A stretch of 64,000 nt of DNA, taken from assembly GCF_003991155.1 (NCBI RefSeq), contig NZ_CP031293.1, one strand, 5' to 3'. Source of the stretch: Escherichia coli (GTDB taxonomy: Bacteria > Pseudomonadota > Gammaproteobacteria > Enterobacterales > Enterobacteriaceae). Positions 1 to 64,000 of this stretch are shown in pieces. The notes beneath the pieces are model-generated. The model saw only the letters and a list, made by a program, of their open reading frames with translations, was not told the DNA's origin and ran no database searches. Each line of letters begins with the position of its first letter. Positions within the stretch are counted from its first letter, which is position 1. The position numbers were made by a program, and so were the translations under genes.

Positions 1-118
1 TCTCTACCCTGCTTAATGCTGTTAGAGAAGCATTTAGACCCCTTATTTTTAATTACCTAAAGTATCCTCTATACATCTCTGTTATGAAACACCTCTGAAT
101 CCTTCATAAAACACATTA

Positions 119-178
119 TGACGCAAAGAACACTTTTCTAAGGTGATTCCCTTCCTGAACTCTGTTTCTTGCGTCAGA
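119..178. repeat. Imperfect inverted repeat (TGACGCAA...TTGCGTCA arms, about 30-bp spacer)
   Basis: Read directly: tgacgcaaagaacac at 119-133 and ctgtttcttgcgtca at 164-178; the outer 8 bp are perfectly complementary. Confidence 0.5.
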
Positions 179-180
179 GA

Positions 181-300
181 GCTACACAGAGAGCTTATAA
201 AGCTATTATTAATAATAAAGTAGATAAAGTAAGTAAGATAAGTAAGAAGATTAACTAAGATAGATAAGATTAATAAGATCAGAATTCTCTTTCGGTGTCG
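181..300. repeat. Purine-rich low-complexity tract of degenerate AAGATA/AAGTA units
   Basis: Read directly: aagtagataaagtaagtaagataagtaagaagattaactaagatagataagattaataagatc. Confidence 0.5.
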
Positions 301-323
301 CCTCTGGCTTTTCCACCGAAAAC

Positions 324-474
324 AATTACACGACTACAGAATGTAGGAAGTGAAATTGTATTGAGGCTTAGTGAAATTACACGAGGAAAGCAGAGTGTAA
401 TTGAGCTTTAGCCGCTCTCTCTTCGAGTAATTACACAACTACAGAGAATAACAGAGTTATTAAATGTAGGAGGG
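324..474. repeat. Direct repeats AATTACAC(G/A)ACTACAGA ... ATGTAGGA(A/G)G, with extra AATTACAC / GTGTAATT copies forming a short palindrome
   Basis: Copies at 324-350 and 428-474; inverted arms aattacac / gtgtaatt within 371-406. Confidence 0.5.
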
Positions 475-883
475 TAATTAAGAGTTAGAGAGAGTTAACA
501 CGTAAGCAATCAGATGATTGGTTAGGTGATTACTCTTACTGCGCACAGCGCAATAGTATTCCTTCGTGGGCGTTACCGCCAACGATAGTTACACGAAGAA
601 AGTAACGCTTTGCTTTCGGTGTGAGCGGAACGGGCCAGCCACAAAGCCCGAAAGGTAGCGGAGTAAGGCTGCTTGCCAGAGAGTGGAGCTAACGCCGGAA
701 GGCAAAAGATCATATATATAGTATAAAGAATATTATTTAATTATAGTATTGGTGGAACTCATTACCTAAGGTAAACCGGAGACCACTTCCAACGGTTAGG
801 CAACCACTTCCAATTGTGTTATTTCCCCTTTTACCCTAAGTAAATTTTAGCCTTTCGTTACATCCATTTATCACATAGCACTT

Positions 884-1018
884 ACCCTGTGTAAATCATA
901 GAATAATGCTCTCTATTCCCTGTGTAATTCCATACTAAAAAATTCAATGAAAAGTAGTTTAAAAGTGCAATGTTAGCTTTCTTCACTTTTACATCACTTT
1001 CGCTGCGCCTTGTGTAAT
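884..1018. repeat. Three direct copies of a CCYTGTGTAAW motif (iteron or operator-like)
   Basis: ccctgtgtaaat (884-895), ccctgtgtaatt (918-929), ccttgtgtaatg (1007-1018). Confidence 0.45.
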
Positions 1019-1312
1019 GCGGCTTACAGAGCACTATCAGAAATTATTGATCAAAAATCAACCTATTATTTGTCGAACAAGTTTTCTTTAATGCAACAAA
1101 AATTATTTTTTCAAAATAAACACACAATTTAATAGCTTGCTAATTTTACCAAAATGTAACTACATGATTCTCATGCAAGAAGTGTAGTGATAAGGCAGGC
1201 TAAATCACCACACTAAAAAACTTCGAATTTCGTAGTGAAAAAAGTACTTTACACACCTAATCAACACGCCCAATAATCACTACACACAAATCAATACAGA
1301 AGAAAAAAGAAG

Positions 1313-1864
1313 ATGGCTAATATTGGATACATTAGGGTATCGACTGTGCAACAAAACACAGACCGTCAATTAGCAGGAGTAACTCTTGATAAAGTCTTTG
1401 AAGATAAAGCGTCAGGCAAGAACACTCAGCGCCCACAGTTTGAGGCAATGATGAACTATGTGCGGGAGGGTGACGTGTTACACGTCCATAGTATTGATCG
1501 CCTTTGTCGTAATACAGCCGACCTTCTGGCAACTGTAGAGCAATTAACAAAGCGCGGCGTGTCTGTGCATTTCCATAAAGAAGACTTTAAGACAGGAAAG
1601 AACTCTCCCGCAGGGAATATGATGCTCACAGTTCTTGCAGCAGTGGCACAAATGGAACGTGAAATGATGCTTGAGCGTCAACGTGAAGGGATCGCCGCAG
1701 CCAAGGCCGCTGGACGTATAGCAAAACGTGGTAATGGAAAAGCAATTGATCGAGCGGGAATTGCTGCCGCTCTCGCGAATGGTGGCTCAATTCGGAGCGT
1801 AGCAAAAGATTTCAGTGTCAGCACGCAGACGGTGCAACGTATCAAGAAAGAGCAGGTGGCGTAA
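1313..1864 (+). CDS. Small serine recombinase (resolvase/invertase family)
   Basis: 183 aa. N-terminal IGYIRVSTVQQ motif with the catalytic Ser typical of serine recombinases; C-terminal helix-turn-helix (SIRSVAKDFSVSTQTVQRI). Confidence 0.8.
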   Translation: MANIGYIRVSTVQQNTDRQLAGVTLDKVFEDKASGKNTQRPQFEAMMNYVREGDVLHVHSIDRLCRNTADLLATVEQLTKRGVSVHFHKEDFKTGKNSPAGNMMLTVLAAVAQMEREMMLERQREGIAAAKAAGRIAKRGNGKAIDRAGIAAALANGGSIRSVAKDFSVSTQTVQRIKKEQVA

Positions 1865-2030
1865 TGCCTCCTTGATATTTGACAGGGACGGTCGGCAAAA
1901 ATCGGGGCTTGCTGATCTCAGCGTTGAGCGGTTCTTGCAATGGTGCCTAGGTGCTCGCTTGTATTCCCCTTCGATAATCACCACTAAGCCACTTATTGCC
2001 TTGTGGAGTGGCCCGAAAATTACTGATATC

Positions 2031-2495
2031 TTATTGATTCAGTCGATCCCATTTAACCGCAGATACAATTCCCCAATTACCACTAGCATTAGGCCTACGC
2101 CACTTCGCGGTTTCCATTCCACGAAGGTATTCGAGAGCTTCATTGAACGAACTGAAACGTTTCTGGGCTGATTTTTCCCCTACTCTAAACGAACCATCGC
2201 GAGTACTTGCCAATCCTGGATGAAAACACGACCCATCTGCAGCATAAGGAACAAGTACCTCCTGATCATCAGGTTTCCTTGAATCAGAAGCCAGTAACTG
2301 CCAAGGCTCAATACGCAAAGCGTCAGCCAGAACCTCAATTGCATCAAGAGATGCATTAGAGCAACCACGCTCAATTCGACTCATATAACTACGTGCAAAA
2401 CCACACCGATCTGCAAAGGCCTCTTGGCTTAAGCCAATAGCTATACGGAACTCTTTTACTCGTTGTCCAAAAAGGTATCTCAGATTCTTTCGCAT
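2031..2495 (-). CDS. XRE-family helix-turn-helix regulator with an uncharacterised C-terminal domain
   Basis: Start trimmed to MRKNLRY. HTH segment IGLSQEAFADRCGFARSYMSRIERG is Cro/CI-like; divergent from the downstream secreted-protein gene. Confidence 0.7.
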   Translation of the reverse strand: MRKNLRYLFGQRVKEFRIAIGLSQEAFADRCGFARSYMSRIERGCSNASLDAIEVLADALRIEPWQLLASDSRKPDDQEVLVPYAADGSCFHPGLASTRDGSFRVGEKSAQKRFSSFNEALEYLRGMETAKWRRPNASGNWGIVSAVKWDRLNQ

Positions 2496-2605
2496 GGCAC
2501 AAAGATGCAATTTGACGCACCAATTAACCACGCACTAATCGTGACATTTTGAATCAATCATGTATTATTAGCATCACCATCCATTTGACACACCAAGGGA
2601 GACAA

Positions 2606-2953
2606 ATGAAAAAACTAGTATTTGCCGCTTTGTTAATTCCAGTGATGGGCCACGCCACAACCTTTTCCTGTAAAGCAATACAGGAAGGTCATATTGACTC
2701 GGGAAGTCAGAAAGTTTCTGTAGATTCAACTTTTGATATACAAGATAAAAAAATGACCATAAATCTTGGCGGTAAAACTTGGAGACTTGATTTGGTAGGT
2801 CAAAAAAGCATCGCAAAGATGTATGCTACACCTGACGGAGGGGTTGCAGCCACATACATTGACAATGGCAGTATACCGATATTTGTATTACGCCCTTCTA
2901 ATCCCGATGGGGAGATGGCTGTTTACACATTGAGTATGTGTTCTGAAGTATGA
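2606..2953 (+). CDS. Small exported protein of unknown function
   Basis: Start trimmed to MKKLVFAALLIPVMGHA, a signal-peptide-like N-terminus. No recognisable domain. Confidence 0.5.
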   Translation: MKKLVFAALLIPVMGHATTFSCKAIQEGHIDSGSQKVSVDSTFDIQDKKMTINLGGKTWRLDLVGQKSIAKMYATPDGGVAATYIDNGSIPIFVLRPSNPDGEMAVYTLSMCSEV

Positions 2954-3030
2954 TTGATCGGCGTGATATTCACGCCGTTTTTGGGGAAATTTGTATATTG
3001 AAAAATATAGAAATAGAACTTTTATCAAGC

Positions 3031-3756
3031 CTATTTATTAACAGGTAGTAATGTCAGATCGCCATAATGGGCTTGTCTATGGCAATTAGGACATAATGCA
3101 ATAGCATTTTCCACAGAGTCCTCCCCCCCCTTTGAAAGCCACTCAATATGATGAACTTCTAGAAATGGAGTACCATCTTCCTTTAGAAAAGGAGCATCTC
3201 GCTTACAATATTGACATTTTCCATTTGCACTCAAAAGAACTTCAGCAACTACATATGGGCTTCGTTTATAAACTCGTGTTGTTACTTCGATTAGTTCCGG
3301 GATTTTACTTTCTGTCGCTAAAATTTGCTTTCGTTCCACTGAAGATAATTTTGCAGCCGTCTCAACAGCTTCTTCGAAAACCGATTTTACTTGACGATAA
3401 CGCCACATCCCTTCTAAATCCTGGTATAATTCCCAAATACCGTGCACAGATGGTTGATAGATTTCAAAAATATTTCCACGCTTGAACAATCGGTCATACT
3501 TATGATGCCGATGAGTTACATCATCAGTTCGTCGGGCAGTTTTGTTGAAACTCCAGTAGCTCCGCTTACAATTAACTGTATTAGCAATTAAATTGAGCCA
3601 AGTATTATCTTTATAAGATGGAAATAGCTTTCTAAGATAATCATCTACCTGCTTAGCCGTTGCAGCCCCACCAAACTGATTAGCAATTATCTGTATGGTA
3701 ATAGCTCTTATCGGTTGATCGCCATACTTGTATTTTTTGCCTAAATTTTTAACCAT
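3031..3756 (-). CDS. McrA-like HNH endonuclease; candidate modification-dependent (type IV) restriction nuclease
   Basis: C-terminal CQYC...LEVHHIEWLSKGGEDSVENAIALCPNCHRQAH is an HNH motif with paired Cys zinc ligands. N-terminal roughly 150 aa unassigned. Confidence 0.6.
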   Translation of the reverse strand: MVKNLGKKYKYGDQPIRAITIQIIANQFGGAATAKQVDDYLRKLFPSYKDNTWLNLIANTVNCKRSYWSFNKTARRTDDVTHRHHKYDRLFKRGNIFEIYQPSVHGIWELYQDLEGMWRYRQVKSVFEEAVETAAKLSSVERKQILATESKIPELIEVTTRVYKRSPYVVAEVLLSANGKCQYCKRDAPFLKEDGTPFLEVHHIEWLSKGGEDSVENAIALCPNCHRQAHYGDLTLLPVNK

Positions 3757-3884
3757 AGAAGACTCACTAAGCCTAAATTCATCTTAAGTTATTATTGTAA
3801 ATTAGTTGTGAAAATTTTTGATCTCAGACAATAAAAATCTACAAATTATTAGCTGGTTATACACTAAGAAGGATACACGAATAA

Positions 3885-5192
3885 CTAAGTCTCCCAACAA
3901 AGACCATCGATCACATAACAAACGGTGGAAAGTGGGAATGTGTGCAGATAACGCTGGGTAATCCCTACTCCACTCTTTTCATGACCTACCACCTGTTGCA
4001 GATGCGCCAAATTACTCACCCAACCAGCTAAACAAGTAGAAATCATAGTATGCCGGAAACTATGCACCAAGCGCCGCTGCCCATAATCATCAAGATAAGG
4101 AATATCAAGCTGATCACGAACATCTGAAAGAACTTTACCTATCTTTGACATATTTCGACCTGAGACTTCCGAAAAGATTTTCTCTTTCCATTGGCGGTTA
4201 ACAAAATCCAGAAACCCCCACTCAATCAGTTTGGGATGAATCACTACCTGTCTTGTAGCATTCTCAGTTTTACCCAGCCTTCTTTCCGCGATCAGAAGAT
4301 AGTGCCGCTGGCTATCTTCATCAAATTTGATCTGCGACTTCTCCAGTTTAGCAATCTCACCTCTTCTGGCTCCTGTGTACGCCAACAACAAAGTGATCCA
4401 CTTCTGCCATCCATCAGGCTGCTTTAGTGCCCATCCTACAAATTTTTTCATTTCTGCTGCACTGTATGCACCAAACCTAGCTTTGGATGGTGCCGCTACT
4501 ATTCCATCAGTCGGAGACTTAGATAGAATATCTTTGTTTTCAGTCAGAAATGTTTTGAATAACGATTTGTAGATTTTAAGGTGCTTATGTACAGCCTCAG
4601 CACCAACTAAATCCTCTGGCAGCACATCATCACATTCGATTAGTTGCTGAATAGTCATTGACCTATACGGTTGCACTACACGCTTTGGTAAGTTTTCGAC
4701 AGTTTCCATTACTCGCTTAATATCTTGTTTGGTGATTGCCGTTACGTCTGTTTCTTTTCCCAAGACAACAAGCAATACCTCCATATAACGCTCATTTGCC
4801 ATTGAGATCGATTTTGTCCAATTTCGACCTCTTTCCTCCTTGTACATAGCCCACGCATCAGCAAGTGTTAGCACCTTTTCCGGTTTGGCTGGTGGTTGAA
4901 GCTGCAAAACTTCTTTAGAAATATTGTTCAATTGCTGAGGGAGTGGCAACGGAATCATTACGTTACGTGACGAAGCGATCAAGTTTGAAACAAACTTATT
5001 AAATTGTGGCAACGGAGTAGCGAGTGATTTAACGAAAGGAATGTGCGGAGTAAGGCCAATCATCAACGCCGATGCTTCGCGATAACTGTCAGTAAAAAGT
5101 GATTTTTTGTATATCCGACCATCCGAAAGCCGGATTTGTAGATAGTAATTACCGTTTCGCTGAAATGTGTATGGGAGAGTTCTTGACCTCAT
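3885..5192 (-). CDS. Tyrosine recombinase / integrase
   Basis: C-terminal catalytic signature (ARRGE, HSFRHT, VGHEK, TQRYLH). Start chosen at the internal Met (MRSRTLPY) because the first Met lacks an upstream ribosome-binding site. Confidence 0.8.
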   Translation of the reverse strand: MRSRTLPYTFQRNGNYYLQIRLSDGRIYKKSLFTDSYREASALMIGLTPHIPFVKSLATPLPQFNKFVSNLIASSRNVMIPLPLPQQLNNISKEVLQLQPPAKPEKVLTLADAWAMYKEERGRNWTKSISMANERYMEVLLVVLGKETDVTAITKQDIKRVMETVENLPKRVVQPYRSMTIQQLIECDDVLPEDLVGAEAVHKHLKIYKSLFKTFLTENKDILSKSPTDGIVAAPSKARFGAYSAAEMKKFVGWALKQPDGWQKWITLLLAYTGARRGEIAKLEKSQIKFDEDSQRHYLLIAERRLGKTENATRQVVIHPKLIEWGFLDFVNRQWKEKIFSEVSGRNMSKIGKVLSDVRDQLDIPYLDDYGQRRLVHSFRHTMISTCLAGWVSNLAHLQQVVGHEKSGVGITQRYLHTFPLSTVCYVIDGLCWET

Positions 5193-5385
5193 AAACGCCC
5201 CCTTTTTGTACCTTAACAGCATGATTTATGGTCAAAAAGAGATACAACCACATAATTTTCAAGACTATTTTGGCCCCCTACGCTGGCATTATCCAGATCA
5301 GGTGATACGGGTATTTCTCAGCCTTCACGCAGAAGGGCACCCCGAGTCGTTTGGTTGCGATGATAAATCGCAAAGGAGGATGGTA

Positions 5386-5460
5386 ATGTCCAGCGCACGC
5401 GTTGTAAACGAGGAAAAACGGCAGTTTTACAATCGCGTTAATAAATTATTTGATATATGA
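5386..5460 (+). CDS. Candidate 24-aa small ORF with a strong ribosome-binding site
   Basis: AAGGAGG at 5373-5379, then ATG at 5386 ([24 protein letters not shown]). Its 3' end overlaps the 3' end of rcnR convergently. Speculative. Confidence 0.2.
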
Positions 5461-5718
5461 ATCCAGCACCTTCAGAACGACATCCAGATCTTCTTCACGT
5501 TTTAGCTCATCCCCCTGGTGAACGATGTGTTCCGTCAGATGACCTTTAATCACTTCCCGCATCAGACCGTTTACCGCGCCACGGATAGCAGCAATCTGTT
5601 GTAAAACTGCAGCGCATTCGTGCGGCTCGTCGAGCATTTTCTTGAGCGCCACGACCTGGCCCTGAATCTTACTGGCACGCGCTTTCAGTTTCTGTTTATC
5701 ACGGATGGTATGAGACAT
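5446..5718 (-). CDS. rcnR: Ni/Co-responsive transcriptional repressor RcnR (CsoR/FrmR family)
   Basis: 90 aa, recognised as RcnR; divergent from rcnA with the operator in between. Confidence 0.95.
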
Positions 5719-5766
5719 GGCAACACCTGGTTAACAAGAATATGAAAAATCATAGCACTATTAATC

Positions 5767-5801
5767 TACTGGGGGGTAGTATCAGGTACTGGGGGGGAGT
5801 A
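5767..5801. promoter_or_regulatory. RcnR operator: two TACT-G6/7-N-AGTA sites in the rcnR-rcnA intergenic region
   Basis: tactggggggtagta (5767-5781) and tactgggggggagta (5787-5801), matching the known G-tract operator architecture. Confidence 0.75.
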
Positions 5802-5838
5802 GAATCAGATTGCCGAATTAATACTAAGAATTATTATC

Positions 5839-6648
<810 letters not shown>

Positions 6649-6866
6649 CTCAATCCTTTAGGCTTGCATGTTATCTTCAGCCCAGGATGATTCTTAAATC
6701 AGCTATTTCCGCTGACTCTCTGCTCGCTAAGGATGCTTTTAGGGCATCCTTTCATTTACACTTTTTACGAAATCATGGGATCACTAACAAAATATCGCTT
6801 GTCAGTTATATTGTATGGCAGGAAAGATATGCGACTGATATTACAGATCCCCAAAGTGGAGAGTTT

Positions 6867-7205
6867 ATGACCATTAAAAATAAGATGTTGCTGGGTGCGC
6901 TTTTGCTGGTTACCAGTGCCGCCTGGGCCGCACCAGCCACCGCGGGTTCGACCAATACCTCGGGAATTTCTAAGTATGAGTTAAGCAGTTTCATTGCTGA
7001 CTTTAAGCATTTCAAACCAGGTGACACCGTACCAGAAATGTACCGTACCGATGAGTACAACATTAAGCAGTGGCAGTTACGTAACCTGCCCGCGCCTGAT
7101 GCCGGGACGCACTGGACCTATATGGGTGGCGCGTACGTGTTGATCAGCGACACCGACGGTAAAATCATTAAAGCCTACGACGGTGAGATTTTTTATCATC
7201 GCTAA
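6867..7205 (+). CDS. rcnB: Periplasmic Ni/Co homeostasis protein RcnB
   Basis: Start trimmed to MTIKNKMLLGALLLVTSAAWA (signal peptide), 112 aa; the longer ORF-track start is an upstream extension. Confidence 0.9.
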   Translation: MTIKNKMLLGALLLVTSAAWAAPATAGSTNTSGISKYELSSFIADFKHFKPGDTVPEMYRTDEYNIKQWQLRNLPAPDAGTHWTYMGGAYVLISDTDGKIIKAYDGEIFYHR

Positions 7206-7210
7206 AAAAA

Positions 7211-7231
7211 GCCCCCTCGGAGAGAGGGGGA
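7211..7231. terminator. GC hairpin between convergent rcnB and yehA
   Basis: ccccctc / gaggggg stem with ggaga loop; the A-run at 7204-7210 is a U-run for the minus-strand yehA transcript. Confidence 0.6.
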
Positions 7232-7286
7232 AATGCAAACACCTTGTTATTTTTTATTATTAGCCACTTGCTCGTCTTGCTTATTA

Positions 7287-8321
7287 TTAGTCGTATTTCA
7301 CATTGATTAATGCGGTTGCCTCCAGTGCGCCAGATTTAACTTTGTTTGTATCGTAAACGTAGTAACTGGCCGTTATCGGAATTGAAACCGTTGTATCTGT
7401 AAGTTTTGACTTTGCCGCAATTTCTTTTAAATTTGTATATCCTTTACTGCTGTTAGTGATATTTAAAAGTGTGACTGGCGTACCATTACTTTCAAGAATA
7501 AATCCTACGCCATTATCTTCCGCACCTTTCAGGATCGTGTTGCTGTTGGTTAACAAGTCAGAACTTGATAAATACACCTGCATTTTCCGTGATGTTTGAT
7601 TTTGTTGACCTAATAAGTTTTTACAACGCAGAACAATATCCCCTTTGTTACTATTTATTGTTGCTTTGTTACCTGTAGCTGGTAATTGTGAAACGGGAAT
7701 ACTCTCTAACGTAATTAATAAATCGTCCGGTTTGCAGGTTGTGGTTATCGGGTTGTATGACAATGTCAGATTAAAGGAATAGACACCTGCATTTTGTGCC
7801 AATGCATTTCTGTAGCTATTTACACATGCATCCCATGACTTGCCACCGAATAAACACAGTAAAAATTGTACTGCAGCACTCCCGCGTGTCGATGATGAAG
7901 CACTGGATAATGTCGCAACACCATTAATCATCACTGAACCGCCGCCCCCCGCAGAAACATTCACTTTTGCATTACTGGCCGCAGGTGTCACCGTTACCGA
8001 ATAACCACTGGTGAAACTGGTCTGAGTATTTGACAACGTGATGTTGTTTTTATTGGTCCATTCAAAATGTAAATTTAATTTAATGGTATCGTTATAAAGT
8101 CCAACAATAATATCCGACGGGCTCATAGGGGTGATAGTATTTGTACTCACGCATGACGAATCATTAAAATTATGCTCATATGTCGCCATTTGTGTTTGAG
8201 TAAGTGCAAAATCCCCCTGAACAACCAAATTGTGCTGAACAGATAACTCACTATAACATGCTGCATAGCTCACAGGCATAACCATCATTATTAATATAAA
8301 TAGCATTATGCGAATTTCCAT
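7287..8321 (-). CDS. yehA: Fimbrial adhesin-like protein YehA
   Basis: 344 aa, signal peptide; last gene of the yehDCBA operon. Confidence 0.9.
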   Translation of the reverse strand: MEIRIMLFILIMMVMPVSYAACYSELSVQHNLVVQGDFALTQTQMATYEHNFNDSSCVSTNTITPMSPSDIIVGLYNDTIKLNLHFEWTNKNNITLSNTQTSFTSGYSVTVTPAASNAKVNVSAGGGGSVMINGVATLSSASSSTRGSAAVQFLLCLFGGKSWDACVNSYRNALAQNAGVYSFNLTLSYNPITTTCKPDDLLITLESIPVSQLPATGNKATINSNKGDIVLRCKNLLGQQNQTSRKMQVYLSSSDLLTNSNTILKGAEDNGVGFILESNGTPVTLLNITNSSKGYTNLKEIAAKSKLTDTTVSIPITASYYVYDTNKVKSGALEATALINVKYD

Positions 8322-8336
8322 AGAACCACCTGACTA

Positions 8337-10817
8337 TTACTGGCAAATATAATTTTTACTTTCATCAATCTCTTTACCGAAGGTGATTGTGCATGAAAGC
8401 CCTTGTTGCTTATCAATTGCCACATTAACCGATGGCGGTACTTCATTGGTGCGAATAAATAACTGGCTTCCCTGGCCGACAACACCAATATTATGACCAT
8501 GGATATCATTGACTTCATAACCAAACGTTAATGGTTGCCCATCCGCTCTTAATGCTTTTATAAACCATGGCTTGCGCTGATCGGTATCAAAATTAACCAG
8601 TACAACCGCGCCGCGATAAGGGGCGGCAATTTTCCGGTTGCCACGTAATTCTGCTTCGCTATCGCTTTGTGACACATCCAACATCAGGTAATTTTCCCGA
8701 TAAGGTGTCATTCCGTCGTATACCACCACTCCATTACGGTTTGTTGTGCGATATTTTTGCCCATTGACATAAGCATCTTTAATTCCTGGCGCATTCATCA
8801 CAGCAAACGTTTCAGAAAGACGGTTTGCCAGATTAACGCCACCCGACCAGGCGACAATGCCCCCTGAAACACTGGCTCCAGCCTGTCGATAAGCACTCGA
8901 CTGACTATAACTGCCATTCACTGTCGCAACCGGCGCGTTCCAGGTTAAATTCGCCCCAGCTGTCGTTTCATTTCCCTGATACTGATAACTCAGGTTGACC
9001 CCATAGTTAAACTGATCCCGGCTTCCAACGGTTCCTGATAATCCCGTATTATTTGAGGCAACCCCCTGATCATCAAACGTCGTTGAGTTAGACATATATA
9101 TTTGCCGACGAGGCGTCGTAACGTCATCACCCCAATCAAAGGGAATCGATATAAAAATATTAAAACGTTTCTCTTCATGATGATTCTCGTCATAAGCCTG
9201 GCTTGCCGCGAGGGTATAGCTTATCCGTCGCAGGTTGTTGGAATAACTCAACTGATAATCCTTACTACTGCCGCTACGCCCCCAGTAATCTCGCCATAAC
9301 GTACTTAATGACACAGAACCCCAGCCTTCTGGCAATGACTGGCTCATATTAGCAGAAAAGCTATTTTTACGGCCAAAATCGTTCTGGTAATAATCGGCAA
9401 TGTCATAGATATCGTTTTCATCACGGCGATAATTATCTTTATTGTTTGCCCAAACGTGATCGTTAAATGTCCGGTAATCACGCGACGAATAACGCCAGGC
9501 TGCCAGACCAAAACGCGTCGACGTTTGGCTCACAAATTTGTTGTAGGCAATTTGATAACTTTGCCCGTCAAACACATCGCCGTTGTCTTGTTTACTATGC
9601 GACTTCGTGGCATCGACGGAAATGGCACCAATGCGTGTATTCCAGCCAGTCCCCAAAGTGAACGCGTAATAATTATTCGCGACCATCGATCCGCCATACA
9701 GCGTCAATAAGTTATTAAAACCATACTGATAACCCGCCTGAACAAAATCACTTTGTTTGCTCGCCCCTTCAATATGGCTACGACCTGCCGCAAAATCATA
9801 TTTCGACACGCCGGGTTGCAGCATATTCGGCACTGCTGCATAAGGCACCAGATAGGTGGTTACCGAACCGTCCGCCTCTTTCACGCTGACATCAAGATCT
9901 GCTCCACCACCGGCCAACTGCAAATCTGTAATCGCAAACGGGCCAGGAGGAACCTCTTTCTGATAAACCACAAAACCGTTCTGTTCAATAGTTACCAGCG
10001 CGTTACTCTGAGCAATCCCCTGCACCCGTGGCGTAAAATTCTGTTTCGAGTTAGGCAACATCTGCATATCACGAAACAACCGCACACCGCTGAAGCGAAC
10101 AGAATCAAAAATATCGCTTGATGTGTACATATCACCCACGCGAAGCGTGCCGAGAAGTTGGGCAAATCCACGTTCCAGATACAGGGTATTGCTTTTCCAC
10201 ACCCCTGGATTGCTATTTGTTTTACTGAAACTGGCATCAGAATGCAGTTGCCACCCCAGTAAGTTTAACCCGCTGTTAAAACGTACATATGTACTCTTGC
10301 TATTACCCGACGCTTTATAGTCGCTGTAATACTGACTCACATAATAAGAGGTATAAAACGCATTAATACCCCGCTCCCAGTTTTCCGGTGGAACATAGCC
10401 ACTTTCCAGTTCTTCCACCCACGCCTGCGGGACACTGAAATCGAGACGAAAAACTCCGATATCCCAGGTATAGCTCCCACCCTGAACAAGTTGCTCAAAT
10501 GTTAAACATTGCTTACCGCTGGCAAAGTTATCGGTATTAATGCCTAACCGCTTGATAATTTCCCTTGATAAACATGTTTCTTGCGGGTTGTCTTTAACAA
10601 TAATCTCATATTTCCCGCGCCATTGCTTATTGACATAAATATCGATGTCATACTGCCCCGGCAAGGGTTGATTATCATCAAGACGAATATTTGCAACCTG
10701 CTGGTCTTTCATTCCACCTATCATAAAATGGGTATCAAAGGTTTCTTCAGCTGCATAAGCTTCAATGCCGAGCAATAACGCTACGATTGCTGATGCAAGT
10801 GGGGTCATTCTCAACAT
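8337..10817 (-). CDS. yehB: Outer-membrane fimbrial usher YehB
   Basis: Start trimmed to MLRMTPLASAIVALLLGIEAYA, 826 aa; usher-family size and composition. Confidence 0.9.
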   Translation of the reverse strand: MLRMTPLASAIVALLLGIEAYAAEETFDTHFMIGGMKDQQVANIRLDDNQPLPGQYDIDIYVNKQWRGKYEIIVKDNPQETCLSREIIKRLGINTDNFASGKQCLTFEQLVQGGSYTWDIGVFRLDFSVPQAWVEELESGYVPPENWERGINAFYTSYYVSQYYSDYKASGNSKSTYVRFNSGLNLLGWQLHSDASFSKTNSNPGVWKSNTLYLERGFAQLLGTLRVGDMYTSSDIFDSVRFSGVRLFRDMQMLPNSKQNFTPRVQGIAQSNALVTIEQNGFVVYQKEVPPGPFAITDLQLAGGGADLDVSVKEADGSVTTYLVPYAAVPNMLQPGVSKYDFAAGRSHIEGASKQSDFVQAGYQYGFNNLLTLYGGSMVANNYYAFTLGTGWNTRIGAISVDATKSHSKQDNGDVFDGQSYQIAYNKFVSQTSTRFGLAAWRYSSRDYRTFNDHVWANNKDNYRRDENDIYDIADYYQNDFGRKNSFSANMSQSLPEGWGSVSLSTLWRDYWGRSGSSKDYQLSYSNNLRRISYTLAASQAYDENHHEEKRFNIFISIPFDWGDDVTTPRRQIYMSNSTTFDDQGVASNNTGLSGTVGSRDQFNYGVNLSYQYQGNETTAGANLTWNAPVATVNGSYSQSSAYRQAGASVSGGIVAWSGGVNLANRLSETFAVMNAPGIKDAYVNGQKYRTTNRNGVVVYDGMTPYRENYLMLDVSQSDSEAELRGNRKIAAPYRGAVVLVNFDTDQRKPWFIKALRADGQPLTFGYEVNDIHGHNIGVVGQGSQLFIRTNEVPPSVNVAIDKQQGLSCTITFGKEIDESKNYICQ

Positions 10818-10832
10818 AGGCAGCTCCTGCAA

Positions 10833-11507
10833 TTAAATTTTGTCACTAATATAGTTGCCATGGTCATCGATAATGGTCAGATGCCAGTTATTCGCATTAT
10901 TACTTTTGACATTAATACTCTGACTTTCTAAGGGGGCAATCATAATAGTTTCATAATTGACTTTGACATTATTAGCTTTGACATCCGAAATCGTCACCCA
11001 ATTTGCTGAGTCATTTTTTATCACCAATCCATTGCCACTGCGATTTACCCGTAACTTTTTAAATGTCGCTTTATTTACCGGTGCAATACCCGCAGGCCGG
11101 TAAAACAATTTGATTCTGTTTTGCATTGCAAATTTCAGTGCATTCTTGCCCTCTTGCTCTGGACTATTTGGTGGAATATCCAGAACATTCAGATAAAAAA
11201 TGCTCTCTTTATTAGTGGGCAGTTTATTCGGCATAATTTTGATTTTTACTTGCTGCCCGGAATTTGCCCCTATTTTTGCCACTGGTGGCGTTAACATGAA
11301 AGGAACCTGAATTTTTTCTGGTGGTAACGACGTATCACCATCATCAATCCACGCCTGCAGCAGCGAAGAACGGTTTCCCTGATTCATCAACTGCACCATC
11401 ACTTCTTTATTTTCTGCCGGGTAAATAATACGCGTCCCGTAGATAACAATACCGGCATGTGCAGGAAGGACCATAGAAGAAATGAGTAAAGCAAATAATC
11501 CTTTCAT
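10833..11507 (-). CDS. yehC: Periplasmic fimbrial chaperone YehC
   Basis: 224 aa with signal peptide; PapD-like chaperone between major subunit and usher genes. Confidence 0.9.
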   Translation of the reverse strand: MKGLFALLISSMVLPAHAGIVIYGTRIIYPAENKEVMVQLMNQGNRSSLLQAWIDDGDTSLPPEKIQVPFMLTPPVAKIGANSGQQVKIKIMPNKLPTNKESIFYLNVLDIPPNSPEQEGKNALKFAMQNRIKLFYRPAGIAPVNKATFKKLRVNRSGNGLVIKNDSANWVTISDVKANNVKVNYETIMIAPLESQSINVKSNNANNWHLTIIDDHGNYISDKI

Positions 11508-11520
11508 CTTAATGCCTCTT

Positions 11521-11551
11521 AAATTAAAAGGCCGCCATGGGGATAGCGGCC
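11521..11551 (-). terminator. Intra-operon hairpin between yehD and yehC (attenuator)
   Basis: ggccgc / gcggcc stem at 11530-11551 followed on the minus strand by a T-rich run. Confidence 0.45.
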
Positions 11552-11587
11552 ATGTTTATTACCTGGAGAAACTTGAAATTTTATTTA

Positions 11588-12130
11588 TTAATCCTGCGCC
11601 ACACGCATAACCAGAGAAGATAACACATCACCTGATTGCACTGAATTATCTGTCAGCTTCAGGTATTTTGCTTTAAACGGAATAGCATATTGACCTTCCG
11701 CTGTTTTATAACTCTCAATGTTAAAAGGTGCAGAAACATCCAGGACATCGCTGTTATCACCTAAATAGAGATAGTACCCCACGGTATCGTTGCTACTGGC
11801 TATCGCCTTATCGTTTCCGGTTATTTTATCGTTGGTAATCAACGAGAGTTTTACACCAGCAACTTCTTTCGGACAGCTAATTTTTAACATGCTGCTGGTT
11901 ACACCGACTGCATCATCATAGGTCGAGTATTTAGCTTTACCTTCAAAGACAGTGGTTGGTACAGTTGGCATATTAATACTTACTGAATCGCCACCCGCTT
12001 CGAATTTACACGGAGATTCTGCAATATTCCCTTTAATGGTTAATGTTCCGGTATCAACGTCTGCGGCAAATACCCCAGCGCTCATAAAAAAAGAAGAAAA
12101 GACAGCGGCAGCAATAATTGAACGTTTCAT
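11588..12130 (-). CDS. yehD: Major fimbrial subunit YehD
   Basis: 180 aa, signal peptide; first gene of the operon, downstream of an AT-rich region. Confidence 0.9.
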   Translation of the reverse strand: MKRSIIAAAVFSSFFMSAGVFAADVDTGTLTIKGNIAESPCKFEAGGDSVSINMPTVPTTVFEGKAKYSTYDDAVGVTSSMLKISCPKEVAGVKLSLITNDKITGNDKAIASSNDTVGYYLYLGDNSDVLDVSAPFNIESYKTAEGQYAIPFKAKYLKLTDNSVQSGDVLSSLVMRVAQD

Positions 12131-12350
12131 AATATGTTCCTTAATAAAATTTATTTTTTGGTTGTTAAGAGTCTGTATCTCTTAGAAACAAATTTCTCAC
12201 ATCAAAAAAGTTGCCGCAATGTAAACATATTGTTTTATTGATTTAAAGCAAATTAACTATTGCAATATAAATACAACAAATACTTAAGCATATTAAATAT
12301 TTATCACATCTATTAATTAATGCAGATTTTTGTAAATGGTATTATTTATA

Positions 12351-12387
12351 TCAATAAAAAAGCTAAAATCATTCACACGAATGATTT
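12351..12387 (-). terminator. Rho-independent terminator downstream of yehE
   Basis: Perfect 9-bp stem aaatcattc / gaatgattt with a 4-nt loop, followed on the minus strand by a T-run. Confidence 0.55.
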
Positions 12388-12425
12388 CAGCTTTCTAAAT
12401 CCGATTAAAAAACCAGGGTGGCAAA

Positions 12426-12707
12426 TTAATCGTAGCGATTTAACACGATTCGACGTTTGCTATCGCTACCTGCAACAACCACTTCTGTCGTTACACCTTT
12501 GACTGGCGAAGAAACCTGATGACGGGTATCAACATCATACGTTAACTGACCACAATGCTGTTGAGGTTGTCCATTAACCATAGCCATACTGCATGTTGGG
12601 GGACTGATCCTGCCATTAATCGTTAATGTGGCAGTCTGTGAAGAGAACGCGGGAGAAGCCATTCCATAGGCAAGAAAAATAATTCCTGACAGCCAGTACT
12701 TATTCAT
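12426..12707 (-). CDS. yehE: Small exported protein YehE
   Basis: 93 aa with signal peptide. Confidence 0.85.
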   Translation of the reverse strand: MNKYWLSGIIFLAYGMASPAFSSQTATLTINGRISPPTCSMAMVNGQPQQHCGQLTYDVDTRHQVSSPVKGVTTEVVVAGSDSKRRIVLNRYD

Positions 12708-12969
12708 TGAACGTTATCCCTGTAGTAAAGGTTATGCCTGGATAGAATGAGTGCATAACAAACTATAGCTGTACATCCACTACACAGCCACGAAGGATGA
12801 TAATGAAGCATTGCCTGTACGATCAATCGACTTTATAGAGTTTCGGACGAAGGTCCGCAGAATATTTGCAGCATTAAATAAGTGTTCATTAATGCGGCAA
12901 AAACAAATACACCGCATCAATGTAACATCTCTGCGGTGTATGAAAAGCAACCAAAAAGGTTTATACGCG

Positions 12970-14079
12970 TTAGACCGCGCGGAAGGAAATCTCGCCAGGA
13001 ATGACTTCTCCCTGCCAATAAAGCTGGGCTGCAACGCGGTCAGCCAGCTGGCGGTAGATAGCGGTAAATTCGCTCTCCGGACGGCTGATAACCGTTGGCG
13101 TGCCTTTATCGAGATCTTCACGTAAGGAGATGTGTAACGGCATCTGCCCCAGCAACTGCGTGTGGTATTTCTCGGCCAGTTTCTCTGCACCACCGGTACC
13201 GAAAATCGGTTCATGGTGACCACAGTTACTGCAAATATGCACACTCATGTTCTCGACAATACCGAGCACCGGAACCTCGACTTTCTCGAACATCACAATG
13301 CCTTTTTTCGCATCGATCAACGCAATGTCCTGCGGGGTGGTGACCACTACCGCGCCAGTTACTGGAATGTTCTGTGCCAGTGTCAATTGAATGTCACCGG
13401 TGCCTGGCGGCATATCAAGCACCAGATAGTCGAGATCCGGCCACAAGGTTTCCTGCAACATTTGCATTAACGCCTTGCTCGCCATCGGACCACGCCACAC
13501 CATCGCATTGTCGTCAGTGACCAGATAACCAATTGAATTGGTTGCAAGGCCATGAGACATAATCGGTGCCATGTGGGTACCGTCCGGCGAAGTTGGACGC
13601 TGATTTTCTGCGCCCAGCATGGTGGGGATTGATGGGCCGTAGATATCGGCGTCCAGAATGCCGACTTTCGCCCCTTCCGCCGCCAGTGCCAGCGCCAGGT
13701 TTACCGCCGTGGAGGATTTACCCACGCCGCCTTTACCGGAGCTGACCGCAATGATGTTCTTCACGCCGTTAATTCCCGGCTGATTCTTCACGCGTTTTAA
13801 GGTGGCGATATTGTGCGACAGTTTCCAGTCGATAGCTTTCGCCCCGGTGATACGCAGCAGTTCGGCGCTACATTGCTCTTTTAACTCTTCGAACGCGCTA
13901 TGCCAGACGAATGGCATAACCAGTTCCACATGCAACGTGTCGTCCATCCAGGCGACATGGTGCAACGCTTTCAGCGTGGTGAGGTTATGCTTCAGGGTTG
14001 GGTGCTGAAAATTGGCCAGTGTCCCGGCGACCATTGCGCGCAAGGCTTCTGGTGATTTGGCCTGGGATTGTTCGTTCAT
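12970..14079 (-). CDS. mrp: Fe-S cluster carrier ATPase Mrp/ApbC
   Basis: Start trimmed to MNEQSQAKS, 369 aa; P-loop GKGGVGKS. Confidence 0.95.
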   Translation of the reverse strand: MNEQSQAKSPEALRAMVAGTLANFQHPTLKHNLTTLKALHHVAWMDDTLHVELVMPFVWHSAFEELKEQCSAELLRITGAKAIDWKLSHNIATLKRVKNQPGINGVKNIIAVSSGKGGVGKSSTAVNLALALAAEGAKVGILDADIYGPSIPTMLGAENQRPTSPDGTHMAPIMSHGLATNSIGYLVTDDNAMVWRGPMASKALMQMLQETLWPDLDYLVLDMPPGTGDIQLTLAQNIPVTGAVVVTTPQDIALIDAKKGIVMFEKVEVPVLGIVENMSVHICSNCGHHEPIFGTGGAEKLAEKYHTQLLGQMPLHISLREDLDKGTPTVISRPESEFTAIYRQLADRVAAQLYWQGEVIPGEISFRAV

Positions 14080-14210
14080 CCCGACTCCTTTTTTGTATAG
14101 ATAAACCATCAGCTGATAGTTTACCTGAAGAATATAGAGAAGTACTTACTTAACATTTTCCCATTTGGTACTATCTAACCCCTTTTCACTATTAAGAAGT
14201 AATGCCTACT

Positions 14211-16244
14211 ATGACTCAAGTCGCGAAGAAAATTCTGGTGACGTGCGCACTGCCGTACGCTAACGGCTCAATCCACCTCGGCCATATGCTGGAGCACATC
14301 CAGGCTGATGTCTGGGTCCGTTACCAGCGAATGCGCGGCCACGAGGTCAACTTCATCTGCGCCGACGATGCCCACGGCACACCGATCATGCTGAAAGCTC
14401 AGCAGCTCGGTATCACCCCGGAGCAGATGATTGGCGAAATGAGTCAGGAGCATCAGACTGATTTCGCAGGCTTTAACATCAGCTATGACAACTATCACTC
14501 GACGCACAGCGAAGAGAACCGCCAGTTGTCAGAACTTATCTACTCTCGCCTGAAAGAAAACGGTTTTATTAAAAACCGCACTATTTCTCAGCTGTACGAT
14601 CCGGAAAAAGGCATGTTCCTGCCGGACCGTTTTGTGAAAGGCACCTGCCCGAAATGTAAATCCCCGGATCAATACGGCGATAACTGCGAAGTCTGCGGCG
14701 CGACCTACAGCCCGACTGAATTGATCGAGCCGAAATCGGTGGTTTCTGGCGCTACGCCGGTAATGCGTGATTCTGAACACTTCTTCTTTGATCTGCCCTC
14801 TTTCAGCGAAATGTTGCAGGCATGGACCCGCAGCGGTGCGTTGCAGGAGCAGGTGGCAAATAAAATGCAGGAGTGGTTTGAATCCGGCCTGCAACAGTGG
14901 GATATCTCCCGCGACGCCCCTTATTTCGGTTTTGAAATTCCGAACGCGCCGGGCAAATATTTCTATGTCTGGCTGGACGCACCGATTGGCTATATGGGCT
15001 CTTTCAAGAATCTGTGTGATAAGCGCGGCGACAGCGTAAGCTTCGATGAATACTGGAAGAAAGATTCCACTGCCGAGCTGTATCACTTCATCGGTAAAGA
15101 TATCGTTTACTTCCACAGCCTGTTCTGGCCAGCAATGCTGGAAGGCAGCAACTTCCGCAAGCCGACCAACCTGTTTGTTCATGGCTATGTGACGGTGAAC
15201 GGCGCGAAGATGTCTAAGTCTCGCGGTACCTTTATTAAGGCCAGCACCTGGCTGAATCATTTTGACGCCGACAGCCTGCGTTACTACTACACTGCGAAAC
15301 TCTCTTCGCGCATTGATGATATCGATCTCAACCTGGAAGATTTCGTTCAGCGCGTGAATGCCGATATCGTTAACAAAGTGGTTAACCTGGCCTCCCGTAA
15401 TGCAGGCTTTATCAACAAACGTTTTGACGGCGTGCTGGCAAGCGAACTGGCTGACCCGCAGTTGTACAAAACCTTCACTGATGCCGCTGAAGTGATTGGT
15501 GAAGCGTGGGAAAGCCGCGAATTTGGTAAAGCAGTGCGCGAAATCATGGCGCTGGCTGATCTGGCTAACCGCTATGTCGATGAACAGGCTCCGTGGGTGG
15601 TGGCAAAACAGGAAGGCCGCGATGCCGACCTGCAGGCAATTTGCTCAATGGGCATAAACCTGTTCCGCGTGCTGATGACTTACCTGAAGCCGGTACTGCC
15701 GAAACTGACCGAGCGCGCAGAAGCATTCCTCAATACAGAACTGACCTGGGATGGTATCCAGCAACCGCTGCTGGGCCACAAAGTGAATCCGTTCAAAGCG
15801 CTGTATAACCGCATCGATATGAAGCAGGTTGAAGCACTGGTGGAAGCGTCTAAAGAAGAAGTGAAAGCAGCTGCCGCGCCAGTTACTGGCCCACTGGCAG
15901 ATGATCCGATTCAGGAAACCATCACCTTTGACGACTTCGCCAAAGTTGACCTGCGCGTGGCGCTGATCGAAAACGCAGAGTTTGTTGAAGGTTCTGACAA
16001 ACTGCTGCGCCTGACGCTGGATCTCGGCGGTGAAAAACGCAATGTCTTCTCCGGCATTCGTTCTGCTTACCCGGATCCGCAGGCACTGATTGGTCGTCAC
16101 ACCATTATGGTGGCTAACCTGGCACCACGTAAAATGCGCTTCGGTATCTCCGAAGGCATGGTGATGGCTGCCGGTCCTGGCGGGAAAGATATTTTCCTGC
16201 TAAGTCCGGATGCTGGTGCTAAACCGGGTCATCAGGTGAAATAA
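14211..16244 (+). CDS. metG: Methionyl-tRNA synthetase
   Basis: Start trimmed to [25 protein letters not shown], 677 aa; HLGH and KMSKS class I motifs. Confidence 0.97.
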
Positions 16245-16255
16245 TCTCCTTTCAA

Positions 16256-16283
16256 GGCGCTGTATCGACAGCGCCTTTTCTTT
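16256..16283 (+). terminator. Rho-independent terminator of metG
   Basis: ggcgctg / cagcgcc stem followed by ttttcttt. Confidence 0.7.
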
Positions 16284-16384
16284 ATAAATTCCTAAAGTTG
16301 TTTTCTTGCGATTTTGTCTCTCTCTAACCCGCATAAATACTGGTAGCATCTGCATTCAACTGGATAAAATTACAGGGATGCAGA

Positions 16385-19300
16385 ATGAGACACTTTATCT
16401 ATCAGGACAAAAAATCACATAAATTCTGGGCGGTGGAGCAGCAAGGCAACGAGTTACATATCAGTTGGGGCAAAGTCGGCACTAACGGGCAAAACCAGGT
16501 AAAAAGCTTTGCTGATGCTGCGGCAGCGGCAAAAGCGGAGCTTAAGCTGATCGCGGAGAAAACGAAAAAAGGCTATGTGGAAAATGCTTCAGCAAACGTG
16601 CATATCCCCCCCATCACCAAAGCCACTCCTGAAGTTAAAACTCCCCCTGTGAGTCAAAATAAACACCCATGGCTGGCTGATGATGCAGTCATTCCTGTCA
16701 CTGACGATATTAATCGATTTGCTTTTCCACATCGCTCTCGCCCCAGAGAGATCAATTATCTGCACAAAGATGGTCAAATATGGCAGCGCATTGCGAATAA
16801 CACCAGGGCATATGACCCCGACAATAATTACCGCTCTTATCCTGAAAACTGGCAGCAAGCGTTTGCCGAGTTACAAAGTCGAATTCTGGACAATCAACAA
16901 ACAGGGAGTGCGCAATCTGATGCGGCATTGCTCTGGAGTTTTTGGAACTCTTACTCTGCAGATGAACTGGTCGATGACTTAGTCATTCGCTGTGGTCTGG
17001 AAAGTGCCGTTGAAATCGCCCTTTTTGCTCTTCAACTCAAATATAAACCAGTAAAAGGCGCAGTCACCACCATCATTCCACCTGGTCACAAAGCAGAATC
17101 GCTACCGAGTTGGCATCAACGTCTATGTCATCATCTTTCACTCGCTTCAGAAGATGAGTGGCAACGCTGTGTGAATAAAGTGCTTACTGCTATTCCGACG
17201 CTATCCCCAGCACGGCAACCTTTTGCGGCGTTACTGCTCCCTGAACGCCCGGATATTGCCAATGCTATGGCTCTACGTTACGCAGACCAAAACGTTCCGG
17301 CGATGACCTGGTTAAGACTGGTAGTAACCGATGATGCCGCTCTGACTGCAGCAGAAAAATACGACTTCCCACCGTTATATCGTGATTTTCGCGCTTATCT
17401 GGCAATGTTGCTGGCAAATAATGGGGTGAGCGGTGTAAGCCGGATACTTACTGAGTTTGTGGAAGAGCATTCTGACAATCCCACTTATCTCTTCGAGCGC
17501 ATCAGCGAGACTGAAGATCTTGTCAAATGGTTATGGAAAACGAATCACCCGGATGCGATTCAAATTCTGATCCTCGGTGTAATTGGCAAGAAAAAGCACC
17601 TGGAATACTTAAGCAAAGCCTGTCAAAAACATCCCGCTGCGGCTATTGCCGCTTATGCAACTTTGCTGGCAATACATGAAGATGCACAGTGGCGCAACGC
17701 GCTTGTCAAACTGGTTACCGTCACGCCAGAGTTGGTATGTGACGTCATTCCCTGGGTTAATGCTAAAGCGGCAGGCATCTTATCTGAATGTCGTCCGCAG
17801 CCAGTAGCTGAAGAATGTGAATATGCCACTGTGGATATGTTGCCGGAGCTGTTTGTTTCGCCGCCCTGGATGACCAAAGAGAAAAAGAAAAATACGCCTG
17901 TGTTTGATCTTCCAGTGCTTCCAGTTCCTTCTGTTTCTGATGTCACTCCCGAGATTGCCAAAAGACTAACCCGTACTTACCTTGTCACCCGCTTCCAGCA
18001 AATAGCCCAACAGCAGGCGACAAAACAAACATTGTTTACCGACCTGCCGCCGATAAAAAAAGCAAGCTGGGAGAAACACTTAATACCGCTTACACCGGAG
18101 CAACAAATACTGTGGCATCTTGGTTTTGAAAAATGGCGGGAAAGCGGAGAAAAAATCTACGAAAAAATTCCGGCGCCACAAAGCGCCGTTGATGCCCTGC
18201 TACGCTTCGATTTTCCAGCACTCAATGCTGAATTTGTGCAATACCATAACAATGCATACAAAAGCTGGAATCTCATTGCCCTCTGTTACCTGCCTGGTCA
18301 ACAGGCCATTTCTTTTCTTAACCAGATAGTCAAAGAAGATAACTACTCTGATGAGGGAAATATTCTGGCAATTTTTGGTAGCGCCGCCATACCTGCATTT
18401 ATGACCTGCCTGCAACGTGATCCACGACGTCTGTGCTTCTTCCCCTTTTTCCTCGGTGTCAGTGACCTGGCCTTACCGATGGCGCAACAATTACAGAAAA
18501 AAATGTCTTATGACGATGCGCGAAACTGGCTGACTGATTACCCGCGCCATGCCGCCGCCGGACTGCTTCCTGTAGCACTGGGTAAACACTGCCAAAATCG
18601 GGAATATGCCCGCCAGGCGCTCCGCCTGCTGGTGAATTTAAACCAACGAGAAACGATTGAGGAAATCGCCCGGGGGTATAACCAACCAGATGTTTTAGCT
18701 GCGCTGGCAACATTGTTCGATAGCGACCCACTGGAAGAATATCCTGCAAAAATCGCCCCATTGCCCGGCTTTTATCAGTTCACCTTATGGCGCAGACCAC
18801 GGCTTAAAAGTAACAATCTGCCTCTGTCCGATGACGCTATGCGCCACCTGGGCACTATGTTGAGCTTCCCTCGCGACATTACCGCCTACGCTGGACTGGA
18901 TATCATTAGAGAAATCTTCACCCGGGAATCACTGGCTGACTTTGGCTGGGATCTCTACACGGCATGGATGGAATCTGGCGCGCCCGCAAAAGAAAACTGG
19001 GCATTTACCTCGCTGGGGATTTTAGGCAATAACGACACCGCGCGTAAACTAACCCCGCTTATCCGGGCCTGGCCGGGTGAATCCCAGCATAAACGCGCGG
19101 TTTCTGGGCTCGATGTGTTAGCCAGTATCGGTAGCGATATTGCGCTGATGCTGCTTAATGGCATTGCACAAAAAATTAAATTCAAAGCATTGCAGGAACA
19201 TGCCCGCGACAAAATCAATATGGTCGCCGAAAATCGCGGATTGACAATGGCCGAACTGGAAGACCGCCTGGCTCCAGATTTAGGGCTTGATATCAACGGC

Positions 19301-20185
19301 TCGCTGATACTTGATTTCGGCCCACGTCAATTCACCGTTGGTTTTGACGAAACCTTAAAACCTGTAGTGCGCGATGCAAACGGCAAGGTCCTGAAAGATT
19401 TACCCAAACCAAATCAGAGCGATGATAAAACACTGGCAACTGACGCCGTTAACCTCTTTAAACAATTGAAGAAAGATGTTCGTGCTATCGCCAGCCAGCA
19501 AATTACCCGTCTGGAACAGGCTATGTGCCAGCGCAGACGCTGGACGACAGAGCAGTTCCGCCTGTTCATGGTGGAGCACCCACTGGTACGTCACTTAACC
19601 CGACGACTGTTATGGGGGGTATATACTGAGGAAAACACGCTGATTGCCTGCTTCCGGGTCGCAGAAGACAGCACTTACAGCGATATGCAGGATGAGCTAT
19701 TCACGCTACCAGCAGGAAACATCGGTATTCCGCATATGCTGGAAATCCCCCCTGAATCTGCCGCTGCATTCAGGCAAATTTACGCTGATTACGAACTGCT
19801 CCCCCCCTTCCAACAGCTCGATCGTGGTAGTTATCGTCTTGCTGATAATGAACGGAATACCCACGAACTGACACGCTGGAGCGGACGCCTTTGCCAGGCA
19901 GGGCGCATTGTCGGGCTAGAGCGCCGAGGTTGGCAACGTCTGGAAGAAAGCGGCAGCGTCTATGCGATGCGCAAATCTACTCCTTATGGCGATCTCGAAC
20001 TTGAAACAGAACATTTTTCATTAATTTATGGCGAAACAGGTTATGGCGACCTGTTACCTGTTGAAAGCGTAAAAATCACCTCGCCAGATGATCGCTACGG
20101 TAAACAACCTTTACTTACTTTTTCCATGCTCGACGACATCACCGCCAGCGAGCTGATTAACGACATTGAATCATTGTTTGATTAA
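16385..20185 (+). CDS. molR: Large MolR-like protein, paralog 1 (N-terminal WGR-like domain, long C-terminal region)
   Basis: 1266 aa. N-terminus HKFWAVEQQGNELHISWGKVGTNGQ fits the WGR pattern; C-terminal half shares long near-identical segments with the next gene. Symbol assignment is tentative. Confidence 0.75.
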   Translation: MRHFIYQDKKSHKFWAVEQQGNELHISWGKVGTNGQNQVKSFADAAAAAKAELKLIAEKTKKGYVENASANVHIPPITKATPEVKTPPVSQNKHPWLADDAVIPVTDDINRFAFPHRSRPREINYLHKDGQIWQRIANNTRAYDPDNNYRSYPENWQQAFAELQSRILDNQQTGSAQSDAALLWSFWNSYSADELVDDLVIRCGLESAVEIALFALQLKYKPVKGAVTTIIPPGHKAESLPSWHQRLCHHLSLASEDEWQRCVNKVLTAIPTLSPARQPFAALLLPERPDIANAMALRYADQNVPAMTWLRLVVTDDAALTAAEKYDFPPLYRDFRAYLAMLLANNGVSGVSRILTEFVEEHSDNPTYLFERISETEDLVKWLWKTNHPDAIQILILGVIGKKKHLEYLSKACQKHPAAAIAAYATLLAIHEDAQWRNALVKLVTVTPELVCDVIPWVNAKAAGILSECRPQPVAEECEYATVDMLPELFVSPPWMTKEKKKNTPVFDLPVLPVPSVSDVTPEIAKRLTRTYLVTRFQQIAQQQATKQTLFTDLPPIKKASWEKHLIPLTPEQQILWHLGFEKWRESGEKIYEKIPAPQSAVDALLRFDFPALNAEFVQYHNNAYKSWNLIALCYLPGQQAISFLNQIVKEDNYSDEGNILAIFGSAAIPAFMTCLQRDPRRLCFFPFFLGVSDLALPMAQQLQKKMSYDDARNWLTDYPRHAAAGLLPVALGKHCQNREYARQALRLLVNLNQRETIEEIARGYNQPDVLAALATLFDSDPLEEYPAKIAPLPGFYQFTLWRRPRLKSNNLPLSDDAMRHLGTMLSFPRDITAYAGLDIIREIFTRESLADFGWDLYTAWMESGAPAKENWAFTSLGILGNNDTARKLTPLIRAWPGESQHKRAVSGLDVLASIGSDIALMLLNGIAQKIKFKALQEHARDKINMVAENRGLTMAELEDRLAPDLGLDINGSLILDFGPRQFTVGFDETLKPVVRDANGKVLKDLPKPNQSDDKTLATDAVNLFKQLKKDVRAIASQQITRLEQAMCQRRRWTTEQFRLFMVEHPLVRHLTRRLLWGVYTEENTLIACFRVAEDSTYSDMQDELFTLPAGNIGIPHMLEIPPESAAAFRQIYADYELLPPFQQLDRGSYRLADNERNTHELTRWSGRLCQAGRIVGLERRGWQRLEESGSVYAMRKSTPYGDLELETEHFSLIYGETGYGDLLPVESVKITSPDDRYGKQPLLTFSMLDDITASELINDIESLFD

Positions 20186-20197
20186 AAGGATTTAGCA

Positions 20198-23100
20198 ATG
20201 AAAACCTATATTTATCAGGACGAAAAATCACATAAATTCTGGGCAGTGGAGCAACAGGGAAACGAGCTGCATATTAGTTGGGGCAAAGTCAGTACCAACG
20301 GGCAAAGCCAGGTAAAAAGCTTTGCTGATGCTGCGGCGGCGGAAAAAGCGGAACTGAGGCTGATTGCGGAGAAGATGAAGAAGGGGTATGTGGAGCAAGC
20401 GAAGGATAATTCTTTGCAACCTTCCCAAACGGTAACGGATTCTCTCAAGGTAGCGGCCTTATCCACCATTATTCAGGAACAACCCTTTTGCGTAGCAGAA
20501 GCCCGTGTGGCTGACAAAAATACAGATGATGTTTTACCGTGGCTGGCGAAAGATATTGCTGTCGTTTTTCCGCCCGAAGTTGTACACACCACGTTAAGCC
20601 ATCGCCGCTTTCCCGGAGTTCCTGTTCAGCAAGCAGACAACTTGACCCAGTTACGTCGCTTAGCCTGTAGCGTGTCGCAACGGGATAATAAAACAGCCAC
20701 ATTTGACTTCAGCGCCTGTTCTTTAGTATGGCAAAACACCGTCGCCCAGGCGATCAGTCAGATCGACTGCCTGAAAACAACACAGTTACCATCACCAGTA
20801 ATGGCTGTACTCACGGCACTTGAAATGAAATGCACAAGATATAAAGTGCGTGAGGATGTTATGGATCAGATCATTCAGGAAGGCGGTCTGGAATATGCTA
20901 CTGATGTAATAATACACCTTCAACAGATTGATATTGAATGGAATTATGCGAATAATATCATTATTATTCTGCCGTCTGGCATTGCACCTGATAACTTGCA
21001 GCAATATTCCAGTTTTGAATTACGCCTACGGAAACATTTATCACTGGCGGAAGAGTCTCTCTGGCAAAAATGTGCACAAAAACTTATTGCCGCAATTCCA
21101 CATATTCCAGAATGGCGGCAACCATTAATTGCTTTGTTATTACCCGAAAAACCAGAAATTGCACATGAAATTGCCCAGCGTCTACTGGGGAAAAAAAAAT
21201 TACCCTCGCTTGAGTGGCTAAAAATAGTGGCGACTGATGAGCACATTCTTGCCTCATTAGAAAAATATCACGAGCCATATGCCATTTTTGATGATTACTA
21301 TTGTGGTGCGATATGGTCAGCCACCGTATTACAGGAGCAAGGTGTTGCAGCCCTGCCCCGATTTGCTCCCTATGCCGCAAGTGACTACTGCGCCGATGTG
21401 TTGCGTCATATCAATCATCCGTTCGCATTAACACTGCTTATACGTGTAGCCGGGCATACTAAACGCTGTCACGATCGAATGACGAAAGCCTGCGCTGCGT
21501 TCCCACACGCAGCACTGGCAGCACTGGCGGAACTTCTAGTGCAAAAAGAAGAGAATAGTTGGCGCATTATGCTAATGACGATGCTTATCTCGCAACCAGC
21601 ACTGGCAGAACAGGTCATTCCCTGGCTTTCGACACCCGCAGCTGCAGTGCTGAAATCATGCCAGCAACAACTGACACAGCCATCAAACCATGCCAGCACC
21701 GATCTACTGCCGGCCATAGTAGTCTCCCCACCATGGCTTTCGAAAAAGAAAAAATCGTCGATTCCGGTGCTTGATTTAGCACCATTAGGCATTGAGCCAA
21801 TCAGTTATCTGACAGAAGAAATCAGTAATCAACTTTTGGCGAAATATATCTGGTATTCAAAACACATCACGGTTAGTCATGAAGAAAGTACTGCCAATCT
21901 GTTGGCAAGGATGGGTTTTCAACGACGGATCGCTGGTACATATATTAAAGCTCCCGAAGCGGTAGTTGAGGCATGGCTAAATGAAGATTATTCAACCTTA
22001 ATAAGTGAATTTAAGGTGTTTCATTCACCTACCGGGCATTATTGGCATTTGGGGATTTTGACAACATTGCCGCTGGAGAAAGCAATAAGAGCATGGAATG
22101 CCCTTACTCTATCTCCGCATACCGATACCGAATACGCCATGTTACATTTTGGACTCAAAGGATTACCTGGGTTAGTAAACTCACTTGCACGTTATCCACA
22201 GGAAGCCTTGCCCATAACGAATTACTTCGCAGCGAGTGAGCTGGCTCCTGCCGTCGCCCGCGCCTTCAACAAACTCAAAACCCTACGACAAGACGCCCGC
22301 ACCTGGCTGCTGAAATACCCGGAACACGCCATTACCGGCCTGCTACCTTCGGCGCTCGGCAAAGCCGGTGAAGCACAGGATAACGCCCGCGCTGCCTTGC
22401 GTATGCTTATCGAAAACGATCATCAGCCATTACTGCAAGAAATCGCCCGGCGTTATAACCAGCCGGAAGTAACAGATGCGGTGAACGCTATGCTTGCGCT
22501 CGATCCCTTAGATAATCACCCGACAAAAATCCCCACTCTTCCGGCCTTTTATCAGCCATCGATCTGGACCCGCCCGGTATTAAAAGCAAATGCCCAATCA
22601 CTGCCAGATAACGCCCTCCTCCACCTCGGTGAAATGCTCCGCTTCCCTCAGGAAGAGGCTCTGTATCCGGGATTATTGCAGGTGAAAGATGCCTGTACCG
22701 CCGACTCACTGGCTGAATTTGCCTGGGATCTGTTTACCGCCTGGCAGACCGCTGGCGCACCGTCGAAAGAAAGTTGGGCGTTCACTGCGTTAGGCGTTCT
22801 CGGTAACGATGACACCGCCCGCAAACTGACGCCATTAATCCGCGCCTGGCCTGGCGAATCTCAGCATAAACGTGCCACCGTTGGGTTGGATATTCTCGCT
22901 GCTATCGGCAGCGATATCGCCCTGATGCAGCTTAACGGCATCGCCCAGAAACTGAAATTCAAAGCATTACAGGAGCGAGCAAAAGAAAAAATTGCCGACA
23001 TTGCCGAAAGCCGCGAACTCACAGTGGCAGAACTTGAAGATCGGTTAGCACCGGATCTCGGTCTGGATGATAACGGTTCGCTGCTGCTGGATTTCGGGCC

Positions 23101-23992
23101 ACGGCAGTTCACCGTCAGCTTTGATGAAACCTTAAAACCGTTTGTGCGTGATGCTTCCGGCAGCCGCCTGAAAGACTTGCCTAAACCGAACAAAAGCGAT
23201 GATGAAACCCAAGCGAACGATGCAGTTAACCGCTACAAACTGTTGAAAAAAGATGCGCGTACCGTTGCCGCCCAGCAGGTAGCAAGGCTGGAATCCGCCA
23301 TGTGCCTACGCCGCCGCTGGTCGCCGGAAAACTTCCAGCTATTCCTGGTTGAGCATCCGCTGGTTCGCCACTTAACCCGCCGTCTGATTTGGGGCGTTTA
23401 TAGCACCGAAAACGAGCTACTGGCCTGTTTCCGGGTGGCAGAAGATAACAGCTACAGCACCGCTGACGATGATCTTTTCACCCTGCCGGAAGGCGATATC
23501 TCTATTGGTATTCCTCACGTTCTGGAAATATCACCGACGGATGCCGCCGCCTTTGGTCAGCTTTTTGCCGACTACGAACTTTTACCGCCGTTCCGTCAGC
23601 TCGACCGCAACAGTTATGCCCTGACTGAAGTCGAACGCAACGCCAGCGAACTAACCCGCTGGGCAGGCAGAAAATGCCCGAGCGGTCGGGTTATGGGGCT
23701 GTCGAATAAAGGCTGGGTGCGTGGTGAACCGCAGGACGGTGGCTGGATCGGCTGGATGATCAAACCTCTGGGCCGCTGGTCATTAATCATGGAAATCGAT
23801 GAAGGATTTGCAGTTGGTATGTCGCCAGCCGAACTCAGTGCCGAGCAACTCTTAAGCAAGCTGTGGCTATGGGAAGGCAAAGCAGAAAGCTATGGCTGGG
23901 GGAGTCATTCAACACAGGAAGCGCAGTTCTCCGCACTCGATGACATCACCGCCAGCGAGTTGATTAACGATATTGAAGCCCTGTTTGAATAA
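20198..23992 (+). CDS. Large MolR-like protein, paralog 2 (N-terminal WGR-like domain)
   Basis: 1264 aa; same N-terminal and C-terminal sequence blocks as paralog 1, separated from it by only 12 bp. Confidence 0.75.
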   Translation: MKTYIYQDEKSHKFWAVEQQGNELHISWGKVSTNGQSQVKSFADAAAAEKAELRLIAEKMKKGYVEQAKDNSLQPSQTVTDSLKVAALSTIIQEQPFCVAEARVADKNTDDVLPWLAKDIAVVFPPEVVHTTLSHRRFPGVPVQQADNLTQLRRLACSVSQRDNKTATFDFSACSLVWQNTVAQAISQIDCLKTTQLPSPVMAVLTALEMKCTRYKVREDVMDQIIQEGGLEYATDVIIHLQQIDIEWNYANNIIIILPSGIAPDNLQQYSSFELRLRKHLSLAEESLWQKCAQKLIAAIPHIPEWRQPLIALLLPEKPEIAHEIAQRLLGKKKLPSLEWLKIVATDEHILASLEKYHEPYAIFDDYYCGAIWSATVLQEQGVAALPRFAPYAASDYCADVLRHINHPFALTLLIRVAGHTKRCHDRMTKACAAFPHAALAALAELLVQKEENSWRIMLMTMLISQPALAEQVIPWLSTPAAAVLKSCQQQLTQPSNHASTDLLPAIVVSPPWLSKKKKSSIPVLDLAPLGIEPISYLTEEISNQLLAKYIWYSKHITVSHEESTANLLARMGFQRRIAGTYIKAPEAVVEAWLNEDYSTLISEFKVFHSPTGHYWHLGILTTLPLEKAIRAWNALTLSPHTDTEYAMLHFGLKGLPGLVNSLARYPQEALPITNYFAASELAPAVARAFNKLKTLRQDARTWLLKYPEHAITGLLPSALGKAGEAQDNARAALRMLIENDHQPLLQEIARRYNQPEVTDAVNAMLALDPLDNHPTKIPTLPAFYQPSIWTRPVLKANAQSLPDNALLHLGEMLRFPQEEALYPGLLQVKDACTADSLAEFAWDLFTAWQTAGAPSKESWAFTALGVLGNDDTARKLTPLIRAWPGESQHKRATVGLDILAAIGSDIALMQLNGIAQKLKFKALQERAKEKIADIAESRELTVAELEDRLAPDLGLDDNGSLLLDFGPRQFTVSFDETLKPFVRDASGSRLKDLPKPNKSDDETQANDAVNRYKLLKKDARTVAAQQVARLESAMCLRRRWSPENFQLFLVEHPLVRHLTRRLIWGVYSTENELLACFRVAEDNSYSTADDDLFTLPEGDISIGIPHVLEISPTDAAAFGQLFADYELLPPFRQLDRNSYALTEVERNASELTRWAGRKCPSGRVMGLSNKGWVRGEPQDGGWIGWMIKPLGRWSLIMEIDEGFAVGMSPAELSAEQLLSKLWLWEGKAESYGWGSHSTQEAQFSALDDITASELINDIEALFE

Positions 23993-24001
23993 GGAAAGAA
24001 C

Positions 24002-27000
24002 ATGGACAAGGAATTACCGTGGCTGGCGGATAACGCCCAACTGGAACTGAAATATAAAAAAGGCAAAACACCACTCAGCCATCGCAATTGGCCGGGAGAA
24101 CCGGTGCCTGTTATCACTGAAAGCCTCATCCAGACACTGGGTGATAAATTGCTACACATTGCTGAGAAGAAAAAAAACATTGTCTGGCGTTATGAAAATT
24201 TTTCACTGGAATGGCAGTCCGCCATCACGCAGGCCATCAACTTGATCGGCGAGCACAAACCCTCAGTTCCGGCCCGGACAATGGCGGCGCTAGCCTGTAT
24301 CGCGCAAAATGACAGCCAACAGTTGCTCGACGAAATCGTCCAACAAGAGGGACTGGAATATGCGACTGAGGTGGTGATTGCACGCCAGTTTATTGCACAG
24401 TGTTATGAGAGTGATCCTCTGCTAGTGACATTGCAGTATCAGAACGAGGATTATGGCTATGGTTATCGCTCAGAAACCTATAACGAATTCGATCTCCGAC
24501 TGCGTAAGCATCTCTCTCTGGCAGAGGAAAGCTGCTGGCAGCGTTGCGCCGACAAACTCATTGCCGCACTGCCAGGACTACCCCAAGTTCGCCGTCCTTT
24601 TATTGCGCTGATCCTCCCGGAAAAACCAGAAATCGCCAATGAGTTGGTAGGCCTTGAATGCCCGTGGACTCATTTTCATTCTAAGGAGTGGTTAAAAGTT
24701 GTTGCTACTGACCACAGGGCAGTGGGAAAACTCGAACGCTACTGGAGCCAGGATATATTTAGCGATCGCGAAGCCAGCTACATGTCGCATGAAAACCACT
24801 TCGGCTACGCGGCCTGCGCCGCCCTTTTGCGCGAACAAGGAATTGCAGCCGTTCCACGCCTCGCGATGTATGCCCATAAAGAAGATTGCGGCAGTCTGCT
24901 GGTACAAATTAACCATCCGCAGGTCATCCGTACCCTGCTGTTAGTTGCTGATAAAAATAAACCCAGCCTGCAACGTGTGGCTAAATACAGTAAAAACTTC
25001 CCCCATGCGACGCTTGCCGCACTGGCAGAGCTTCTGGCGTTAAAAGAACCGCCTGCACGCCCTGGTTATCCAATCATCGAAGACAAAAAGCTGCCTGCAC
25101 AGCAAAAAGCTCGAGATGAATACTGGCGTACGCTGTTACAAACGCTGATGGCATCGCAGCCACAACTGGCAGAAGAGGTGATGCCGTGGTTAAGTACTCA
25201 AGCCCAGGCAGTGCTGAATAGTTATTTATCGGCACCGCCCAAAACGGTTATTGATAGCACCGATAACATCCAAATGCCTGAAATCCTCGTTTCACCACCG
25301 TGGCGTAGTAAGAAAAAAATGACAGTTCCACGTCTTGATTTGGCACCGTTCGAATTAACGCCGCAAGTTTACTGGCAACCAGGCGAACGAGAGAGGCTTG
25401 CCGCCACTGAGTCTGCCCGTTATTTCAGCACGGAATCTCTTGCGGAACGCATGGAACAAAAAAGTGGACGAGTTGTATTACAGGAGCTGGGTTTTGGAGA
25501 TGATGTATGGCTGTTTTTGAATTATATACTCCCCGGAAAACTGGATGCTGCACGCAATTCACTCATTGTTCAGTGGCATTACTACCCAGGGCGGGTTGAA
25601 GAGATCATGAATGGCTGGAGCTCCCCGGAAGCTCAATTAGCAGAACAGGCGCTTCGCAACGGTCACGTAGAAGTGTTAATTAACATATGGGAAAATGACA
25701 GCTACTCACGCTATCGTCGGGAAAAGAGTATCTGGAACCTGTATTTATTGGCGCAGTTGCCGCGTGAGATGGCTTTGACTTTCTGGCTACGTATCAATGA
25801 GAAAAAGCATCTGTCTGCGGGTGAGGACTATTTTCTCAGTATCTTCGGATTGGATGCTCTACCAGGTCTGCTGTTGGCTTTTTCACATCGTCCAAAAGAA
25901 ACATTTCCATTAATTTTAAATTTCGGCGCAACAGAACTGGCCCTGCCCGTTGCCCGCGTCTGGCGACGTTTCGCGGCGCAGCGTGATCTGGCTCGCCAGT
26001 GGATTTTACATTGGCCGGAACATACAGCTACTGCACTTATCCCTCTTGTCTTCACCAAATCCAGCGATAATAGCGAAGCTGCATTACTTGCCCTGCGTTT
26101 ACTTTACGAACAGGGACATGGCGAATTACTGCAAACCGTGGCAAACCGCTGGCAGCATACAGATGTATGGCCTGCCCTGGAGCAATTACTTAAACAGGGT
26201 CCAATGGACATTTACCCGGCACGCATTCCCAAAGCCCCTGATTTCTGGCATCCGACAATGTGGTCCAGACCGAGACTTATCACGAATAATCAGCCTGTTA
26301 CCGATGATGCTCTGGAAATTATCGGCGACATGCTGCGCTTTACCCAGGGCGGACGTTTTTATTGCGGGCTGGAACAACTGAAAACGTTCTGCCAGCCACA
26401 AACGCTGGCAGCTTTTGCCTGGGATCTCTTCACCGCGTGGCAACAAGTTGGCGCCCCCGCAAAAGACAACTGGGCATTTCTGGCGTTAAGTCTCTTCGGT
26501 GACGAAAGCACGGCTCGGGATCTGACAACACAGATCCTCGCCTGGCCACAGGAAGGCAAATCTGCCCGTGCCGTCAGTGGCCTGAACATACTTACTCAGA
26601 TGAATAATGATATGGCGCTGATACAGCTGCATCATATATCGCAACGGGCGAAATCCCGCCCCTTACGTGATAACGCGGCGGAATTTCTTCAGGTGGTCGC
26701 AGAAAATCGTAGGCTAAGCCAGGAACAGTTAGCGGACAGATTAGTCCCAACACTGGGTCTTGATGATCCGCAGGCGTTGAGTTTTGATTTTGGTCCACGG
26801 CAATTTACCGTTCGCTTTGATGAAAACCTTAACCCGGTTATCTTTGATCAGCAAAACGTTCGCCAGAAAAGCGTTCCCCGGTTGCGCGCCGATGACGATC
26901 AACTGAAAGCGCCCGAGGCACTGGCCCGACTAAAAGGGCTAAAAAAAGATGCGACTCAGGTGAGCAAAAACCTGCTCCCGCGTCTTGAAACGGCCCTACG

Positions 27001-27634
27001 CACCACCCGACGCTGGTCGCTGGCAGATTTTCATACTCTGTTTGTTAATCATCCCTTTACCCGCCTGGTTACTCAGCGATTAATATGGGGCGTGTATCCG
27101 GCAAATGAACCGCGTCGTTTACTCAACGCCTTTCGTGTGGCCGCAGAGGGGGAGTTCTGCAATGCACAAGATGAGCCCATTGACCTGCCTGCGGATGCTT
27201 TGATTGGCATTGCCCACCCGTTAGAAATGACAGCAGAAATGCGCAGTGAATTTGCACAGCTTTTTGCCGATTACGAAATTATGCCGCCTTTTCGCCAGTT
27301 GACGAGGCGCACAGTGCTGCTCACGCCTGACGAGTCAGCCAGTAACAGCCTGACTCGCTGGGAAGGTAAATCCGCTACCGTTGGGCAACTTATGGGAATG
27401 CGATACAAAGGCTGGGAGTCAGGCTATGAGGACGCATTTGTCTATGACCTGGGCGAGTACCGGCTGGTCCTTAAGTTTTCATCCGGTTTTAACCACTACA
27501 ATGTTGATAGCAAAGCGCTAATGAGCTTCCGTTCTCTTCATGTATACCGTGACAATAAATCTGTCACTTTTGCCGAACTTGATGTGTTTGATTTGAGTGA
27601 AGCGTTAAGCGCACCCGACGTCATTTTCCATTAA
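24002..27634 (+). CDS. yehI: Large YehI protein (shares the C-terminal region of the two upstream paralogs, lacks the WGR-like N-terminus)
   Basis: 1210 aa; shared blocks such as DLFTAWQ..GAPAKDNWAF and FGPRQFTV; 9 bp downstream of paralog 2. Confidence 0.85.
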   Translation: MDKELPWLADNAQLELKYKKGKTPLSHRNWPGEPVPVITESLIQTLGDKLLHIAEKKKNIVWRYENFSLEWQSAITQAINLIGEHKPSVPARTMAALACIAQNDSQQLLDEIVQQEGLEYATEVVIARQFIAQCYESDPLLVTLQYQNEDYGYGYRSETYNEFDLRLRKHLSLAEESCWQRCADKLIAALPGLPQVRRPFIALILPEKPEIANELVGLECPWTHFHSKEWLKVVATDHRAVGKLERYWSQDIFSDREASYMSHENHFGYAACAALLREQGIAAVPRLAMYAHKEDCGSLLVQINHPQVIRTLLLVADKNKPSLQRVAKYSKNFPHATLAALAELLALKEPPARPGYPIIEDKKLPAQQKARDEYWRTLLQTLMASQPQLAEEVMPWLSTQAQAVLNSYLSAPPKTVIDSTDNIQMPEILVSPPWRSKKKMTVPRLDLAPFELTPQVYWQPGERERLAATESARYFSTESLAERMEQKSGRVVLQELGFGDDVWLFLNYILPGKLDAARNSLIVQWHYYPGRVEEIMNGWSSPEAQLAEQALRNGHVEVLINIWENDSYSRYRREKSIWNLYLLAQLPREMALTFWLRINEKKHLSAGEDYFLSIFGLDALPGLLLAFSHRPKETFPLILNFGATELALPVARVWRRFAAQRDLARQWILHWPEHTATALIPLVFTKSSDNSEAALLALRLLYEQGHGELLQTVANRWQHTDVWPALEQLLKQGPMDIYPARIPKAPDFWHPTMWSRPRLITNNQPVTDDALEIIGDMLRFTQGGRFYCGLEQLKTFCQPQTLAAFAWDLFTAWQQVGAPAKDNWAFLALSLFGDESTARDLTTQILAWPQEGKSARAVSGLNILTQMNNDMALIQLHHISQRAKSRPLRDNAAEFLQVVAENRRLSQEQLADRLVPTLGLDDPQALSFDFGPRQFTVRFDENLNPVIFDQQNVRQKSVPRLRADDDQLKAPEALARLKGLKKDATQVSKNLLPRLETALRTTRRWSLADFHTLFVNHPFTRLVTQRLIWGVYPANEPRRLLNAFRVAAEGEFCNAQDEPIDLPADALIGIAHPLEMTAEMRSEFAQLFADYEIMPPFRQLTRRTVLLTPDESASNSLTRWEGKSATVGQLMGMRYKGWESGYEDAFVYDLGEYRLVLKFSSGFNHYNVDSKALMSFRSLHVYRDNKSVTFAELDVFDLSEALSAPDVIFH

Positions 27635-27694
27635 ACCACAGCGGGCAGTGATGCGACTGCCCGTTATTAACACGACCTGCCACCGGGAAAAGCG

Positions 27695-28015
27695 ATGATC
27701 GTGCAAAAAGAGCTGGTCGCTATTTATGATTATGAAGTCCCTGTACCTGAAGATCCGTTTTCCTTCAGACTTGAGATCCATAAATGCTCTGAATTATTTA
27801 CAGGTTCCATCTACCGGCTGGAGCGATTCCGGCTACATCCAACATTTCATCAACGTGATCGAGAGGATATCGACCCGCTAATAAATGATGCGTTGATTTA
27901 TATAAGAGATGAGTTTATTGATGAGCGAAAATTACGGGGCGAATCACCAGAAATGGTAATAGCCATTTTTAATCGTGAACTACAGAATATATTCAACCAA
28001 GAAATAGAAAAATAG
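27695..28015 (+). CDS. yehK: Small protein YehK
   Basis: 106 aa ORF directly after yehI. Confidence 0.8.
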   Translation: MIVQKELVAIYDYEVPVPEDPFSFRLEIHKCSELFTGSIYRLERFRLHPTFHQRDREDIDPLINDALIYIRDEFIDERKLRGESPEMVIAIFNRELQNIFNQEIEK

Positions 28016-28453
28016 CTTTATTAAAGAGGGAGACGGTATTCCCCCTTAGATGCGTTTCAATTTGCCCGTTACTTCAACAAATCAATCAACCGTAACAGAG
28101 CCACTAATAACTCCAGTACGGCAATGAGCACAGTTAACTTTTGTGTCAGCGTGTCCATCCGCTCTCCTTATTAAGGAGCGCAACACCAGCACCTTACCCT
28201 TACACTGCCTGTCGATACTGGTTTACGTATGTTGGACCACGATGTTGCACTCCGGATCAGGGCACTACCTGCGGCACCACCCGTCCGGTAGCCATGACTT
28301 GAAATGGGTTCGATCCGGCGCAACGTCCCAACAGTCAGGATTATAAATCTCATTATCTTAATTGCAACGGGGTCCACCGATGGTTATAATTCGTTCGTTG
28401 GAACACGATGTTGCACAGGCTGCGGCGTTGGGCCTGAAAATAGTAAATAAAAG

Positions 28454-28481
28454 AACCTGCCTCACCAGCAGGTTTTTTTAT
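28454..28481 (+). terminator. Rho-independent terminator in the yehK-yehL intergenic region
   Basis: aacctgc / gcaggtt stem, ctcacca loop, then tttttta. Confidence 0.55.
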
Positions 28482-28590
28482 TTACTGTGATCTGCTTTCC
28501 AGATATTTTCCGCTCAAACAACTAATGCGCCAAACATTTATTGCGCGTAAAATATCGTTTATTTCATTAATACATTTCAGGGATGAATAT

Positions 28591-29679
28591 ATGTCACCGC
28601 AGAATAATCATCTGCAGCGTCCGCCTGCCGCTGTGTTATACGCCGATGAACTGGCAAAATTAAAACAAAATGATCACGCACCTTGCCCGCCCGGTTGGCA
28701 GTTAAGTTTGCCTGCGGCCCGTGCTTTTATCCTTGGCGACGAAGCGCAAAATATTAGCCGTAAAGTCGTGATCAGTCCCTCCGCTGTCGAACGCATGTTA
28801 GTCACTCTCGCTACCGGGCGCGGTTTGATGTTGGTGGGGGAACCTGGCACCGCAAAATCGCTCCTGTCTGAATTACTGGCAACCGCTATTAGCGGCGATG
28901 CCGGGTTAACCATCCAGGGCGGCGCATCTACCACCGAAGATCAAATCAAGTACGGCTGGAACTACGCTCTGCTTATCAATCATGGTCCATCAACGGAAGC
29001 GCTGGTCCCTGCCCCGCTTTACCAGGGAATGCGCGACGGCAAAATCGTCCGTTTTGAAGAAATAACGCGTACACCGCTGGAAGTGCAGGACTGTCTGTTA
29101 GGTATGCTTTCTGACAGGGTGATGACGGTGCCGGAACTCACCGGTGAAGCCAGTCAGCTCTATGCGCGGGAAGGCTTTAATATTATTGCCACTGCCAATA
29201 CCCGCGATCGCGGCGTCAATGAAATGAGTGCTGCGCTAAAGCGTCGTTTCGATTTTGAAACTGTCTTTCCGATTATGGATTTCGCTCAGGAGCTGGAGCT
29301 TGTCGCCAGTGCTTCGGCGCGTTTGCTGGCCCATAGCGGTATTCCGCATAAAGTGCCTGACGCGGTACTGGAGTTACTGGTCCGCACCTTCCGCGATCTG
29401 CGTGCCAACGGCGAAAAGAAAACGTCAATGGATACACTAACAGCGATTATGTCCACCGCTGAAGCCGTGAACGTGGCCCACGCTGTGGGCGTCCGCGCCT
29501 GGTTTTTAGCGAATCGCGCAGGTGAGCCAGCCGATCTGGTGGACTGTATTGCCGGAACCATCGTCAAAGATAACGAAGAAGATCGCGCTCGTCTGCGCCG
29601 TTACTTCGAACAGCGAGTCGCCACACATAAAGAAGCTCACTGGCAGGCTTATTATCAAGCCCGCCACCGCCTGCCGTGA
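28591..29679 (+). CDS. yehL: MoxR-like AAA+ ATPase YehL
   Basis: Start trimmed to MSPQNNH, 362 aa; Walker A GEPGTAKS. Confidence 0.9.
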   Translation: MSPQNNHLQRPPAAVLYADELAKLKQNDHAPCPPGWQLSLPAARAFILGDEAQNISRKVVISPSAVERMLVTLATGRGLMLVGEPGTAKSLLSELLATAISGDAGLTIQGGASTTEDQIKYGWNYALLINHGPSTEALVPAPLYQGMRDGKIVRFEEITRTPLEVQDCLLGMLSDRVMTVPELTGEASQLYAREGFNIIATANTRDRGVNEMSAALKRRFDFETVFPIMDFAQELELVASASARLLAHSGIPHKVPDAVLELLVRTFRDLRANGEKKTSMDTLTAIMSTAEAVNVAHAVGVRAWFLANRAGEPADLVDCIAGTIVKDNEEDRARLRRYFEQRVATHKEAHWQAYYQARHRLP

Positions 29680-29689
29680 GGAAAGATGC

Positions 29690-31969
29690 ATGAGCGAGCC
29701 GTTAATTGTCGGCATCCGGCATCATAGCCCGGCCTGCGCCCGGCTGGTGAAATCGTTAATCGAAAGCCAGCGGCCACGATACGTGTTGATTGAAGGCCCG
29801 GCTGATTTTAATGACCGGGTAGACGAACTGTTTTTAGCCCACCAGCTTCCGGTAGCTATTTACAGTTATTGCCAGTATCAGGACGGTACGGCCCCCGGGC
29901 GCGGTGCCTGGACGCCATTTGCTGAATTTTCACCGGAGTGGCAGGCGCTACAAGCCGCACGTCGTATTCAGGCACAAACTTACTTCATCGATTTACCTTG
30001 CTGGGCGCAGAGTGAAGAAGATGACGATTCGCCTGATACGCAAGAGGAAAGCCAGACCTTGCTGCTGCGTGCCACCCGCATGGATAACAGCGACACCCTG
30101 TGGGATCACTTGTTCGAAGATGAAAGCCAGCAAACTGCATTACCCTCTGCGCTGGCGCACTATTTTGCACAACTGCGGGGCGATTCCCCCGGAGATGCTC
30201 TCAATCGTCAGCGCGAAGCCTTTATGGCCCGCTGGATTGCATGGGCGATGCAGCAAAACAATGGCGACGTGTTAGTCGTCTGCGGCGGCTGGCATGCTCC
30301 GGCACTGGCAAAGATGTGGCGCGAATACACGCAGGAAATTAACACGCCGGAATTGCCCTCGCTGGCAGATGTCGTTACAGGTTGTTATCTCACCCCCTAC
30401 AGTGAAAAGCGCCTTGATGTGCTGGCAGGATACCTTTCCGGTATGCCTGCCCCGGTCTGGCAAAACTGGTGCTGGCGGTGGGGCTTGCAGCAGGCAGGTG
30501 AACAACTGCTGAAAACGGTTCTTACCCGTTTGCGCCAGCACCACTTGCCTGCTTCAACAGCGGATATGGCTGCCGCTCATCTGCATGCGATGGCACTGGC
30601 ACAGTTGCGCGGTCATACACTACCGTTACGCACTGACTGGCTGGATGCCATAGCAGGCTCGCTGATTAAAGAAGCCCTGAATGCGCCGTTGCCGTGGAGC
30701 TATCGCGGCGTTATTCATCCCGATACCGATCCGATTCTGCTAACGTTGATAGACACATTAGCGGGTGACGGATTCGGTAAACTTGCCCCTTCTACGCCAC
30801 AACCGCCTCTGCCAAAAGATGTCACCTGCGAACTGGAACGTACCGCAATCTCTCTTCCGGCGGAGCTTACCTTAAATCGCTTTAACCCCAATGGACTAGC
30901 GCAAAGTCAGGTGTTACATCGGCTGGCAATACTGGAGATCCCAGGGATTGTACGCCAGCAGGGAAGCACACTGACACTTGCAGGCAACGGTGAAGAACGC
31001 TGGAAATTAACCCGCCCGCTTAGCCAGCATGCGGCATTGATTGAGGCCGCCTGCTTTGGTGCAACACTCCAGGAAGCCGCACGCCATAAATTAGAAGCCG
31101 ATATGCTGGACGCGGGTGGAATCGGCAGTATCACCACATGTCTTAGCCAGGCGGCGTTAGCGGGTCTGGCGTCCTTCAGTCAGCAATTACTGGAACAACT
31201 CACATTATTAATCGCCCAAGAAAATCAGTTTGCCGAAATGGGCCAGGCGCTGGAAGTGCTTTACGCCTTGTGGCAGCTCGATGAAATCAGCGGTATGCAA
31301 GGCGCGCAGATATTACAAACGACGTTATGCGCGGCTATCGATCGCACGCTGTGGCTGTGTGAATCTAACGGCAGACCGGATGAAAAGGAGTTTCACGCTC
31401 ACCTGCATAGCTGGCAAGCGCTTTGCCATATCCTGCGCGATCTACATAGCGGCGTTAATTTACCCGGCGTTTCTCTTTCTGCGGCGGTAGCCTTACTGGA
31501 GCGACGCAGTCAGGCGATTCATGCCCCGGCGCTGGATCGCGGCGCGGCTCTTGGCGCACTAATGCGTCTGGAACATCCCAACGCCAGTGCCGAAGCGGCG
31601 CTGACGATGCTGGCGCAGTTATCCCCGGCACAATCCGGCGAGGCGCTGCACGGTTTGCTGGCGCTGGCCCGCCATCAACTGGCCTGTCAGCTGGCATTTA
31701 TCGCCGGTTTCAGTAGTCATTTAAATCAACTGAGTGACGACGATTTTATTAACGCCCTGCCCGATTTACGCGCGGCGATGGCCTGGCTACCACCACGAGA
31801 ACGCGGGACGCTGGCGCATCAGGTGCTTGAGCATTACCAGCTCGCACAGCTTCCCATTTCAGCGCTGCAAATGCCGTTGCATTGTCCACCGCAAGCCATT
31901 GCACATCATCAACAACTCGAACAGCAGGCACTGGCATCGCTGCAACACTGGGGAGTTTTCCATGTCTGA
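29690..31969 (+). CDS. yehM: Large uncharacterised protein YehM
   Basis: Start trimmed to MSEPLIVGIRHHSPA, 759 aa; begins 11 bp after the yehL stop. Confidence 0.85.
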   Translation: MSEPLIVGIRHHSPACARLVKSLIESQRPRYVLIEGPADFNDRVDELFLAHQLPVAIYSYCQYQDGTAPGRGAWTPFAEFSPEWQALQAARRIQAQTYFIDLPCWAQSEEDDDSPDTQEESQTLLLRATRMDNSDTLWDHLFEDESQQTALPSALAHYFAQLRGDSPGDALNRQREAFMARWIAWAMQQNNGDVLVVCGGWHAPALAKMWREYTQEINTPELPSLADVVTGCYLTPYSEKRLDVLAGYLSGMPAPVWQNWCWRWGLQQAGEQLLKTVLTRLRQHHLPASTADMAAAHLHAMALAQLRGHTLPLRTDWLDAIAGSLIKEALNAPLPWSYRGVIHPDTDPILLTLIDTLAGDGFGKLAPSTPQPPLPKDVTCELERTAISLPAELTLNRFNPNGLAQSQVLHRLAILEIPGIVRQQGSTLTLAGNGEERWKLTRPLSQHAALIEAACFGATLQEAARHKLEADMLDAGGIGSITTCLSQAALAGLASFSQQLLEQLTLLIAQENQFAEMGQALEVLYALWQLDEISGMQGAQILQTTLCAAIDRTLWLCESNGRPDEKEFHAHLHSWQALCHILRDLHSGVNLPGVSLSAAVALLERRSQAIHAPALDRGAALGALMRLEHPNASAEAALTMLAQLSPAQSGEALHGLLALARHQLACQLAFIAGFSSHLNQLSDDDFINALPDLRAAMAWLPPRERGTLAHQVLEHYQLAQLPISALQMPLHCPPQAIAHHQQLEQQALASLQHWGVFHV

Positions 31970-33098
31970 ACTGAACGATCTTCTGACCACCTGTGAGCTA
32001 CAACGCTGGCGATTAATTCTTGGCGAAGCGGCAGAAACGACCCTTTGTGGGCTGGATGACAATGCCCGGCAGATAGACCACGCGCTGGAGTGGCTGTATG
32101 GGCGCGATCCTGAACGGCTCCAGCGTGGTGAACGCTCTGGTGGATTAGGTGGCTCAAATCTCACCACCCCTGAGTGGATCAACAGTATTCACACACTGTT
32201 TCCGCAACAGGTGATTGAGCGACTGGAAAGCGATGCCGTACTGCGCTACGGCATTGAAGATGTGGTGACGAATCTCGACGTACTGGAACGTATGCAGCCT
32301 TCTGAAAGCCTGCTACGCGCCGTTTTGCACACCAAACATCTGATGAATCCCGAAGTACTGGCTGCCGCCCGCCAGATAGTGCGCCAGGTTGTTGAAGAAA
32401 TTATGGCTCGACTGGCAAAGGAAGTTCGTCAGGCTTTTTCTGGTGTCCGCGATCGCCGTCGCCGCTCATTTATTCCACTGGCGCGAAACTTTGATTTCAA
32501 AAGTACTCTGCGCGCCAACCTGCAACACTGGCACCCGCAACACGGCAAGTTGTATATCGAATCCCCCCGCTTTAACAGCCGCATTAAACGCCAAAGCGAA
32601 CAATGGCAACTGGTCTTACTGGTTGATCAAAGCGGATCAATGGTGGACTCGGTGATCCACTCCGCAGTGATGGCGGCCTGTTTATGGCAGTTACCCGGTA
32701 TTCGTACCCATCTGGTGGCGTTTGACACCAGCGTCGTCGATCTCACGGCAGACGTTGCTGATCCGGTAGAATTATTAATGAAAGTGCAATTAGGCGGCGG
32801 GACCAATATCGCCAGTGCTGTGGAATATGGTCGGCAACTTATTGAACAACCAGCGAAAAGCGTCATCATCCTCGTGAGCGATTTTTATGAAGGGGGTTCA
32901 TCATCATTGCTGACGCATCAGGTGAAAAAGTGTGTCCAGAGCGGCATCAAAGTGCTGGGGCTGGCAGCGCTCGACAGCACCGCAACGCCTTGCTATGACC
33001 GCGATATGGCCCAGGCGCTGGTTAATGTTGGCGCACAAATAGCCGCAATGACACCGGGTGAACTGGCTACCTGGCTTGCGGAGAATTTGCAGTCATGA
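31962..33098 (+). CDS. yehP: von Willebrand factor A domain protein YehP
   Basis: Start trimmed to MSELNDLL, 378 aa; MIDAS motif DQSGS; start overlaps the yehM stop by 8 nt. Confidence 0.9.
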   Translation: MSELNDLLTTCELQRWRLILGEAAETTLCGLDDNARQIDHALEWLYGRDPERLQRGERSGGLGGSNLTTPEWINSIHTLFPQQVIERLESDAVLRYGIEDVVTNLDVLERMQPSESLLRAVLHTKHLMNPEVLAAARQIVRQVVEEIMARLAKEVRQAFSGVRDRRRRSFIPLARNFDFKSTLRANLQHWHPQHGKLYIESPRFNSRIKRQSEQWQLVLLVDQSGSMVDSVIHSAVMAACLWQLPGIRTHLVAFDTSVVDLTADVADPVELLMKVQLGGGTNIASAVEYGRQLIEQPAKSVIILVSDFYEGGSSSLLTHQVKKCVQSGIKVLGLAALDSTATPCYDRDMAQALVNVGAQIAAMTPGELATWLAENLQS

Positions 33099-35095
33099 AT
33101 TCACTACGTCCGGAATTATTAGAACTCACGCCGCAGGCCCTGACGGCGTTAAGCAATGCCGGTTTTGTTAAGCGCAGTCTTAAGGAACTGGAAAATGGCA
33201 ACGTCCCGGAAATCAGCCATGAGAACGGCGCTTTAATCGCCACCTTCAGTGACGGTGTCCGTACCCAACTGGCGAGCGGTCAGGCACTGAAAGAGGCTCA
33301 GTGCAGCTGCGGGGCCAACGGCATGTGCCGCCATCGCGTGATGCTGGTTTTAAGTTATCAGCGACTTTGCGCCACCACCCAGCCTACGGAAAAAGAAGAA
33401 GAGTGGGATCCGGCAATCTGGCTGGAAGAACTGGCTACCCTGCCCGATGCCACCCGCAAACGCGCACAGACACTGGTCGCTAAAGGCATCACCATTGAGT
33501 TGTTCTGTACGCCGGGCGAAATTCCCTCTGCCCGCTTACCGATGAGCGATGTACGTTTTTATTCCCGCAGCAGCATTCGTTTCGCACGCTGTGATTGTAT
33601 TGAAGGCACGCTGTGTGAACACGTAGCACTGGCTGTGCAGGCCTTCGTCGAGGCCAAAACTCAGCAAGCGGAATTTACTCATTTAATCTGGCAGATGCGC
33701 AGCGAACACGTCACATCATCTGACGATCCGTTTGCCAACGATGAGGGCGACGCGTGTCGTCAATATGTTCAGCAATTAAGCCAGGCGTTATGGCTTGGCG
33801 GCATCAGCCAGCCGCTTATTCATTACGAGGCTGCTTTCAGCCGCGCGCAGCAAGCGGCGGAACGCTGCAACTGGCGCTGGGTAAGTGAATCACTACGACA
33901 GCTACGGGCAAGCGTTGATGCCTTCCACGCCCGCGCCAGTCACTATCATGCCGGAGAATGCTTACGTCAGCTTGCGGCATTAAACAGTCGATTAAATTGC
34001 GCACAAGAGATGGCGCGGCGCGACAGTGTTGGTGAAGTTCCTCCTGTGCCGTGGCGCACGGTCGTTGGCGCTGGCATTGCCGGAGAAGCAAAGCTTGATC
34101 ATCTGCGGCTGGTGTCTTTAGGTATGCGTTGCTGGCAGGATATTGAACAGTATGGTTTACGCATCTGGTTCACCGATCCCGACACCGGCAGTATTTTGCA
34201 CCTTTCGCGTAGTTGGCCGAGAAGCGAACAAGAAAACGCTCCCGCGGCAAAACGTCGGCTGTTTAGTTTTCAGGCTGGCGCACTGGCAGGTGGGCAAATT
34301 GTTTCACAAGCAGCGCGTCGCAGTGCCGAAGGCGAACTGCTGTTCGCGACCCGTAACCGCTTGAGTAGTGTTGTGCCGCTGTCGCCAGATGCCTGGCAAA
34401 TGTTGAGCGCGCCGTTGCGCCAGCCGGGCATTGTGGCTTTGCGGGAATATTTACGCCAGCGTCCCCCCGCCTGCATACGGCCTCTTAATCAGGTGGATAA
34501 CTTATTTATTCTGCCGGTCGCTGAGTGTATTTCACTCGGTTGGGATAGCAGCCGCCAGACGCTGGATGCGGAGGTAATCAGCGGCGAAGGTGAAGATAAC
34601 GTGCTGACATTATCCCTACCAGCCTCTGCCTGTTCGCCCTTTGCTGTTGAACGCATGGCAGCTCTGTTACAACAAACAGAGGACCCCGTGAGTCTGGTTT
34701 CTGGCTTTGTCAGCTTTGTAGAGGGGCAATTGACACTGGAACCACGGGTGATGATGACAAAAACCCGCGCCTGGGCGCTGGACGCAGAAACTGCGCCTGT
34801 GGCACCGCTACCTTCTGCCAGCGTTCTGCCTGTGCCGTCTACCGCTCATCAGTTGCTGATGCGCTGCCAGGCGTTACTTATTCAACTGCTCCATAACGGC
34901 TGGCGCTATCAGGAACAGAGTGCTATTGGTCAGGCAGAGTTGCTGGCGAATGACCTCACCGCGGTGGGTTTTTATCGGCTGGCACATGTGTTGGCACAAT
35001 TTCGTAATACAGAAAGCGAGGCACGGGTAGAAGCAATGAATAACGGTGTTTTGATTTGCGAACAATTATTCCCCATGCTTCAGCAACAAGGATGA
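33095..35095 (+). CDS. yehQ: YehQ, protein with two SWIM-type zinc-finger motifs
   Basis: Two CxCx5CxH motifs (CSCGANGMCRH and CDCIEGTLCEH); ATGA start/stop overlap with yehP. Start position is uncertain. Confidence 0.8.
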   Translation: MNSLRPELLELTPQALTALSNAGFVKRSLKELENGNVPEISHENGALIATFSDGVRTQLASGQALKEAQCSCGANGMCRHRVMLVLSYQRLCATTQPTEKEEEWDPAIWLEELATLPDATRKRAQTLVAKGITIELFCTPGEIPSARLPMSDVRFYSRSSIRFARCDCIEGTLCEHVALAVQAFVEAKTQQAEFTHLIWQMRSEHVTSSDDPFANDEGDACRQYVQQLSQALWLGGISQPLIHYEAAFSRAQQAAERCNWRWVSESLRQLRASVDAFHARASHYHAGECLRQLAALNSRLNCAQEMARRDSVGEVPPVPWRTVVGAGIAGEAKLDHLRLVSLGMRCWQDIEQYGLRIWFTDPDTGSILHLSRSWPRSEQENAPAAKRRLFSFQAGALAGGQIVSQAARRSAEGELLFATRNRLSSVVPLSPDAWQMLSAPLRQPGIVALREYLRQRPPACIRPLNQVDNLFILPVAECISLGWDSSRQTLDAEVISGEGEDNVLTLSLPASACSPFAVERMAALLQQTEDPVSLVSGFVSFVEGQLTLEPRVMMTKTRAWALDAETAPVAPLPSASVLPVPSTAHQLLMRCQALLIQLLHNGWRYQEQSAIGQAELLANDLTAVGFYRLAHVLAQFRNTESEARVEAMNNGVLICEQLFPMLQQQG

Positions 35096-35219
35096 AATAG
35101 TGCTTTTTACTAAGAGTTCTACTCCAGTTCCGGACTGCTCACGCCACAGTATTAGGCATATCCTATATAGCCCCTGGTGAGAGTCACCAGTTCCTTGATT
35201 AAATAAAATGGAGTTTTAC

Positions 35220-35681
35220 ATGAAGGCTTTCAATAAGCTGTTTTCCCTTGTGGTAGCATCTGTTCTGGTTTTCTCTCTTGCTGGCTGCGGTGACAAAGAA
35301 GAATCGAAGAAATTCAGCGCCAATCTGAACGGCACTGAAATTGCCATTACCTATGTCTACAAAGGTGACAAGGTGCTTAAGCAATCTTCTGAAACCAAAA
35401 TTCAATTTGCCTCCATTGGTGCAACCACCAAAGAAGATGCCGCCAGGACACTTGAGCCGTTAAGCGCCAAATACAAAAACATCGCGGGTGTTGAAGAAAA
35501 ATTAACCTATACCGATACCTACGCGCAGGAAAACGTGACTATTGATATGGAAAAAGTGGATTTTAAAGCCCTGCAGGGTATTTCAGGAATCAACGTTTCT
35601 GCTGAAGATGCCAAAAAAGGTATCACTATGGCGCAAATGGAACTGGTGATGAAAGCCGCTGGTTTTAAAGAAGTGAAATAA
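35220..35681 (+). CDS. yehR: Lipoprotein YehR
   Basis: Start trimmed to MKAFNKLFSLVVASVLVFSLAGC (lipobox), 153 aa. Confidence 0.9.
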   Translation: MKAFNKLFSLVVASVLVFSLAGCGDKEESKKFSANLNGTEIAITYVYKGDKVLKQSSETKIQFASIGATTKEDAARTLEPLSAKYKNIAGVEEKLTYTDTYAQENVTIDMEKVDFKALQGISGINVSAEDAKKGITMAQMELVMKAAGFKEVK

Positions 35682-35687
35682 TCTGTC

Positions 35688-35712
35688 GGCGGCCATGTTT
35701 CGCATGGCCGCC
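35688..35712. terminator. Strong GC hairpin between convergent yehR and yehS
   Basis: ggcggccatg / catggccgcc 10-bp stem with tttcg loop. Confidence 0.65.
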
Positions 35713-35721
35713 ATACCCGTC

Positions 35722-36192
35722 TTAGCTTTTCTTCACATGCTGGCGCGCTGCCAGTCCACGCAGAAAATAACGTAAAAATTGATCGCCGCATTCGCGGAAG
35801 TTTTTATGATCCGGTGCACGCATCATCGCCGTAATTTCCGGCATCGAAACGCGGAACTGCTGTTCGGTGAGGATTGCCAGAATGTCATCGGTTTTAAGCG
35901 AAAACGCGATGCGTAATTTTTTCAGCACGATGTTGTTATTAATGCGACGTTCCGGCTCCAGTGCCGGAGCAGACTCATCCTTGCCGCGTTTTTCATAAAT
36001 CAGGCAATTGAGGAATGAAGACAAAACAATGTCCGGACAACGCTGAAAACCCTCTTCGTCTTCTTTACGTAGCCAGACGGCGATCTGTTCCGCGGTGGCT
36101 TCGACATTACCCAGCGCCAGAATACGCACCAGGTCATTATTATTGGCTTTCAAAATGTAGCGCACGCTGCGCAGAATATCGTTACTTAGCAT
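35722..36192 (-). CDS. yehS: Uncharacterised protein YehS
   Basis: Start trimmed to MLSNDILRSV, 156 aa. Confidence 0.85.
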   Translation of the reverse strand: MLSNDILRSVRYILKANNNDLVRILALGNVEATAEQIAVWLRKEDEEGFQRCPDIVLSSFLNCLIYEKRGKDESAPALEPERRINNNIVLKKLRIAFSLKTDDILAILTEQQFRVSMPEITAMMRAPDHKNFRECGDQFLRYFLRGLAARQHVKKS

Positions 36193-36238
36193 GAGGCCTT
36201 CAGGTGTTGATGAGGCAAAAAGCCATTTTAGCAGTCTT

Positions 36239-36958
36239 TTACAGGCCAATCGCCTCTTTTAAGCTTTTCAGATAACGGCGGCTGACCGGCACGGTTAAGC
36301 CATTACGCAAAATCAACTCGGCCTGACCGTTATCTTCCAGACGAATCTCCTGTAAATGCGCGAGGTTAACCAGATACTGACGATGGCAGCGCAGTAGTGG
36401 TGTACGACTCTCCAGGGTACGTAATGTCAGTTCGGTAAAGCCCTCTTTCCCTTCGTGACTGGTAACGTAGACACCGCTCATCCGACTGCTGACAAATGCC
36501 ACATCTTTCATTTGCAGCAAATAAATCCGACTATGCCCCGTACAAGGGATAAATTTCAGCGCCTGTTGATTTTCCGGTAACAACGAAACATCCTGCTTGC
36601 TGCGCTCCAGACGCAATCGCGCCAGCGTTTTCTCCAGTCGCGCTTCATCAATTGGCTTCAGCAGATAATCAAAGGCATGTTCTTCAAAGGCTTTAATGGC
36701 GTATTCGTCAAACGCGGTGAGAAAAACAATATACGGGCGATGTTCCGGGTCGAGCATCCCCACCATTTCCAGACCACTGATGCGCGGCATCTGGATATCG
36801 AGAAACAGCACATCCGGGCGCAGTTTATGCACCGCGCCGATCCCTTCTACGGCGTTTGAACACTCTCCAACGATTTCAATATCGCTCTGCTCCTGCAAAA
36901 ATACGCGCAGGTTCTCCCGTGCTAACGGTTCATCATCGACAATTAAGACTTTAATCAT
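36239..36958 (-). CDS. btsR: LytTR-type response regulator BtsR (YehT)
   Basis: Start trimmed to [16 protein letters not shown], 239 aa; receiver domain plus LytTR DNA-binding domain. Confidence 0.93.
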
Positions 36959-38640
36959 GCCTCGTCCCTCCATGGTAGTCGTAACGTTATTCGGGTGTAA
37001 CTATCAGGCTCACAGGCGACGCTTATCCCATAGTCATCGCCAAACCGTTCACGTAAACGCTTATCCACCAGATTCATCCCCAGCCCACTGGCATTGGTTA
37101 CCGGTTGATACAAACCTGCATTGTCTTCGATCTCCAGCATCAAATGTTGCCCCTCACGTCGGGCGCTGATTGCCACTCGCCCTGTATCCAGCAGTTGTGA
37201 TGTCCCATGTTTAATGGCGTTTTCCACTATCGGTTGCAGGGTAAACGCGGGCAATTGCTGCTGGGATAATTCTTGCGGAATAGCAATGTTGACCTGCAAC
37301 CGCGACTGGAAGCGCGCCTTTTCAATTTGCAGATAAGCGTTCACATGTTCAATTTCGTCGGCGAGAGTAACAAACTCCGAAGGCCGCTTTAAGTTTTTGC
37401 GGAAAAAAGTGGAAAGATACTGCACCAGCTGGCTGGCCTGTTCGCTGTCGCGGCGGATCACCGCTTTAATGGTGTTAAGCGCATTAAACAAAAAATGGGG
37501 ATTCACCTGGGCGTGAAGCAGTTTGATCTCTGACTGGGTGAGCATCGCTTTTTGCCGCTCATATTGCCCGGCGAGGATCTGTGCCGAAAGCAGTTGCGCA
37601 ATCCCCTCACCCAGCGTGCGATTGATTGAACTGAATAAACGGTTTTTGGCTTCATACAATTTGATGGTACCCATCACTCGCTGATTTTCACCACGCAACG
37701 GAATGACCAGCGTCGACCCCAGTTTGCATTGCGGATGCAAAGAGCAACGGTAAGGCACTTCGTTGCCATCAGCGTAGACCACTTCACCGGTTTCAATCGC
37801 TTTTAAGGTATAAGTTGAAGAAATCGGTTTGCCGGGTAAATGGTGGTCGTCACCAATTCCGGTAAAGGCCAGCAATTTCTCTCGATCGGTAATCGCGACT
37901 GCACCAATATCCAGCTCCTGATACAGCACCTGTGCCACTTTCATGCTGTTCTCTTCGTTAAACCCCTGGCGCAAAATGCCTTCCGTCGAGGCCGCCACTT
38001 TCAGCGCAGTGGCAGAAAAAGCCGAAGTGTATTTTTCAAACATCGCGCGTTTATCGAGCAATATACGCATAAACAGTGCCGCGCCGACGGTATTGGTGAC
38101 CATCATTGGCGCAGCAATATTACTCACCAGACGCACCGCATCTTCATAAGGTCGGGCGATCGCCAGGATGATCAACATTTGCACCATTTCAGCGACGAAC
38201 GTAACGGCACCGGCGGTAATGGGGTTAAAGACTTTATCAGTGCGCCCGCGACGGATCAGGATGCTGTGTACCAGGCCGCCGAGCAATCCTTCAACGATGG
38301 TCGAGATCATGCAACTTAGCGCGGTCATGCCCCCCATCGAATATCGATGTAACCCGCCGGTCAGACCAACCAGCCCACCGACGACCGGACCGCCGAGTAA
38401 GCCGCCCATTACCGCGCCTATCGCACGGGTATTGGCAATAGAATCGTCAATGTGCAACCCAAACCAGGTGCCCATGATGCAGAAGATGGAAAAGACGATG
38501 TAGCAGAGAAATTTATGCGGCAGACGAACCGTGACCTGCATTAGCGGTATGAATAATGGCGTTTTACTCATTAACCACGCAATGACTAAAAAAACGCACA
38601 TCTGCTGAAGCAGCAGCAACACCAGATTAAAATCGTACAT
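36955..38640 (-). CDS. btsS: Sensor histidine kinase BtsS (YehU)
   Basis: Start trimmed to [13 protein letters not shown], 561 aa; multi-pass membrane N-terminus; stop overlaps the btsR start. Confidence 0.93.
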
Positions 38641-38861
38641 ACCCGCAAACCACACTTCCCTTTAAAACGCGTAACATACATTGCCTGCGTTTAACTTTCT
38701 TTGAACTCTTGCAGAAAAATGAGAATTCGTGAGTACGATCACTCAAAATCGCCTGGCAAAAATAAAATCACCCTATAGATGCACAAAAAACGGGCAAAAC
38801 TACCTGGTTCGCAAAACTGCGTCTAAAGTTAAACCGGGACCTCGCGAGCAAGGGTGAGACG

Positions 38862-39593
38862 ATGGCGCTTTACACAATTGGTGAAGTGGCGTTGCTTTGT
38901 GATATTAACCCTGTCACGTTACGCGCGTGGCAGAGGCGTTACGGATTGCTGAAACCGCAACGGACAGACGGCGGTCATCGGCTGTTCAACGATGCCGATA
39001 TTGACCGGATCCGCGAGATCAAACGCTGGATCGACAACGGCGTGCAGGTCAGCAAAGTAAAAATGCTGCTCAGTAATGAAAATGTTGATGTGCAGAACGG
39101 CTGGCGCGATCAGCAAGAAACATTACTGACTTACCTGCAAAGCGGCAATCTGCATAGCCTGCGAACGTGGATCAAAGAGCGCGGTCAGGATTACCCCGCC
39201 CAGACACTCACCACACATCTGTTTATTCCTCTGCGCCGACGACTTCAGTGTCAACAACCGACTCTCCAGGCGCTGCTAGCGATCCTCGACGGCGTACTGA
39301 TCAACTACATCGCCATCTGTCTGGCTTCGGCACGTAAAAAACAGGGTAAAGATGCGCTGGTGGTTGGCTGGAATATTCACGATACCACCCGTCTGTGGCT
39401 GGAGGGCTGGATTGCCAGTCAACAAGGATGGCGCATTGATGTCCTCGCCCACTCGCTCAATCAACTACGCCCTGAACTGTTCGAAGGCCGTACATTGCTG
39501 GTGTGGTGCGGTGAAAATCGAACCTCCGCCCAACAGCAGCAACTCACCAGTTGGCAGGAACAAGGCCATGATATTTTCCCACTCGGCATTTAA
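38862..39593 (+). CDS. mlrA: MerR-family regulator MlrA
   Basis: 243 aa; N-terminal MerR HTH (YTIGEVALLCDINPVTLRAWQRRYGLL). Confidence 0.95.
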   Translation: MALYTIGEVALLCDINPVTLRAWQRRYGLLKPQRTDGGHRLFNDADIDRIREIKRWIDNGVQVSKVKMLLSNENVDVQNGWRDQQETLLTYLQSGNLHSLRTWIKERGQDYPAQTLTTHLFIPLRRRLQCQQPTLQALLAILDGVLINYIAICLASARKKQGKDALVVGWNIHDTTRLWLEGWIASQQGWRIDVLAHSLNQLRPELFEGRTLLVWCGENRTSAQQQQLTSWQEQGHDIFPLGI

Positions 39594-39652
39594 TGATTCG
39601 TTAACAAATGCGCTTTACTGTACAATCCTTTCGTTAACATAAGGAGTGCATT

Positions 39653-39760
39653 ATGCGCATAGCTAAAATTGGGGTCATCGCCCTGTTCCTGTTTATGGCG
39701 TTAGGCGGAATTGGTGGCGTCATGCTCGCAGGTTATACCTTTATTTTGCGTGCTGGCTGA
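39653..39760 (+). CDS. yohO: Small membrane protein YohO (35 aa)
   Basis: Found by eye, below the ORF-track cutoff: [35 protein letters not shown], with AAGGAG upstream. Confidence 0.8.
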
Positions 39761-40472
39761 ACGCCTGCACCAGCCTTTCAAACAGGCGGTCTGCGATGAT
39801 CGCCGCCAGTGCCACCAGTAACGCCCCCTGGATCACATACGCGGTATTAAATCCGCTAAGCCCGATGATGATCGGCATACCCAGCGTGCTGGCCCCTACC
39901 GTTGAGGCGATCGTCGCCGTACCAATGTTGATAATCACCGAAGTTCGCACGCCCGCCAGAATCACCGGAGCCGCCAGCGGTAGCTCGACCTTACGCAGTC
40001 GCTGACCACGACTCATTCCCATACCTTTCGCAACTTCTGTCACGCTGGCATCAATCGCTCCCAGCCCGGCAAGTGTCGCCTGCAGGACGGGCAGCACGCC
40101 GTAAAGGATCAAGGCGATAATCGCGGGTTGCAGACCAAAGCCGATCACCGGAACGGCAATCGCCAGCACCGCGACGGGCGGAAAAGTCTGCCCAACGGCG
40201 GCAATAGTTTCCACCAGTGGGCGAAATTCCGCGCCCCACGGGCGAGTAACAATAATTCCTGCACCAGTGCCAATGATCACCGCAAACAAACTCGAAATTC
40301 CCACCAGCCAGAAATGAGCCAGTGCCAGAGCTGCAAAACTTTCTTGCTGATAAACGGGGCGTGGCAGTTGTGGGAACAAGGCAGCAAACAGCGGCTGGCT
40401 GTAAGGCAGCCAGAAAATCAGTGCCACAAACAAAGCAATGAGCCAGAACAGCGGATCGCGCAACATCTTCAT
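39741..40472 (-). CDS. yehW: ABC transporter permease YehW (osmoprotectant uptake)
   Basis: 243 aa, hydrophobic permease. Confidence 0.92.
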
Positions 40473-40476
40473 ACGT

Positions 40477-41403
40477 TTATGCCTCCACCAGCAGATCCTG
40501 AAAATGCAGCGTGCCGCAAGGCTGGCCCTGCGTGTTCATCACCGGCAGCACCTCGCATCCCCGCGCGACAAACAGGGAGAGCGCATCGCGTAGCGTCATC
40601 TCTTCTGCCAGTGCCTCACCTTCTGCACGTTCTTCGCGACGCACGTAATCCGCCACACTACGTAACGAAAGCAGGCGCACACCCAGTTCACTACGTCCAA
40701 AAAACTGGCGAACAAAATCATTCGCCGGACGAGTCAGCATCGTCAGCGGATTGCCCTGCTGCACCACTTCACCGTGATCCATCAATACCAAATGTTCTGC
40801 CAGCCGTAGCGCCTCATCAATATCATGAGTGACCAGCACAATAGTGCGCCCCTGCAAACGGTGAATGCGCGTCATCTCTTGTTGCAACGCGCCGCGCGTT
40901 ACCGGGTCCAGTGCGCCAAAAGGTTCATCCATCAGCAAGACTTGCGGATCGGCAGCCAGTGCGCGCGCCACTCCCACACGTTGCTGCTGACCACCGGAAA
41001 GCTGATGCGGATAACGCTCACGCAGATTTGACTCCAGCCCCAGTAGCGCCATTAATTCGTCGATACGATCGTCAATCCGTGCCCGCGACCATTTTTGTAA
41101 TTGCGGCACGGTAGCGATGTTTTGCGCCACGCTCCAGTGGGGGAACAGGCCAATAGATTGAATGGCATAGCCCATCCGGCGGCGCAACTCCAGTACTGGC
41201 AGCGAGCGAATTTCTTCTCCGGCAAAGCGGATCACGCCGCTGTCATGCTCCACCAGGCGGTTGATCATTTTCAGGGTGGTGGATTTGCCGGAGCCAGATG
41301 TGCCAATCAGCACCGAAAAACTCCCCTCCTGAAAATTGAGATTGAGATCGTTAACGGCTTTTTGTGCGCCGAACAGTTTGCTGACATGGCTAAATTCAAT
41401 CAT
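40477..41403 (-). CDS. yehX: ABC transporter ATP-binding protein YehX
   Basis: 308 aa; Walker [10 protein letters not shown] and ABC signature LSGGQQQR. Confidence 0.93.
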
Positions 41404-42553
41404 TACGTTTCACCTTCAGCAGTGCGATAAGCAAATCGAACAGCGCGTCGGTAAGCACCGCCAGAACAATTACCGGGATCACCCCCAGCAACACTAAATC
41501 AATGGCGCTGCTTAGCAGCCCCTGGAAAACCAGCGCACCAAAACCGCCTGCGCCGATTAACGCCGCAATCACCGCCATGCCGACGGTTTGCACCATCACC
41601 ACCCGCAGGCTACGCAGAAATACCGGTAACGCCAGCGGTAACTGAACATGCAGGAATCGCTGCGCCTCGCTCATGCCCATCGCTCTGGCGCTCTCCAGCA
41701 TATCGCGCGGGATCTGGTTCAAGCCGACTACCACGCCGCGCACCAGCGGCAGCAAGGCATAGAGCACCAGCGCAATCAGTGCGGGTGTCATTCCGGTTCC
41801 TGCTATGCCGAGCTTACCCAGCCACGGAAAGGCCGTAACCAGCGCGGCAAGCGGCGCAATCAACAGGCCAAAGAGCGCCACCGAAGGCACGGTCTGAATG
41901 ACATTCAACAGAGAAAAAATCGCCCCCTGCCGCGCAGTGGAAAAGTAGCACCAGACGCCCAGCGGCACACCAATCACTAACGCAGGCAGCACCGCACCAA
42001 ACAGCAACGTCAGATGTTGTGCCAGCGCGTCGTCAAACACATCCTGACGGTTGGCGTATTCTTTCATTAGCGAGAGATCGTTAAGCGTGCCGGAGTACAG
42101 CAACCACAGCGGAATAATGGCAATCTGCATATGCAACAACCAGCGCCACAGCGGATGCGTGGAGATTCGGCGGATGGCATCGCTACAGGCCAGCAATGCC
42201 AGCGCCGCAGCCAGCCAGAAACCACTGCCGAGGCTGGTACGCGCCAGCGCACTGCCATTTTGCGCCAGTTGGGTCGCCGCTTTTCCCGCTCCCCACACCA
42301 GCAATACGAAGACGAGTTGCGCCAGGATGAGTGCAAAAATGCTGCCTTTTCTACCGGGAATAAAACAGGCTGTCAGCCAGGCGCAACATACGCCCACCAG
42401 CATCCAGATCGTTTGCGGCCACAACTGCCAGAGATGACGCCCCTCACCAGAGACTAAACGATTAGGCGCGTAACTGATAAACGGCAGCGCCGCTGCGATT
42501 GCCGTCAGCAACAGCAGCAGCGCCAGAACAGGATTAATACGTAAATAAGTCAC
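41396..42553 (-). CDS. yehY: ABC transporter permease YehY
   Basis: 385 aa, hydrophobic permease. Confidence 0.92.
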
Positions 42554-42559
42554 GGGAAA

Positions 42560-43477
42560 TTACTTCGTCCACCCTTTTTGTTTCAGGTAGTCGGCAGCCA
42601 CTTTTTTGGCATCCAGTCCTTCAACGGCAATGCTGGCATTCAGTTGCTGTAATGTTTTTTCATCGAGGCTGGCGAAGACTGGCTGTAGCCACTGTGCCAT
42701 TTGCGGATACTCTTTCAACACCGACTCTCGCACCACTGGTGCAGGCGCGTAGATAGGCTGAACGCCTTGCGGATCGCTTAAGGTTTGCAGCCCCAGCGCC
42801 GCGACCGGACCGTCAGTGCCGTAAGCCATTGCGGCATTAACGCCGGATGTTTGCTGGGCAGCGGCCTTGATCGTCACCGCCGTGTCGCCACCAGCCAGTG
42901 ACAGCAACTGATCCTGACCGAGCTTAAAGCCATAGGCTTTTTCAAAGGCGGGTAACGCATCGGCGCGTTCGATAAACTCTGCTGAGGCAGCCAGTTTGAA
43001 GGTGCCACCCTCTTTCAGATAACGACTCAGGTCAGCAAGCGAAGTGAGTTTGTTTTTCTCTGCCACATCCTGACGCACGGCGATGGTCCAGGTGTTATTT
43101 GCAGGCGCGGGCGTCAGCCAGATTAACTTGTTTTGCTCTGCATCGAGTTTTTTGACTTTCTCATAGCCTTGCTGCGCGTTTTTCCATGCCGTATCGTTTT
43201 CATCTTTAAAGAAAAACGCGCCATTGCCAGTATATTCCGGATAGATATCCAGCTCACCAGAAGTGATCGCCCCGCGCACTACGGGAGTCGTTCCCAATTG
43301 CACTTTATTTACCGTAGGAACGCCGTGACTTTCCAGCACCTGCAAAATGATATTGCCGAGCAGCGCGCCTTCGGTATCGATTTTTGAACCGACTTTAACG
43401 GGGGAAGCCGCGTGCAGCGGCAGGCTCACGGCTGCCAACAAAACCAGTGAACCTGCCCAGACCTTTGAGAGTGGCAT
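42560..43477 (-). CDS. osmF: Periplasmic glycine-betaine-binding protein OsmF (YehZ)
   Basis: 305 aa with signal peptide; first gene of the osmF-yehYXW operon. Confidence 0.92.
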   Translation of the reverse strand: MPLSKVWAGSLVLLAAVSLPLHAASPVKVGSKIDTEGALLGNIILQVLESHGVPTVNKVQLGTTPVVRGAITSGELDIYPEYTGNGAFFFKDENDTAWKNAQQGYEKVKKLDAEQNKLIWLTPAPANNTWTIAVRQDVAEKNKLTSLADLSRYLKEGGTFKLAASAEFIERADALPAFEKAYGFKLGQDQLLSLAGGDTAVTIKAAAQQTSGVNAAMAYGTDGPVAALGLQTLSDPQGVQPIYAPAPVVRESVLKEYPQMAQWLQPVFASLDEKTLQQLNASIAVEGLDAKKVAADYLKQKGWTK

Positions 43478-43620
43478 GATGCTTTCCTCATTCTTTTACT
43501 GTTGTTTTCAGCGAATTAAGAGAAAAGCATAGTTGATAATGACAGGGTTAGCCTGAGCGGACGGATTCAGTTGCAGAATCAGATAAATACTTAAGAGGCA
43601 TATTCGGTCCGGCGTTTCCT

Positions 43621-43654
43621 GCCGGATGCGGCGCGAGCGCCTTATCCGGCCTAC
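43621..43654. repeat. REP (repetitive extragenic palindrome) element
   Basis: gccggatgcggcgcgagcgccttatccggcctac matches the enterobacterial REP consensus. Confidence 0.8.
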
Positions 43655-43696
43655 AAAGGGCGAAAATTCAGCAAGTTAAGATATGAACATCAGGCA

Positions 43697-43719
43697 AAGG
43701 GCGCAAACGTCGCGCCCTT
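43697..43719 (-). terminator. Hairpin downstream of bglX
   Basis: aagggcgc / gcgccctt stem with a 7-nt loop; weak U-run. Confidence 0.4.
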
Positions 43720-43728
43720 GCTAAAGCA

Positions 43729-46026
43729 TTACAGCAACTCAAACTCGCCTTTCTTAACGCGTGCGGAATCAGTGCCGATAAAGACATTGAACTTGCCAGG
43801 CTCGGCGTCATATTTCATCTGTTGATTCCAGAACTTCAGCGCCTCGATATCAATCGGGAAGCTGACGGTCTGGGTTTCGCCCGGTTTCAGGGTGATTTTC
43901 TCAAAGCCTTTCAGCTGTTTTACCGGGCGACTCATGGAAGCCGTCACATCCTGCAGGTACATCTGAACTACCGTCGCCCCTTCGCGCTTACCGGTGTTCG
44001 TCACCTGCACGCTGGCGGTCACTTTGCCGTCACGCTTCATGGTCGGCGCAGAAAGTTTCACATCAGAGACGGTGAAAGTGGTATAGCTCAGACCATAGCC
44101 GAACGGATAAAGCGCCCCGTTAGCTTCATCAAAATAACGCGAAGTGTATTTGTTCGGCTTGTCGGCATTATACGGGCGACCGGTATTCAGATGACTGTAG
44201 TACACCGGGATCTGCCCGACAGAACGCGGGAAGGACATCGGCAGCTTGCCGGACGGGTTGTAATCGCCAAACAATACATCGGCAATTGCATTACCGCCTT
44301 CAGTCCCCGCAAACCAGGTTTCCAGAATCGCATCCGCCTGCTGATCTTCTTTCACCAGCGCCAGCGGACGCCCGTTCATCAGCACCAGCACCAGCGGTTT
44401 ACCGGTGGCTTTCAGCGCCGCAATCAAGTCACGTTGGCTTTGCGGAATAGTGATATCGGTACGGCTGGAGGCCTCGTGCGCCATCCCCTGAGCTTCACCG
44501 ACCACAGCCACCACCACATCAGATTGCTTCGCGGTTTGCACCGCTTCATCAATCATCTCTTGCGGCGAGCGCGGGTCGACTTTGACCGCCTCTTCATACT
44601 GATTCAGGAAATCGATAATGCCTTTGTCACTGGTGACGTTCGCCCCTTTGGCGTACAGCACTTTACCGTTTTCACCGACGGCGTTTTTAATCCCTGTTAG
44701 CACAGTAACAGATTGATCGGCGACACCTGCTGCCGACCAGCTTCCCATCACGTCACGCTTGCTGTCTGCCAGCGGGCCAACCACCGCAATGGTGGCTGAT
44801 TTTTTCAGCGGTAACGTTTCGAGACGGTTTTTCAGCAACACCAGGCTTTCGCGTGCCACTTCACGCGCTTCTTTGCGGTGCAGGCGGTTTTCGGCATTGG
44901 TATCCACCGGGTCAGACTCTTTCGGACCGAGATGGCTGTACGGGTCGTTAAACAACCCCATATCATATTTAACGTTCAGTACATGACGGGCAGCGTCATC
45001 CAGCTCTTCCATCGTCACTTTGCCGGATTTGATCAACCCAGGCAGATACTTCGAGTAATACTCGTCGCTCATACTCATGTTGATGCCGGATTTCAGCGCC
45101 ACGCGCACCGCATCTTCCGGGTCTGCCGCCGTGCCATGTTTAATCAGCTCTTTGATTGCGCCGTGATCGGAAACGGTGATGCCTTTAAAGCCCCACTGGT
45201 CGCGCAGAACATCTTTCAGCAGCCAGGAGTCGGAGGTGGCTGGCGTGCCGTTCAGCGAGTTCAGCGCCACCATCACCGCACCGCTGCCTGCATCCAGCCC
45301 CGCTTTGTACGGCGGCATATAGTCGTTAAACAGGCGCTGCGGACTCATATCGACGGTGTTGTACTCTTTACCGCCTTCTACCGCGCCGTATGCGGCAAAG
45401 TGTTTGACGCTGGTCATCACCGAGTAGCGATCTGCCGGGCTTTTACCCTGCATCGCTTCCACCATGGTTTTGCCCATTATTGAGGTGAGATACGTATCTT
45501 CGCCAAAACCTTCGGAAGCACGTCCCCAGCGCGGATCGCGCGAGACATCGACCATCGGTGCCCAGGTCATGTTCAGGCCATCATCTGCCGCTTCATAAGC
45601 AGAGACACGCCCGACTGTTTTCACTGCATCGAGGTTAAAAGACGAGGCCAGACCGAGGCTAATCGGGAACACCGTGCGCTGACCGTGCAGCACGTCGTAA
45701 GCAAAGAAAAGAGGAATTTTCAGGCGGCTTAATTCCATCACCTGATCCTGCATGGCGCGGATATCCTGACGGGTTACGGTGTTGAAAATCGCCCCAACCT
45801 GCCCGTCTTTGATCATCTCGCGGATCGCCTCTTTCGGATTATCCGGGCCGACGCTGATTAAACGCAGCTGACCAATTTTCTCATCAACTGTCATTTTCTT
45901 AAGCAGTTCGGTGACGAACGCATCCCGCGCTTCGGGCGTTAATGGATGGTTGCCGAATAAATCATCCGCCAGTGCTGGCTGCAGGGCCAGACTCACCGCG
46001 ATTCCTACTGAACATAGCCATTTCAT
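43729..46026 (-). CDS. bglX: Periplasmic beta-glucosidase BglX
   Basis: Start trimmed to MKWLCSVGIAVSLALQPALA (signal peptide), 765 aa. Confidence 0.95.
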   Translation of the reverse strand: MKWLCSVGIAVSLALQPALADDLFGNHPLTPEARDAFVTELLKKMTVDEKIGQLRLISVGPDNPKEAIREMIKDGQVGAIFNTVTRQDIRAMQDQVMELSRLKIPLFFAYDVLHGQRTVFPISLGLASSFNLDAVKTVGRVSAYEAADDGLNMTWAPMVDVSRDPRWGRASEGFGEDTYLTSIMGKTMVEAMQGKSPADRYSVMTSVKHFAAYGAVEGGKEYNTVDMSPQRLFNDYMPPYKAGLDAGSGAVMVALNSLNGTPATSDSWLLKDVLRDQWGFKGITVSDHGAIKELIKHGTAADPEDAVRVALKSGINMSMSDEYYSKYLPGLIKSGKVTMEELDDAARHVLNVKYDMGLFNDPYSHLGPKESDPVDTNAENRLHRKEAREVARESLVLLKNRLETLPLKKSATIAVVGPLADSKRDVMGSWSAAGVADQSVTVLTGIKNAVGENGKVLYAKGANVTSDKGIIDFLNQYEEAVKVDPRSPQEMIDEAVQTAKQSDVVVAVVGEAQGMAHEASSRTDITIPQSQRDLIAALKATGKPLVLVLMNGRPLALVKEDQQADAILETWFAGTEGGNAIADVLFGDYNPSGKLPMSFPRSVGQIPVYYSHLNTGRPYNADKPNKYTSRYFDEANGALYPFGYGLSYTTFTVSDVKLSAPTMKRDGKVTASVQVTNTGKREGATVVQMYLQDVTASMSRPVKQLKGFEKITLKPGETQTVSFPIDIEALKFWNQQMKYDAEPGKFNVFIGTDSARVKKGEFELL

Positions 46027-46221
46027 ATGGATTTTTCTTCCTCTGTTGCCCGACGAGGCAGCGAAAATGGTGCAAAAACCGTAGTTTGCCATAAGCATGA
46101 TAGAGAGAGAAAAAGAATGCTCAGTTTATTGTCTGAATTTTCAAAATATTCACTCGCTGAATTGTCATACAAGGCGCTATTCTAGTTTGTGATATTTTTT
46201 CGCCACCACAAGGAGTGGAAA

Positions 46222-47937
46222 ATGTCTTCCATGACAACAACTGATAATAAAGCCTTTTTGAATGAACTTGCCCGTCTGGTCGGTCATTCACACCTGCTCA
46301 CCGATCCCGCAAAAACGGCCCGCTATCGCAAGGGCTTCCGTTCTGGTCAGGGCGACGCGCTGGCTGTCGTTTTCCCTGGCTCACTACTGGAATTGTGGCG
46401 GGTGCTGAAAGCCTGCGTCACCGCCGACAAAATTATTCTCATGCAGGCCGCCAATACAGGTCTGACCGAAGGATCGACGCCAAACGGTAACGACTATGAT
46501 CGCGATATCGTGATCATCAGCACCCTGCGTCTCGATAAGTTGCACGTTCTCGGCAAGGGCGAACAAGTGCTGGCCTATCCGGGCACCACGCTTTATTCGC
46601 TGGAAAAAGCCCTCAAACCGCTGGGACGCGAACCGCACTCGGTGATTGGATCATCGTGTATAGGCGCATCGGTCATCGGCGGTATTTGTAACAACTCCGG
46701 CGGCTCGCTGGTGCAGCGTGGCCCGGCGTATACCGAAATGTCGTTATTCGCGCGTATAAATGAAGACGGCAAACTGACGCTGGTGAACCATCTGGGGATT
46801 GATCTGGGCGAAACGCCGGAGCAGATCCTTAGCAAGCTGGATGACGATCGCATCAAAGATGACGATGTGCGTCACGATGGCCGTCACGCCCACGATTATG
46901 ACTATGTCCACCGCGTTCGTGATATTGAAGCCGACACCCCCGCACGTTATAACGCCGATCCGGATCGGTTATTTGAATCTTCTGGTTGCGCCGGGAAGCT
47001 GGCCGTCTTTTCGGTACGTCTTGATACCTTCGAAGCGGAAAAAAATCAGCAGGTGTTTTATATCGGCACCAACCAGCCGGAAGTGCTGACCGAAATCCGC
47101 CGTCATATTCTGGCTAATTTCGAAAATTTGCCGGTTGCCGGGGAATATATGCACCGGGATATCTACGATATTGCGGAAAAATACGGCAAAGACACCTTCC
47201 TGATGATTGATAAGTTAGGCACCGACAAGATGCCGTTCTTCTTTAATCTCAAGGGACGCACCGATGCGATGCTGGAGAAAGTGAAATTCTTCCGTCCGCA
47301 TTTTACCGACCGTGCAATGCAAAAATTCGGTCACCTGTTCCCCAGCCATTTACCGCCACGCATGAAAAACTGGCGCGATAAATACGAGCATCATCTGCTG
47401 TTAAAAATGGCGGGCGATGGCGTCGGTGAAGCCAAATCGTGGCTGGTGGATTATTTCAAACAGGCCGAGGGCGATTTCTTTGTCTGTACGCCGGAGGAAG
47501 GCAGCAAAGCGTTTTTACACCGTTTCGCCGCTGCGGGCGCAGCAATTCGTTATCAGGCTGTGCATTCCGATGAAGTCGAAGACATTCTGGCGCTGGATAT
47601 CGCTCTGCGGCGTAACGACACCGAATGGTATGAGCATTTACCGCCGGAGATCGACAGCCAGCTGGTGCACAAGCTCTATTACGGCCATTTTATGTGCTAT
47701 GTCTTCCATCAGGATTACATCGTGAAAAAAGGCGTGGATGTGCACGCGCTGAAAGAACAGATGCTGGAACTGCTGCAGCAGCGTGGCGCGCAATACCCTG
47801 CCGAACATAACGTCGGTCATTTGTATAAAGCACCGGAGACGTTGCAGAAGTTTTATCGCGAGAACGATCCGACCAACAGTATGAATCCGGGGATCGGTAA
47901 AACCAGTAAGCGGAAAAACTGGCAGGAAGTGGAGTAA
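46222..47937 (+). CDS. dld: FAD-dependent D-lactate dehydrogenase Dld
   Basis: Start trimmed to MSSMTTTDNKAF with AGGAGTGG upstream, 571 aa. Confidence 0.95.
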   Translation: MSSMTTTDNKAFLNELARLVGHSHLLTDPAKTARYRKGFRSGQGDALAVVFPGSLLELWRVLKACVTADKIILMQAANTGLTEGSTPNGNDYDRDIVIISTLRLDKLHVLGKGEQVLAYPGTTLYSLEKALKPLGREPHSVIGSSCIGASVIGGICNNSGGSLVQRGPAYTEMSLFARINEDGKLTLVNHLGIDLGETPEQILSKLDDDRIKDDDVRHDGRHAHDYDYVHRVRDIEADTPARYNADPDRLFESSGCAGKLAVFSVRLDTFEAEKNQQVFYIGTNQPEVLTEIRRHILANFENLPVAGEYMHRDIYDIAEKYGKDTFLMIDKLGTDKMPFFFNLKGRTDAMLEKVKFFRPHFTDRAMQKFGHLFPSHLPPRMKNWRDKYEHHLLLKMAGDGVGEAKSWLVDYFKQAEGDFFVCTPEEGSKAFLHRFAAAGAAIRYQAVHSDEVEDILALDIALRRNDTEWYEHLPPEIDSQLVHKLYYGHFMCYVFHQDYIVKKGVDVHALKEQMLELLQQRGAQYPAEHNVGHLYKAPETLQKFYRENDPTNSMNPGIGKTSKRKNWQEVE

Positions 47938-47975
47938 TAATTACGGATGGCAGAGTATCGCCATCCGTCATTCAT

Positions 47976-48908
47976 TTAATCGTTCTGTGCCGTCTGCCCC
48001 GCCGCCGCCATCTGGGCGGCTTTTTGTTTTTTATAGCTCAACGCTGCTGCCGGAACAGGCATCACTTTACCGGTCTCAATCCAGGTACGCAGGCGGCTGG
48101 CATCGGCAAAATGGGTATATTTGCCAAACGCGTCCATTACTACCAGCGCCACCGGTTTATTATTGATAACCGTACGCATCACCAGACAATGGCCCGCCGC
48201 ATTGGTAAAGCCGGTTTTGGTTAACTGAATATTCCAGTTATCGCGATACACCAGATGGTTAGTATTGCGGAACGGCAGCGTATACGTCGGGTTAGAGAAG
48301 GTTGCCATATCTTCCCGGGTGGTACTTAACTGCCCGATCAACGGATATTGTTTGCTGGCAATGAGCAGTTTGGTTAAGTCACGGGCGGTTGAAACGTTAT
48401 GCACCGACAATCCGGTCGGTTCAACAAAGCGCGTGTTGTTCATTCCGAGCGATTTCGCTTTCGCATTCATCGCCTTAATAAAGGCTTTGTAACCACCGGG
48501 ATAATGGTGCGCAAGGCTTGCCGCCGCGCGGTTTTCTGAAGACATCAGCGCCAGCAACAGCATATCTTTACGGCTGATTTCGCTGTTCAGTCGTACGCGC
48601 GAATAGACCCCTTTCATCTCCGGCGTCTGGCTGATATCCACTTTTAGTTTTTCATCCAGCGGCAGTCGTGCATCCAGCACAACCATCGCGGTCATTAATT
48701 TGCTGATAGACGCAATCGGACGCACCAGATCCGGGTGGTTCGAATAGATCACTTTGTTGGTATTCAGATCAACAATCATCGCGCTACCGGAGGCAATTTC
48801 CGGTTGTGACGCGGTGGTAGCGGCTGCCGTTTTCGCAACGGCCTGCGGTGCAAAAGGCACAGCCAGCATCAGGGCCAGGCTAAATAAAGAAACTCGAAAT
48901 TTCGGCAT
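47976..48908 (-). CDS. pbpG: D-alanyl-D-alanine endopeptidase PbpG (PBP7)
   Basis: Start trimmed to [20 protein letters not shown], 310 aa; SxxK active-site motif (SISK). Confidence 0.93.
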
Positions 48909-49081
48909 GATGAGCATTCAGATAGTGGTTCACGCGCACGGGTTGCGCACCGCCGGAGTAAGGATTTACTGAGGCTAGCGACGCCATCATAACGAGCAAA
49001 AAGTGCGATCGTCAAAGAAGAATCGTGAGGAAATGCTGCATTGCTGACATTTACGCCAGCAATGCAGCGCAAAAGAACTTT

Positions 49082-49669
49082 CTAGAACAAACGATAACCG
49101 TAGCCCCATAGTATAACGGTAAGGGCGAGCAGCACTTCCAGCACCAGCACGCCTATCGCCAGTGTCGAACTGGAGAAGCTAAGTCCTTCCTCTTTGTTGA
49201 TATTCAGGAAGCTCGGAATACCGAGATACAGCAGGTAGCCGGTGTAAAACAGCGCCACCGTGCCGACCAGCGCACACAACCAGACCAGCGGGTAAAGCGC
49301 CACCAGACCGCTTAAAAACAGCGGAGTTGCAACGTAGCCCGCGAAGACCATGCAGTGCGCAAGTGACGGACGCTGCGGATAATTACGCGCCATCCACCAG
49401 ATGACCCGCCCCATCACCGCAACCCCAGCCAGCATAACGCCGTAAAACAAGACAGCCAGCGCCAGTCCGGTAAACCAGGATAACTTCAGGATAGTGCCAT
49501 CGCCAAAATTCCAGCCAATCTGTGTAGTGCCAATGAAGGCGCAAATCACCGGAATCGCCGCCATCAGCAAAACGTGGTGGGTGTAATGGTGAGAAATCGT
49601 TTCGTTTTCGCGATTAATCACCTGCATTTCACGATCGGGATGGGAAAACAGTCCCCAGACATGGCTCAT
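49082..49669 (-). CDS. yohC: Inner-membrane protein YohC
   Basis: Start trimmed to MSHVWGLFSHPDREMQ, 195 aa. Confidence 0.88.
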   Translation of the reverse strand: MSHVWGLFSHPDREMQVINRENETISHHYTHHVLLMAAIPVICAFIGTTQIGWNFGDGTILKLSWFTGLALAVLFYGVMLAGVAVMGRVIWWMARNYPQRPSLAHCMVFAGYVATPLFLSGLVALYPLVWLCALVGTVALFYTGYLLYLGIPSFLNINKEEGLSFSSSTLAIGVLVLEVLLALTVILWGYGYRLF

Positions 49670-49838
49670 ACCGCCCCCTTGTTGTGAGTTCATGAACCTG
49701 ACAGTTCAAGTATAAGTCAGCTTGTGATTATTTTTTGTTCGCTCATATAATTTGCACCGTCTGATGTACGTCCTTTTTCAGCGTGAATGATTCACAGGGT
49801 GTATGCTTACAGGCAAGCAAAGGGAGACAGACTGTCCT

Positions 49839-50417
49839 ATGGATCTCAATACACTCATCTCACAATATGGTTATGCCGCGCTGGTGATCGGTAGCCTGGC
49901 GGAAGGTGAAACCGTGACTTTGCTGGGAGGCGTTGCGGCACATCAGGGGCTATTAAAGTTCCCGCTGGTGGTACTTTCTGTGGCGCTTGGCGGCATGATT
50001 GGCGACCAGGTGCTTTATCTGTGCGGGCGGCGCTTTGGCGGCAAGCTGTTACGCCGTTTCTCGAAACATCAGGATAAAATTGAGCGGGCGCAGAAACTTA
50101 TCCAACGCCATCCGTATCTGTTTGTCATTGGTACGCGTTTTATGTATGGCTTTCGGGTGATTGGCCCGACGCTGATTGGTGCCAGCCAGCTGTCGCCGAA
50201 AATCTTTCTGCCGCTGAATATTCTCGGCGCATTTGCCTGGGCGCTGATTTTTACCACTATCGGTTACGCTGGTGGGCAGGTGATTGCGCCGTGGTTGCAC
50301 AATCTCGACCAGCATTTGAAGCACTGGGTCTGGTTGATTCTGGTCGTGGTTCTGGTGGTAGGCGTGCGCTGGTGGCTGAAACGGCGCGGGAAGAAAAAGC
50401 CGGATCATCAGGCGTAA
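49839..50417 (+). CDS. yohD: DedA-family inner-membrane protein YohD
   Basis: Start trimmed to MDLNTLISQYGYAAL, 192 aa. Confidence 0.88.
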   Translation: MDLNTLISQYGYAALVIGSLAEGETVTLLGGVAAHQGLLKFPLVVLSVALGGMIGDQVLYLCGRRFGGKLLRRFSKHQDKIERAQKLIQRHPYLFVIGTRFMYGFRVIGPTLIGASQLSPKIFLPLNILGAFAWALIFTTIGYAGGQVIAPWLHNLDQHLKHWVWLILVVVLVVGVRWWLKRRGKKKPDHQA

Positions 50418-50425
50418 AACCATTG

Positions 50426-50506
50426 CCCTGGATAAGGTGTTCGCGCCGCATCCGACATCCGGTGCACCATGCCTGATGCGACGCTGGCGTGTCTTATCTG
50501 GCCTAA
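50426..50506. repeat. Pair of REP elements in opposite orientation (BIME-like)
   Basis: ggataaggtgttcgcgccgcatccgacatccggtgc and gcctgatgcgacgctggcgtgtcttatctggcctaa. Confidence 0.75.
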
Positions 50507-50536
50507 CCCAATGAAATAACCACGCACCTCACTGCG

Positions 50537-51298
50537 CTATTCTGGGTTGAACTGCGGATTCGCCAACATAAAGCCGCCATCCACTATCAACGACCGCCCG
50601 GTGGTGTAATTTGCGCCCTCCGAACAAAGCCATACCACCAGACTGGCAATCTCATGCGTTGTGCCAAAACGTCGCAAGGGAATCGAAGGCTCCGCGTCGG
50701 GCTTCACATCGCCGTCATCCATGCCGTTCATTGGCGTGGCGATCGCCCCAGGTGCGACTGCGTTCACCAAAATTTTATGCCTGACCAGCTCCAGCGCCAT
50801 TGCTTTGGTTAACCCGCCGAGCGCATGTTTAGCGGCTGTGTAGGCGCTGGCATCCGGCAGCGGCGTATGTTCATGTACCGATGTAATGTTGATGATGCGA
50901 CCGCCCTGCCCTTGCTTCACCATCTGGCGGGCAGCAATTTGCGAGCATAAAAATGCACCATCGACATCAACGGTAAAAATCTTGCGCCACTCATCGAAAG
51001 CCATATCAAGAAACGGCGCTTTGGTCATTGCGCCCGCATTATTCACCAGCACATCAATACGCCCCAGCCGATGAATAAGTTTCTCCAGCGCCAGTGCCCC
51101 TTCTGGTAGATTGCCGAGATCCAGTTGCACGATCTCCGCACGTACGCCGTGGCTAACTACCTCACGCGCGGTATCTTTTGCCCCTTCTTCATCTGAGTGC
51201 CAGGTAATGCCAATATCAAACCCCTGCTGCGCCAGTAATAACGCGCACTCTTTGCCGATCCCCGAATCGGAGGCGGTAATTATCGCGACCTGTGCCAT
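50537..51298 (-). CDS. yohF: Short-chain dehydrogenase/reductase YohF
   Basis: Start trimmed to MAQVAIITASDSGIGK (Rossmann TGxxxGxG-like), 253 aa. Confidence 0.9.
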   Translation of the reverse strand: MAQVAIITASDSGIGKECALLLAQQGFDIGITWHSDEEGAKDTAREVVSHGVRAEIVQLDLGNLPEGALALEKLIHRLGRIDVLVNNAGAMTKAPFLDMAFDEWRKIFTVDVDGAFLCSQIAARQMVKQGQGGRIINITSVHEHTPLPDASAYTAAKHALGGLTKAMALELVRHKILVNAVAPGAIATPMNGMDDGDVKPDAEPSIPLRRFGTTHEIASLVVWLCSEGANYTTGRSLIVDGGFMLANPQFNPE

Positions 51299-51350
51299 CG
51301 AGTTCTCCACTTAACGCTGAATAAATGTTAAGTATAGAAGGCGCATATCA

Positions 51351-52787
51351 TCAGCGTTTGTAACCTCCGCCCAGCGCACCGGTGAGTTGAATGGAGGCAT
51401 CCAGCCACTGCCCTTGCAATAACAGGCCATTGGCCCGCTCACGCAGCGCGGGGATTCTGGCTTCGCTGACGCGGGAACCAGCAATGATGCCCGCGTTAAA
51501 GCGCGCCTGCGCAAGACCTACCACACGCAAGGCATCGTGCTCAATTTGCGCCTGATGCTGGTTTTTCTCCGCCAGTGTCTGAACCTGGCTGGCCGCCCGC
51601 GCCACGTCATTTACCGCTTCAACCACCGCTTTGTTGTAGCTGGCGATAGACAAGTTGCTTTCGGCTTTTGCGATATCGAGATTGGCGTTAAGACGACCAC
51701 TATCGAAAATGGGTAGCGTCAGGCCTGCCGTAACGCCCATTTGCTGCGCGGAATGACGGAACAGATCGCTTAAGTGCAACGCATCCTGTTGCAGAAAGGC
51801 CATCAGGTTGATGTCAGGATAAAATGCCGCTTTTGCCGCATCAATAGTGCTTAACGATGACTCAACGTACCAGTGCGCCGCCTGCAAATCTGCCCGCCGG
51901 GCCAGTAAGGAGTACCCGAGTTCATCAGGAAGCTGACTTGCCACTTTCGGCAACGCGACCGGTTTAAGCTTCAATGACTTTGTCTGGTGGTTGGTGAGCG
52001 CACTTAACCGTGCCTCAATAATTTTCATTTTCCCCGCGACATCGTTGAGCTGCTGCCGGGTTTTGCTGGCATTAATATCGGTTTCCACACCTTCAACTGA
52101 AGAAGTAATCCCGTTCTGATATAGCTGGCGATCGGTCGCGATAATGGTGTTCTGCTCTTTTTCGATTTGCTGCAAGACCGTGTTTAACGCCGCCTGGGTT
52201 TGCCACTCCCAGTACAGGCGGGCTACGCTGCCAGCCAGCAATTGGCAGGTTTGCTCGCGTTCCGCCGCCCGTGCTTTAACCGTACCGAGGCGAGCAGTAA
52301 CCTCCGCCCGATTCTTTCCCCAGATATCGAGATGCCAGCCCGCCGTTAAGCCAAAAGTACCGTTGGTGTACCACGGACCGGTCGTACCTGCGGCAGGATC
52401 GTTCAGAGCAAACGGCCCCATTAACCCTTCTGCAGACATTTTTTGCCGCTCCATATCCGCAGAAAAGTCGATCTGCGGACCATCCTGAGTGGCAACTGCC
52501 TTCGCCTGGGCTTCAGCCAGCTGAATGCGCTGTTCAGCCACCTGCATATCCGGTGCGTTCTGTAGTGCATTGTTAATTAATGAAGTGAGTTGATTATCGT
52601 GATACTCCAGCCACCATTGGCTGTCTGGCCAACCATTTTTCAGCGCCGTGGGTAATGCGGTGTCAACTTGTGCCGCGGGTGTTTGCTGGCTTAACGCCTG
52701 GCGGGTTTCATGCATAGGCGCACACCCGGCCAGCATCAGTAACAGCGGAAAACAGGCGATGGCTGGATAAAAAGAATCACGATTCAT
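51351..52787 (-). CDS. mdtQ: Outer-membrane efflux lipoprotein MdtQ (YohG), apparently intact
   Basis: Start trimmed to MNRDSFYPAIACFPLLLMLAGC (lipobox), 478 aa with no internal stop. Confidence 0.85.
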   Translation of the reverse strand: MNRDSFYPAIACFPLLLMLAGCAPMHETRQALSQQTPAAQVDTALPTALKNGWPDSQWWLEYHDNQLTSLINNALQNAPDMQVAEQRIQLAEAQAKAVATQDGPQIDFSADMERQKMSAEGLMGPFALNDPAAGTTGPWYTNGTFGLTAGWHLDIWGKNRAEVTARLGTVKARAAEREQTCQLLAGSVARLYWEWQTQAALNTVLQQIEKEQNTIIATDRQLYQNGITSSVEGVETDINASKTRQQLNDVAGKMKIIEARLSALTNHQTKSLKLKPVALPKVASQLPDELGYSLLARRADLQAAHWYVESSLSTIDAAKAAFYPDINLMAFLQQDALHLSDLFRHSAQQMGVTAGLTLPIFDSGRLNANLDIAKAESNLSIASYNKAVVEAVNDVARAASQVQTLAEKNQHQAQIEHDALRVVGLAQARFNAGIIAGSRVSEARIPALRERANGLLLQGQWLDASIQLTGALGGGYKR

Positions 52788-53010
52788 GGGGGAATAATCA
52801 GGTAAGAAAAGGTGCGCGGAGATTACCGTGTGTTGCGATATATTTTTTAGTTTCGCGTGGCAATACATCAGTAGCAATAAAACGACATATCCAGAAAAAT
52901 ATACACTAAGTGAATGATATCTTCCGATTTATCTTAATCGTTTATGGATAACGGCAAAGGGCTTCGTTTTTTCCTATACTTATTCAGCACTCACAAATAA
53001 AGGAACGCCA

Positions 53011-53094
53011 ATGAAAATTATACTCTGGGCTGTATTGATTATTTTCCTGATTGGGCTACTGGTGGTGACTGGCGTATTTAAGATGATATTTTAA
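53011..53094 (+). CDS. yohP: Small membrane protein YohP (27 aa)
   Basis: Found by eye: MKIILWAVLIIFLIGLLVVTGVFKMIF with AAGGAA upstream. Confidence 0.8.
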   Translation: MKIILWAVLIIFLIGLLVVTGVFKMIF

Positions 53095-54560
53095 AATTAA
53101 TTAATGTCATCAGGTCCGAAAATAACGAGAATAGTTCAGTCTCTCATCCTGTTGCGCTCCTGTCATGTGCATTGCTTCATATCATCACTGGCGCAAGGAG
53201 CGCGCAGGGGGCGGCCAGTCGCCGTCGCCCCCTGCACCCCCGGGCTCTGGCGAACAAAATCGCCGCTGCGCGGTACCCTCGGCTTATCCCTTGCTGCTAC
53301 CGGGTCGGGCGCGAGGTAACATATATGGACGCTCCCGGAATGCAATGCTTTCTTCAGTTATGTAATAAAACGGGTAGGTGCAGCCATATATCCGGTTTCT
53401 GATGGGATTTTTATCCCGAACCATGATGAAATCCGCCAGGCAGGTACCAATCATCCTCTACGGGCTAACTTGCCCTTGTTACCTCTCGGTGTATCCTGCC
53501 TGCGGTCTTACCTGTTTTGCCATCTTCTGAAGTCACCTGCACCTCCCAGGACGTTAACTTTTTTTCAGCACCTCGTCAGATTGACTGACCTTGTGTCAGG
53601 CGAGCTGCCGAGGTTGATATTCAGTATTGTGTGACAACATTGACCACATGATCCTCGCTGTTTTTGCCGCCATGGCGACAACAGCTACATTGTAGTGCTT
53701 CCGCTCAAGGAGTCCCTGAAGCCAGGAATTCTCCTCAACCGCGCCGTTTCGGTTGACCCAGGCGGTAAGTGCGCGTGCGCCGTGAACCAGCAGGTATCGG
53801 AAATATCCATCTCCACGTTTGCTGATCCCTCCCAGTTGCTGTTTCCCGCCGCTGGAATGTTCCTTTGGTGTCAGCCCCAGCCATGAAGCGAACTGCTTTG
53901 CGGTACTGAATTGTCGGGCATTACCCACTGCTGCTACCACATAAGTGGCCGTTAGCATGCCAACCCCCGGGATCTTGGCCATTCTCTGGCAGGCTTCCTG
54001 CGTTCTATACCAGGAGGCCAGAGCTTCTTCTACCTGTTTAACTTGTTCTTCAAGTTCCCGGATATGTTTAGACTGTCTGTAGATGCTGGTTCTGACAAAG
54101 GGAGATAAACCATTTTCGCCATCCTCCAGAATGGCTGGCAGCTCACGTGTTAAATGGCTTTGTCCGGCCGCAATCGTAATACCAAACTCAGCAAGTGTGG
54201 CTCTTAAACTATTGGCACAGGCAATCCGCTCACGGATAAGTATTCCCCGTTCAGTGTGTAACGCTAAAACGGCCTGCTGCTCTTCGGTTTTTATCTGAAC
54301 AAAACGCATATTCGGACGGGTTACCGCTTCGCAGATTGCTTCAGCATCTGCTGCATCCGTCTTGTTCGTTTTCACATAAGGCTTCACATACTGCGGAGGT
54401 ATGAGTTTTACCTCATGACCATAGCGGGTGAATAATCGCGCAAAATAATGACTGGATGAGCAGGCTTCCATGCCAATCAGACAAGGTTCCAGTTGAATCA
54501 CAAACTGAACAAACTTAGCCCGGGTGAGCTTTTTACGCAAAATAGTATGGCCTTCATGAT

Positions 54561-55810
<1,250 letters not shown>

Positions 55811-56221
55811 CCACTACAGATCGACACCATGAAGCTGAAAAACGTTCTTTGCCAGGTCGATACCAAGAGTTGATACTTTCATGTGGACGCTCCTAATTTT
55901 TCAGGACGTATTGCAACGATCCAGTCTGGTACTTTGATACCGTAAAATCTGGAGCGTCCATCTCATTATCCCTGTAAAACGCGCCCTCAGCCCACATCCA
56001 TGTGGGCTGCCCCGCCCTTCAGGGAACGCCTCGGCGATTTTGACGCCACCAACACCGGTGCGGTTTGTAATTAAAGCGCAAGAACATCTTTAAATGAAAA
56101 CGAATACTCTACTGCTCCTTATGCATAACATTTCCTTTTAATTGCAACTTTACTCGTCCTTCCGCTTTCAGTAGTGTGTCATCGCGCATTTCGACTTCAT
56201 CTTTGCAAGGACTGGGTTTTC

Positions 56222-57121
56222 ATGTTTTCTGGGCTGTTAATCATTCTGGTTCCCCTGATTGTGGGTTACCTCATTCCGCTTCGCCAAAAAGCTGCATTAA
56301 GAGTTATTAATCAGCTATTAAGCTGGATGGTTTACCTTATTCTCTTTTTTATGGGTATCAGTCTGGCGTTTCTCGATAACCTCGCCAGTAACCTGTTGGC
56401 GATTCTGCATTATTCTGCTGTCAGTATTACCGTTATTTTACTGTGTAATATTGCCGCCCTGATGTGGCTGGAGCGCGGCCTGCCATGGCGCAACCACCAT
56501 CATCAAGAAAAACTCCCGTCGCGTATTGCGATGGCGCTGGAGTCGCTAAAACTGTGCGGCGTAGTAGTGATTGGTTTTGCCATTGGCCTGAGTGGACTGG
56601 CTTTCTTACAACATGCGACCGAAGCCAGTGAATACACCTTAATTCTGCTACTTTTCCTCGTCGGTATTCAGTTGCGCAATAATGGCATGACCTTAAAGCA
56701 GATTGTCCTTAATCGCCGGGGAATGATTGTCGCCGTGGTGGTGGTTGCCAGTTCATTAATTGGTGGTTTAATTAACGCCTTTATTCTTGATCTTCCCATC
56801 AATACCGCGCTGGCAATGGCCTCCGGTTTCGGCTGGTATTCTCTTTCCGGTATTTTATTGACCGAATCTTTTGGTCCGGTAATCGGGAGCGCGGCGTTTT
56901 TTAATGATCTGGCCCGTGAGCTGATTGCTATTATGTTGATCCCTGGGCTGATTCGCCGTAGCCGCTCGACTGCACTGGGCTTATGTGGTGCGACGTCGAT
57001 GGATTTCACCCTGCCCGTTCTTCAACGTACTGGCGGGCTGGATATGGTCCCGGCGGCGATTGTTCACGGTTTTATTCTTAGCCTGTTAGTGCCGATCCTC
57101 ATCGCCTTTTTCTCTGCATAA
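56222..57121 (+). CDS. lysO: Lysine exporter LysO (YbjE)
   Basis: Start trimmed to MFSGLLIILVPLIVGYLIPL, 299 aa, multi-pass membrane protein. Confidence 0.9.
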   Translation: MFSGLLIILVPLIVGYLIPLRQKAALRVINQLLSWMVYLILFFMGISLAFLDNLASNLLAILHYSAVSITVILLCNIAALMWLERGLPWRNHHHQEKLPSRIAMALESLKLCGVVVIGFAIGLSGLAFLQHATEASEYTLILLLFLVGIQLRNNGMTLKQIVLNRRGMIVAVVVVASSLIGGLINAFILDLPINTALAMASGFGWYSLSGILLTESFGPVIGSAAFFNDLARELIAIMLIPGLIRRSRSTALGLCGATSMDFTLPVLQRTGGLDMVPAAIVHGFILSLLVPILIAFFSA

Positions 57122-57154
57122 TACCTCTCTGGCGGTAGATCCCTGCCGCCAAAA

Positions 57155-57168
57155 TTGCGCTAAATCAA
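57155..57168. promoter_or_regulatory. Candidate FNR-like site upstream of hcp
   Basis: TTGCGctaaATCAA resembles TTGAT-N4-ATCAA with two mismatches in the left half. Low confidence. Confidence 0.25.
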
Positions 57169-57264
57169 TCTCCCCTAAAGTTGCATTAAAAATCTCTTTT
57201 ATCCCCGCGTTAAGCGTCTTAACCTTAAACATGTATATTAAATATAACTTTAAAAGGTGTGATC

Positions 57265-58917
57265 ATGTTTTGTGTGCAATGTGAACAAACTATCCGTACT
57301 CCGGCAGGAAACGGCTGCTCATACGCGCAGGGGATGTGTGGTAAAACGGCGGAAACCTCTGACCTTCAGGATTTACTCATCGCGACGCTGCAAGGGCTTT
57401 CGGCCTGGGCAGTGAAAGCACGTGAATACGGCATCATCAACCACGATGTAGACAGCTTTGCGCCACGTGCCTTTTTCTCAACCCTGACCAACGTTAACTT
57501 CGATTCTCCGCGTATTGTCGGCTACGCTCGTGAAGCGATTGCCCTGCGCGAGGCGCTGAAAGCACAGTGCCTGGCTGTAGATGCCAACGCCCGCGTCGAT
57601 AACCCGATGGCTGACCTGCAACTGGTGAGTGACGATCTCGGCGAGCTGCAACGTCAGGCGGCGGAATTTACTCCCAATAAAGATAAAGCTGCGATTGGCG
57701 AAAACATTCTCGGCCTGCGTCTGCTGTGCCTGTATGGCCTGAAAGGTGCGGCGGCCTATATGGAACACGCACACGTTCTCGGTCAATACGACAACGATAT
57801 TTATGCCCAGTACCATAAAATCATGGCGTGGCTGGGGACCTGGCCTGCCGATATGAACGCGCTTCTTGAGTGTTCAATGGAAATCGGCCAGATGAACTTC
57901 AAAGTGATGAGCATTCTGGATGCAGGCGAAACCAGTAAATACGGTCACCCGACGCCAACCCAGGTCAACGTCAAAGCGACGGCAGGTAAATGCATTCTGA
58001 TTTCCGGTCACGATCTCAAAGATCTCTACAACCTGCTGGAACAGACCGAAGGCACGGGCGTTAATGTCTACACCCACGGTGAAATGCTGCCTGCGCATGG
58101 CTACCCGGAGCTGCGTAAATTCAAGCATCTGGTCGGTAACTACGGCAGCGGCTGGCAGAATCAGCAAGTGGAGTTCGCTCGTTTCCCTGGCCCCATCGTG
58201 ATGACCTCGAACTGCATCATCGACCCAACCGTAGGCGCTTATGACGATCGTATCTGGACCCGCAGCATCGTTGGCTGGCCGGGTGTGCGTCATCTGGATG
58301 GCGAAGATTTCTCTGCGGTCATCGCCCAGGCGCAACAGATGGCGGGCTTCCCGTACAGCGAAATTCCGCACCTGATCACCGTGGGCTTTGGTCGCCAGAC
58401 ACTGCTTGGCGCAGCCGATATGCTGATTGATCTGGTGAGCCGTGAAAAACTGCGTCATATCTTCCTGCTTGGCGGCTGTGACGGCGCACGCGGCGAGCGT
58501 CACTACTTCACCGATTTCGCCACCAGCGTGCCGGATGACTGCCTGATCCTGACCCTCGCTTGCGGTAAATATCGCTTTAATAAACTTGAGTTTGGCGATA
58601 TCGAAGGTCTGCCGCGTCTGGTAGATGCTGGTCAGTGTAACGATGCTTACTCAGCAATTATTCTGGCGGTAACGCTGGCAGAGAAACTGGGCTGCGGAGT
58701 CAACGATCTGCCGCTGTCGCTGGTGCTCTCCTGGTTTGAACAGAAAGCGATTGTCATTCTGCTGACGCTGCTTTCTCTGGGTGTGAAAAATATCGTCACC
58801 GGCCCGACTGCACCTGGTTTCCTGACACCAGACCTGCTGGCGGTGCTGAACGAGAAATTCGGCCTGCGTTCTATCACCACTGTTGAAGAAGACATGAAGC
58901 AACTGTTGAGCGCGTAA
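57265..58917 (+). CDS. hcp: Hybrid-cluster protein (hydroxylamine reductase) Hcp
   Basis: Start trimmed to MFCVQCEQT, 550 aa; N-terminal Cys cluster. Confidence 0.95.
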
Positions 58918-58928
58918 GGAGTTTGTCG

Positions 58929-59897
58929 ATGACGATGCCAACGAATCAATGCCCGTGGCGGATGCAGGTTCATCACATTACGCAAGAAACGCCGGATGTG
59001 TGGACGATTTCCCTGATTTGCCACGATTACTACCCATATCGCGCCGGGCAATATGCACTGGTCAGCGTGCGTAACTCAGCGGAAACGCTGCGTGCTTACA
59101 CCATTTCCTCCACGCCAGGCGTGAGTGAATACATTACCCTGACTGTGCGGCGGATTGATGACGGTGTCGGCTCCCAGTGGCTGACGCGCGATGTAAAACG
59201 CGGTGATTATCTCTGGCTTTCGGACGCGATGGGGGAATTTACCTGCGACGATAAAGCAGAAGATAAATTCCTGTTGCTGGCGGCAGGCTGCGGCGTTACG
59301 CCGATTATGTCGATGCGTCGCTGGCTGGCGAAGAACCGTCCACAGGCCGATGTGCAGGTGATCTACAACGTGCGTACGCCGCAGGATGTGATTTTCGCCG
59401 ATGAGTGGCGTAACTATCCGGTAACGCTGGTGGCGGAAAATAACGTTACCGAAGGCTTTATCGCTGGTCGTCTCACTCGCGAACTGCTGGCAGGTGTCCC
59501 TGATTTAGCCTCACGTACCGTGATGACCTGTGGCCCTGCTCCATATATGGATTGGGTAGAGCAGGAAGTGAAAGCGCTCGGCGTGACGCGTTTCTTTAAA
59601 GAGAAATTCTTCACCCCAGTAGCGGAAGCGGCGACCAGCGGTCTGAAATTCACCAAACTGCAACCGGCACGAGAATTTTACGCCCCGGTTGGCACCACGC
59701 TACTGGAGGCGCTGGAAAGCAATAACGTTCCGGTTGTCGCCGCCTGCCGTGCAGGTGTTTGCGGCTGCTGTAAGACAAAAGTGGTTTCCGGTGAATATAC
59801 GGTGAGCAGCACAATGACGCTGACCGACGCCGAAATCGCTGAAGGTTACGTGCTGGCCTGCTCCTGCCATCCGCAGGGAGATTTGGTTCTCGCATAA
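58929..59897 (+). CDS. hcr: NADH oxidoreductase Hcr (FAD and 2Fe-2S)
   Basis: Start trimmed to MTMPTNQCPW, 322 aa; C-terminal ferredoxin-type CRAGVCGCC motif. Confidence 0.93.
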   Translation: MTMPTNQCPWRMQVHHITQETPDVWTISLICHDYYPYRAGQYALVSVRNSAETLRAYTISSTPGVSEYITLTVRRIDDGVGSQWLTRDVKRGDYLWLSDAMGEFTCDDKAEDKFLLLAAGCGVTPIMSMRRWLAKNRPQADVQVIYNVRTPQDVIFADEWRNYPVTLVAENNVTEGFIAGRLTRELLAGVPDLASRTVMTCGPAPYMDWVEQEVKALGVTRFFKEKFFTPVAEAATSGLKFTKLQPAREFYAPVGTTLLEALESNNVPVVAACRAGVCGCCKTKVVSGEYTVSSTMTLTDAEIAEGYVLACSCHPQGDLVLA

Positions 59898-60029
59898 TCG
59901 CCTGATGCCCGATGATATTCCTTTCATCGGGCTATTTAACCGTTAGTGCCTCCTTTTTCTCCCATCCCTTCCCCCTCCGTCAGATGAACTAAACTTGTTA
60001 CCGTTATCACATTCAGGAGATGGAGAACC

Positions 60030-61748
60030 ATGAAACAAACGGTTGCAGCTTATATCGCCAAAACACTCGAATCGGCAGGCGTGAAACGCATCTGGGGAGT
60101 CACGGGCGACTCTCTGAACGGTCTTAGTGACAGTCTTAATCGCATGGGCACCATCGAGTGGATGTCCACCCGCCATGAAGAAGTAGCGGCGTTTGCCGCT
60201 GGCGCTGAAGCACAACTTTCAGGAGAACTGGCGGTCTGTGCCGGATCGTGCGGCCCCGGCAACCTGCACTTAATCAACGGCCTGTTCGATTGCCACCGCA
60301 ATCACGTTCCGGTACTGGCGATTGCCGCTCATATTCCCTCCAGCGAAATTGGCAGCGGCTATTTCCAGGAAACCCACCCACAAGAGCTATTCCGCGAATG
60401 TAGTCACTATTGCGAGCTGGTTTCCAGCCCGGAGCAAATCCCACAAGTGCTGGCGATTGCCATGCGCAAAGCAGTGCTAAACCGTGGCGTTTCCGTTGTC
60501 GTGTTACCGGGCGACGTGGCGTTAAAACCTGCACCAGAAGGGGCAACTACCCACTGGTATCATGCGCCACAGCCAGTCGTGACGCCGGAAGAAGAAGAGT
60601 TACGCAAACTGGCGCAACTGCTGCGTTACTCCAGCAATATCGCCCTGATGTGCGGCAGTGGCTGCGCGGGGGCGCATAAAGAGTTAGTTGAGTTTGCCGG
60701 GAAAATTAAAGCGCCTATTGTTCATGCCCTGCGCGGTAAAGAGCATGTCGAATACGATAACCCGTATGATGTCGGAATGACGGGATTAATCGGCTTCTCG
60801 TCAGGTTTCCATACCATGATGAATGCCGATACGTTAGTGCTGCTCGGCACGCAATTTCCCTACCGCGCGTTCTACCCGACCGATGCCAAAATTATTCAGA
60901 TTGATATCAACCCAGCCAGCATCGGCGCGCATAGCAAGGTAGATATGGCGCTGGTCGGCGATATCAAATCAACCCTGCGGGCATTGCTGCCACTGGTGGA
61001 AGAAAAAACCGATCGCAAGTTTCTGGATAAAGCGCTGGAAGATTACCGCGACGCCCGCAAAGGGCTGGATGATTTAGCTAAACCGAGCGAGAAAGCCATT
61101 CACCCGCAATATCTGGCGCAGCAAATTAGTCATTTTGCCGCCGATGACGCCATCTTTACCTGTGACGTTGGTACGCCAACGGTGTGGGCGGCACGTTATC
61201 TGAAAATGAACGGCAAGCGTCGTCTGTTAGGTTCGTTTAACCACGGTTCGATGGCTAACGCCATGCCGCAGGCGCTGGGTGCGCAGGCAACCGAGCCGGA
61301 ACGTCAGGTGGTCGCCATGTGCGGCGATGGCGGTTTCAGTATGTTGATGGGCGATTTCCTCTCAGTAATGCAGATGAAATTGCCAGTGAAAATTATCGTC
61401 TTTAATAACAGCGTGCTGGGCTTTGTGGCGATGGAGATGAAAGCCGGAGGCTACCTGACAGACGGTACTGAGCTGCACGACACCAACTTTGCCCGCATTG
61501 CCGAAGCGTGCGGAATTACGGGTATTCGCGTGGAAAAAGCCTCTGAAGTCGATGAAGCCCTGCAACGCGCCTTTTCCATCGACGGTCCGGTGTTGGTGGA
61601 TGTGGTAGTAGCCAAAGAAGAGTTAGCCATTCCACCGCAGATCAAACTTGAACAGGCCAAAGGATTTAGCTTGTATATGTTGCGCGCAATCATCAGCGGA
61701 CGCGGTGATGAAGTGATCGAACTGGCGAAAACGAACTGGCTAAGGTAA
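60030..61748 (+). CDS. poxB: Pyruvate oxidase PoxB (ubiquinone-dependent, TPP/FAD)
   Basis: 572 aa; thiamine-diphosphate enzyme signature (GDGGF). Confidence 0.96.
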
Positions 61749-61784
61749 AAAGGGTGGCATTTCCCGTCATAATAAGGACATGCC

Positions 61785-62786
61785 ATGATTGATTTACGCA
61801 GTGATACCGTTACCCGACCGAGCCGCGCCATGCTCGAAGCGATGATGGCCGCCCCGGTTGGGGACGACGTTTACGGAGACGACCCTACCGTTAATGCTCT
61901 GCAGGACTATGCAGCAGAGCTTTCCGGTAAAGAAGCCGCCATTTTTCTGCCGACCGGCACCCAGGCTAACCTGGTCGCTCTGCTCAGTCACTGCGAACGC
62001 GGCGAAGAGTATATTGTCGGTCAGGCCGCACACAACTATCTGTTTGAAGCCGGTGGCGCAGCGGTGCTGGGCAGTATTCAACCGCAACCCATCGACGCGG
62101 CTGCCGACGGCACGCTACCGCTGGATAAAGTGGCGATGAAAATCAAACCCGACGATATCCATTTCGCCCGCACCAAATTACTCAGTCTGGAAAACACTCA
62201 CAACGGCAAAGTGCTGCCGCGTGAATACCTCAAAGAAGCATGGGAATTTACCCGCGAGCGCAATCTGGCGCTGCATGTGGACGGTGCGCGCATCTTTAAT
62301 GCTGTGGTGGCTTACGGCTGCGAACTGAAAGAGATCACACAATATTGTGATTCGTTCACCATTTGCCTGTCGAAAGGTCTTGGGACGCCAGTCGGTTCAT
62401 TACTCGTCGGTAATCGTGATTACATTAAACGTGCCATTCGCTGGCGGAAAATGACAGGTGGCGGGATGCGCCAGTCCGGCATTCTGGCTGCCGCCGGAAT
62501 ATATGCCCTGAAAAATAACGTTGCGCGCTTGCAGGAAGACCACGACAACGCTGCCTGGATGGCGGAGCAGCTGCGTGAAGCAGGCGCGGATGTGATGCGT
62601 CAGGACACCAATATGCTGTTTGTTCGCGTCGGGGAAGAAAATGCTGCCGCGTTAGGCGAATACATGAAAGCGAGAAACGTGCTGATTAACGCCTCGCCGA
62701 TTGTCCGCCTGGTGACGCATCTTGACGTCTCGCGCGCTCAGCTGGCGGAAGTCGCCGCCCACTGGCGCGCATTCCTGGCGCGTTAA
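61785..62786 (+). CDS. ltaE: Low-specificity L-threonine aldolase LtaE
   Basis: 333 aa, PLP-dependent aldolase. Confidence 0.95.
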
Positions 62787-62796
62787 GGAGGGAGAC

Positions 62797-64000
62797 GTGC
62801 CGCAACGCATTTTAGTTCTCGGTGCCAGTGGCTACATTGGTCAGCATCTGGTGCGAACACTCAGCCAGCAGGGGCATCAGATCCTGGCGGCGGCACGTCA
62901 TGTCGACAGGCTTGCAAAGCTGCAACTGGCAAATGTCAGTTGCCATAAAGTCGATCTCAGCTGGCCGGATAACCTTCCGGCCCTGTTGCAGGATATCGAT
63001 ACGGTCTATTTTCTGGTGCACAGCATGGGCGAAGGCGGCGATTTTATCGCTCAGGAGCGCCAGGTGGCTCTCAACGTCCGCGATGCGCTACGTGAAGTCC
63101 CAGTTAAGCAATTAATCTTTCTCAGTTCGTTGCAGGCCCCGCCACATGAGCAGTCGGACCATCTGCGCGCCCGTCAGGCTACGGCGGATATTCTTCGTGA
63201 AGCGGGTGTCCCGGTGACCGAATTGCGTGCCGGAATAATCGTTGGTGCAGGTTCAGCGGCGTTCGAAGTCATGCGCGATATGGTCTACAACCTGCCAGTG
63301 TTAACGCCGCCACGCTGGGTTCGTTCACGCACCACGCCCATCGCGCTGGAAAACTTGCTGCACTATCTGGTGGCGCTGTTAGATCATCCGGCCAGCGAAC
63401 ATCGCATCTTCGAAGCCGCCGGACCAGAAGTGCTCAGTTATCAGCAACAGTTTGAACATTTTATGGCGGTGAGCGGTAAGCGCCGCTGGTTGATCCCCAT
63501 CCCCTTTCCGACCCGCTGGATTTCGGTGTGGTTTCTCAATGTGATTACTTCCGTACCGCCCACCACCGCCAAAGCGTTGATTCAGGGGCTGAAACACGAT
63601 CTGCTGGCAGATGACACCGCGTTACGTGCACTCATCCCACAACGGCTGATTGCTTTCGATGACGCGGTACGTCGCACCCTGAAAGAGGAAGAAAAGCTGG
63701 TCAACTCCAGCGACTGGGGATACGACGCTCAGGCCTTTGCCCGCTGGCGACCGGAGTACGGTTATTTCGCCAAACAGGCGGGGTTTACCGTTAAAACGTC
63801 CGCCAGCCTTGCGGCTTTATGGCAGGTGGTGAATCAAATCGGCGGTAGAGAGCGTTATTTCTTTGGTAATATTTTGTGGCAGACCCGGGCGCTGATGGAC
63901 CGCGCGATCGGTCATAAGCTGGCAAAAGGCCGCCCGGAGCGTGAATATTTGCAGACCGGAGATGCGGTGGATAGCTGGAAAGTGATTGTCGTTGAACCGC
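62797..64000 (+). CDS. ybjT: NAD(P)-binding Rossmann-fold protein YbjT, 5' part only (runs off the window end)
   Basis: GTG start after GGAGGGAG; N-terminus [16 protein letters not shown] (GxxGxxG). Frame continuity to the window end not verified codon by codon. Confidence 0.7.

Follow-up and report, generated by a model that had tools for sequence, protein, structure and literature searches.

A 7.7-kb genomic island of Escherichia coli next to thiM, with the TPP riboswitch aptamer as its probable attachment site

Beside rcnR in Escherichia coli lies a block of DNA that we take, with a probability of about 0.75, to be the integrase-proximal two-thirds of a 7.7-kb site-specific island with the thiM TPP riboswitch aptamer as its attachment site. 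A duplication of that aptamer flanks the island, the unoccupied site is found in most E. coli, and the integrase family is tied to the TPP riboswitch across genera. We envision that the integrase would recombine a riboswitch-like sequence on a circular form of the island with the chromosomal riboswitch. After integration, thiMD would take its promoter and the aptamer's 5' half from the left end of the island and so remain riboswitch-controlled, and the native thiM promoter with its own 5' half-aptamer would be left directed into int. The backbone is made up of the integrase, an XRE regulator, a small protein with a leader, a serine recombinase and a replication module; this copy carries as cargo an HNH nuclease, of the McrA type in its catalytic domain, which most likely restricts phages with modified DNA. 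We found no paper on the thiM riboswitch as an island attachment site.

Positions refer to the window, the whole 64,000-nucleotide stretch of DNA that was analysed. Its first 5460 positions hold the right-hand 5.4 kb of the island. The remaining ~2.4 kb extends to the left beyond position 1 and was read in an identical locus (L001), so that the left part is taken from identical genomes and not from the window's own. The features are as follows.

1-1312, no strand: non-coding control and replication region, the right-hand 1.3 kb of 1.76 kb, with no convincing ORF
218-279, no strand: low-complexity tandem array of the AAGT/AAGATAAGT type (Tandem Repeats Finder, periods 4, 9, 13 and 26)
535-745, plus strand (tentative): conserved hairpin-rich element (comparison of island types)
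782-813, plus strand: two exact 11-nt direct repeats ACCACTTCCAA, spaced 21 nt, candidate iterons (repeat search)
1182-1285, no strand: inverted repeat GTGTAGTGAT / ATCACTACAC, candidate recombinase-binding (res-like) site, by position only
1313-1864, plus strand: small serine recombinase of the resolvase/invertase family, 183 aa (phrog_125 'DNA invertase', 2e-61)
2031-2495, minus strand: XRE-family helix-turn-helix regulator, 154 aa (phrog_8, 5e-14)
2606-2953, plus strand: leader-bearing backbone protein, 115 aa (phrog_35183, 5e-26)
3031-3756, minus strand: HNH endonuclease, 241 aa, in a variable cargo slot (Pfam HNH, 1.2e-12; 6ghc match)
3885-5192, minus strand: tyrosine integrase, 435 aa (phrog_1, 1e-26; PF00589)
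5193-5275, minus strand: integrase leader and island arm beside the attachment site (repeat D16)
5259-5354, minus strand: TPP riboswitch aptamer copy, the 3' strand of its P1 being island sequence (RF00059, 61.3 bits)
5276-5357, no strand: 82-nt direct repeat, the integrase-proximal attachment-site copy (exact repeat D1; empty K-12 site)
5358-5445, minus strand: native rcnR-thiM intergenic DNA, outside the island (same as K-12 upstream of the repeat)

A sequence-only reading of the same DNA had proposed an integrative island at 1-5460, foreign to the conserved rcnR neighbourhood, and had suggested a comparison with genomes lacking the island and a search for direct repeats between 5193-5445 and DNA to the left of the window. 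Such a repeat exists. An exact 82-nt sequence at 5276-5357 recurs 7732 bp to the left, where it adjoins thiM outside the window (L001). The repeated sequence, which that reading had not recognised, is the TPP aptamer of the thiM riboswitch (Rfam RF00059): against a gathering score of 54.3, the copy beside thiM reaches 71.2 bits and the int-side copy 61.3 bits. In most E. coli genomes the TPP aptamer is single-copy. K-12 has no island here: rcnR directly adjoins thiM with its riboswitch, there is one repeat copy, and in a three-way alignment the empty site reads as the flank on the int side, a single repeat and the flank on the thiM side. Among the 5426 complete E. coli genomes there are only 78 carriers, counted as genomes with at least 80% of the block, and 98.6% are without it; the integrase family is found in 221. 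The proposed extent held for the positions of the genes but not for the edges: the left edge lies ~2.4 kb further out and the right edge at about 5357, beyond which 5358-5445 is native DNA. This native stretch carries the displaced thiM promoter region, with a promoter-like site (TTTACA-17-TACCAT, 5408-5380), now directed into the aptamer copy and int.

At every locus matching our search pattern, the two aptamer copies share a 46-nt stretch (CTGAGAAATACCCGTAyyACCTGATCTGGATAATGCCAGCGTAGGG), the exceptions being 1-3 substitutions in three integrase-side copies; substitutions in some int-side copies affect a loop (L009) or P2 (L016). We infer that the crossover falls within the 46-nt stretch. One locus, L008, has a thiM-side copy with a non-E. 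coli 5' half, which places the crossover 3' of helix P3, and the CTGG-ATAATG-CCAG stem-loop is a plausible crossover point. Directly 5' of the thiM-side aptamer, a block of ~45 nt is nearly invariant among 14 island left ends. The candidate left-end promoter for thiMD, TTGCAt-17-TAAGCT, is a poor sigma-70 match and falls below the scan threshold.

The tyrosine integrase gene described beside rcnR is indeed there, in an ORF that extends to 5222. Alignment A1 shows no variation at its catalytic positions (RRGE, HSFRH, and a conserved H and Y), and PF00589 is present on all of its relatives, which occur at 69-83% identity in many Enterobacterales. In about ten Enterobacterales genera these relatives sit behind a TPP aptamer at a fixed distance, which points to a family of islands with the riboswitch as attachment site. 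The aptamer scores above threshold 68-165 nt upstream of int at seven loci from other genera and on one metagenome contig; at a further locus, L009, the upstream copy scores below it. A second aptamer copy adjoins thiM wherever the locus reaches far enough, and tandem arrays are also found.

This use of a riboswitch as an integrase attachment site parallels the use of tRNA genes by other islands. The tRNA and tmRNA islands and satellites with P4-type tyrosine integrases (Williams 2002, as cited in PMC10121019) are alike in their conserved structured-RNA target, in carrying their own partial copy of the target, which keeps it functional, in the direct repeats at their ends, in having int beside one junction and in tandem accretion. 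They differ in that our island targets a cis-regulatory riboswitch of a 5' UTR rather than an RNA gene, that it replaces the promoter-proximal 5' part and the promoter rather than the 3' part, and that the displaced host fragment is a promoter facing int.

Between the integrase gene and the non-coding DNA, the island encodes a nuclease and three backbone proteins. The nuclease had been called McrA-like, which is right for the HNH catalytic domain: residues 141-232 match EcoKMcrA (6ghc) at 8.5e-23, PADLOC assigns mREase_IV at 1.9e-23, and the best Foldseek matches are EcoKMcrA, ScoMcrA and TagI. The name does not extend to the N-terminal 140 residues, in which Pfam and Foldseek find no sequence or fold match to the 5mC/5hmC reader domain of McrA; Pfam gives only a weak Forkhead hint there, and the model of residues 57-87 is unreliable. 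EcoKMcrA, also borne on an integrative element (e14), is homologous over ~90 residues of the HNH domain, and its 6ghc chain has 287 residues against 241 aa here. Going by the HNH domain and PADLOC, from which both modification dependence and target specificity are deduced, the nuclease is most likely a type IV, modification-dependent restriction enzyme directed against phages with modified DNA. The slot beside int has interchangeable defence cargo, which in sister islands is Hachiman (HamAB), PD-Lambda-2 with SIR2, GmrSD or an AbiU-like gene. A second slot, at the left end, holds EcoBLMcrX in a sister island.

The regulator and the recombinase were found as the sequence-only reading had named them. 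The XRE regulator matches a PADLOC 'control protein' (6e-17, over the N-terminal 70 residues only), is 99% identical in two other islands (L006 and L007) and is divergent from the gene at 2606-2953. The 115-aa product of the latter, found in islands of several genera at 39-89% identity, had been described as a small exported protein; the gene is in place, and its product has an N-terminal hydrophobic leader, MKKLVFAALLIPVMGHA, read by eye from the sequence. The serine recombinase matches the Tn3 and gamma-delta resolvases (3e-27) and Gin (1.6e-24) over its full length, in keeping with the layout of small serine recombinases (an N-terminal catalytic domain and a C-terminal HTH in about 180-190 aa), and is probably a multimer resolvase. 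No excisionase was identified in the island.

The 1.3 kb at 1-1312 was likewise correctly described as ORF-free and repeat-rich. It continues for 451 nt to the left of the window (19549-21312 in L001), and Rfam has no match in 1-1312. The region is kept at 90-100% in 714 of the 5426 E. coli genomes, where it is never annotated, and its equivalent in related islands is 78-83% conserved. This 'ORF-free' DNA belongs to a replication module, which the sequence-only reading had not recognised, with a Rep-like protein, iterons and a resolvase. The parts of the module include a strong promoter, small proteins, an RHH protein, a winged-helix Rep-like protein, whose assignment is weak (PHROG 4e-7; Pfam only HTH_36), and the iterons. 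Iterons change together with the Rep type across islands: with a different Rep type, the same position holds three copies of CATTGCCGGGGTAG (L008 and L011) or two of CCCCCTCCGGT (L010). The hairpin-rich element, with motifs GCGCACAGCGC, GAGCGGAACGGG (at 623) and CTTGCCAGAGAGT, is the sole non-coding part that can be recognised from one divergent island type to another; both strands of one enclosing helix differ between types (CGGTGT/ACGCCG versus GTTCC/GGGAC), and the RNAalifold consensus is weak (-9.7 kcal/mol). A promoter-like TTTACA-18-AATAAT lies just upstream of the serine recombinase gene, at 1248-1277.

Islands of this family have been met before under other names. The EcoBLMcrX island of E. 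coli B (PMC5487053) occupies the same thiM-adjacent site and shares the backbone, with its Rep-like protein and small proteins; its left-end protein ECD_02033 (WP_001318412.1) is 94% identical to the 79-aa left-end protein of our island. BL21 keeps a remnant without int, whose restriction gene is of the BisI family and sits in the left-end slot, unlike the HNH gene in the int-side slot here, and strain MRE162 carries a complete version with int. The E. coli B island is a decayed member of the riboswitch island family; PMC5487053 makes no mention of an integrase, attachment repeats or a riboswitch. The supplement of PMC10121019 lists an island 'rcnR-thiM' (7956 bp, RM_type_IV, MGE type 'None'); the catalogue assigns it to no family and names neither a mechanism nor an attachment site. 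The P4-like satellite hotspots and 'integrase-only' defence islands of that study are also small int elements that have a fixed slot for defence systems that vary between strains, but the riboswitch island family is without the marker genes of P4 and PICI elements.

These marker genes bear on the possibility that the island is a phage satellite, silenced by its XRE regulator and induced by a helper, which would excise, replicate from the Rep/iteron origin and be packaged in helper capsids, carrying the defence gene along in the way of P4-like elements and PICIs. We regard this as possible but on balance unlikely. It would suit a small island with int, a repressor and a replication module. Moreover, the small proteins, Rep-like protein, non-coding DNA and recombinase are shared at 90-97% identity with ~12-kb tRNA-Thr islands that encode a major-head-protein homologue and tail-like proteins, and the genomes of virulent Justusliebigvirus phages contain segments with 97-100% identity to the genes for the Rep-like and RHH proteins, which shows recent recombination in shared cells. 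However, E. coli phages yield no close relative of the head protein from the tRNA-Thr islands, and PHROGs and NCBIfam find no capsid-redirecting, terminase, AlpA or primase genes among ten island proteins, the only candidates being the XRE regulator and a weak Rep-like winged HTH. We identified no cos or pac site. Against the main reading as well as the satellite, neither an excised circle nor an attP junction was found in IMG/VR; two metagenome contigs carry the junction without terminal overlap, and tandem arrays could explain both.

We consider it very unlikely that the island is an integrative mobilizable element or an integrated small plasmid, which after excision would replicate as a plasmid and be transferred by conjugation from an oriT in the non-coding region. 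A resolvase beside a replication module is typical of plasmids, hairpins abound in the non-coding region, and p60, the non-coding DNA and the recombinase do occur together on an IncF plasmid; that copy, though, is flanked by IS elements and resembles a captured island, PHROGs and NCBIfam find no relaxase or mobilisation protein, and no known oriT motif was seen on reading the sequence. Equally improbable is a fixed, immobile remnant, distributed by vertical descent and by homologous recombination of the thiM-rcnR region between strains, even though the family has fixed remnants lacking int in O157:H7 and E. coli B and many of the 78 carriers have identical flanking alleles. Against it, the integrase is intact and under conservation, the direct repeats are exact, and the same island is found with different thiM, thiD, rcnA and yegV alleles, in at least two chromosomal backgrounds. 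At the thiM site there are also islands that differ in cargo and whose integrases are 74-83% identical, and in other genera tandem arrays occupy it. The 82-nt repeats, the island-free genomes and the multiple backgrounds bear out the original idea of an integrative island whose genes fit defence or a satellite.

For a site-specific island at the thiM riboswitch, we also considered, as a quite unlikely extension, that the attachment site of the circular island is a complete regulatory leader for int that combines an island promoter and a full TPP aptamer with a long closing helix. The integrase leader has GGTACA-type repeats (~5198-5212) and a stretch, TGGTTGTATCTCT, complementary to the far left end of the island; the int-side aptamer could gain a substitute closing helix only by pairing with the island left end or, in part, with the host 5' end. 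The closing helix would join the island left end and the int leader, and its strands co-vary in three island types. Integration would split this structure, one half rebuilding the thiM riboswitch and the other staying with int behind the thiM promoter. In phage lambda, sib is an RNA structure affecting int that is assembled from both sides of attP in the circle and split by integration. The likeness would be one of analogy only, as the complementary stretches here flank the 5' leader of int and not its 3' end. If this model is true, the element could distinguish its 'integrated' from its 'excised' state by RNA structure, much as with sib in lambda, and integrase synthesis may be coupled to the thiamine status of the cell.

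The window opens inside a 7.7-kb integrative element that is inserted in the TPP riboswitch of thiM and whose right-hand 5.4 kb fall at positions 1-5460. The ORF listing bears out the gene list of the sequence-only reading, with labels that agree with family searches:

1-1312, no strand: 1.3-kb stretch without a convincing ORF
1313-1864, plus strand: serine recombinase, 183 aa (phrog_125 DNA invertase)
2031-2495, minus strand: XRE-type regulator (family searches)
2606-2953, plus strand: 115-aa protein with a hydrophobic N-terminal leader
3031-3756, minus strand: HNH protein (PADLOC type IV restriction match)
3885-5192, minus strand: tyrosine integrase, int (phrog_1 integrase)
5446-5718, minus strand: rcnR, then rcnA

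Most of the block has a G+C content of 35-45%, and rcnR-rcnA one of 47-53%. Elsewhere in the window, Rfam families without relation to the island mark an OrzO-P antitoxin RNA (28404-28479), a Peptidase-S11 RNA motif (48913-48993) and the isrC sRNA (54629-54751). To read the island beyond the window we fetched L001, the identical locus of strain 2016C-3878, with 20 kb of flank. There the island extends 2.4 kb further left, ends beside thiM and encodes five more proteins:

left of window, minus strand: 60-aa protein
left of window, minus strand: unannotated ribbon-helix-helix (RHH) protein, 62 aa
left of window, minus strand: winged-helix, Rep-like protein of 239 aa that weakly resembles replication initiators and DnaD/O-like loaders (PHROG 4e-7; Pfam HTH_36)
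left of window, minus strand: 81-aa protein
left of window, plus strand: 79-aa 'HTH-like' protein

The NCBI pipeline annotation of L001 holds two TPP riboswitches, one beside thiM and one between int and rcnR. The sequence-only reading had taken the block for an integrative island and proposed comparing it with island-free genomes and seeking direct repeats between its right end and sequence left of the window. That interpretation holds on both counts. At least 80% of the block is present in only 78 of 5426 complete E. coli genomes (megablast), and repeat finding returned an exact 82-nt direct repeat whose copies lie 7732 bp apart, at L001 17544-17625 and 25276-25357, the latter being window 5276-5357. 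In a three-way alignment, the empty site of K-12 equals a single repeat joined to the left flank of the int side and the right flank of the thiM side. The repeat starts with CAACCAAACG, at about the start of the thiM leader, and ends with CGTAGGG, just 5' of the P1 3' strand. Both copies score above the RF00059 gathering score of 54.3 bits in Infernal (71.2 bits thiM-side, 61.3 bits int-side). The aptamer is single in most genomes, with 5700 places in 5424 genomes and thus extra copies in a few hundred. An apparent extra 2.46 kb inside the island in many genomes was rejected: the match had been joined to the second repeat copy, and the layout is identical.

The link between integrase and riboswitch extends well beyond this strain. 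In 221 E. coli genomes there is an integrase with a DNA identity of 74% or more, and every carrier inspected has it between thiM and rcnR, accompanied by two annotated riboswitches. A protein search returned 538 relatives (78-83% identity for the 120 listed) from Cronobacter, Enterobacter, Citrobacter, Klebsiella, Kluyvera, Serratia and other genera. Scanning one genome per species gave 14 loci, 11 of them with a near-complete integrase; in 8 of these 11 an above-threshold TPP aptamer lies 68-165 nt upstream of int, and wherever the locus extends far enough a second copy follows 5-11 kb downstream, beside thiM. At L009 the int-side copy is recognisable but under threshold, and no aptamer was found at L017 and L020, whose integrases are 69-72% identical. 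Four loci from other genera (L010, L011, L015 and L019) carry the left end of another island directly upstream of the int-side aptamer, an arrangement that indicates tandem arrays of putative riboswitch-targeting islands.

Where would recombination take place within the repeat? Both copies share CTGAGAAATACCCGTAyyACCTGATCTGGATAATGCCAGCGTAGGG in every locus matching the search pattern, save that the int-side copies of L009, L012 and L016 carry 1-3 substitutions; at L030, an island with a different cargo, the int-side repeat is one base shorter and ends CGTAGG. The thiM-side copy of a further island, L008, has a 5' half that is not that of E. coli, differing in both its P1 flank and its P3 helix. 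Judged from this junction, the crossover must lie 3' of P3, inside the common 46 nt. The stem-loop CTGG-ATAATG-CCAG would be a plausible crossover core, by analogy with tRNA loops, and (G/A)GGTACA repeats at both ends of the island look like candidate integrase arm sites. We considered the P3 difference of L008 as proof of compensatory evolution within the island and rejected this, the same P3 variant being native to Lelliottia hosts. The P3 loop of the thiM-side aptamer reads TT in strain 789 (L028) and GC in L001, which carry the same island type, and the pattern is reversed between the two copies of L030. With both alleles present in E. coli hosts, the pattern suggests that repeat copies sometimes exchange sequence or that the crossover point varies.

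The island ends are complementary to each other. Sequence just 5' of the thiM-side aptamer can pair with the stretch of int leader that adjoins the int-side aptamer on its 3' side: AGAGAT-T-CAACCA with TGGTTG-T-ATCTCT in L001, AGAAATGTAACCA with TGGTTACATTTCT in L030, which differs from L001 by two double changes and one repaired mismatch, and a different complementary pair of about 17 bp in the L008 group. In each of the three types the cognate duplex is the stronger, at -20.6, -24.5 and about -28 kcal/mol, with non-cognate ones at -15 to -22 kcal/mol; Z-scores versus shuffled leaders are -2 to -4. These ends could form an RNA structure that exists only in the circular island. When the circular form was reconstructed, the minimum-energy fold of the L008 and L009 types was a canonical aptamer enclosed by a long helix; in that of L001 the closing helix did not form. 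Just as well, the same ends may be protein-binding sites arranged as an inverted pair within the attP arms, and such sites would co-vary likewise. The int-side substitutions in L009 and L016 speak against a strictly conserved sensor. Given this alternative and the substituted int-side copies, we do not take the RNA reading as the main explanation. A TTTTT run after the int-leader strand was tried as a terminator tail and set aside, as folding pairs it with an A-run of the left end.

Insertion also rearranges the control of thiMD. The minus strand encodes thiM, int and rcnR alike. Along thiM transcription, rcnR is followed by the native rcnR-thiM intergenic DNA, the int-side aptamer, an 83-nt island leader and int, and then by the rest of the island, its left end, the thiM-side aptamer, the native expression platform, thiM and thiD. 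With its upstream DNA displaced by the island, thiMD must, as deduced from this geometry, be transcribed from the island. Immediately 5' of the thiM-side aptamer lies a 45-nt block, CTTGC-N4-GCAAGC-ACTTCCCCTAAGCTGGCA-AAAAGTA, that is almost invariant across 14 island left ends of many genera, in otherwise divergent surroundings; it holds a weak sigma-70-like pair, TTGCAw-17-TAAkCT, that is below the threshold of the promoter scan. The native thiM upstream region, with a promoter-like site TTTACA-17-TACCAT at window 5408-5380, now points at the int-side aptamer copy and int. In O157:H7 strain SS52 (L024 9200-11161), a 2.2-kb remnant of the family lies between thiM and rcnR; it lacks int and has one riboswitch copy and an island-type left end, and therefore island-derived DNA presumably drives thiMD there.

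The backbone of the island suggests a replication module. In the non-coding region, a near-consensus promoter (TTGACA-17-TG-AATAAT) is directed into the minus-strand operon, and a second predicted promoter into the recombinase gene. Two exact 11-nt repeats lie at window 782 and 803, at 21-nt spacing, and islands with other Rep types have different repeats at the equivalent place. Such repeats, changing together with the Rep type, would show the behaviour expected of origin iterons and are candidates for that role. At window ~535-745 there is a conserved hairpin-rich element with the motifs GAGCGGNACGGG and CTTGCCNGAGAGT; one helix is altered on both of its sides between island types, and RNAalifold gives a weak consensus fold. 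No Rfam family was found in the non-coding region, this element included (E<=1), and none of the genomes examined has an annotated feature there. Copies of the region (window 1-1312; L001 19549-21312) that are 90-100% identical are present in 714 of 5426 complete E. coli genomes and occupy several chromosomal sites. Gamma-delta resolvase, Tn3 resolvase and Gin all align with the recombinase from end to end, and an inverted repeat (GTGTAGTGAT/ATCACTACAC) lies directly upstream of the recombinase gene; we infer that the enzyme is probably a multimer resolvase. An invertase of the non-coding segment was considered and dropped, as no opposite-strand segment occurs among the genomes listed. The long inverted repeat I1 is at about chance level by our own estimate.

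The defence content proposed from the sequence is likewise supported, both by the McrA-type match of the HNH nuclease and by other defence genes in the same slot of sister islands. Over residues 141-232 the HNH protein resembles EcoKMcrA (6ghc; 8.5e-23) and, less strongly, ScoMcrA; the best folds for its model (mean pLDDT 72) are EcoKMcrA, ScoMcrA and TagI, through the HNH part. The N-terminal 140 residues have no reliable match. The cargo between int and the leader-bearing protein, and that of a second slot at the left end, varies:

int-side slot, L006: GmrSD-domain protein
int-side slot, L007 (12647-13597) and L029 (10234-11184): 316-aa protein WP_001007828.1
int-side slot, L008: HNH homologue and IS1-flanked AbiU-like AIPR fragment
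int-side slot, L030: Hachiman HamA/HamB (1e-119 and 2e-295)
int-side slot, L031: PD-Lambda-2 and SIR2 protein
second slot, left end, L008, L025 and L031: EcoBLMcrX (PADLOC mREase_II, 8e-101)

WP_001007828.1 has no PADLOC match and sits in a defence slot, and is thus a candidate new defence gene.

How does the island spread between cells? It is found in identical form with different thiM, thiD, rcnA and yegV alleles, so it has entered at least two backgrounds. PHROGs and NCBIfam searches detected no relaxase, terminase, capsid-redirecting, AlpA or primase gene among its proteins. No attP junction was found in IMG/VR; two metagenome contigs carry the junction without terminal overlap, and so could be tandem arrays. 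The module of small proteins, non-coding region and recombinase is present in 714 of 5426 genomes; its occurrences include ~12-kb islands at tRNA-Thr with genes for a major-head-protein homologue and for tail-like proteins. In virulent Justusliebigvirus phages (~150 kb), stretches of DNA match the Rep-like and RHH genes (L001 18500-19343) at 97-100% identity, which implies recent recombination between lytic phage and island. Protein gp184 of phage inny (L004 2640-3743) has two tandem winged-helix domains, one of them almost identical to residues 30-118 of the island protein. Together, the module shared with the tRNA-Thr islands and the DNA shared with Justusliebigvirus point to phages. Gp101 of phage Bas60/PaulScherrer (L005 2968-3153) is also among the island-like Justusliebigvirus stretches.

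The tRNA-Thr islands lie beside proA (L026 and L027, about 500-12800) and encode a phrog_29 head homologue, a 609-aa tape-measure-like protein and a tail-fibre/baseplate-like protein. They may be an undescribed family of capsid-encoding satellites; no close phage relative of their head protein was found, only matches of ~25% identity in Pseudomonas phages. The IncF plasmid pEND_Eco19019-1 (NZ_CP126938; L003 6000-9780) carries p60, the non-coding region and the recombinase at 91-96% identity, broken by IS3 and adjoining other hypothetical genes; this looks like a captured island.

Members of the family have been recorded before. Fomenkov and colleagues (PMC5487053) sited an E. coli B island with EcoBLMcrX 'adjacent to thiM', mentioning neither integrase nor riboswitch. 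Its ECD_02033 (WP_001318412.1) shares 94% protein identity with the 79-aa left-end protein of our island; BL21(DE3) carries an int-less remnant of the family. Hochhauser et al. (PMC10121019) include the island analysed here in their supplement as 'rcnR-thiM', strain 789, 7956 bp; its entry gives RM_type_IV, and 'None' as the type of mobile element. We found no paper on a riboswitch as an attachment site in an incomplete literature search, so that novelty is not proven, and nothing relevant on thiM or Justusliebigvirus together with satellites, again with incomplete coverage. The existence of the family was partly catalogued. What appears to be undescribed is the attachment site, together with the boundaries, the family relationships and the replication module.

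Islands that had no mobile-element type in a published defence catalogue thereby gain a mechanism, boundaries and a family, in which the classical E. coli B restriction system EcoBLMcrX (rglA/r6) now has its place. With its ~46-nt conserved attachment core, found in most Enterobacterales, the integrase could double as an integration tool. New defence genes, such as that of the 316-aa protein of L007 and L029, can be sought in the int-side slot, which is compact and well bounded. Finally, a riboswitch aptamer joins the short list of structured-RNA sequences that serve as chromosomal attachment sites, and what the element has to replace here is not a tRNA tail but a promoter together with half of a ligand sensor.

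Follow-up and report, generated by a model that had tools for sequence, protein, structure and literature searches.

What does a bacterial chromosome keep in more than 1.3 kb of DNA that encodes no protein? The window analyzed here, a stretch of 64,000 nucleotides of Escherichia coli, begins with such a region (positions 1–1312, directly upstream of a serine recombinase gene), for which a sequence-only reading had reported the absence of any open reading frame (ORF) of 60 aa or more and had offered three interpretations: a set of recombination sites, the iterons of an origin, or a structured non-coding RNA. We confirmed the absence of such ORFs on both strands; the longest ORF touching the region comprises 50 aa (positions 882–1034, – strand). 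The full gap extends 451 bp further left than had been noted and measures 1764 bp (L001 14549–16312, corresponding to window positions –451 to 1312), and positions 1–1312 represent the right three-quarters of this 1.76-kb non-coding control region. The RefSeq annotation beneath the match is empty in the genomes listed. A 58-aa ORF is called by PGAP in one distant relative, and its frame measures 46, 58 or 90 aa across copies. As described below, the three interpretations are partly supported: each fits a different part of the region, mostly through features that had not been listed.

The gap is located in a 7.7-kb island, whose insertion point in E. coli is the thiM TPP riboswitch. An 82-bp duplication of this riboswitch forms the island edges, and between the two riboswitch copies the island encodes a tyrosine integrase, a Rep initiator, the serine recombinase and restriction-like cargo. 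The island is a small integrative, satellite-like element in reduced form, which has lost all capsid genes and has kept the hairpin module described below. The same layout, with an ORF-free gap of 1.5–2.9 kb, was found in E. coli, Klebsiella, Erwinia typographi and metagenome contigs; in these Escherichia, Klebsiella, Erwinia and metagenome relatives the gap is flanked by a leftward Rep operon on one side and a recombinase slot on the other, and it was free of ORFs in every family member examined. Approximately 12% of complete E. coli genomes match part of the non-coding region, and type-A copies are 94–99% identical to one another. E. coli copies number roughly 770; strain TCM3e1 (NZ_CP066806) is one carrier of the island, and a thrW-type element is carried by further strains. 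A profile search of genome contigs with the Rep profile returned only Erwinia typographi. No match to the region was obtained from the phage record collection searched; in the plasmid collection, matches were confined to window positions 914–1311, and one plasmid carries this segment together with the recombinase gene. Our literature searches found no description of the element family or of its non-coding region. Searches for the cos sites of lambda and P2 yielded chance-level matches only. A 10/12 match to lambda cosN is present in types C, D and E and in none of types A and B.

The features of the region are listed in Table 1. To the left of the window, a near-consensus leftward promoter is followed by a terminator-like leader hairpin, a 60-aa gene and Rep. 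Within the window, the insertion at 29–289 is nearly invariant among 15 type-A copies. The inverted repeat claimed at 119–178 was recovered, with arms at 119–132 and 163–176 that are 86% complementary and fold as a stem-loop (119–176/178), and the purine-rich tract was likewise detected (TRF arrays at 218–279 and four overlapping 27-nt copies at 216–282).

Table 1. Features of the non-coding control region and the adjacent recombinase gene (window positions)
Feature	Position	Strand	Basis or remark
Conserved block and small stem-loop (UCUCUACCCUGCUUAAUGCUGUUAGAGA)	1–28	+	Predicted fold; types C, D and E have the homologous block AUUCCCUACCCUGUUUAAAUCGCUCUACGGG
Type-A-specific insertion: imperfect hairpin 119–178 and purine-rich (A)TAAG-like tract ~205–282	29–289	+	Missing between the same flanks in types C, D and E
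Stem-loop UUUCGGUG...CACCGAAA around the GCC-UCU-GGC mini-hairpin, which is found family-wide	290–321	+	CUCUGGC(A)C block conserved in all types
Recurring hairpin motif 'ACUAC', copy 1, AAUUACAC-GA-CUACA...UGUAG-GA-AGUGAAAUU	322–359	+	Repeat 1 of the sequence-only reading
Stem-loop GGCUUAGUGA[AAUUACAC...GUGUAAUU]GAGCUUUAGCC	365–413	+	RNAalifold on plain MAFFT alignment, helices 1–2
Long stem-loop, ACUAC motif copy 2, with inner AAUAAC/GUUAUU hairpin	414–495	+	Helices 3–7; repeat 2 of the same reading
Stem-loop CACGUAAGCAAUC AGAU GAUUGGUUAGGUG, directly 5' of H1	499–528	+	Helix 8
H1, nearly invariant hairpin GCGC-ACA-GCGC followed by AA	540–552	+	Motif search; helix 9, invariant in alignment A6
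Branched stem-loop CUUCGUG[GGCG-UUAC-CGCC]...CACGAAG	562–598	+	Predicted fold
Conserved 3' core	592–719	+	Covariance model built only from non-A types
AT-rich stretch, presumed DNA-unwinding element	712–752		~23% G+C (measured over 691–750)
Three class-III iterons GGAACTCATTACC, GGAGACCACTTCC and GGCAACCACTTCC, presumed Rep binding sites	754–811	+	Starts at 754, 778 and 799
Conserved block: TGTGTAAW boxes 885–897, 918–930 and 1007–1018; CGTTACA half-iteron ~853–862; hairpin 951–1000	830–1100		Repeat search (D9, I5)
Recombinase-proximal control region	1182–1285		Inverted repeats and promoter
Serine recombinase gene, 183 aa, resolvase/invertase family	1313–1864	+	PHROG 125 'DNA invertase', E = 2e-61

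Positions 290–706 constitute a chain of conserved stem-loops that fold on the + strand and carry compensatory changes. Separate folds of types A, D and E each yield the ACUAC hairpin motif. The direct repeats AATTACAC...GTAGGAGG that had been described here do recur (AATTACAC at 324, 375 and 429, family D2), but they are hairpin arms, belonging to two copies of this single motif. The inner stem AAUUACAC/GUGUAAUU of the following stem-loop appears as ACUGG/CCAGU and other pairings in other types. In the stem at 414–495, 100% of the cells are paired, and the changes on both sides include CUCUCUCU/AGAGAGAG to CUCUACCU/AGGUAGAG and ACAG/UGU to ACGG/CGU. Helix 8 is 99% paired, with three pairs changed on both sides and many G·U pairs, and its counterparts in types D, E, C and L048 have different yet complementary stems. 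In every type, H1 anchors the 3' module. The subdomain that follows it at 562–598 is variable, and other types have between one and three different hairpins in its place. The 3' core contains helices P1 (609–622/692–706), P2 (633–635/675–677) and P3 (636–640/667–671, with a 3-nt YUU bulge at 672–674), together with the conserved junctions UGAGCGGAACG and GAGUG, and ends with AAGAUC at the AT-rich edge. In type B, a 34-nt helix spans 228 nt. In all cases the module ends at the AT-rich edge, irrespective of the iteron class beyond it.

We examined the covariation of these helices between types. The covariance model built from non-A types matched positions 592–719 of the window with 34.3 bits (rough E-value of 1e-4); it matched once per family locus, and no match was observed in the unrelated control loci searched. 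In the alignment of the 3' core (A5), which was fitted to the covariance model, 88% of the cells pair, compared with 34–53% when the partners were slid, and eight pairs are changed on both sides, compared with two or three in the slid controls; the observed score was reached by none of 500 shuffles. For homologues of window positions 361–555 (alignment A6, obtained by plain MAFFT and RNAalifold), 45 pairs were found, of which 98.7% of the cells are paired (25–42% in slid controls), and nine pairs are changed on both sides (0–1 in slid controls). The independent events are few, because most of the changes on both sides separate few clades (e.g. type A from type D, six sequences each). Within type A alone, divergence is too low to decide, with five compensatory pairs against 30 pairs containing at least one non-canonical cell.

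Several observations concern the folded strand and the nature of the folded molecule. The helices of A6 contain approximately 35 G·U cells against two A·C cells, a GGAA loop is changed to GAAA in one copy, types C and D have tandem G·A pairs within P3, and the consensus folding energy of segments around H1 is lower on the + strand. The folding energy of the whole region was rejected as strand evidence, because a coding control was equally biased and the measure is confounded by base composition, although the + strand was the more stable in 14 of 15 types. RNAalifold, applied to a single MAFFT alignment of 15 very divergent sequences, was informative within positions –142 to +172 relative to H1. 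The search of RNA families with covariance models that had been proposed as a check (Rfam 15, 4227 models, permissive cmscan of the window and L015, L010, L044 and L003, representing five sequence types) gave no relevant match, returning only the TPP riboswitch, a tRNA and chance-level matches, and ARAGORN detected no tRNA or tmRNA in the region. No sigma-70 consensus promoter directed into the hairpin chain was detected in the window, L015 or L012, and neither an intrinsic terminator nor a defined 3' end was found after the chain. Readings of short motifs as sigma-54, boxA/boxB (nut) or Hfq ARN sites were dropped after inspection by eye, because these motifs are not conserved between types. 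The hairpin array looks like a large structured RNA with no relation in Rfam, and among the three interpretations the structured non-coding RNA is supported, as judged from covariation and G·U pairs on the + strand, for approximately 290–706. If it is RNA, this candidate resembles GOLLD, ROOL, OLE, raiA and HEARO in being several hundred nucleotides long, multi-branched, modular and carried on mobile or phage-related DNA; it differs from them in having no Rfam 15 match, in occurring in Enterobacterales, in being tied to an origin and in having subdomains that are swapped like cassettes.

Downstream of the hairpin chain, the AT-rich stretch occupies the same position in all types, whatever the iteron class. 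The iterons adjacent to it (GGAAMYCAYTTCC-like) are spaced by 24 and 21 bp, roughly multiples of the helical repeat, and are the sole matches with one mismatch in the 64 kb; relatives have four to seven clean copies. Rep is a protein of 239 aa that matches phage replication-initiator families, both O-like and DnaD-like (phrog_270, 186, 345 and 391). In the examined loci in which both were readable, the Rep N-terminal type was associated with the iteron class (Rep1 with III, Rep2 with II, Rep4 with I, and diverged Rep1 with IV). Class-III iterons were present in every sampled element with the Rep N-terminal type of the window and other classes accompanied other Rep types, and this pairing held regardless of the type of the hairpin module. 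Because the iteron class follows the Rep N-terminal type, we predict from sequence that positions 712–811 are an iteron-type replication origin. The earlier suggestion of origin iterons therefore holds for repeats that it did not list, beside an AT-rich stretch that it did not list either (754/778/799 and 691–750, respectively), and not for those that it did. Three or four iteron classes coexist in some elements, and isolated half-iterons persist in the window. The predicted origin resembles those of lambdoid phages and theta plasmids (lambda O/ori, P1, F, R6K and pSC101) in its tandem repeats of approximately 21–24 bp beside an AT-rich stretch, in the nearby initiator gene and in the concerted change of initiator specificity and iteron sequence. 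However, it lies approximately 1.2 kb from rep and not inside or beside it, no DnaA box was found in the region, the window has only three degenerate iterons, and some relatives combine several classes.

To the right of the predicted origin, the block at 830–1100 is common to the type A and type B elements of E. coli, whether or not they have a recombinase. The CCYTGTGTAAW repeats claimed here (CCCTGTGTAA boxes) were recovered at two positions (D9) together with the third, and six of the ten copies of GTGTAAT in the 64-kb window fall within 325–1018. The TGTGTAAW boxes are similar to one half of the palindromic iterons (TGTAAC-N5-GTTACA) that Rep3-type elements carry.

Immediately upstream of the recombinase gene, an inverted pair, GTGTAGTGAT (1182–1191) and ATCACCACAC (1204–1213), is followed by a third copy (1276–1285) that overlaps a sigma-70-like promoter (TTTACA-18-AATAAT, 1248–1277); these inverted repeats, starting at 1182, 1204 and 1276, were also absent from the sequence-only reading. 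In other genomes, segment 914–1311 is found together with the recombinase gene; where an element has another serine recombinase, the inverted repeats at this place are also different (GTCTCAAAAGG). NCBIfam matches of the recombinase were below the cut-off. This arrangement resembles res sites (Tn3/gamma-delta, RK2 ParA and Sin), in which inverted repeats also lie upstream of the gene for a recombinase of resolvase size, overlap its promoter and change with the recombinase type; the res sites, however, comprise three defined subsites, while one clear inverted pair and one further half-site were seen here. A candidate set of recombinase sites is plausible for 1182–1285 only, and not for the repeats originally proposed as such. 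A Hin/Gin-type invertible switch was considered and rejected, as flanking inverted repeats of the required kind were not found. Each full-length genome copy among the matches listed is a single collinear piece with no inversion, and the 34-nt inverted repeat of type B has one orientation in approximately 15 copies.

The explanation that we favor, and to which we give about an even chance, is that an iteron origin is preceded by a large, origin-directed structured RNA in the control region of a satellite-like island. The modules of the region are, from the left, a leftward promoter with its leader hairpin, a stem-loop chain, the predicted origin, the TGTGTAAW block, and the recombinase promoter with inverted-repeat sites; the chain extends over 0.4–0.9 kb on the + strand, well supported for 290–706, with its 3' end abutting the origin. 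After excision, Rep would bind the iterons and the AT-rich stretch would be opened, while rightward transcription of the hairpin chain into the origin would yield a long structured RNA that may activate, prime or set the frequency of initiation in cis. Replicated multimers might then be resolved by the recombinase at its own upstream sites. How the region is built, that it is homologous in several genera, that its base pairs covary, which strand folds and that Rep types go with iteron classes are all shown by the data; we infer that the folded molecule is RNA, as we do its start and its action, and a role of the chain in replication is suggested by its position and orientation only. A more specific proposal, which we hold tentatively and with less assurance, is that positions 290–706 (possibly extending left to approximately –230) represent a new class of large (0.4–0.9 kb), modular RNA of satellite-like islands in Enterobacterales, transcribed into the iteron origin and needed there as a pre-primer, R-loop former or scaffold, with subdomains swapped like cassettes. 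The likeness to ColE1 RNA II and to transcriptional activation of ori-lambda is positional only: the folded strand is oriented toward the origin, and the structure stops at the AT-rich edge. The ColE1 origin works without a Rep, its RNA II promoter is defined and it has an antisense RNA I, whereas the island has a Rep–iteron system and no recognizable promoter, and RNA II has no sequence or Rfam relation to the island region.

Such an RNA could also act in trans, controlling genes of the element or interfering with a helper phage, in the manner of P4 CI RNA immunity or as has been proposed for the inter-inverted-repeat (IIR) transcript of PLE, with no role at the origin. In the satellites P4 and PLE, the non-coding regions give rise to non-coding RNAs that are used or abundantly expressed. 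In the window, positions 324–1018 contain AAUUACAC and GUGUAAU boxes in either orientation, a 31-nt pair (372–402/902–932) is 71% complementary, and the promoter and terminator-like hairpin before the Rep operon would suit control by antitermination or termination. Nevertheless, we regard this possibility as unlikely: RNAduplex comparisons with the leaders of nine island genes gave z-scores of –1.6 to +1.7, nothing above shuffled controls; only types A and B have the boxes, and homologous hairpins elsewhere use other stem sequences; and the module is fixed in position and orientation at the origin edge and is kept in a reduced island without capsid genes. What the P4 CI RNA and its seqA-seqB-seqC immunity system would have in common with the island is a regulatory RNA encoded by the satellite, with repeated complementary boxes, and operon control by termination near the start. 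The CI RNA is approximately 69 nt long and arises by processing of the leader of its target operon, whereas the candidate described here is up to ten times longer and is located on the strand opposite to the Rep operon, with no leader complementarity detected. Less probable again is that the hairpins act as single-stranded DNA, serving as primosome-assembly or priming signals (phiX174-type pas or G4-type ssi) exposed when the origin opens. This would agree with the position of the chain against the unwinding element, with complementarity conserved on one strand only, with the empty promoter search, and with the DDFDIPF end of the Rep proteins, which resembles the acidic tip through which E. 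coli SSB recruits partners such as PriA. The known signals of the pas and ssi kinds, however, are single hairpins or sets of 50–150 nt, while the chain is a multi-branched array of 0.4–0.9 kb with long-range closing helices (P1 and the 34-nt helix of type B), and the frequent G·U(T) pairs in long helices and the swap of one GNRA loop for another fit RNA better.

That the repeats are double-stranded binding sites, either a res or invertible-switch set for the serine recombinase or operators of an XRE-type regulator, appears very improbable, even though the recombinase belongs to the resolvase/invertase family and its gene is immediately preceded by inverted repeats whose half-sites match. The stems change while complementarity is kept and the loops vary freely, which is the opposite of what protein half-sites show; G·U pairs would amount to mismatched half-sites; the chain is kept in members that have no recombinase or have a tyrosine recombinase in the slot; and the copies listed are all collinear, with the behavior of recombinase sites seen only at 1182–1285. 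The least credible reading, to which we give almost no weight, is that the region is a decayed, functionless spacer, consisting of remnants of old genes or iterons or of stuffer that adjusts the packaged genome size. The range in length (1.5 to 2.9 kb), the mixed iteron classes and stray half-iterons, and the type-specific insertion at 29–289 would be in line with such a spacer, but the architecture is conserved across three genera with covariation, the 94–99% identical type-A copies have very few listed variable paired positions within 100–600, and every examined member is free of ORFs.

The closest analogue of this region is the non-coding region of PLE, a satellite of Vibrio, which measures 2.7–3 kb, contains several repeat classes and has its origin in the right quarter, and for which an abundant non-coding transcript was detected (PMC7145576, PMC7567579). 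Both are parts of small integrative elements in which a leftward gene cluster adjoins a multi-kb, ORF-free and repeat-rich region, with an iteron origin in its right part and an initiator of the element's own (whose binding is predicted in the present case). The likeness to the Vibrio cholerae element is an analogy of layout, with no sequence relation known. The PLE initiator belongs to RepA_N, whereas that of the island is an O/DnaD-like winged-helix protein; the PLE transcript, which is located between inverted repeats, forms pairs with the leaders of genes, and no such pairing was found for the island, which has an extended series of covarying stem-loops in its non-coding part.

Should the hairpin chain prove to be RNA, a large and ornate non-coding RNA listed in no database would reside in E. 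coli, the most tractable bacterium, on an element small enough to be cloned whole. Its function could then be tested directly, which has so far been difficult in the case of GOLLD, ROOL and OLE. Regardless of what the RNA proves to be, unannotated gaps of 1.5–3 kb in hundreds of E. coli genomes are explained, and an origin with swappable Rep–iteron pairs is defined. As an enterobacterial counterpart of the PLE non-coding region, the region points to a design shared among phage satellites.

The window comes from the E. coli chromosome, and a TPP riboswitch lies at 5259-5354, adjoining rcnR-rcnA. Strain TCM3e1 (locus L001; window position = L001 position - 15000) carries a 7.7-kb island between 82-bp direct repeats of the thiM riboswitch, insertion in this riboswitch having left a copy at either end. 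Given the limits of the island's ORF-free gap (see the table), window 1-1312 is therefore only its right three-quarters. We found that 78 complete E. coli genomes matched window 1-1312 over at least 80% of its length and that part of it had a match in 658 of 5426 genomes; among the matches listed, none had annotation beneath it, bar a short hypothetical ORF in two distant relatives. A thiM-type riboswitch also adjoins related elements in Klebsiella (thiM side), Erwinia (L044) and a Logan metagenome contig (L010), the match being present in both L044 and L010.

The 239-aa island protein matches phage replication-initiator families, O-like and DnaD-like. Relatives of ~12 kb, located at thrW or a tRNA-Gly gene, carry in addition a major capsid gene of the lambda-E type with a few tail-like genes; no terminase or portal was recognisable in them, and we accordingly interpret the family as one of phage satellites. 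Klebsiella and Erwinia have smaller relatives, located at thiM. Every member keeps the ORF-free gap (1507, 1764, 2013, 2014, 2065, 2182, 2822, 2906 or 2939 bp) between a leftward 60-63-aa gene with Rep and a right-hand slot that holds the serine recombinase, a 186-aa tyrosine recombinase or nothing. In two metagenome elements (L010 3943-4503 and L011 879-1439), the slot is filled by an unrelated enzyme, this 186-aa protein, which comprises a tyrosine-recombinase catalytic domain only. The full-size relatives (L002 4414-8322; L010 10164-13376) encode a lambda-E-type capsid protein, a tail-fibre/lysin-like protein and a protein of ~610-620 aa that has a tape-measure-like match; for a ~12-kb satellite in which no portal or terminase was recognisable, this gene set is unusual. 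The stretch from slot to integrase is a cargo hotspot, its content varying among members; relatives carry a TIR protein, HamA with a helicase (Hachiman-like), or an M78 peptidase with Beta_protein.

Features of the TCM3e1 island and related elements (L010, L011, L012, L013 and L044 are loci of relatives)
Feature	Location	Strand	Remark
Island repeats	L001 12544-12625 / 20276-20357		82-bp duplication of thiM TPP riboswitch
Island gene 1		+	HTH-like
Island genes 2-4		-	81-aa, 239-aa, 60-aa
ORF-free gap, after 60-aa gene	L001 14549-16312		1764 bp
Right of gap		+	serine recombinase
After recombinase		-	XRE/controller-like gene
After XRE-like gene		+	small secreted-type protein
After small secreted-type protein		-	HNH protein resembling Type IV restriction enzymes
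Last listed gene		-	tyrosine integrase
Leftward promoter and terminator-like hairpin	window about -313 to -424		ahead of 60-aa gene and Rep
Cargo hotspot	window 2031-3756		controller-like HTH protein and HNH protein matching Type IV methyl-directed restriction enzymes
Cargo hotspot in relatives	L010 2373-3518; L013 871-4340; L012 3424-5666		
cosN-like match (GGGCGACGATCT)	L010 5402; L011 2312; L044 3021		same conserved place in three elements
Rep1			iteron class GGAAnTCATTTCC
Rep2			iteron class GTGACCTACCCC
Rep4			iteron class AACAGAATTCTGT
Diverged Rep1 (Klebsiella, Erwinia, two Logan metagenome contigs)			iteron class TTGCCGGGGT

The sequence-only reading had listed an inverted repeat, a purine-rich tract, direct repeats and TGTGTAAW-type repeats in 1-1312, and all four were found where it placed them; the direct repeats are present, but they form the arms of a hairpin motif that occurs twice. 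In its conserved form, AUUAgCACrACUACrG ... yGUAGGAGGGuUAAU, this motif has a purine-rich internal loop, and it folds independently in types A (the window), D and E. Homologues were gathered from viral and metagenome contigs by a nearly invariant hairpin common to all members, GCGC-AYA-GCGC (540-552; H1), from which a module of 170-300 nt extends to an AT-rich edge. The module occurs in at least five types (A-E) and in mosaics. Its helices differ in sequence between types and keep their complementarity, as in helix P3 (CAGCC/GGCUG, UGUCC/GGACA or UGACC/GGUCA, and in types C and D CGAAC/GUGAG with tandem G.A), and the junctions between them are conserved (AACGCUUUGCU, UGAGCGGNACGGG and GAGUR). 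The type B module is closed by a 34-nt, 88% complementary helix across 228 nt (L003 11339-11372 with 11601-11634), the enclosed segment having a single orientation in ~15 copies. As an alternative or tertiary pairing, the 5΄ strand of helix P1 (UUGCUUUCGGUG) could possibly pair with the 3΄ arm of the 290-321 hairpin (314-325 with 610-621), and the conserved ACGCUUUGCUUUC with the loop of the 365-413 hairpin (386-398 with 605-617); the latter complementarity was not seen by eye in type D. Segment 29-289, flanked by two family-wide blocks and containing both the 119-178 hairpin and the purine tract, is missing in types C, D and E.

A covariance model of the 3΄ core, built from non-A sequences only, gave exactly one match per family locus searched, including window 592-719, and zero matches in unrelated control loci. 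In the core alignment, 88% of cells were paired, compared with 34-53% with slid partners, eight pairs had changed on both sides (2-3 when slid), and the covariation score was reached by 0 of 500 shuffles. The upstream hairpins were examined in six sequences each of types A and D, homologous to 361-555 and aligned by plain MAFFT; RNAalifold folded this alignment into 45 pairs, with 98.7% of cells paired (25-42% when slid) and nine pairs changed on both sides (0-1 when slid). The covariance-model check that had been proposed returned zero Rfam family matches for the non-coding region in any type examined, and the hairpin chain fits no described RNA family.

Such a chain could be folded as RNA or as single-stranded DNA. 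In the alignment of 361-555 homologues, the helices contain ~35 G.U cells and only two A.C cells, and therefore the + strand folds; consensus folding energies around H1 were also lower on this strand, and one copy has GAAA in place of the GGAA loop. On these grounds a + strand RNA reading toward the origin is favoured over folded single-stranded DNA, although three results count against RNA: no sigma-70-like promoter facing the chain was found in three types, no terminator was found after it, and Rfam gave no family match in any type examined. The strand asymmetry of folding energy over the whole region was dropped as evidence, a coding control being biased likewise.

The G+C content of window 691-750 is 23%, and three repeats follow this AT-rich stretch, at 754, 778 and 799; those of relatives are cleaner, more numerous and in distinct classes. 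In fetched loci where both were readable, the N-terminal (winged-helix) type of Rep predicted the iteron class, a pairing that would be expected for an initiator and its iterons and that assorts independently of the upstream module type. No DnaA box was found in the non-coding region. The TGTGTAAW boxes, within a conserved block (830-1100), are similar to half-sites of the iterons found in Rep3-type elements, which are palindromic (TGTAAC-N5-GTTACA). By its sequence, the origin appears to be an ordinary iteron origin of known kind. The Rep proteins (L001 13500-14219, - strand, left of the window; homologues P0004-P0035) are mosaics, their C-terminal halves and N-terminal winged-helix types being swapped between copies. 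The C-terminus of most is DDFDIPF or DSIPF and resembles the acidic tip of E. coli SSB, a hint that SSB partners such as PriA may be recruited. Some elements (L002 12740-13110, L090, L004) have three or four iteron classes in tandem and a gap of up to 2.8-2.9 kb, and lack a recombinase gene; they may be responsive to several initiators, or may be scars of recombination.

Segment 914-1311 occurs only where the recombinase gene is present, and its GTGTAGTGAT inverted repeats lie over the recombinase promoter; the repeats at this position are different in elements that encode another serine recombinase. We read these repeats as a putative res-like or autoregulatory site, and the recombinase sites are probably of known kind. 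Left of the window, a near-consensus leftward promoter (TTGACA-17-AATAAT with TG; L001 14687-14659), conserved in two relatives (L012 and L015), is followed within ~60 nt by a hairpin with a U-run (L001 ~14576-14607), located ~20 nt ahead of the 60-aa gene's ribosome-binding site. This leader hairpin has a strong consensus-fold signal on the minus strand and, by eye, compensatory changes between E. coli and Klebsiella; the layout also occurs in type-E elements and those of the Klebsiella type. Promoter and hairpin together are reminiscent of the late promoter and terminator of lambdoid phages, and by analogy the Rep operon could depend on an antiterminator. In the conserved block that lies to the right of the iterons in types C, D and E, GGGCGACGATCT agrees with lambda cosN (12 nt) in 10 positions; chance alone would yield one match of this quality in each element, and types A and B have none.

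The closest known layout is the non-coding region of PLE, a Vibrio cholerae phage satellite, which spans 2.7-3 kb with several repeat classes, has a RepA-bound iteron origin in its right quarter and expresses an abundant non-coding transcript (PMC7145576, PMC7567579). In its position and origin-directed orientation, the hairpin chain is also similar to ColE1 RNA II and to transcriptional activation of ori-lambda, but lacks the defining features of either system. The finding as a whole is real and only partly ordinary: judged from its conservation and covariation, the 0.4-0.9-kb hairpin array makes a good candidate for a large structured RNA of a new kind, associated with the origin of a satellite.

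Follow-up and report, generated by a model that had tools for sequence, protein, structure and literature searches.

To our knowledge, few types of regulators have been described for defense islands, namely, the controller (C) proteins of restriction-modification (R-M) systems, BrxR/CapW, CapH/CapP, and RptR. C proteins are small, single-domain proteins of ~70 to 100 amino acids (aa) whose genes precede a co-directional nuclease gene. Their recognition sequence, the C-box, is GACT-N3-AGTC; C.PvuII, C.AhdI, and C.Esp1396I activate transcription from a distal operator and repress it from a proximal one, and a leaderless arrangement is known for C genes. In BrxR/CapW, a ligand-type WYL domain is fused C-terminally to a helix-turn-helix (HTH) domain, and CapH is paired with a partner protease, CapP. 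The targets of BrxR/CapW, CapH/CapP, and RptR are BREX, CBASS, or R-M operons. The divergent CI/Cro switches of phages, such as lambda cI-rexAB and P22 sieA/sieB, belong to elements carrying an accessory envelope or superinfection gene, and the exclusion genes of phages usually share a transcript with the repressor instead of facing it. For RptR, binding to three direct repeats, each with a short palindrome, is described (PMC12255303).

Here, we analyzed a window of 64,000 nucleotides of the Escherichia coli chromosome (GCF_003991155.1, NZ_CP031293.1) containing a divergent gene pair, referred to below as REG, for the regulator, and EXP, for a small exported protein. Judged by sequence, REG most resembles an R-M controller protein. 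The likeness extends to the HTH sequence and the five-helix XRE domain, to putative tandem pseudo-palindromic sites with a period of ~15 bp ahead of its own start codon, which has no Shine-Dalgarno (SD) sequence, and to the position of its HTH-only sisters, which lie directly upstream of R-M and TIR effector genes. However, REG has 154 aa and an independent, conserved 77-aa C-terminal domain (CTD), and its repeat, GTCAC-N5-GTG, differs from the C-box. Moreover, REG precedes no co-directional nuclease gene and faces the gene of an exported protein, whereas its HTH-only relatives do show the C-gene arrangement. Because the single-domain size and the downstream co-directional nuclease gene are both missing, we do not file REG as a C protein.

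Other described systems are further away. Type II antitoxins with an XRE HTH (HigA, HipB, and MqsA-like proteins) are accompanied by a cytoplasmic, co-transcribed toxin, whereas the neighbor of REG is divergent and carries a signal peptide. BrxR/CapW, CapH/CapP, and RptR are similar in concept only, as small HTH regulators in defense islands with repeats in the local promoter: the REG CTD is not a WYL domain, REG has no partner such as CapP, it is a different protein from RptR with repeats that differ from the TAGCTA site of the latter, and its putative target is a small exported protein. As in the phage CI/Cro switches, an XRE repressor would lie opposite the promoter that it would occlude, but the REG island is not a prophage, a LexA/CI-type S24 peptidase domain is absent from the REG C terminus, EXP has no phage match, and a role of EXP in exclusion is conjectural. 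Literature searches on thiM-riboswitch islands, DUF6538 integrases, and defense-island regulators yielded no account of the REG/exported-partner module. What sequence comparison newly brings out here is the unannotated CTD together with a conserved regulator/exported-partner architecture. The locus also lends itself to experiments on cis regulation, with coordinates in hand for the putative operator and promoter.

Island setting of REG and EXP

Bases 1 to ~5354 of the window form the right-hand part of a ~7.7-kb integrase island that sits between thiM and rcnR and is inserted in the thiM TPP riboswitch (Table 1). Full-length copies of the island region with 99.9% identity are present in 64 of 5,426 complete E. 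coli genomes (4.2-kb query). In strain LWY24, two annotated TPP riboswitches flank the island, and an identical 84-bp stretch common to both spans the aptamer; the riboswitch copies that contain this att repeat lie at positions 16327 to 16423 and 24060 to 24155 of locus L001. The rcnR-side riboswitch copy retains its native upstream DNA and is located ~60 nt upstream of the integrase open reading frame (ORF), a position from which it could place int under the control of TPP. On the thiM side, the copy retains the thiM expression platform, and its upstream DNA is that of the island. Islands in Enterobacter whose integrase shares 79% identity have the same TPP riboswitch insertion site.

TABLE 1 Features of the REG/EXP island in the window
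Feature	Position	Strand	Remarks
Serine recombinase (resolvase/invertase)	1313-1864	+	Convergent with REG; Pfam Resolvase 1e-38; phrog_125 DNA invertase 2e-61
REG, 154 aa	2031-2495	-	Stop codon 2031-2033; ATG 2495; RefSeq WP_001316486
REG residues 78-154, CTD	2034-2264	-	Motif VPxAxDGSxF...VGxKG...AL.YL..M..AxWRRPNxxGNWGIVSAV.W
REG residues 9-63, XRE/Cro-CI HTH	2307-2471	-	HTH_31 5e-12; HTH_3 1e-9
Putative REG operator	2510-2547	-	Two ~15-bp tandem pseudo-palindromic repeats (direct repeats D1/D2)
Proximal operator site	2518-2528		Putative
Distal operator site	2533-2545		Putative; GTCAC-GATTA-GTG
Promoter-like site for EXP	2541-2568	+	GTGACA (2541-2546)-16 nt-TATTAT (2563-2568); 10/12 match
Second promoter-like site	2564-2591	-	GTGTCA-16-AATAAT on REG strand; -10 overlaps EXP promoter -10
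SD sequence of EXP	2597-2601		GGGAG
EXP, 115 aa	2607-2953	+	RefSeq WP_000737407
EXP signal peptide	2607-2657	+	MKK / LVFAALLIPVMG / HA|TT
Intrinsic-terminator-like hairpin and T-run just after EXP	2959-2987	+	8-pair stem, 6 GC pairs, TTTTT; hairpin 2959-2977
HNH endonuclease	3031-3756	-	Pfam HNH 1e-12; PADLOC mREase_IV 1.9e-23
Island tyrosine integrase	3885-5222	-	Pfam Phage_integrase; RefSeq start 5192
TPP riboswitch aptamer, one copy of the 84-bp island terminal repeat (att site)	5259-5354	-	Rfam RF00059, 61.3 bits

With an integrase and a recombinase, variable defense cargo, and no other mobility genes, the island resembles the "integrase-only" E. coli defense islands of Hochhauser et al. 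2023 (PMC10121019). That study makes no mention of thiM, rcnR, or a resolvase, and the regulator/exported-protein module is not described in it. The HNH endonuclease, which resembles a type IV restriction enzyme, is likely the defense cargo here. It is encoded upstream of REG, beyond EXP. No co-directional gene lies downstream of REG, where the convergent resolvase is found, and the genes downstream of REG homologues vary by locus. The ~1.7 kb of island DNA upstream of the resolvase (window positions 1 to 1312; L001 18349 to 20114) contains only short ORFs and no annotated gene. A conserved ~305-aa gene (P304) found near REG in related islands is absent from this one. In general, the neighborhoods of REG homologues are small integrase islands with changing defense cargo, including Gabija-like OLD/UvrD genes, OLD with DUF8370/8371, NA37, AIPR, and HNH genes. 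A serine recombinase is usually nearby, at a distance of less than ~2 kb in most loci. Its position and orientation relative to the REG/partner pair follow three arrangements across islands, and this variation may reflect recombinase-mediated rearrangement or module exchange.

Both REG and EXP are called by PGAP. The first-pass annotation, made from the sequence alone, had described a regulator with a Cro/CI-type HTH and an extra C-terminal stretch next to a small exported protein, and both descriptions hold: in REG the HTH is accompanied by 77 C-terminal aa without a family match, and the EXP ORF starts with a typical signal peptide. The HTH scores above the Pfam gathering thresholds for HTH_31 (46.3 bits; cutoff, 27) and HTH_3 (38.3 bits; cutoff, 23). 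It is nearest to R-M controller proteins (PADLOC Control_protein, 5.7e-17), with C.AhdI (8.6e-16) and C.BclI (4.8e-15) as the top PDB matches. Neither this kinship nor the recurrence of the CTD in anti-phage proteins had been noted in the first-pass annotation. NCBIfam antitoxin models (HipB, MqsA, and PezA) match the HTH only and far below their cutoffs. AlphaFold predicts full-length REG as two well-defined domains separated by a disordered linker at residues 72 to 77 (pLDDT, 88.8), with five helices in the XRE domain of the AF2 model. REG is conserved over its full length, at 51 to 82% identity, in Enterobacterales, Pseudomonas, and Betaproteobacteria. A longer REG reading frame starting at GTG 2531 was considered and rejected: there is an in-frame upstream stop in L020, Met1 is invariant among 41 aligned homologues, and the RefSeq protein has 154 aa.

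Mature EXP would comprise 98 aa. The predicted cleavage site is retained in 18 EXP homologues, in which C22 is invariant and C112 is present in at least 90%. As far as these sequence features indicate, EXP is probably a Sec-exported, disulfide-bonded periplasmic protein. It matches phrog_35183 over its full length (5e-26; function not annotated) and no other family in Pfam, NCBIfam, PADLOC, or PHROGs. No match was obtained in 50,697 phage records, and a profile search for distant relatives found the family confined to Enterobacterales. In Kiwa/Eco29kI and type IIG R-M islands lacking REG, homologues with 66 to 69% identity are accompanied by further small secreted ORFs. The region upstream of these homologues differs from that in the window, and GATC-containing repeats are abundant in it. 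In L010 (7821 to 8000), L015, L017, and L019, the EXP homologue follows a conserved region that has several GATC-bearing inverted or direct repeats (TGATCAATTTTATCGATCAAT...AAATTGATCG) and a TATAAT. This GATC-rich region suggests another regulator or Dam-sensitive control.

Putative operator and promoters in the shared spacer

REG and EXP had been said to share a 110-bp AT-rich spacer. The spacer is real, with a length of 111 bp; its A+T content, 60% compared to 59% for the island, is no distinction. Read on the REG strand, the putative operator is ATGTCAC-GATTA-GTGCGTGG-TTAATTGGTGCGTC, and it ends ~15 to 20 nt ahead of the REG ATG. Two or three tandem repeats of ~15 bp are kept upstream of REG in 31 loci from Enterobacterales, Pseudomonas, and Betaproteobacteria. 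The same repeats precede HTH-only relatives of REG of 70 to 79 aa, and GTGCGT in the repeat changes to GTGTGT in clades where the recognition helix is RTYMSRIETG and not RSYMSRIERG. Its presence before HTH-only relatives and its covariation with the recognition helix link the element to the HTH rather than to the CTD or the partner gene.

Four of the HTH-only relatives (in L052, L053, L054, and L098, at about 8000 to 12000) lie directly upstream of genes encoding a TIR effector, a DUF5677 protein, and MmeI-type and type-ISP-like enzymes. They would be a controller-protein clade serving nonclassical defense genes. In Pseudomonas, HTH-only relatives are found in operons with a resolvase.

The motif GTCAC-N5-GTG occurs as a single copy, between REG and EXP, in 44 kb comprising the island and 36 kb of flanks. 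We therefore consider it unlikely, on this sequence evidence, that REG acts through this motif on the integrase, HNH, or resolvase genes, and a role as their master regulator was rejected for want of a second operator in the 44 kb.

REG has no SD sequence, and a conserved −10-like element, CAYMTT, lies 6 to 7 nt ahead of its ATG, so the REG mRNA is probably leaderless. On the EXP side, GTGACA, the −35 hexamer of the promoter-like site, makes up the left half of the putative distal site. This overlap is not confined to the window. A [CT][AT]C-N5-GTGACA element followed, after 15 to 17 nt, by TATNAT is found in 18 of the 31 REG loci. These 18 comprise virtually every Enterobacterales locus for which the upstream sequence was long enough, and they represent four unrelated partner families. 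In loci whose partner belongs to a 165-aa family with two transmembrane helices (S165), the spacer is 220 bp long, and a second operator copy, 142 nt upstream, supplies the −35 of the partner. A σ70 consensus promoter overlapping the operator was not detected in the GC-richer Pseudomonas and Betaproteobacteria loci. The second promoter-like site on the REG strand (Table 1) was not found in L002 and is not conserved in other loci. A σ54 promoter within the conserved element was also considered and rejected, as the GG/GC spacing, judged by eye, is wrong and the element is not conserved in L020.

The earlier suggestion that such pairs can be repressor controlled fits the geometry of the spacer: the sole operator-like site in the 44 kb is intergenic and holds the −35 of a near-consensus EXP promoter.

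Divergent partners and the proposed circuit

Another REG/EXP pair, with identical spacing and 67%/73% identity, is present in a different island (L020/L021), which carries a DUF5906 primase and AIPR. Strict co-inheritance of the two genes was rejected, as EXP homologues are present in islands without REG and most REG homologues face unrelated exported proteins. These other partners include S165 in Enterobacterales, a signal-anchored family of 211 to 247 aa, and several singletons; in all, the divergent partners come from roughly 8 to 10 unrelated families, none of which is in Pfam. The divergent partner has a signal peptide, a lipobox, or a transmembrane helix, and is hence exported or membrane bound, in ~26 of 28 loci. 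A crude signal-peptide heuristic was positive for 19/28 partners compared to 60/303 other ORFs of the same loci (Fisher P = 2.7e-7), a value that is indicative only and overstates the support, as the loci are phylogenetically related. The first-pass placement of such pairs on islands is borne out, as the two genes lie on an integrative island with defense-type cargo. In almost every locus examined, moreover, the REG homologue is divergent from a gene for a small protein that is exported or membrane bound.

Because EXP homologues occur without REG under a different upstream region, the link drawn from these sequences joins REG to a "slot" rather than to EXP in particular. This one regulatory slot is shared by about ten families of small exported proteins, all unannotated, which could be envelope-level exclusion, immunity, or effector proteins. 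As the slot holds unrelated exported or membrane proteins in other islands, we infer that EXP probably has a role at the cell envelope, be it in exclusion, immunity, or as an effector.

From these sequence relationships we infer binding, the sign of regulation, sensing, and phenotype, and we see about even chances that REG is an autoregulated local repressor, possibly signal sensing through its CTD, with a swappable envelope protein under its control. A REG dimer would bind, through its HTH, the two tandem pseudo-palindromic sites upstream of its own start codon and thereby autoregulate its gene. Since GTGACA serves both as the EXP −35 and as half of the distal site, the same binding would repress the divergent EXP promoter by occlusion and keep the exported protein off. 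The CTD would sense a cue, probably a nucleic acid or a nucleotide-derived molecule, that changes operator occupancy and releases EXP. The EXP cassette, which is equipped with a promoter, an SD sequence, and a terminator of its own, would then act at the envelope. The sign of regulation is uncertain because C proteins are usually activators at low concentration.

Alternatively, the two genes may be neighbors without coupling: REG, as a backbone regulator of these islands, would only autoregulate, for example, as a maintenance or immunity repressor, and the exported proteins would be independent "moron" cassettes inserting beside it. We regard this as possible but not probable. It is in keeping with the self-contained EXP cassette, with the presence of EXP in islands lacking REG under other upstream control, with partner genes that are mutually unrelated, and with an operator whose distance is fixed to REG and not to the partner. 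On the other hand, each of the Enterobacterales types has the −35 of the partner within a copy of the operator, including the extra S165 copy 142 nt away, and the partners are nearly all exported or membrane proteins, not random cargo.

The position of the operator also bears on whether REG could be an activator in the manner of C proteins, with binding at the distal site bringing RNA polymerase to the weak promoter of REG itself, and perhaps also to the divergent promoter, such that EXP is co-expressed with REG. The EXP promoter matches the consensus at 10 to 11 of 12 positions, so an activator should be unneeded, and the operator palindrome is centered near −38 and covers the −35 hexamer itself. 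The nearest characterized relatives of REG, the C proteins, do act as activators at the distal operator and as repressors at the proximal one, and the REG promoter has no recognizable −35; nonetheless, we find the activator reading rather improbable.

It is very unlikely that REG serves as the antitoxin in a toxin-antitoxin or abortive-infection pair, with its CTD neutralizing a toxic partner, be it EXP or some other protein of the island. Antitoxins that combine an XRE HTH with a C-terminal toxin-binding domain are common, REG has weak HTH-level matches to HipB, MqsA, and PezA, and the island belongs to a defense context, but the partner is divergent and Sec exported and so ends up in a compartment other than that of REG, the partners come from unrelated families whereas the CTD is conserved at 50 to 80%, and this domain is found on its own and in fusions with enzymes as well. 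Finally, that the conserved repeats are a recombination site of the neighboring serine recombinase or an island-end element, rather than the REG operator, is scarcely credible: most loci have a resolvase no more than ~2 kb from REG, in variable position and orientation, and Pseudomonas HTH-only relatives share operons with one, but the distance of the element to the REG start is fixed, the element also occurs without a nearby resolvase (e.g., in L052 and L053) and covaries with the HTH clade, and tandem pseudo-palindromes with a period of ~15 bp have the form of C-boxes.

The C-terminal domain of REG

The sensing step of the proposed repressor circuit would fall to the CTD. Structure prediction of the regulator C terminus, which the first-pass annotation had put forward as a check, gave a confident fold for this domain (pLDDT, 95) with a β-β-β-α-β-β secondary structure. 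The CTD has no family in Pfam, NCBIfam, PADLOC, or PHROGs. A profile search against PDB sequences returned nothing below an E value of 0.2, and a Foldseek search of its structure against BFVD returned nothing at an E value of <0.1. Neither WYL nor any other Pfam match covers it in REG or in 148 CTD-containing proteins, and an hhalign comparison found it unrelated to the neighboring HNH protein.

An exhaustive HMMER scan found the CTD in 470 clusters at 50% identity. It is usually C terminal in its host proteins and is often a stand-alone protein of 80 to 130 aa. The fusions join it to ASCH in 20 of the 148 proteins, to UDG-like domains in 2, to an RNase T/DEDDh exonuclease, and to the N terminus of Druantia III DruH (PADLOC DruH3, 1.4e-290); one ASCH-CTD gene directly follows Zorya-type genes. 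Given these fusions and this neighborhood, sequence comparison presents the CTD as a real, uncharacterized add-on module that is shared among proteins of anti-phage systems and mobile elements. Its partners, which comprise an HTH as well as nucleases and base-recognizing enzymes, resemble the fusion partners of the CARF, SAVED, and WYL sensor domains, and we interpret this set, by analogy, as a sensor-domain pattern.

A more far-reaching proposal, which we hold to be doubtful, is that the CTD is an undescribed infection-sensing module for nucleic-acid structure or a nucleotide-derived ligand, plugged into REG, DruH, DEDDh, and ASCH/UDG-like outputs, and that REG with its swappable exported partner would be a new two-gene inducible envelope defense or exclusion module on riboswitch-targeting integrase islands. 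If the CTD proves to be a sensor, a common cue would link several defense systems; if it does not, the locus would still be a clean case of a C-protein-type switch reused outside restriction-modification.

The phage collection gave a single match to the CTD, MT836560.1 (L103), an unverified scaffold that is itself an island. This 9.7-kb "Bacteriophage sp." record holds a complete island with an integrase, NA37 cargo, a resolvase, and REG, and two tandem small exported ORFs are divergent from REG in it. The record represents either virome contamination or a hint that REG islands get packaged.

In many Rhodobacterales, a ~330-aa protein ending in the CTD forms a conserved pair with a DEDDh protein, with an integrase adjacent. 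The pair is found in L056 to L094; for example, in L070 (7251 to 9895), the ~330-aa CTD protein and a ~539-aa DEDDh-exonuclease protein lie beside a tyrosine integrase. The ~539-aa protein is similar to the PADLOC candidate PDC-S48, and the unit looks like an undescribed defense pair.

Follow-up and report, generated by a model that had tools for sequence, protein, structure and literature searches.

A two-domain HNH nuclease with a predicted winged-helix reader domain in a thiM-adjacent island of Escherichia coli

Background

Type IV restriction enzymes are assembled from interchangeable readers and nucleases, and several of these readers now serve as tools for epigenetic mapping. To our knowledge, each new type IV reader has so far revealed a new mode of modified-DNA recognition. 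A small domain that is swapped among nuclease chassis and McrB is an established sign of a type IV target-recognition module.

Among the described systems, EcoKMcrA is the closest to the locus presented here; as cofactors it prefers Mn2+ or Co2+. This 277-aa protein is carried by the K-12 prophage e14 without a methyltransferase and consists of an N-terminal reader, NEco, which is built on a six-stranded antiparallel beta-sheet (PMC7145662), and a C-terminal HNH domain. EcoKMcrA is a weak nuclease in vitro, alanine variants of its H228, H229, H252, and H256 give no cleavage products, and its "crossover" segment forms part of the HNH dimer interface (PMC6182155). A second group comprises wH-HNH (224-283 aa) and PUA-wH-HNH enzymes, which read Gm6ATC, the Dam site, and show toxicity in Dam+ E. 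coli hosts (Helbrecht et al. 2024, PMC11037411). As for the END nucleases described in a preprint, the reader differs and is an inactive EndoIII (PMC12191111). In E. coli B, finally, a proven type IV enzyme, EcoBLMcrX, has been reported from the thiM-adjacent island (PMC5487053).

The gene considered here lies in the window, i.e., the whole 64,000-nt stretch of E. coli contig NZ_CP031293.1 that was analysed, and encodes a 241-aa protein. Like EcoKMcrA, this protein has an N-terminal reader followed by a C-terminal HNH domain (241 vs 277 aa), with a homologous HNH domain, a Cys4 zinc site, four catalytic histidines, and an alignable crossover segment, and it is likewise carried by a mobile element that has no methyltransferase. 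The reader is where the two differ: the NEco beta-sheet in McrA and a predicted DUF7669 winged helix here. With the HhiV4I group the protein shares an N-terminal winged helix fused to HNH as well as a similar length, whereas the HNH domain is of the HNH_2 kind there and McrA-type here. Some more distant DUF7669 proteins carry a DUF3427/PUA-like domain in front (P0133), echoing the PUA-wH-HNH plan. The likeness to McrBC is that DUF7669 also occurs at the N-terminus of McrB-like GTPases, the target-reader position of McrB (proteins P0145 and P0178); the window protein, however, has neither an NTPase nor McrC and is a single-chain, NTP-independent design. As for EcoBLMcrX (BisI family, Pfam DUF6998), both enzymes belong to the same thiM-adjacent island family and both are small, stand-alone, and without a methyltransferase. 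The two proteins are nevertheless unrelated, and EcoBLMcrX takes the thiM-proximal cargo slot, in contrast to the integrase-proximal slot of the HNH gene.

Results

The nuclease gene and its HNH domain

The 241-aa open reading frame at window positions 3031-3756 (minus strand, ATG to stop, from the window ORF list) is a real gene, and RefSeq annotates the identical 241-aa gene as WP_000240373.1, "HNH endonuclease". The gene and its parts are as follows.

3031..3756, minus strand: two-domain nuclease gene, complete (ORF, RefSeq CDS WP_000240373.1); predicted winged-helix/DUF7669 plus McrA-type HNH
3382..3741, minus strand: N-terminal predicted reader domain, aa 6-125; modelled winged helix plus extra beta-hairpin, very likely a divergent DUF7669
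3277..3381, minus strand: linker, aa 126-160, including a segment that aligns to the McrA "crossover" strand (6ghc alignment, residue mapping, PMC6182155)
3061..3276, minus strand: McrA-type HNH (beta-beta-alpha-Me) nuclease domain, aa 161-232 (Pfam HNH, 6ghc, residue mapping)

In the 128-bp gap preceding the nuclease gene, a simple scan detects no promoter of the sigma-70 type, and the promoter/terminator scan returns nothing convincing for this gene.

An initial annotation had reported an HNH motif with flanking Cys pairs at the C-terminus and a resemblance to McrA, and both observations hold. Pfam HNH (PF01844) matches aa 181-230 with an E-value of 1.2e-12. Read from the translation, the motif is C181-x2-C184 ... 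H202-H203 ... N217 ... C222-x2-C225-H226 ... H230, with the H202-H203 codons given by the reverse complement of window 3148-3153 (atgatg). According to the PDB sequence search, aa 141-232 align to EcoKMcrA (PDB 6ghc) with an E-value of 8.5e-23; 45% of residues are identical across 93 columns, rising to 51% in the 72-residue core. ScoMcrA, the next PDB sequence match to the query, is far weaker (E 1.1e-7). Residues 149-232 are also hit, at E 1.9e-23, by mREase_IV, the PADLOC model of McrA-like type IV enzymes.

The residue mapping, in which query numbers equal native McrA numbers minus 26, pairs query H202, H203, H226, and H230 with McrA H228, H229, H252, and H256, respectively, and the Zn-binding C181, C184, C222, and C225 with McrA C207, C210, C248, and C251. 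The McrA crossover segment (179-191) aligns to query 153-165. Across 15 family members, down to 45% overall identity, the catalytic histidines and Zn-binding cysteines are invariant. Judging by these alignments, the C-terminal half is clearly homologous to the McrA HNH domain, and the 241-aa protein is very probably an active, dimeric HNH nuclease, the dimeric state being one that we infer from the sequence.

The N-terminal domain

The N-terminal part had been described as not recognisable, and it proves to be so for direct comparisons: query aa 1-140 match no family in Pfam, NCBIfam, or PADLOC and no PDB sequence. The HMM and structure search that the initial annotation had proposed for this domain was run and leads to a winged helix and, via homologues, to Pfam DUF7669.

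With aa 1-151 as the query, an exhaustive phmmer search finds 60 proteins at E<=1e-3 among 1.84 billion representatives, with E-values down to 1e-62, and these place the domain N-terminally, internally, or in duplicate. The query and the domains excised from 57 phmmer-found proteins make up alignment A1 (58 sequences). Its consensus is VN..R....N..PRRTD.G..YD.LF..G...YELYDP..HGVWEIY; N62, D88, and G106 are invariant, and V61, R65, R75, L90, Y100, H105, and W108 are at least 90% conserved. Pfam DUF7669 (PF24706) is matched by 30 of the 58 A1 domains (best E 1.7e-19), and the query alone has no match to it at E<=10. By transitivity through these homologues, the query N-domain is very likely a divergent DUF7669 subfamily. 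A literature search found no paper naming the family.

AF2 run on the single full-length sequence gives an unusable model (pLDDT 37.5), and an alignment-based run of the N-domain was used instead. With A1 as input, aa 1-132 are modelled with pLDDT 92.2 and pTM 0.83. The elements are, in order, helix 16-27, strand 31-33, helix 34-44, and helix 52-58, followed by a long conserved loop and then two beta-hairpins (90-99 and 108-122). According to this confident model, the N-domain is predicted to be a winged helix with an extended wing, formed by the extra beta-hairpin.

Foldseek against AFDB50 reports 50 proteins at E<=1e-3, with TMq from 0.62 to 0.89. The names of these matches include DUF7669, HNH endonuclease, DUF91/NucS/RecB-like nuclease, DUF1016, and DUF3427, as well as "5-methylcytosine-specific restriction protein B", GIY-YIG, and DUF262. 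For AFDB proteins named DUF7669, TMq against the N-domain model is about 0.7 at a probability of 1.00. The domain is without a solved close relative: the family profile finds nothing among PDB sequences (best E 0.26), and Foldseek against PDB gives nothing significant, with DpnI (4kyw) at rank 7 and E 1.2. Kinship with HARE-HTH was considered from the sequence pattern; it has no Pfam or PDB support and is not claimed.

Fusion partners of DUF7669

A Pfam scan at E<=0.001 covered 40 full-length DUF7669 proteins, and the partner domains were counted as follows.

HNH_2: 21/40
HNH, McrA-type: 7/40
NucS_C: 3/40
AAA_5 (McrB-like): 2/40
Resolvase: 1/40
DUF3427: 0/40 at this threshold, with one weak match (E 0.0025)

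In addition, Foldseek against AFDB places the module in GIY-YIG, DUF262, DUF1016, and DUF3427 proteins. Two proteins (P0145 and P0178) have DUF7669 in the N-terminal reader position of an McrB GTPase, with McrC immediately downstream. The HNH_2 partner domain of one DUF7669 protein matches VcaM4I (6yex), a 5mC/5hmC-dependent enzyme.

Fusion to several nuclease types and to McrB/McrC points to DUF7669 as a target-reading module of type IV enzymes, an argument based on architecture. The divergence between alleles fits a specificity module as well: compared with the allele P0072, the N-domain is 69% identical and the HNH domain 94%, i.e., the N-domain diverges faster. The earlier suggestion that the N-terminal part may set specificity is thereby supported in silico, given that it is a separate module whose fusion partners are nucleases or McrB followed by McrC. 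Based on these patterns, the N-domain is most likely the target-recognition part of a type IV restriction enzyme. As no DUF7669 member has been characterised, DNA binding and modification dependence are predicted from fold and architecture only.

The island at thiM

The nuclease gene follows a tyrosine integrase gene, with which it shares the strand, after a gap of 128 bp. The island has the following further landmarks.

3885..5222, minus strand: tyrosine integrase (ORF; phrog_1, E 9.4e-27; RefSeq start 5192, 435 aa)
5276..5357, no strand assigned: right att copy of the 82-bp direct repeat, within the TPP riboswitch aptamer

In the complete genome L001 (window coordinate = L001 coordinate minus 5970) the island spans 7.8 kb, with a perfect 82-bp direct repeat at its two ends (3462-3543 and 11246-11327; spacing 7784). 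The left repeat copy, which adjoins thiM, is about 2.4 kb beyond the window start, and the window begins within the island. GC content equals 38.2% for the nuclease gene, 40.6% for the island part of the window, and 50.9% for the rest of the window.

The 82-bp repeat falls within the TPP riboswitch of thiM, hence the annotation of two riboswitch copies, one with its aptamer at window 5259-5354 (minus strand; Rfam 61.3 bits, model 1-105) and the other at L001 3444-3543. The native promoter side of thiM now feeds a chimeric full-length TPP aptamer located 37-67 nt upstream of the integrase start, and thiMD retains the other TPP riboswitch copy. Given this chimeric aptamer, the integrase, and perhaps the downstream nuclease, might respond to thiamine.

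The other island genes encode a serine recombinase, an XRE-type HTH protein, a small secreted protein, a replication-initiator-like protein, and a 79-aa HTH-like protein. According to the ORF list, domain searches, and RefSeq annotation, no methyltransferase is present in the island.

Several side observations concern the remaining parts of the island. Six tandem 13-bp repeats, AGTGGCTTATTTA, occupy L001 5766-5868 in a 1.8-kb unannotated stretch to the left of the window start. Beside these iterons, a 239-aa protein (L001 4418-5137) weakly matches phage families of replication initiation (O-like / DnaD-like); once excised, the island may be able to replicate. Window 1-1312, located between the iterons and the serine recombinase gene, has 36% GC, no annotated gene, and no long ORF. 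The XRE-type HTH gene (2031-2531, minus strand) encodes an HTH that matches controller (C) models of R-M systems (PADLOC Control_protein, E 6.6e-17), with roughly 75 additional residues at the C-terminus. Divergent from it, the gene at 2549-2953 (plus strand) encodes a 134-aa protein (phrog_35183) with an N-terminal hydrophobic stretch, signal-peptide-like by eye. This pair of genes is situated between the nuclease and recombinase genes.

In BL21(DE3), the EcoBLMcrX gene (DUF6998, 143 aa) is preceded by a 79-aa gene that is 94% identical to its counterpart in the window's island; in the latter, according to RefSeq annotation, the 79-aa upstream gene is present and EcoBLMcrX is absent. One related island, L005, carries both EcoBLMcrX (98% identical) and an allele of the HNH nuclease. 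The EcoBLMcrX loci are at L005 11906-12623 and, in BL21(DE3), at L015 17426-18143. The ECD_02033 primer (PMC5487053) has no match in L001 within 2 mismatches, and the relationship is drawn from proteins instead. In BL21(DE3), the integrase-proximal half of the island and rcnR-yeh have both been lost to an IS1.

With EcoBLMcrX on board, the thiM island family is a known vehicle for type IV enzymes. The initial annotation had called a position beside an integrase typical for a defence gene, which agrees with related islands at the same site carrying EcoBLMcrX and an AIPR (Abi) gene (PMC5487053). The defence-hotspot paper for E. coli does not mention the thiM island locus (PMC10121019).

Distribution and homologue contexts

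At an identity of at least 99%, the nuclease gene is found in 68 of the 5426 complete E. coli genomes; the integrase is present in 146 of the 5426. In NZ_CP195347.1 (3122126-3123627), the match to the 726-bp query comes in two pieces over approximately 1.5 kb with an IS1 family transposase annotated beneath, and it looks like the gene there is disrupted by an IS1 insertion.

A word-indexed search yields 128 close relatives of 240-243 aa, all of them from Enterobacterales and all two-domain. Members of the cluster bear the JGI label "5-methylcytosine-specific restriction protein A". The allele P0072, 76% identical to the window nuclease and indexed in 1,640 blocks of the contig collection, holds the same slot in related islands, at the thiM site and at two other sites. 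It is followed in these islands by variable cargo, including the AIPR (Abi) gene. The P0072 islands also have a 161-aa ORF without Pfam matches, which shares 35 nt with the 3' end of the nuclease gene (L003 6689-7174; also L004 and L006), and an 86-aa ORF between the integrase and the nuclease. Both ORFs are absent from the window's island, so they are not obligatory nuclease partners.

Homologues stand beside integrases in three different island types; a Pectobacterium homologue, for instance, adjoins a P4-type integrase. Others reside on plasmids: one on a 4.7-kb Pectobacterium Rep/Fic plasmid (L016, NZ_KT351736.1) and one beside a resolvase on an IncX5 blaKPC-2 conjugative carbapenemase plasmid of Klebsiella (L017). 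With homologues on both small and conjugative plasmids, the gene evidently travels on several kinds of mobile elements. In the islands and plasmids examined, no methyltransferase adjoins the homologues.

Discussion

Taken as a whole, the gene is probably a stand-alone, methyltransferase-less type IV, i.e., modification-dependent, restriction enzyme carried as small-island cargo, with the following mechanism proposed. Two protomers would dimerise via their McrA-type HNH domains and jointly form one DNA-cleaving site, a proposal based on the crossover segment, which can be aligned, and on conservation of the catalytic core. Each winged-helix (DUF7669) domain would separately bind DNA and recognise a feature that is missing from host DNA (most likely a modified base carried by phage or foreign DNA), and the DNA would be cut near the recognised site. 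As the reader domain is unrelated to that of McrA, McrA specificity (Y5mCGR) is not expected. The hosts, E. coli and other Enterobacterales, are Dam+. Since the family is resident in these hosts, Dam methylation (Gm6ATC), and in E. coli also Dcm methylation, cannot be the target.

A different, though unlikely, explanation is that the nuclease serves the island itself. The winged helix would then bind an unmodified sequence or structure, such as the island origin, att, or a competing element, and HNH would nick or cut there for the purposes of replication, transfer, exclusion of rival elements, or post-segregational killing. The gene is indeed always on mobile elements, beside integrases, replication genes, or resolvases; this island has a Rep-like protein and 13-bp iterons; and winged helices mostly bind specific sequences. 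However, the family occurs on at least three unrelated backbones (the present integrase family, the P4-type integrase island, and the IncX5 and 4.7-kb plasmids), which means that it is not tied to the DNA of one element. Moreover, the N-domain is common to McrB-McrC systems and other type IV-like nucleases, and the neighbours of the nuclease are variable cargo.

It is likewise improbable that the gene acts in modification-independent defence, with the N-domain sensing an unusual DNA structure or a phage trigger and HNH degrading DNA indiscriminately in the manner of abortive infection. The partners of DUF7669 (McrB/McrC, VcaM4I-type HNH_2, DUF3427, and GmrSD-like DUF262) are those typical of modification-dependent restriction, and in the homologue contexts examined no conserved regulator or antitoxin partner adjoins the gene.

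That the protein is an actual orthologue of McrA, sharing its Y5mCGR / 5hmC specificity and having an N-terminus diverged past recognition, seems very unlikely. The 45-51% identity of the HNH domains and the JGI label of the cluster members would agree with it. The N-domain, however, is modelled as a helix-rich winged helix (pLDDT 92), while NEco is a beta-sheet (PMC7145662). In addition, McrA-based models and the 6ghc alignment are limited to aa 141-232, and the NEco feature is absent from the query N-domain.

The case for a Dam-context m6A-dependent wH-HNH enzyme of the HhiV4I/SruGXI type is weaker still, and we consider it scarcely credible. The plan and size are the same (241 aa vs 224-283 aa; PMC11037411), and DpnI is among the weak Foldseek matches. 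Against this, the A1 profile and HhiV4I (HHPV4 ORF6) give an hhalign probability of 1.4% with the winged-helix region not aligned, and neither DpnI nor any other PDB sequence is picked up by the profile. The HNH subtypes also differ, being McrA-type here and of the HNH_2 kind in HhiV4I. Furthermore, such enzymes are toxic in Dam+ E. coli, yet E. coli and further Enterobacterales harbour the nuclease family.

The HNH homing endonuclease that the initial annotation had named as the contrary reading is not supported, as this is a free-standing island gene with no intron or intein, Rfam reports only the TPP riboswitch and no intron in window 1-8000, and the N-domain has no match in 50,697 phage records (tblastn).

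Returning to the type IV enzyme, what its reader recognises allows for a bolder proposal. DUF7669 might be a new modification-reader class, beyond SRA/PUA, NEco, the DpnI-type winged helix, the sulfur-binding domain, and iEndoIII, plugged into at least six nuclease/NTPase chassis; we put this forward tentatively, as a possibility that is rather doubtful at present. Candidate targets would then be a hypermodified base, deazaguanine, or phosphorothioate, and, of all members, the 241-aa enzyme would be the smallest one tractable for chemical study and for reagent use.

Conclusions

RefSeq annotation and PADLOC already flag the protein through its C-terminus, so a type IV assignment is not a surprise; what is added to the earlier HNH/type IV annotation is the assignment of the N-domain to a winged helix and DUF7669. 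The gain is thus practical, a compact and easily tested enzyme, rather than a conceptual surprise. An anti-phage restriction role of the 241-aa nuclease is plausible. For E. coli, the thiM-adjacent island known for EcoBLMcrX carries a probable alternative type IV cargo. For the domain family, the widespread DUF7669 is linked to a type IV reader role via a confident fold, a fusion pattern, and a compact E. coli representative, and this unstudied, widely reused reader domain is a reasonable experimental target.

Follow-up and report, generated by a model that had tools for sequence, protein, structure and literature searches.

An Intra-Operon Hairpin Behind the Pilin Gene of the Escherichia coli yehDCBA Operon and Its Possible Role in Pilin Excess

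Gene Content and Organization of the Locus

The window, meaning the whole analysed stretch of 64,000 nucleotides, harbors on its minus strand, at 7287-12130, the well-known E. coli yehDCBA pilus operon, an intact chaperone-usher operon that belongs to the gamma-4 clade of chaperone-usher fimbrial operons. The genes and the terminator at the end of the operon are as follows:

12426..12707, minus strand: yehE, DUF2574, 93 aa, signal peptide (RefSeq on identical DNA, Pfam)
11588..12130, minus strand: yehD, major fimbrial subunit, 180 aa (open reading frame, RefSeq annotation on identical DNA, Pfam Fimbrial PF00419)
10833..11507, minus strand: yehC, periplasmic chaperone, 224 aa (open reading frame, RefSeq, Pfam PapD_N and PapD_C)
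8337..10817, minus strand: yehB, outer-membrane usher, 826 aa (RefSeq, Pfam PapC_N, Usher and PapC_C)
7287..8321, minus strand: yehA, two-domain tip adhesin, 344 aa (open reading frame, RefSeq, Pfam Fimbrial at residues 184-344)
7204..7230, minus strand: operon-end intrinsic terminator, CCCCCTCTCTCCGAGGGGG followed by C and T7 (d-score +4.1)

The first-pass annotation had identified yehDCBA and called all four genes intact, and both statements were upheld by the open reading frames and Pfam domains, by 100% identity over 6.5 kb to RefSeq genomes annotated with yehD, yehC, yehB and yehA, none of which carries a pseudogene flag there, and by gene lengths equal to those of K-12. Of 5426 complete E. 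coli genomes, 5425 have the locus; it is flanked by rcnB and yehE-apbC-metG, the same chromosomal position as in K-12, to which the yehD-yehC junction is about 96% identical. YehD, the major subunit, has a signal peptide and a Fimbrial domain matched over its full length above the gathering score (PF00419, E = 3e-7), YehC contains both PapD-like chaperone domains (PapD_N, E = 5e-42; PapD_C, E = 6e-9), and YehB matches PapC_N, Usher (E = 6e-194, whole profile) and PapC_C. The N-terminal half of YehA has no Pfam match and its C-terminal half (184-344 of 344) is a Fimbrial domain; the adhesin role of YehA is described in PMC12778044, where the structure of its receptor-binding domain was solved and the A-D naming is reversed. 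The gap of about 80 nt between yehD and yehC is the only sizeable intergenic gap of the operon, the yehC-yehB spacer (with an AGGAG Shine-Dalgarno) and the yehB-yehA spacer being 15 nt each. The operon-end terminator lies 57 nt past the yehA stop and adjoins the end of the convergent rcnB. As a separate observation, a genomic island lies in a duplicated thiM TPP riboswitch.

The AT-Rich Region Upstream of yehD

The region between yehE and yehD comprises the following features:

12131..12425, minus strand: AT-rich yehE-yehD spacer, 295 bp, presumed H-NS-silenced promoter plus 5' leader (GC content, H-NS literature)
12357..12396, minus strand: yehE intrinsic terminator, AT-rich 18-bp stem around AGCUGAAAUCAUUC-GUGU-GAAUGAUUUUAGCU, then a U-run (fold, conserved block, d-score +15.3)
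12190..12283, minus strand: highly conserved non-coding block upstream of yehD, including GTTTACATTGCGGCAAC and TGTGAGAA, candidate promoter or regulator sites (MAFFT alignment)
12166..12184, minus strand: conserved palindrome TAAGAG-N7-CTCTTA, 35-53 nt upstream of the yehD ATG (sequence and alignment)

The upstream region previously described as AT-rich over some 290 bp proved to span 295 bp at 24.1% GC, compared with 50% for the window, which makes it the most AT-rich stretch of the 64 kb; only 0.08% of 290-bp windows are equally AT-rich. Across 26 loci from several genera the spacer measures 261-319 bp (272-295 in all but two) with 24-32% GC, and it holds more than AT-richness, as a strong yehE terminator occupies its first ~70 nt (a 94-nt stretch folds at -27.4 kcal/mol, z -5.8) and the remainder is conserved in length and in sequence blocks when 27 spacers from Escherichia, Salmonella, Citrobacter and Superficieibacter are aligned with MAFFT. 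In the TAAGAG-N7-CTCTTA palindrome the arms are conserved and the centre is variable. The promoter consensus scan of the spacer returned a single weak, non-conserved match at 12354..12326, and a conserved TTTACA...GAGAAT pair was rejected as a sigma-70 promoter because its 21-nt spacing exceeds the standard. The earlier suggestion of a silenced fimbrial promoter agrees with the literature on the same locus in K-12, where yehDCBA appears in H-NS regulon data sets as bound and repressed and is cryptic in the laboratory, with expression raised 3.6-fold by the H-NS antagonist SlyA (PMC5797941). According to Korea et al. 2010, as relayed in PMC5797941, H-NS represses yehDCBA in K-12 and a constitutive promoter placed upstream yields functional fimbriae; the operon also lies within a silenced protein-occupancy domain (bioRxiv 10.1101/2024.06.20.599902).

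The yehE gene and the AT-rich spacer of about 280 bp are co-conserved with Yeh-type operons. YehE was observed to be related to pilin in its N-terminus, covering the signal peptide and first strand, and to carry a penultimate tyrosine at its C-terminus, as pilins do. The AlphaFold2 model of YehE from an 18-sequence alignment (pLDDT 63, pTM 0.30) was too poor for fold comparison, no sequence relatives of YehE were found in the PDB, no paper using the term DUF2574 was found in the search for yehE or DUF2574, and the regions upstream of yehE and of yehD, compared for a duplicated regulatory region, share no DNA similarity.

Structure of the Hairpin Between yehD and yehC

Three features were observed in the gap between the pilin and chaperone genes:

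11530..11551, minus strand: hairpin after the pilin gene, RNA GGCCGCUAU-CCCC-AUGGCGGCC, 9 bp including one U·G (fold and conservation)
11521..11529, minus strand: interrupted U-tract TTTTAATTT, directly 3' of the hairpin (T-score 3.67, d-score +13.5)
11515..11520, minus strand: yehC Shine-Dalgarno AAGAGG, 7 nt before the ATG at 11507 (read from sequence)

The GC hairpin and T-run that the first-pass annotation had placed here were recovered as GGCCGCTAT-CCCC-ATGGCGGCC (11551..11530), with nine pairs, six of them G-C, around a loop of 4 nt, and with TTTTAATTTA behind it; in RNA the tail UUUUAAUUU begins with four U abutting the stem, then AA and three more U. The element sits on the sense strand, 36 nt past the yehD stop and 22 nt ahead of the yehC ATG, and its sequence occurs once in the window. 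The hairpin folds at -15.7 kcal/mol (z = -3.8), a stability reached by none of 200 shuffles; for the 83-nt intergenic region as a whole, z is -2.5. The antisense strand folds more weakly (-13.1 vs -15.7 kcal/mol) and has no T-run; read from the opposite strand, the U·G pair is an A·C mismatch, which makes the hairpin sense-strand-specific. The terminator consensus scan taken alone was not significant, with three terminator-like sites in 6 kb vs 5.4 expected, and what sets the hairpin beyond chance is where it lies, that it is conserved with compensatory changes and that homologous operons have one too. An Rfam scan of 7000-13000 at E <= 1 gave no match.

Conservation and Recurrence of the Hairpin

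Differential conservation was observed along the junction. Between the window and EDL933, 17 of 18 stem positions are identical, compared with one of four in the loop, six of 12 in the tail and 24 of 46 in the upstream spacer, and compensatory G-C to A-U changes occur at three stem pairs within Escherichia. The stem is thus under selection among divergent Escherichia alleles, as judged from positions that are kept while loop, tail and upstream spacer drift. The label 'Yhl' for the divergent EDL933 allele was dropped: since half of the strains in phylogroup E have yeh as well as yhl (PMC12778044), what occupies the yeh locus is not necessarily Yhl. The consensus fold of 11 Escherichia sequences retains the hairpin alone. 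The hairpin loop varies in sequence and has 3-6 nt, and nowhere is the gap better conserved than from the Shine-Dalgarno to the ATG (mean column identity 0.99). K-12 has a hairpin and tail identical to those of the window allele, and the O157:H7-type, E. albertii and E. whittamii alleles keep the stem and have no U-tract.

Of 73 homologous subunit-chaperone gaps, with a median z of -2.7 against shuffles, 54 reach z < -2, and 66 of 71 related operons from many genera carry a hairpin of -10 kcal/mol or lower at the same junction, of which between 10 (d-score > 0) and 16 (T-rich tail) are terminator-like. The hairpins of other genera are unrelated in sequence, indicating that structure, rather than sequence, is what is kept. 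Since the U-tract is missing from other alleles, from other species and from most homologous operons, termination cannot be the conserved function of the hairpin; hairpin-dependent protection of the mRNA 3' end is the more likely one, with termination added in the window allele. The conserved part being the hairpin and not the U-tract, the comparison points to differential mRNA stability as the role shared family-wide by post-pilin hairpins.

Terminator Strength and Proposed Mechanism

The d'Aubenton-Carafa discriminant is +13.5 for the yehD-yehC hairpin, +15.3 for the yehE terminator and +4.1 for the operon-end terminator, values that are indicative only, as modern energy parameters were put into the 1990 formula. 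Attenuation by the hairpin in the window allele, which had been proposed earlier, is plausible. The stem, the short loop and the four U abutting the stem speak for a terminator, the break in the U-tract (U4 AA U3) against one. We consider the chances about even that the hairpin in this allele is a leaky Rho-independent terminator that shields the 3' end of the yehD mRNA and raises the ratio of pilin to assembly mRNA, and the hairpin probably makes pilin mRNA exceed assembly-gene mRNA; structure, strand specificity, conservation and position of the hairpin are observed, and termination, read-through and the effect on the mRNA ratio are what we infer. Transcription would start in the stretch of ~225 bp that separates yehD from the yehE terminator; some RNA polymerases would halt at the U-tract, leaving a short yehD mRNA whose 3' hairpin would shield it against 3'-to-5' exonucleases, and the remaining polymerases would read through into yehC, yehB and yehA. 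The pilin, of which each fibre takes hundreds of copies, would thus be served by more mRNA than the usher, the chaperone or the single adhesin at the tip. Read-through must take place, since the constitutive promoter placed upstream of the K-12 operon, with the same hairpin and tail, yields functional fimbriae.

The searchable part of the supplementary Term-seq data of Adams et al. 2021 (PMC7815308) has no entries for yehD, yehC or yehE, as expected for an operon that is H-NS-silenced in laboratory strains, and Dar and Sorek 2018 list fim and not yeh. The full-text literature search on yehD and terminator returned nothing concerning the yehD-yehC hairpin; anecdotally, yehD was the sole yeh gene changed in array results (PMC6963283).

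Alternative Explanations

It is possible, if on the whole doubtful, that the hairpin is a decay barrier only: polymerase would not stop, the full yehDCBA transcript would be cut downstream by endonucleases, and exonucleases would stall at the hairpin, so that a long-lived yehD mRNA arises by selective RNA processing and stabilisation. The stems conserved in alleles and species without a T-run suit this explanation, as does the count of 66 hairpins among 71 related operons against 10-16 with the look of an intrinsic terminator, and the pap and CFA/I pilus operons provide documented cases of differential decay (PMC5927463); the four U after the stem and the positive d-score of the window allele nevertheless lead one to expect some termination. 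A wider reading, which we hold as tentative and rather unlikely, would combine two parts: a stem-loop that needs no U-tract, near-universal and selected where a chaperone follows a pilin, would set pilin excess mainly via 3'-end protection and less via termination, and YehE would be an unrecognised fifth component of the Yeh/Stc systems, a secreted protein of ~70 residues whose gene stays at a fixed ~280 bp upstream, with the conserved AT-rich control region in between. Its role could lie in regulation or in the assembly of the pilus, where it might serve, for instance, as a competitor or a donor-strand-only cap.

Translational control, in which an intergenic RNA fold masks the yehC ribosome-binding site and lowers chaperone relative to pilin synthesis, appears improbable. 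The minimum-free-energy fold of the 83-nt gap does pair an upstream GUUUCU with AGAGGC of the yehC Shine-Dalgarno, but this outer helix comprises 6 bp, two of them G·U, and is missing from the Escherichia consensus fold, and the conservation of the Shine-Dalgarno is expected anyway. It is very improbable that the hairpin is a full terminator, with yehD a separate transcription unit and yehCBA read from its own promoter: its d-score is on a level with those of the flanking unit-boundary terminators, yet the consensus scan found no sigma-70-like site at 9/12 or above in yehD or in the yehD-yehC gap, the yehC ATG follows the hairpin at a distance of just 22 nt, and K-12 makes functional fimbriae from the upstream constitutive promoter alone. 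An incidental or DNA-level palindrome with no RNA function, such as a protein-binding or recombination site, is just as hard to credit, for although the GC-rich element contains GGCCGC/GCGGCC, conceivably a protein-binding site, and the antisense strand folds too, the T·G position is tolerated solely as a sense-strand RNA wobble, loop length and sequence vary, and unrelated hairpins fill the same junction in other genera.

Comparison with Known Pilus Operons

The yeh hairpin is a concrete cis-element candidate for setting the subunit ratio of the Yeh pilus, which is found in nearly all E. coli and for which links to gut colonisation and to the binding of pectin were recently described. In practical terms the value of these findings is modest, and nothing here would surprise a specialist. 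The hairpin analysis also supports the 224-aa start of yehC. Older K-12 annotation used a 239-aa form, whose start would be an ATG immediately ahead of the stem; only where the loop has 3 nt does this ATG fall in frame. In the chaperone family surveyed, post-pilin hairpins are the rule and U-tracts optional, which is relevant when terminator predictors split pilus operons into transcription units.

The canonical Rho-independent terminators of yehE and yehA resemble the yehD-yehC hairpin in that all three have a positive d-score and a stable stem with a short loop and with U residues behind it, and the stem is G+C-rich at yehD-yehC and yehA and A+T-rich at yehE. Unlike them, the yehD-yehC hairpin is intra-operon, lies 22 nt before a start codon, has a U-tract broken after four U and must allow read-through for the operon to function. 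The Salmonella stcABCD operon and other gamma-4 operons resemble yeh in their four-gene architecture, upstream yehE homologue, AT-rich spacer of ~280 bp and post-subunit hairpin, whereas their hairpins are unrelated in sequence, lie 3-10 nt past the stop (36 nt in yeh) and mostly have no U-tract; the relatedness of Yeh and Stc is stated in PMC12778044.

In the differential decay of CFA/I (cfaAB), as in the stability reading of yeh, an intra-operon hairpin sets subunit stoichiometry post-transcriptionally, and stabilisation of this type would fit the yeh family, in which the hairpin is conserved without the U-tract. CFA/I differs from yeh in its gene order and in the segment that is stabilised. 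The papA-papH terminator/stabiliser of the P pilus operon pap is likewise an intra-operon stem-loop directly 3' of the major pilin gene; in pap it leads to abundant, stable pilin mRNA and less mRNA of the downstream assembly genes. Because the regulator gene papB precedes its pilin, pap additionally employs a 5' stem-loop and cleavage by RNase E ahead of papA; in yeh the pilin gene comes first in the operon. The post-pilin hairpin in yeh is a new instance of an element already known from other pilus operons.

The yehDCBA operon is intact and already annotated

The operon lies on the minus strand at 7287-12130, coordinates that the first-pass annotation had right and that agree with both the open reading frames (ORFs) and the annotation of identical genomes. 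Its four genes, each placed by ORF and by annotation on identical DNA, are as follows.

11588-12130, minus strand: yehD, fimbrial protein, 180 aa
10833-11507, minus strand: yehC, chaperone, 224 aa
8337-10817, minus strand: yehB, usher, 826 aa as annotated
7287-8321, minus strand: yehA, fimbrial-like adhesin, 344 aa

yehDCBA is already a fully annotated operon; several complete E. coli genomes match the 6.5 kb spanning it at 100% identity, and rcnB flanks it on one side and yehE-apbC-metG on the other. The locus is nearly universal in E. coli, being present in 5425 of 5426 complete genomes. Intactness of the four genes, as claimed, was borne out by the absence of pseudogene flags on yehD, yehC, yehB and yehA in the identical annotated genomes, by full-length Pfam domain matches that uphold the four roles, and by gene lengths equal to those of K-12. 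Intactness does not extend to every lineage, since yehC is annotated as frameshifted in a derivative of EPEC O127:H6 E2348/69 (locus L005 of the compared genomes, 1174-1849). Spacers of 15 nt, holding only a Shine-Dalgarno sequence, separate yehC from yehB and yehB from yehA, and the sole real gap within the operon is the 80 nt from yehD to yehC. Yeh has been assigned to the gamma-4 clade, adjoining Salmonella Stc, in a 2026 UPEC paper that reverses the names, so that there YehA denotes the pilin and YehD the adhesin (PMC12778044).

The upstream spacer and YehE

The following features were observed upstream of yehD.

12131-12425, minus strand: yehE-yehD spacer, 295 bp and 24% GC, more AT-rich than any other stretch of the window
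12357-12396, minus strand: yehE terminator, AT-rich, conserved, with an 18-bp stem (z = -5.8), in the first ~70 nt of the spacer
12283-12190, minus strand: highly conserved block of ~100 nt
12184-12166, minus strand: highly conserved palindrome TAAGAG-N7-CTCTTA
12426-12707, minus strand: yehE, DUF2574, 93 aa, secreted, directly upstream of the operon

The AT-rich region described before yehD is thus present, and its attribution to a silenced fimbrial promoter is supported by the K-12 literature, in which yehDCBA is found in H-NS regulon data sets, is H-NS-repressed and cryptic in the laboratory, rises 3.6-fold on overproduction of the H-NS antagonist SlyA (PMC5797941), and lies within a static silenced protein-occupancy domain (bioRxiv 10.1101/2024.06.20.599902). 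Among 26 loci from several genera, the distance from yehE to the pilin gene ranges from 261 to 319 bp (272–295 bp save in two) and the spacer GC from 24 to 32%, even where YehE is just 29–40% identical. Judged from its sequence, the spacer is more structured than plain AT-rich DNA; a promoter could not be placed in it, and it gave no Rfam match. The strong terminator after yehE, which the G+C-based scan missed, implies that yehE is transcribed largely as a unit of its own, rather than simply heading the 'yehEDCBA' operon of the preprint (bioRxiv 10.1101/2024.06.20.599902).

Among the 33 loci (L006-L040) where chaperone identity is 55% or higher in the survey described below, 27 have a DUF2574 gene directly upstream, on the operon's strand in 26 of the 27, and none was found at the more distant survey loci (<55%). 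In an hhalign comparison, YehE homologues matched the neighbouring pilins over residues 1–42 (96.6% probability, E = 7e-10), across the signal peptide, the first strand (TATLTINGRI versus TGTLTIKGNI) and the first cysteine, and profile–profile comparison gave no alignment to pilins beyond residue 42. The conserved C-terminus IVLNRYD, read from the alignment, shares with pilins a tyrosine in the penultimate position, and the AlphaFold model is all-beta with low confidence (pLDDT 63). YehE may represent a fifth component of Yeh/Stc-like pilus loci, a lead rather than a finding.

A second stretch with GC of 30% or less (881-1341) was observed beside a recombinase-family gene, within an island of ~7.7 kb between two thiM TPP riboswitch copies (window 1-5354, extending past the window start; locus L086, 1691-9519). 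Encoded on the island are a tyrosine integrase, an HNH endonuclease, a helix-turn-helix protein, a recombinase-family protein and hypothetical proteins. Of the riboswitch copies, one (5259-5354, minus strand) is immediately upstream of the integrase gene and the other precedes thiM; the riboswitch seems to serve as the island's attachment site.

A conserved hairpin separates yehD and yehC

11551..11530, minus strand: hairpin GGCCGCTAT-CCCC-ATGGCGGCC, 9 pairs (6 G-C, one U·G) and a 4-nt loop

Directly 3' of the stem lies TTTTAATTTA, and the GC hairpin with a T-run that had been noticed between the subunit and chaperone genes was confirmed. Folded as RNA it reaches -15.7 kcal/mol (z = -3.8; 0 of 200 shuffles equally stable), versus -13.1 kcal/mol for the complement strand, which has an A·C mismatch and no T-run after it. 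A repeat element can be discounted: the hairpin sequence occurs once in the window, and this stretch of the locus is single-copy in most E. coli genomes. Since a terminator consensus scan gave no significant enrichment (3 sites versus 5.4 expected in shuffles), the case for a real hairpin rests on conservation.

The gap was aligned among the window, K-12, two further E. coli strains, EDL933 and two more E. coli from the species-representative collection, together with E. whittamii, E. albertii and two other Escherichia species. At this locus O157:H7 EDL933 has a divergent allele, with 74% identity across the gap, where identity to the window is 17/18 in the stem arms versus 1/4 in the loop, 24/46 in the upstream spacer and 6/12 in the tail. 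Loop length varies from 3 to 6 nt across Escherichia alleles. Compensatory G-C to A-U changes were observed at two core pairs, one in E. whittamii and E. albertii and the other in Escherichia sp. MOD1, a third compensatory double change lies in the extended stem, and the U·G pair of the window is C-G in divergent alleles. The named structure pairs in 95.5% of cells, versus 14–63% with the partner slid by 1–3 columns, and its covariation score was reached by 0 of 500 shuffles; with only nine distinct rows, of related sequences, this covariation is supporting evidence, short of proof. The pattern argues that the hairpin is real and selected. The divergent Escherichia alleles all have a longer stem (10–11 bp), with (A)GCATAAATAT or similar where the window has TTTTAATTT; the O157:H7-type tail behind the stem is AGCAUAAAUAUAAG, and the longer stem without a T-run is common to the alleles of EDL933 (L002), L008-L010 and L032. 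Second, more distant loci in E. whittamii and Escherichia sp. E1V33 (L026, L028), with 55–57% chaperone identity and without yehE upstream, may represent the 'Yhl' pilus.

The loop also bears on the yehC start codon, being CCC in K-12 (L003) versus CCCC in the window (11524-11553, minus strand). In K-12 yehC shares its frame with an ATG immediately 5' of the stem (ATGGCCGC...), an in-frame start that would explain the 15 additional residues of the 239-aa YehC of an older K-12 annotation. In the window the CCCC loop breaks the frame, leaving a 9-codon ORF (MAAIPMAAF) whose end falls within the T-run; the yehC frame itself is closed upstream by a stop codon. Loop-length variation thus supports the present 224-aa RefSeq start and confirms that the hairpin is non-coding.

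Pilin–chaperone gaps across the family

With YehC, 80 loci were found, taking one genome per species, at chaperone identities from 96% down to 32%, in Escherichia, Salmonella, Citrobacter, Klebsiella, Serratia, Acinetobacter, Pseudomonas, Cupriavidus, Burkholderia and others. Nearly all have a pilin-sized ORF immediately upstream of the chaperone gene, across a gap of 25–190 nt. Folding beyond dinucleotide shuffles at z < -2 was observed in 54 of 73 gaps (median z -2.7), and a single hairpin of -10 kcal/mol or lower in 66 of 71, the hairpin sequences being unrelated between genera. Only 16 of the 71 have at least five T within the 8 nt after the hairpin, and only 10 classify as terminators by the d'Aubenton-Carafa discriminant (d); the best-hairpin picker at times took a longer outer stem and thereby lowered d, so the count is better given as a range, 10–16 of 71.

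Proposed termination, attenuation and mRNA decay

The window hairpin scores d = +13.5, with +15.3 for the yehE terminator and +4.1 for the operon-end terminator after yehA, and on sequence grounds the window allele has the anatomy of a Rho-independent terminator. Complete termination there would be lethal to the operon's function, which favors a leaky terminator: some transcripts would end after yehD while others read on, the terminated yehD mRNA would be shielded from 3' exonucleases by its stable 3' hairpin, and pilin mRNA would accumulate in excess over chaperone, usher and adhesin mRNA. This combination of terminator and stabiliser is given an even chance for the window hairpin. Read-through is implied by K-12, whose stem and tail are the same as in the window and which makes functional Yeh fimbriae from a constitutive promoter placed upstream (Korea et al. 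2010, via PMC5797941), and by a consensus scan that found no promoter-like site between yehD and yehC. The Term-seq supplement searched (PMC7815308) has no yeh entries, as expected from a silent operon. That the hairpin terminates nothing and merely stalls 3'-to-5' exonucleases, sparing yehD mRNA, is a tentative alternative, favored by the persistence of the hairpin in relatives where the U-tract does not persist.

Retention of the hairpin without a U-tract makes 3'-end protection, i.e., differential decay, the more likely function common to the family. Attenuation by the hairpin is plausible in the window allele and is probably not its conserved role. Similar elements are known from the fimA, K88 and K99 operons. 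The yehD-yehC element is a fresh instance of a type of control long known in pilus operons.
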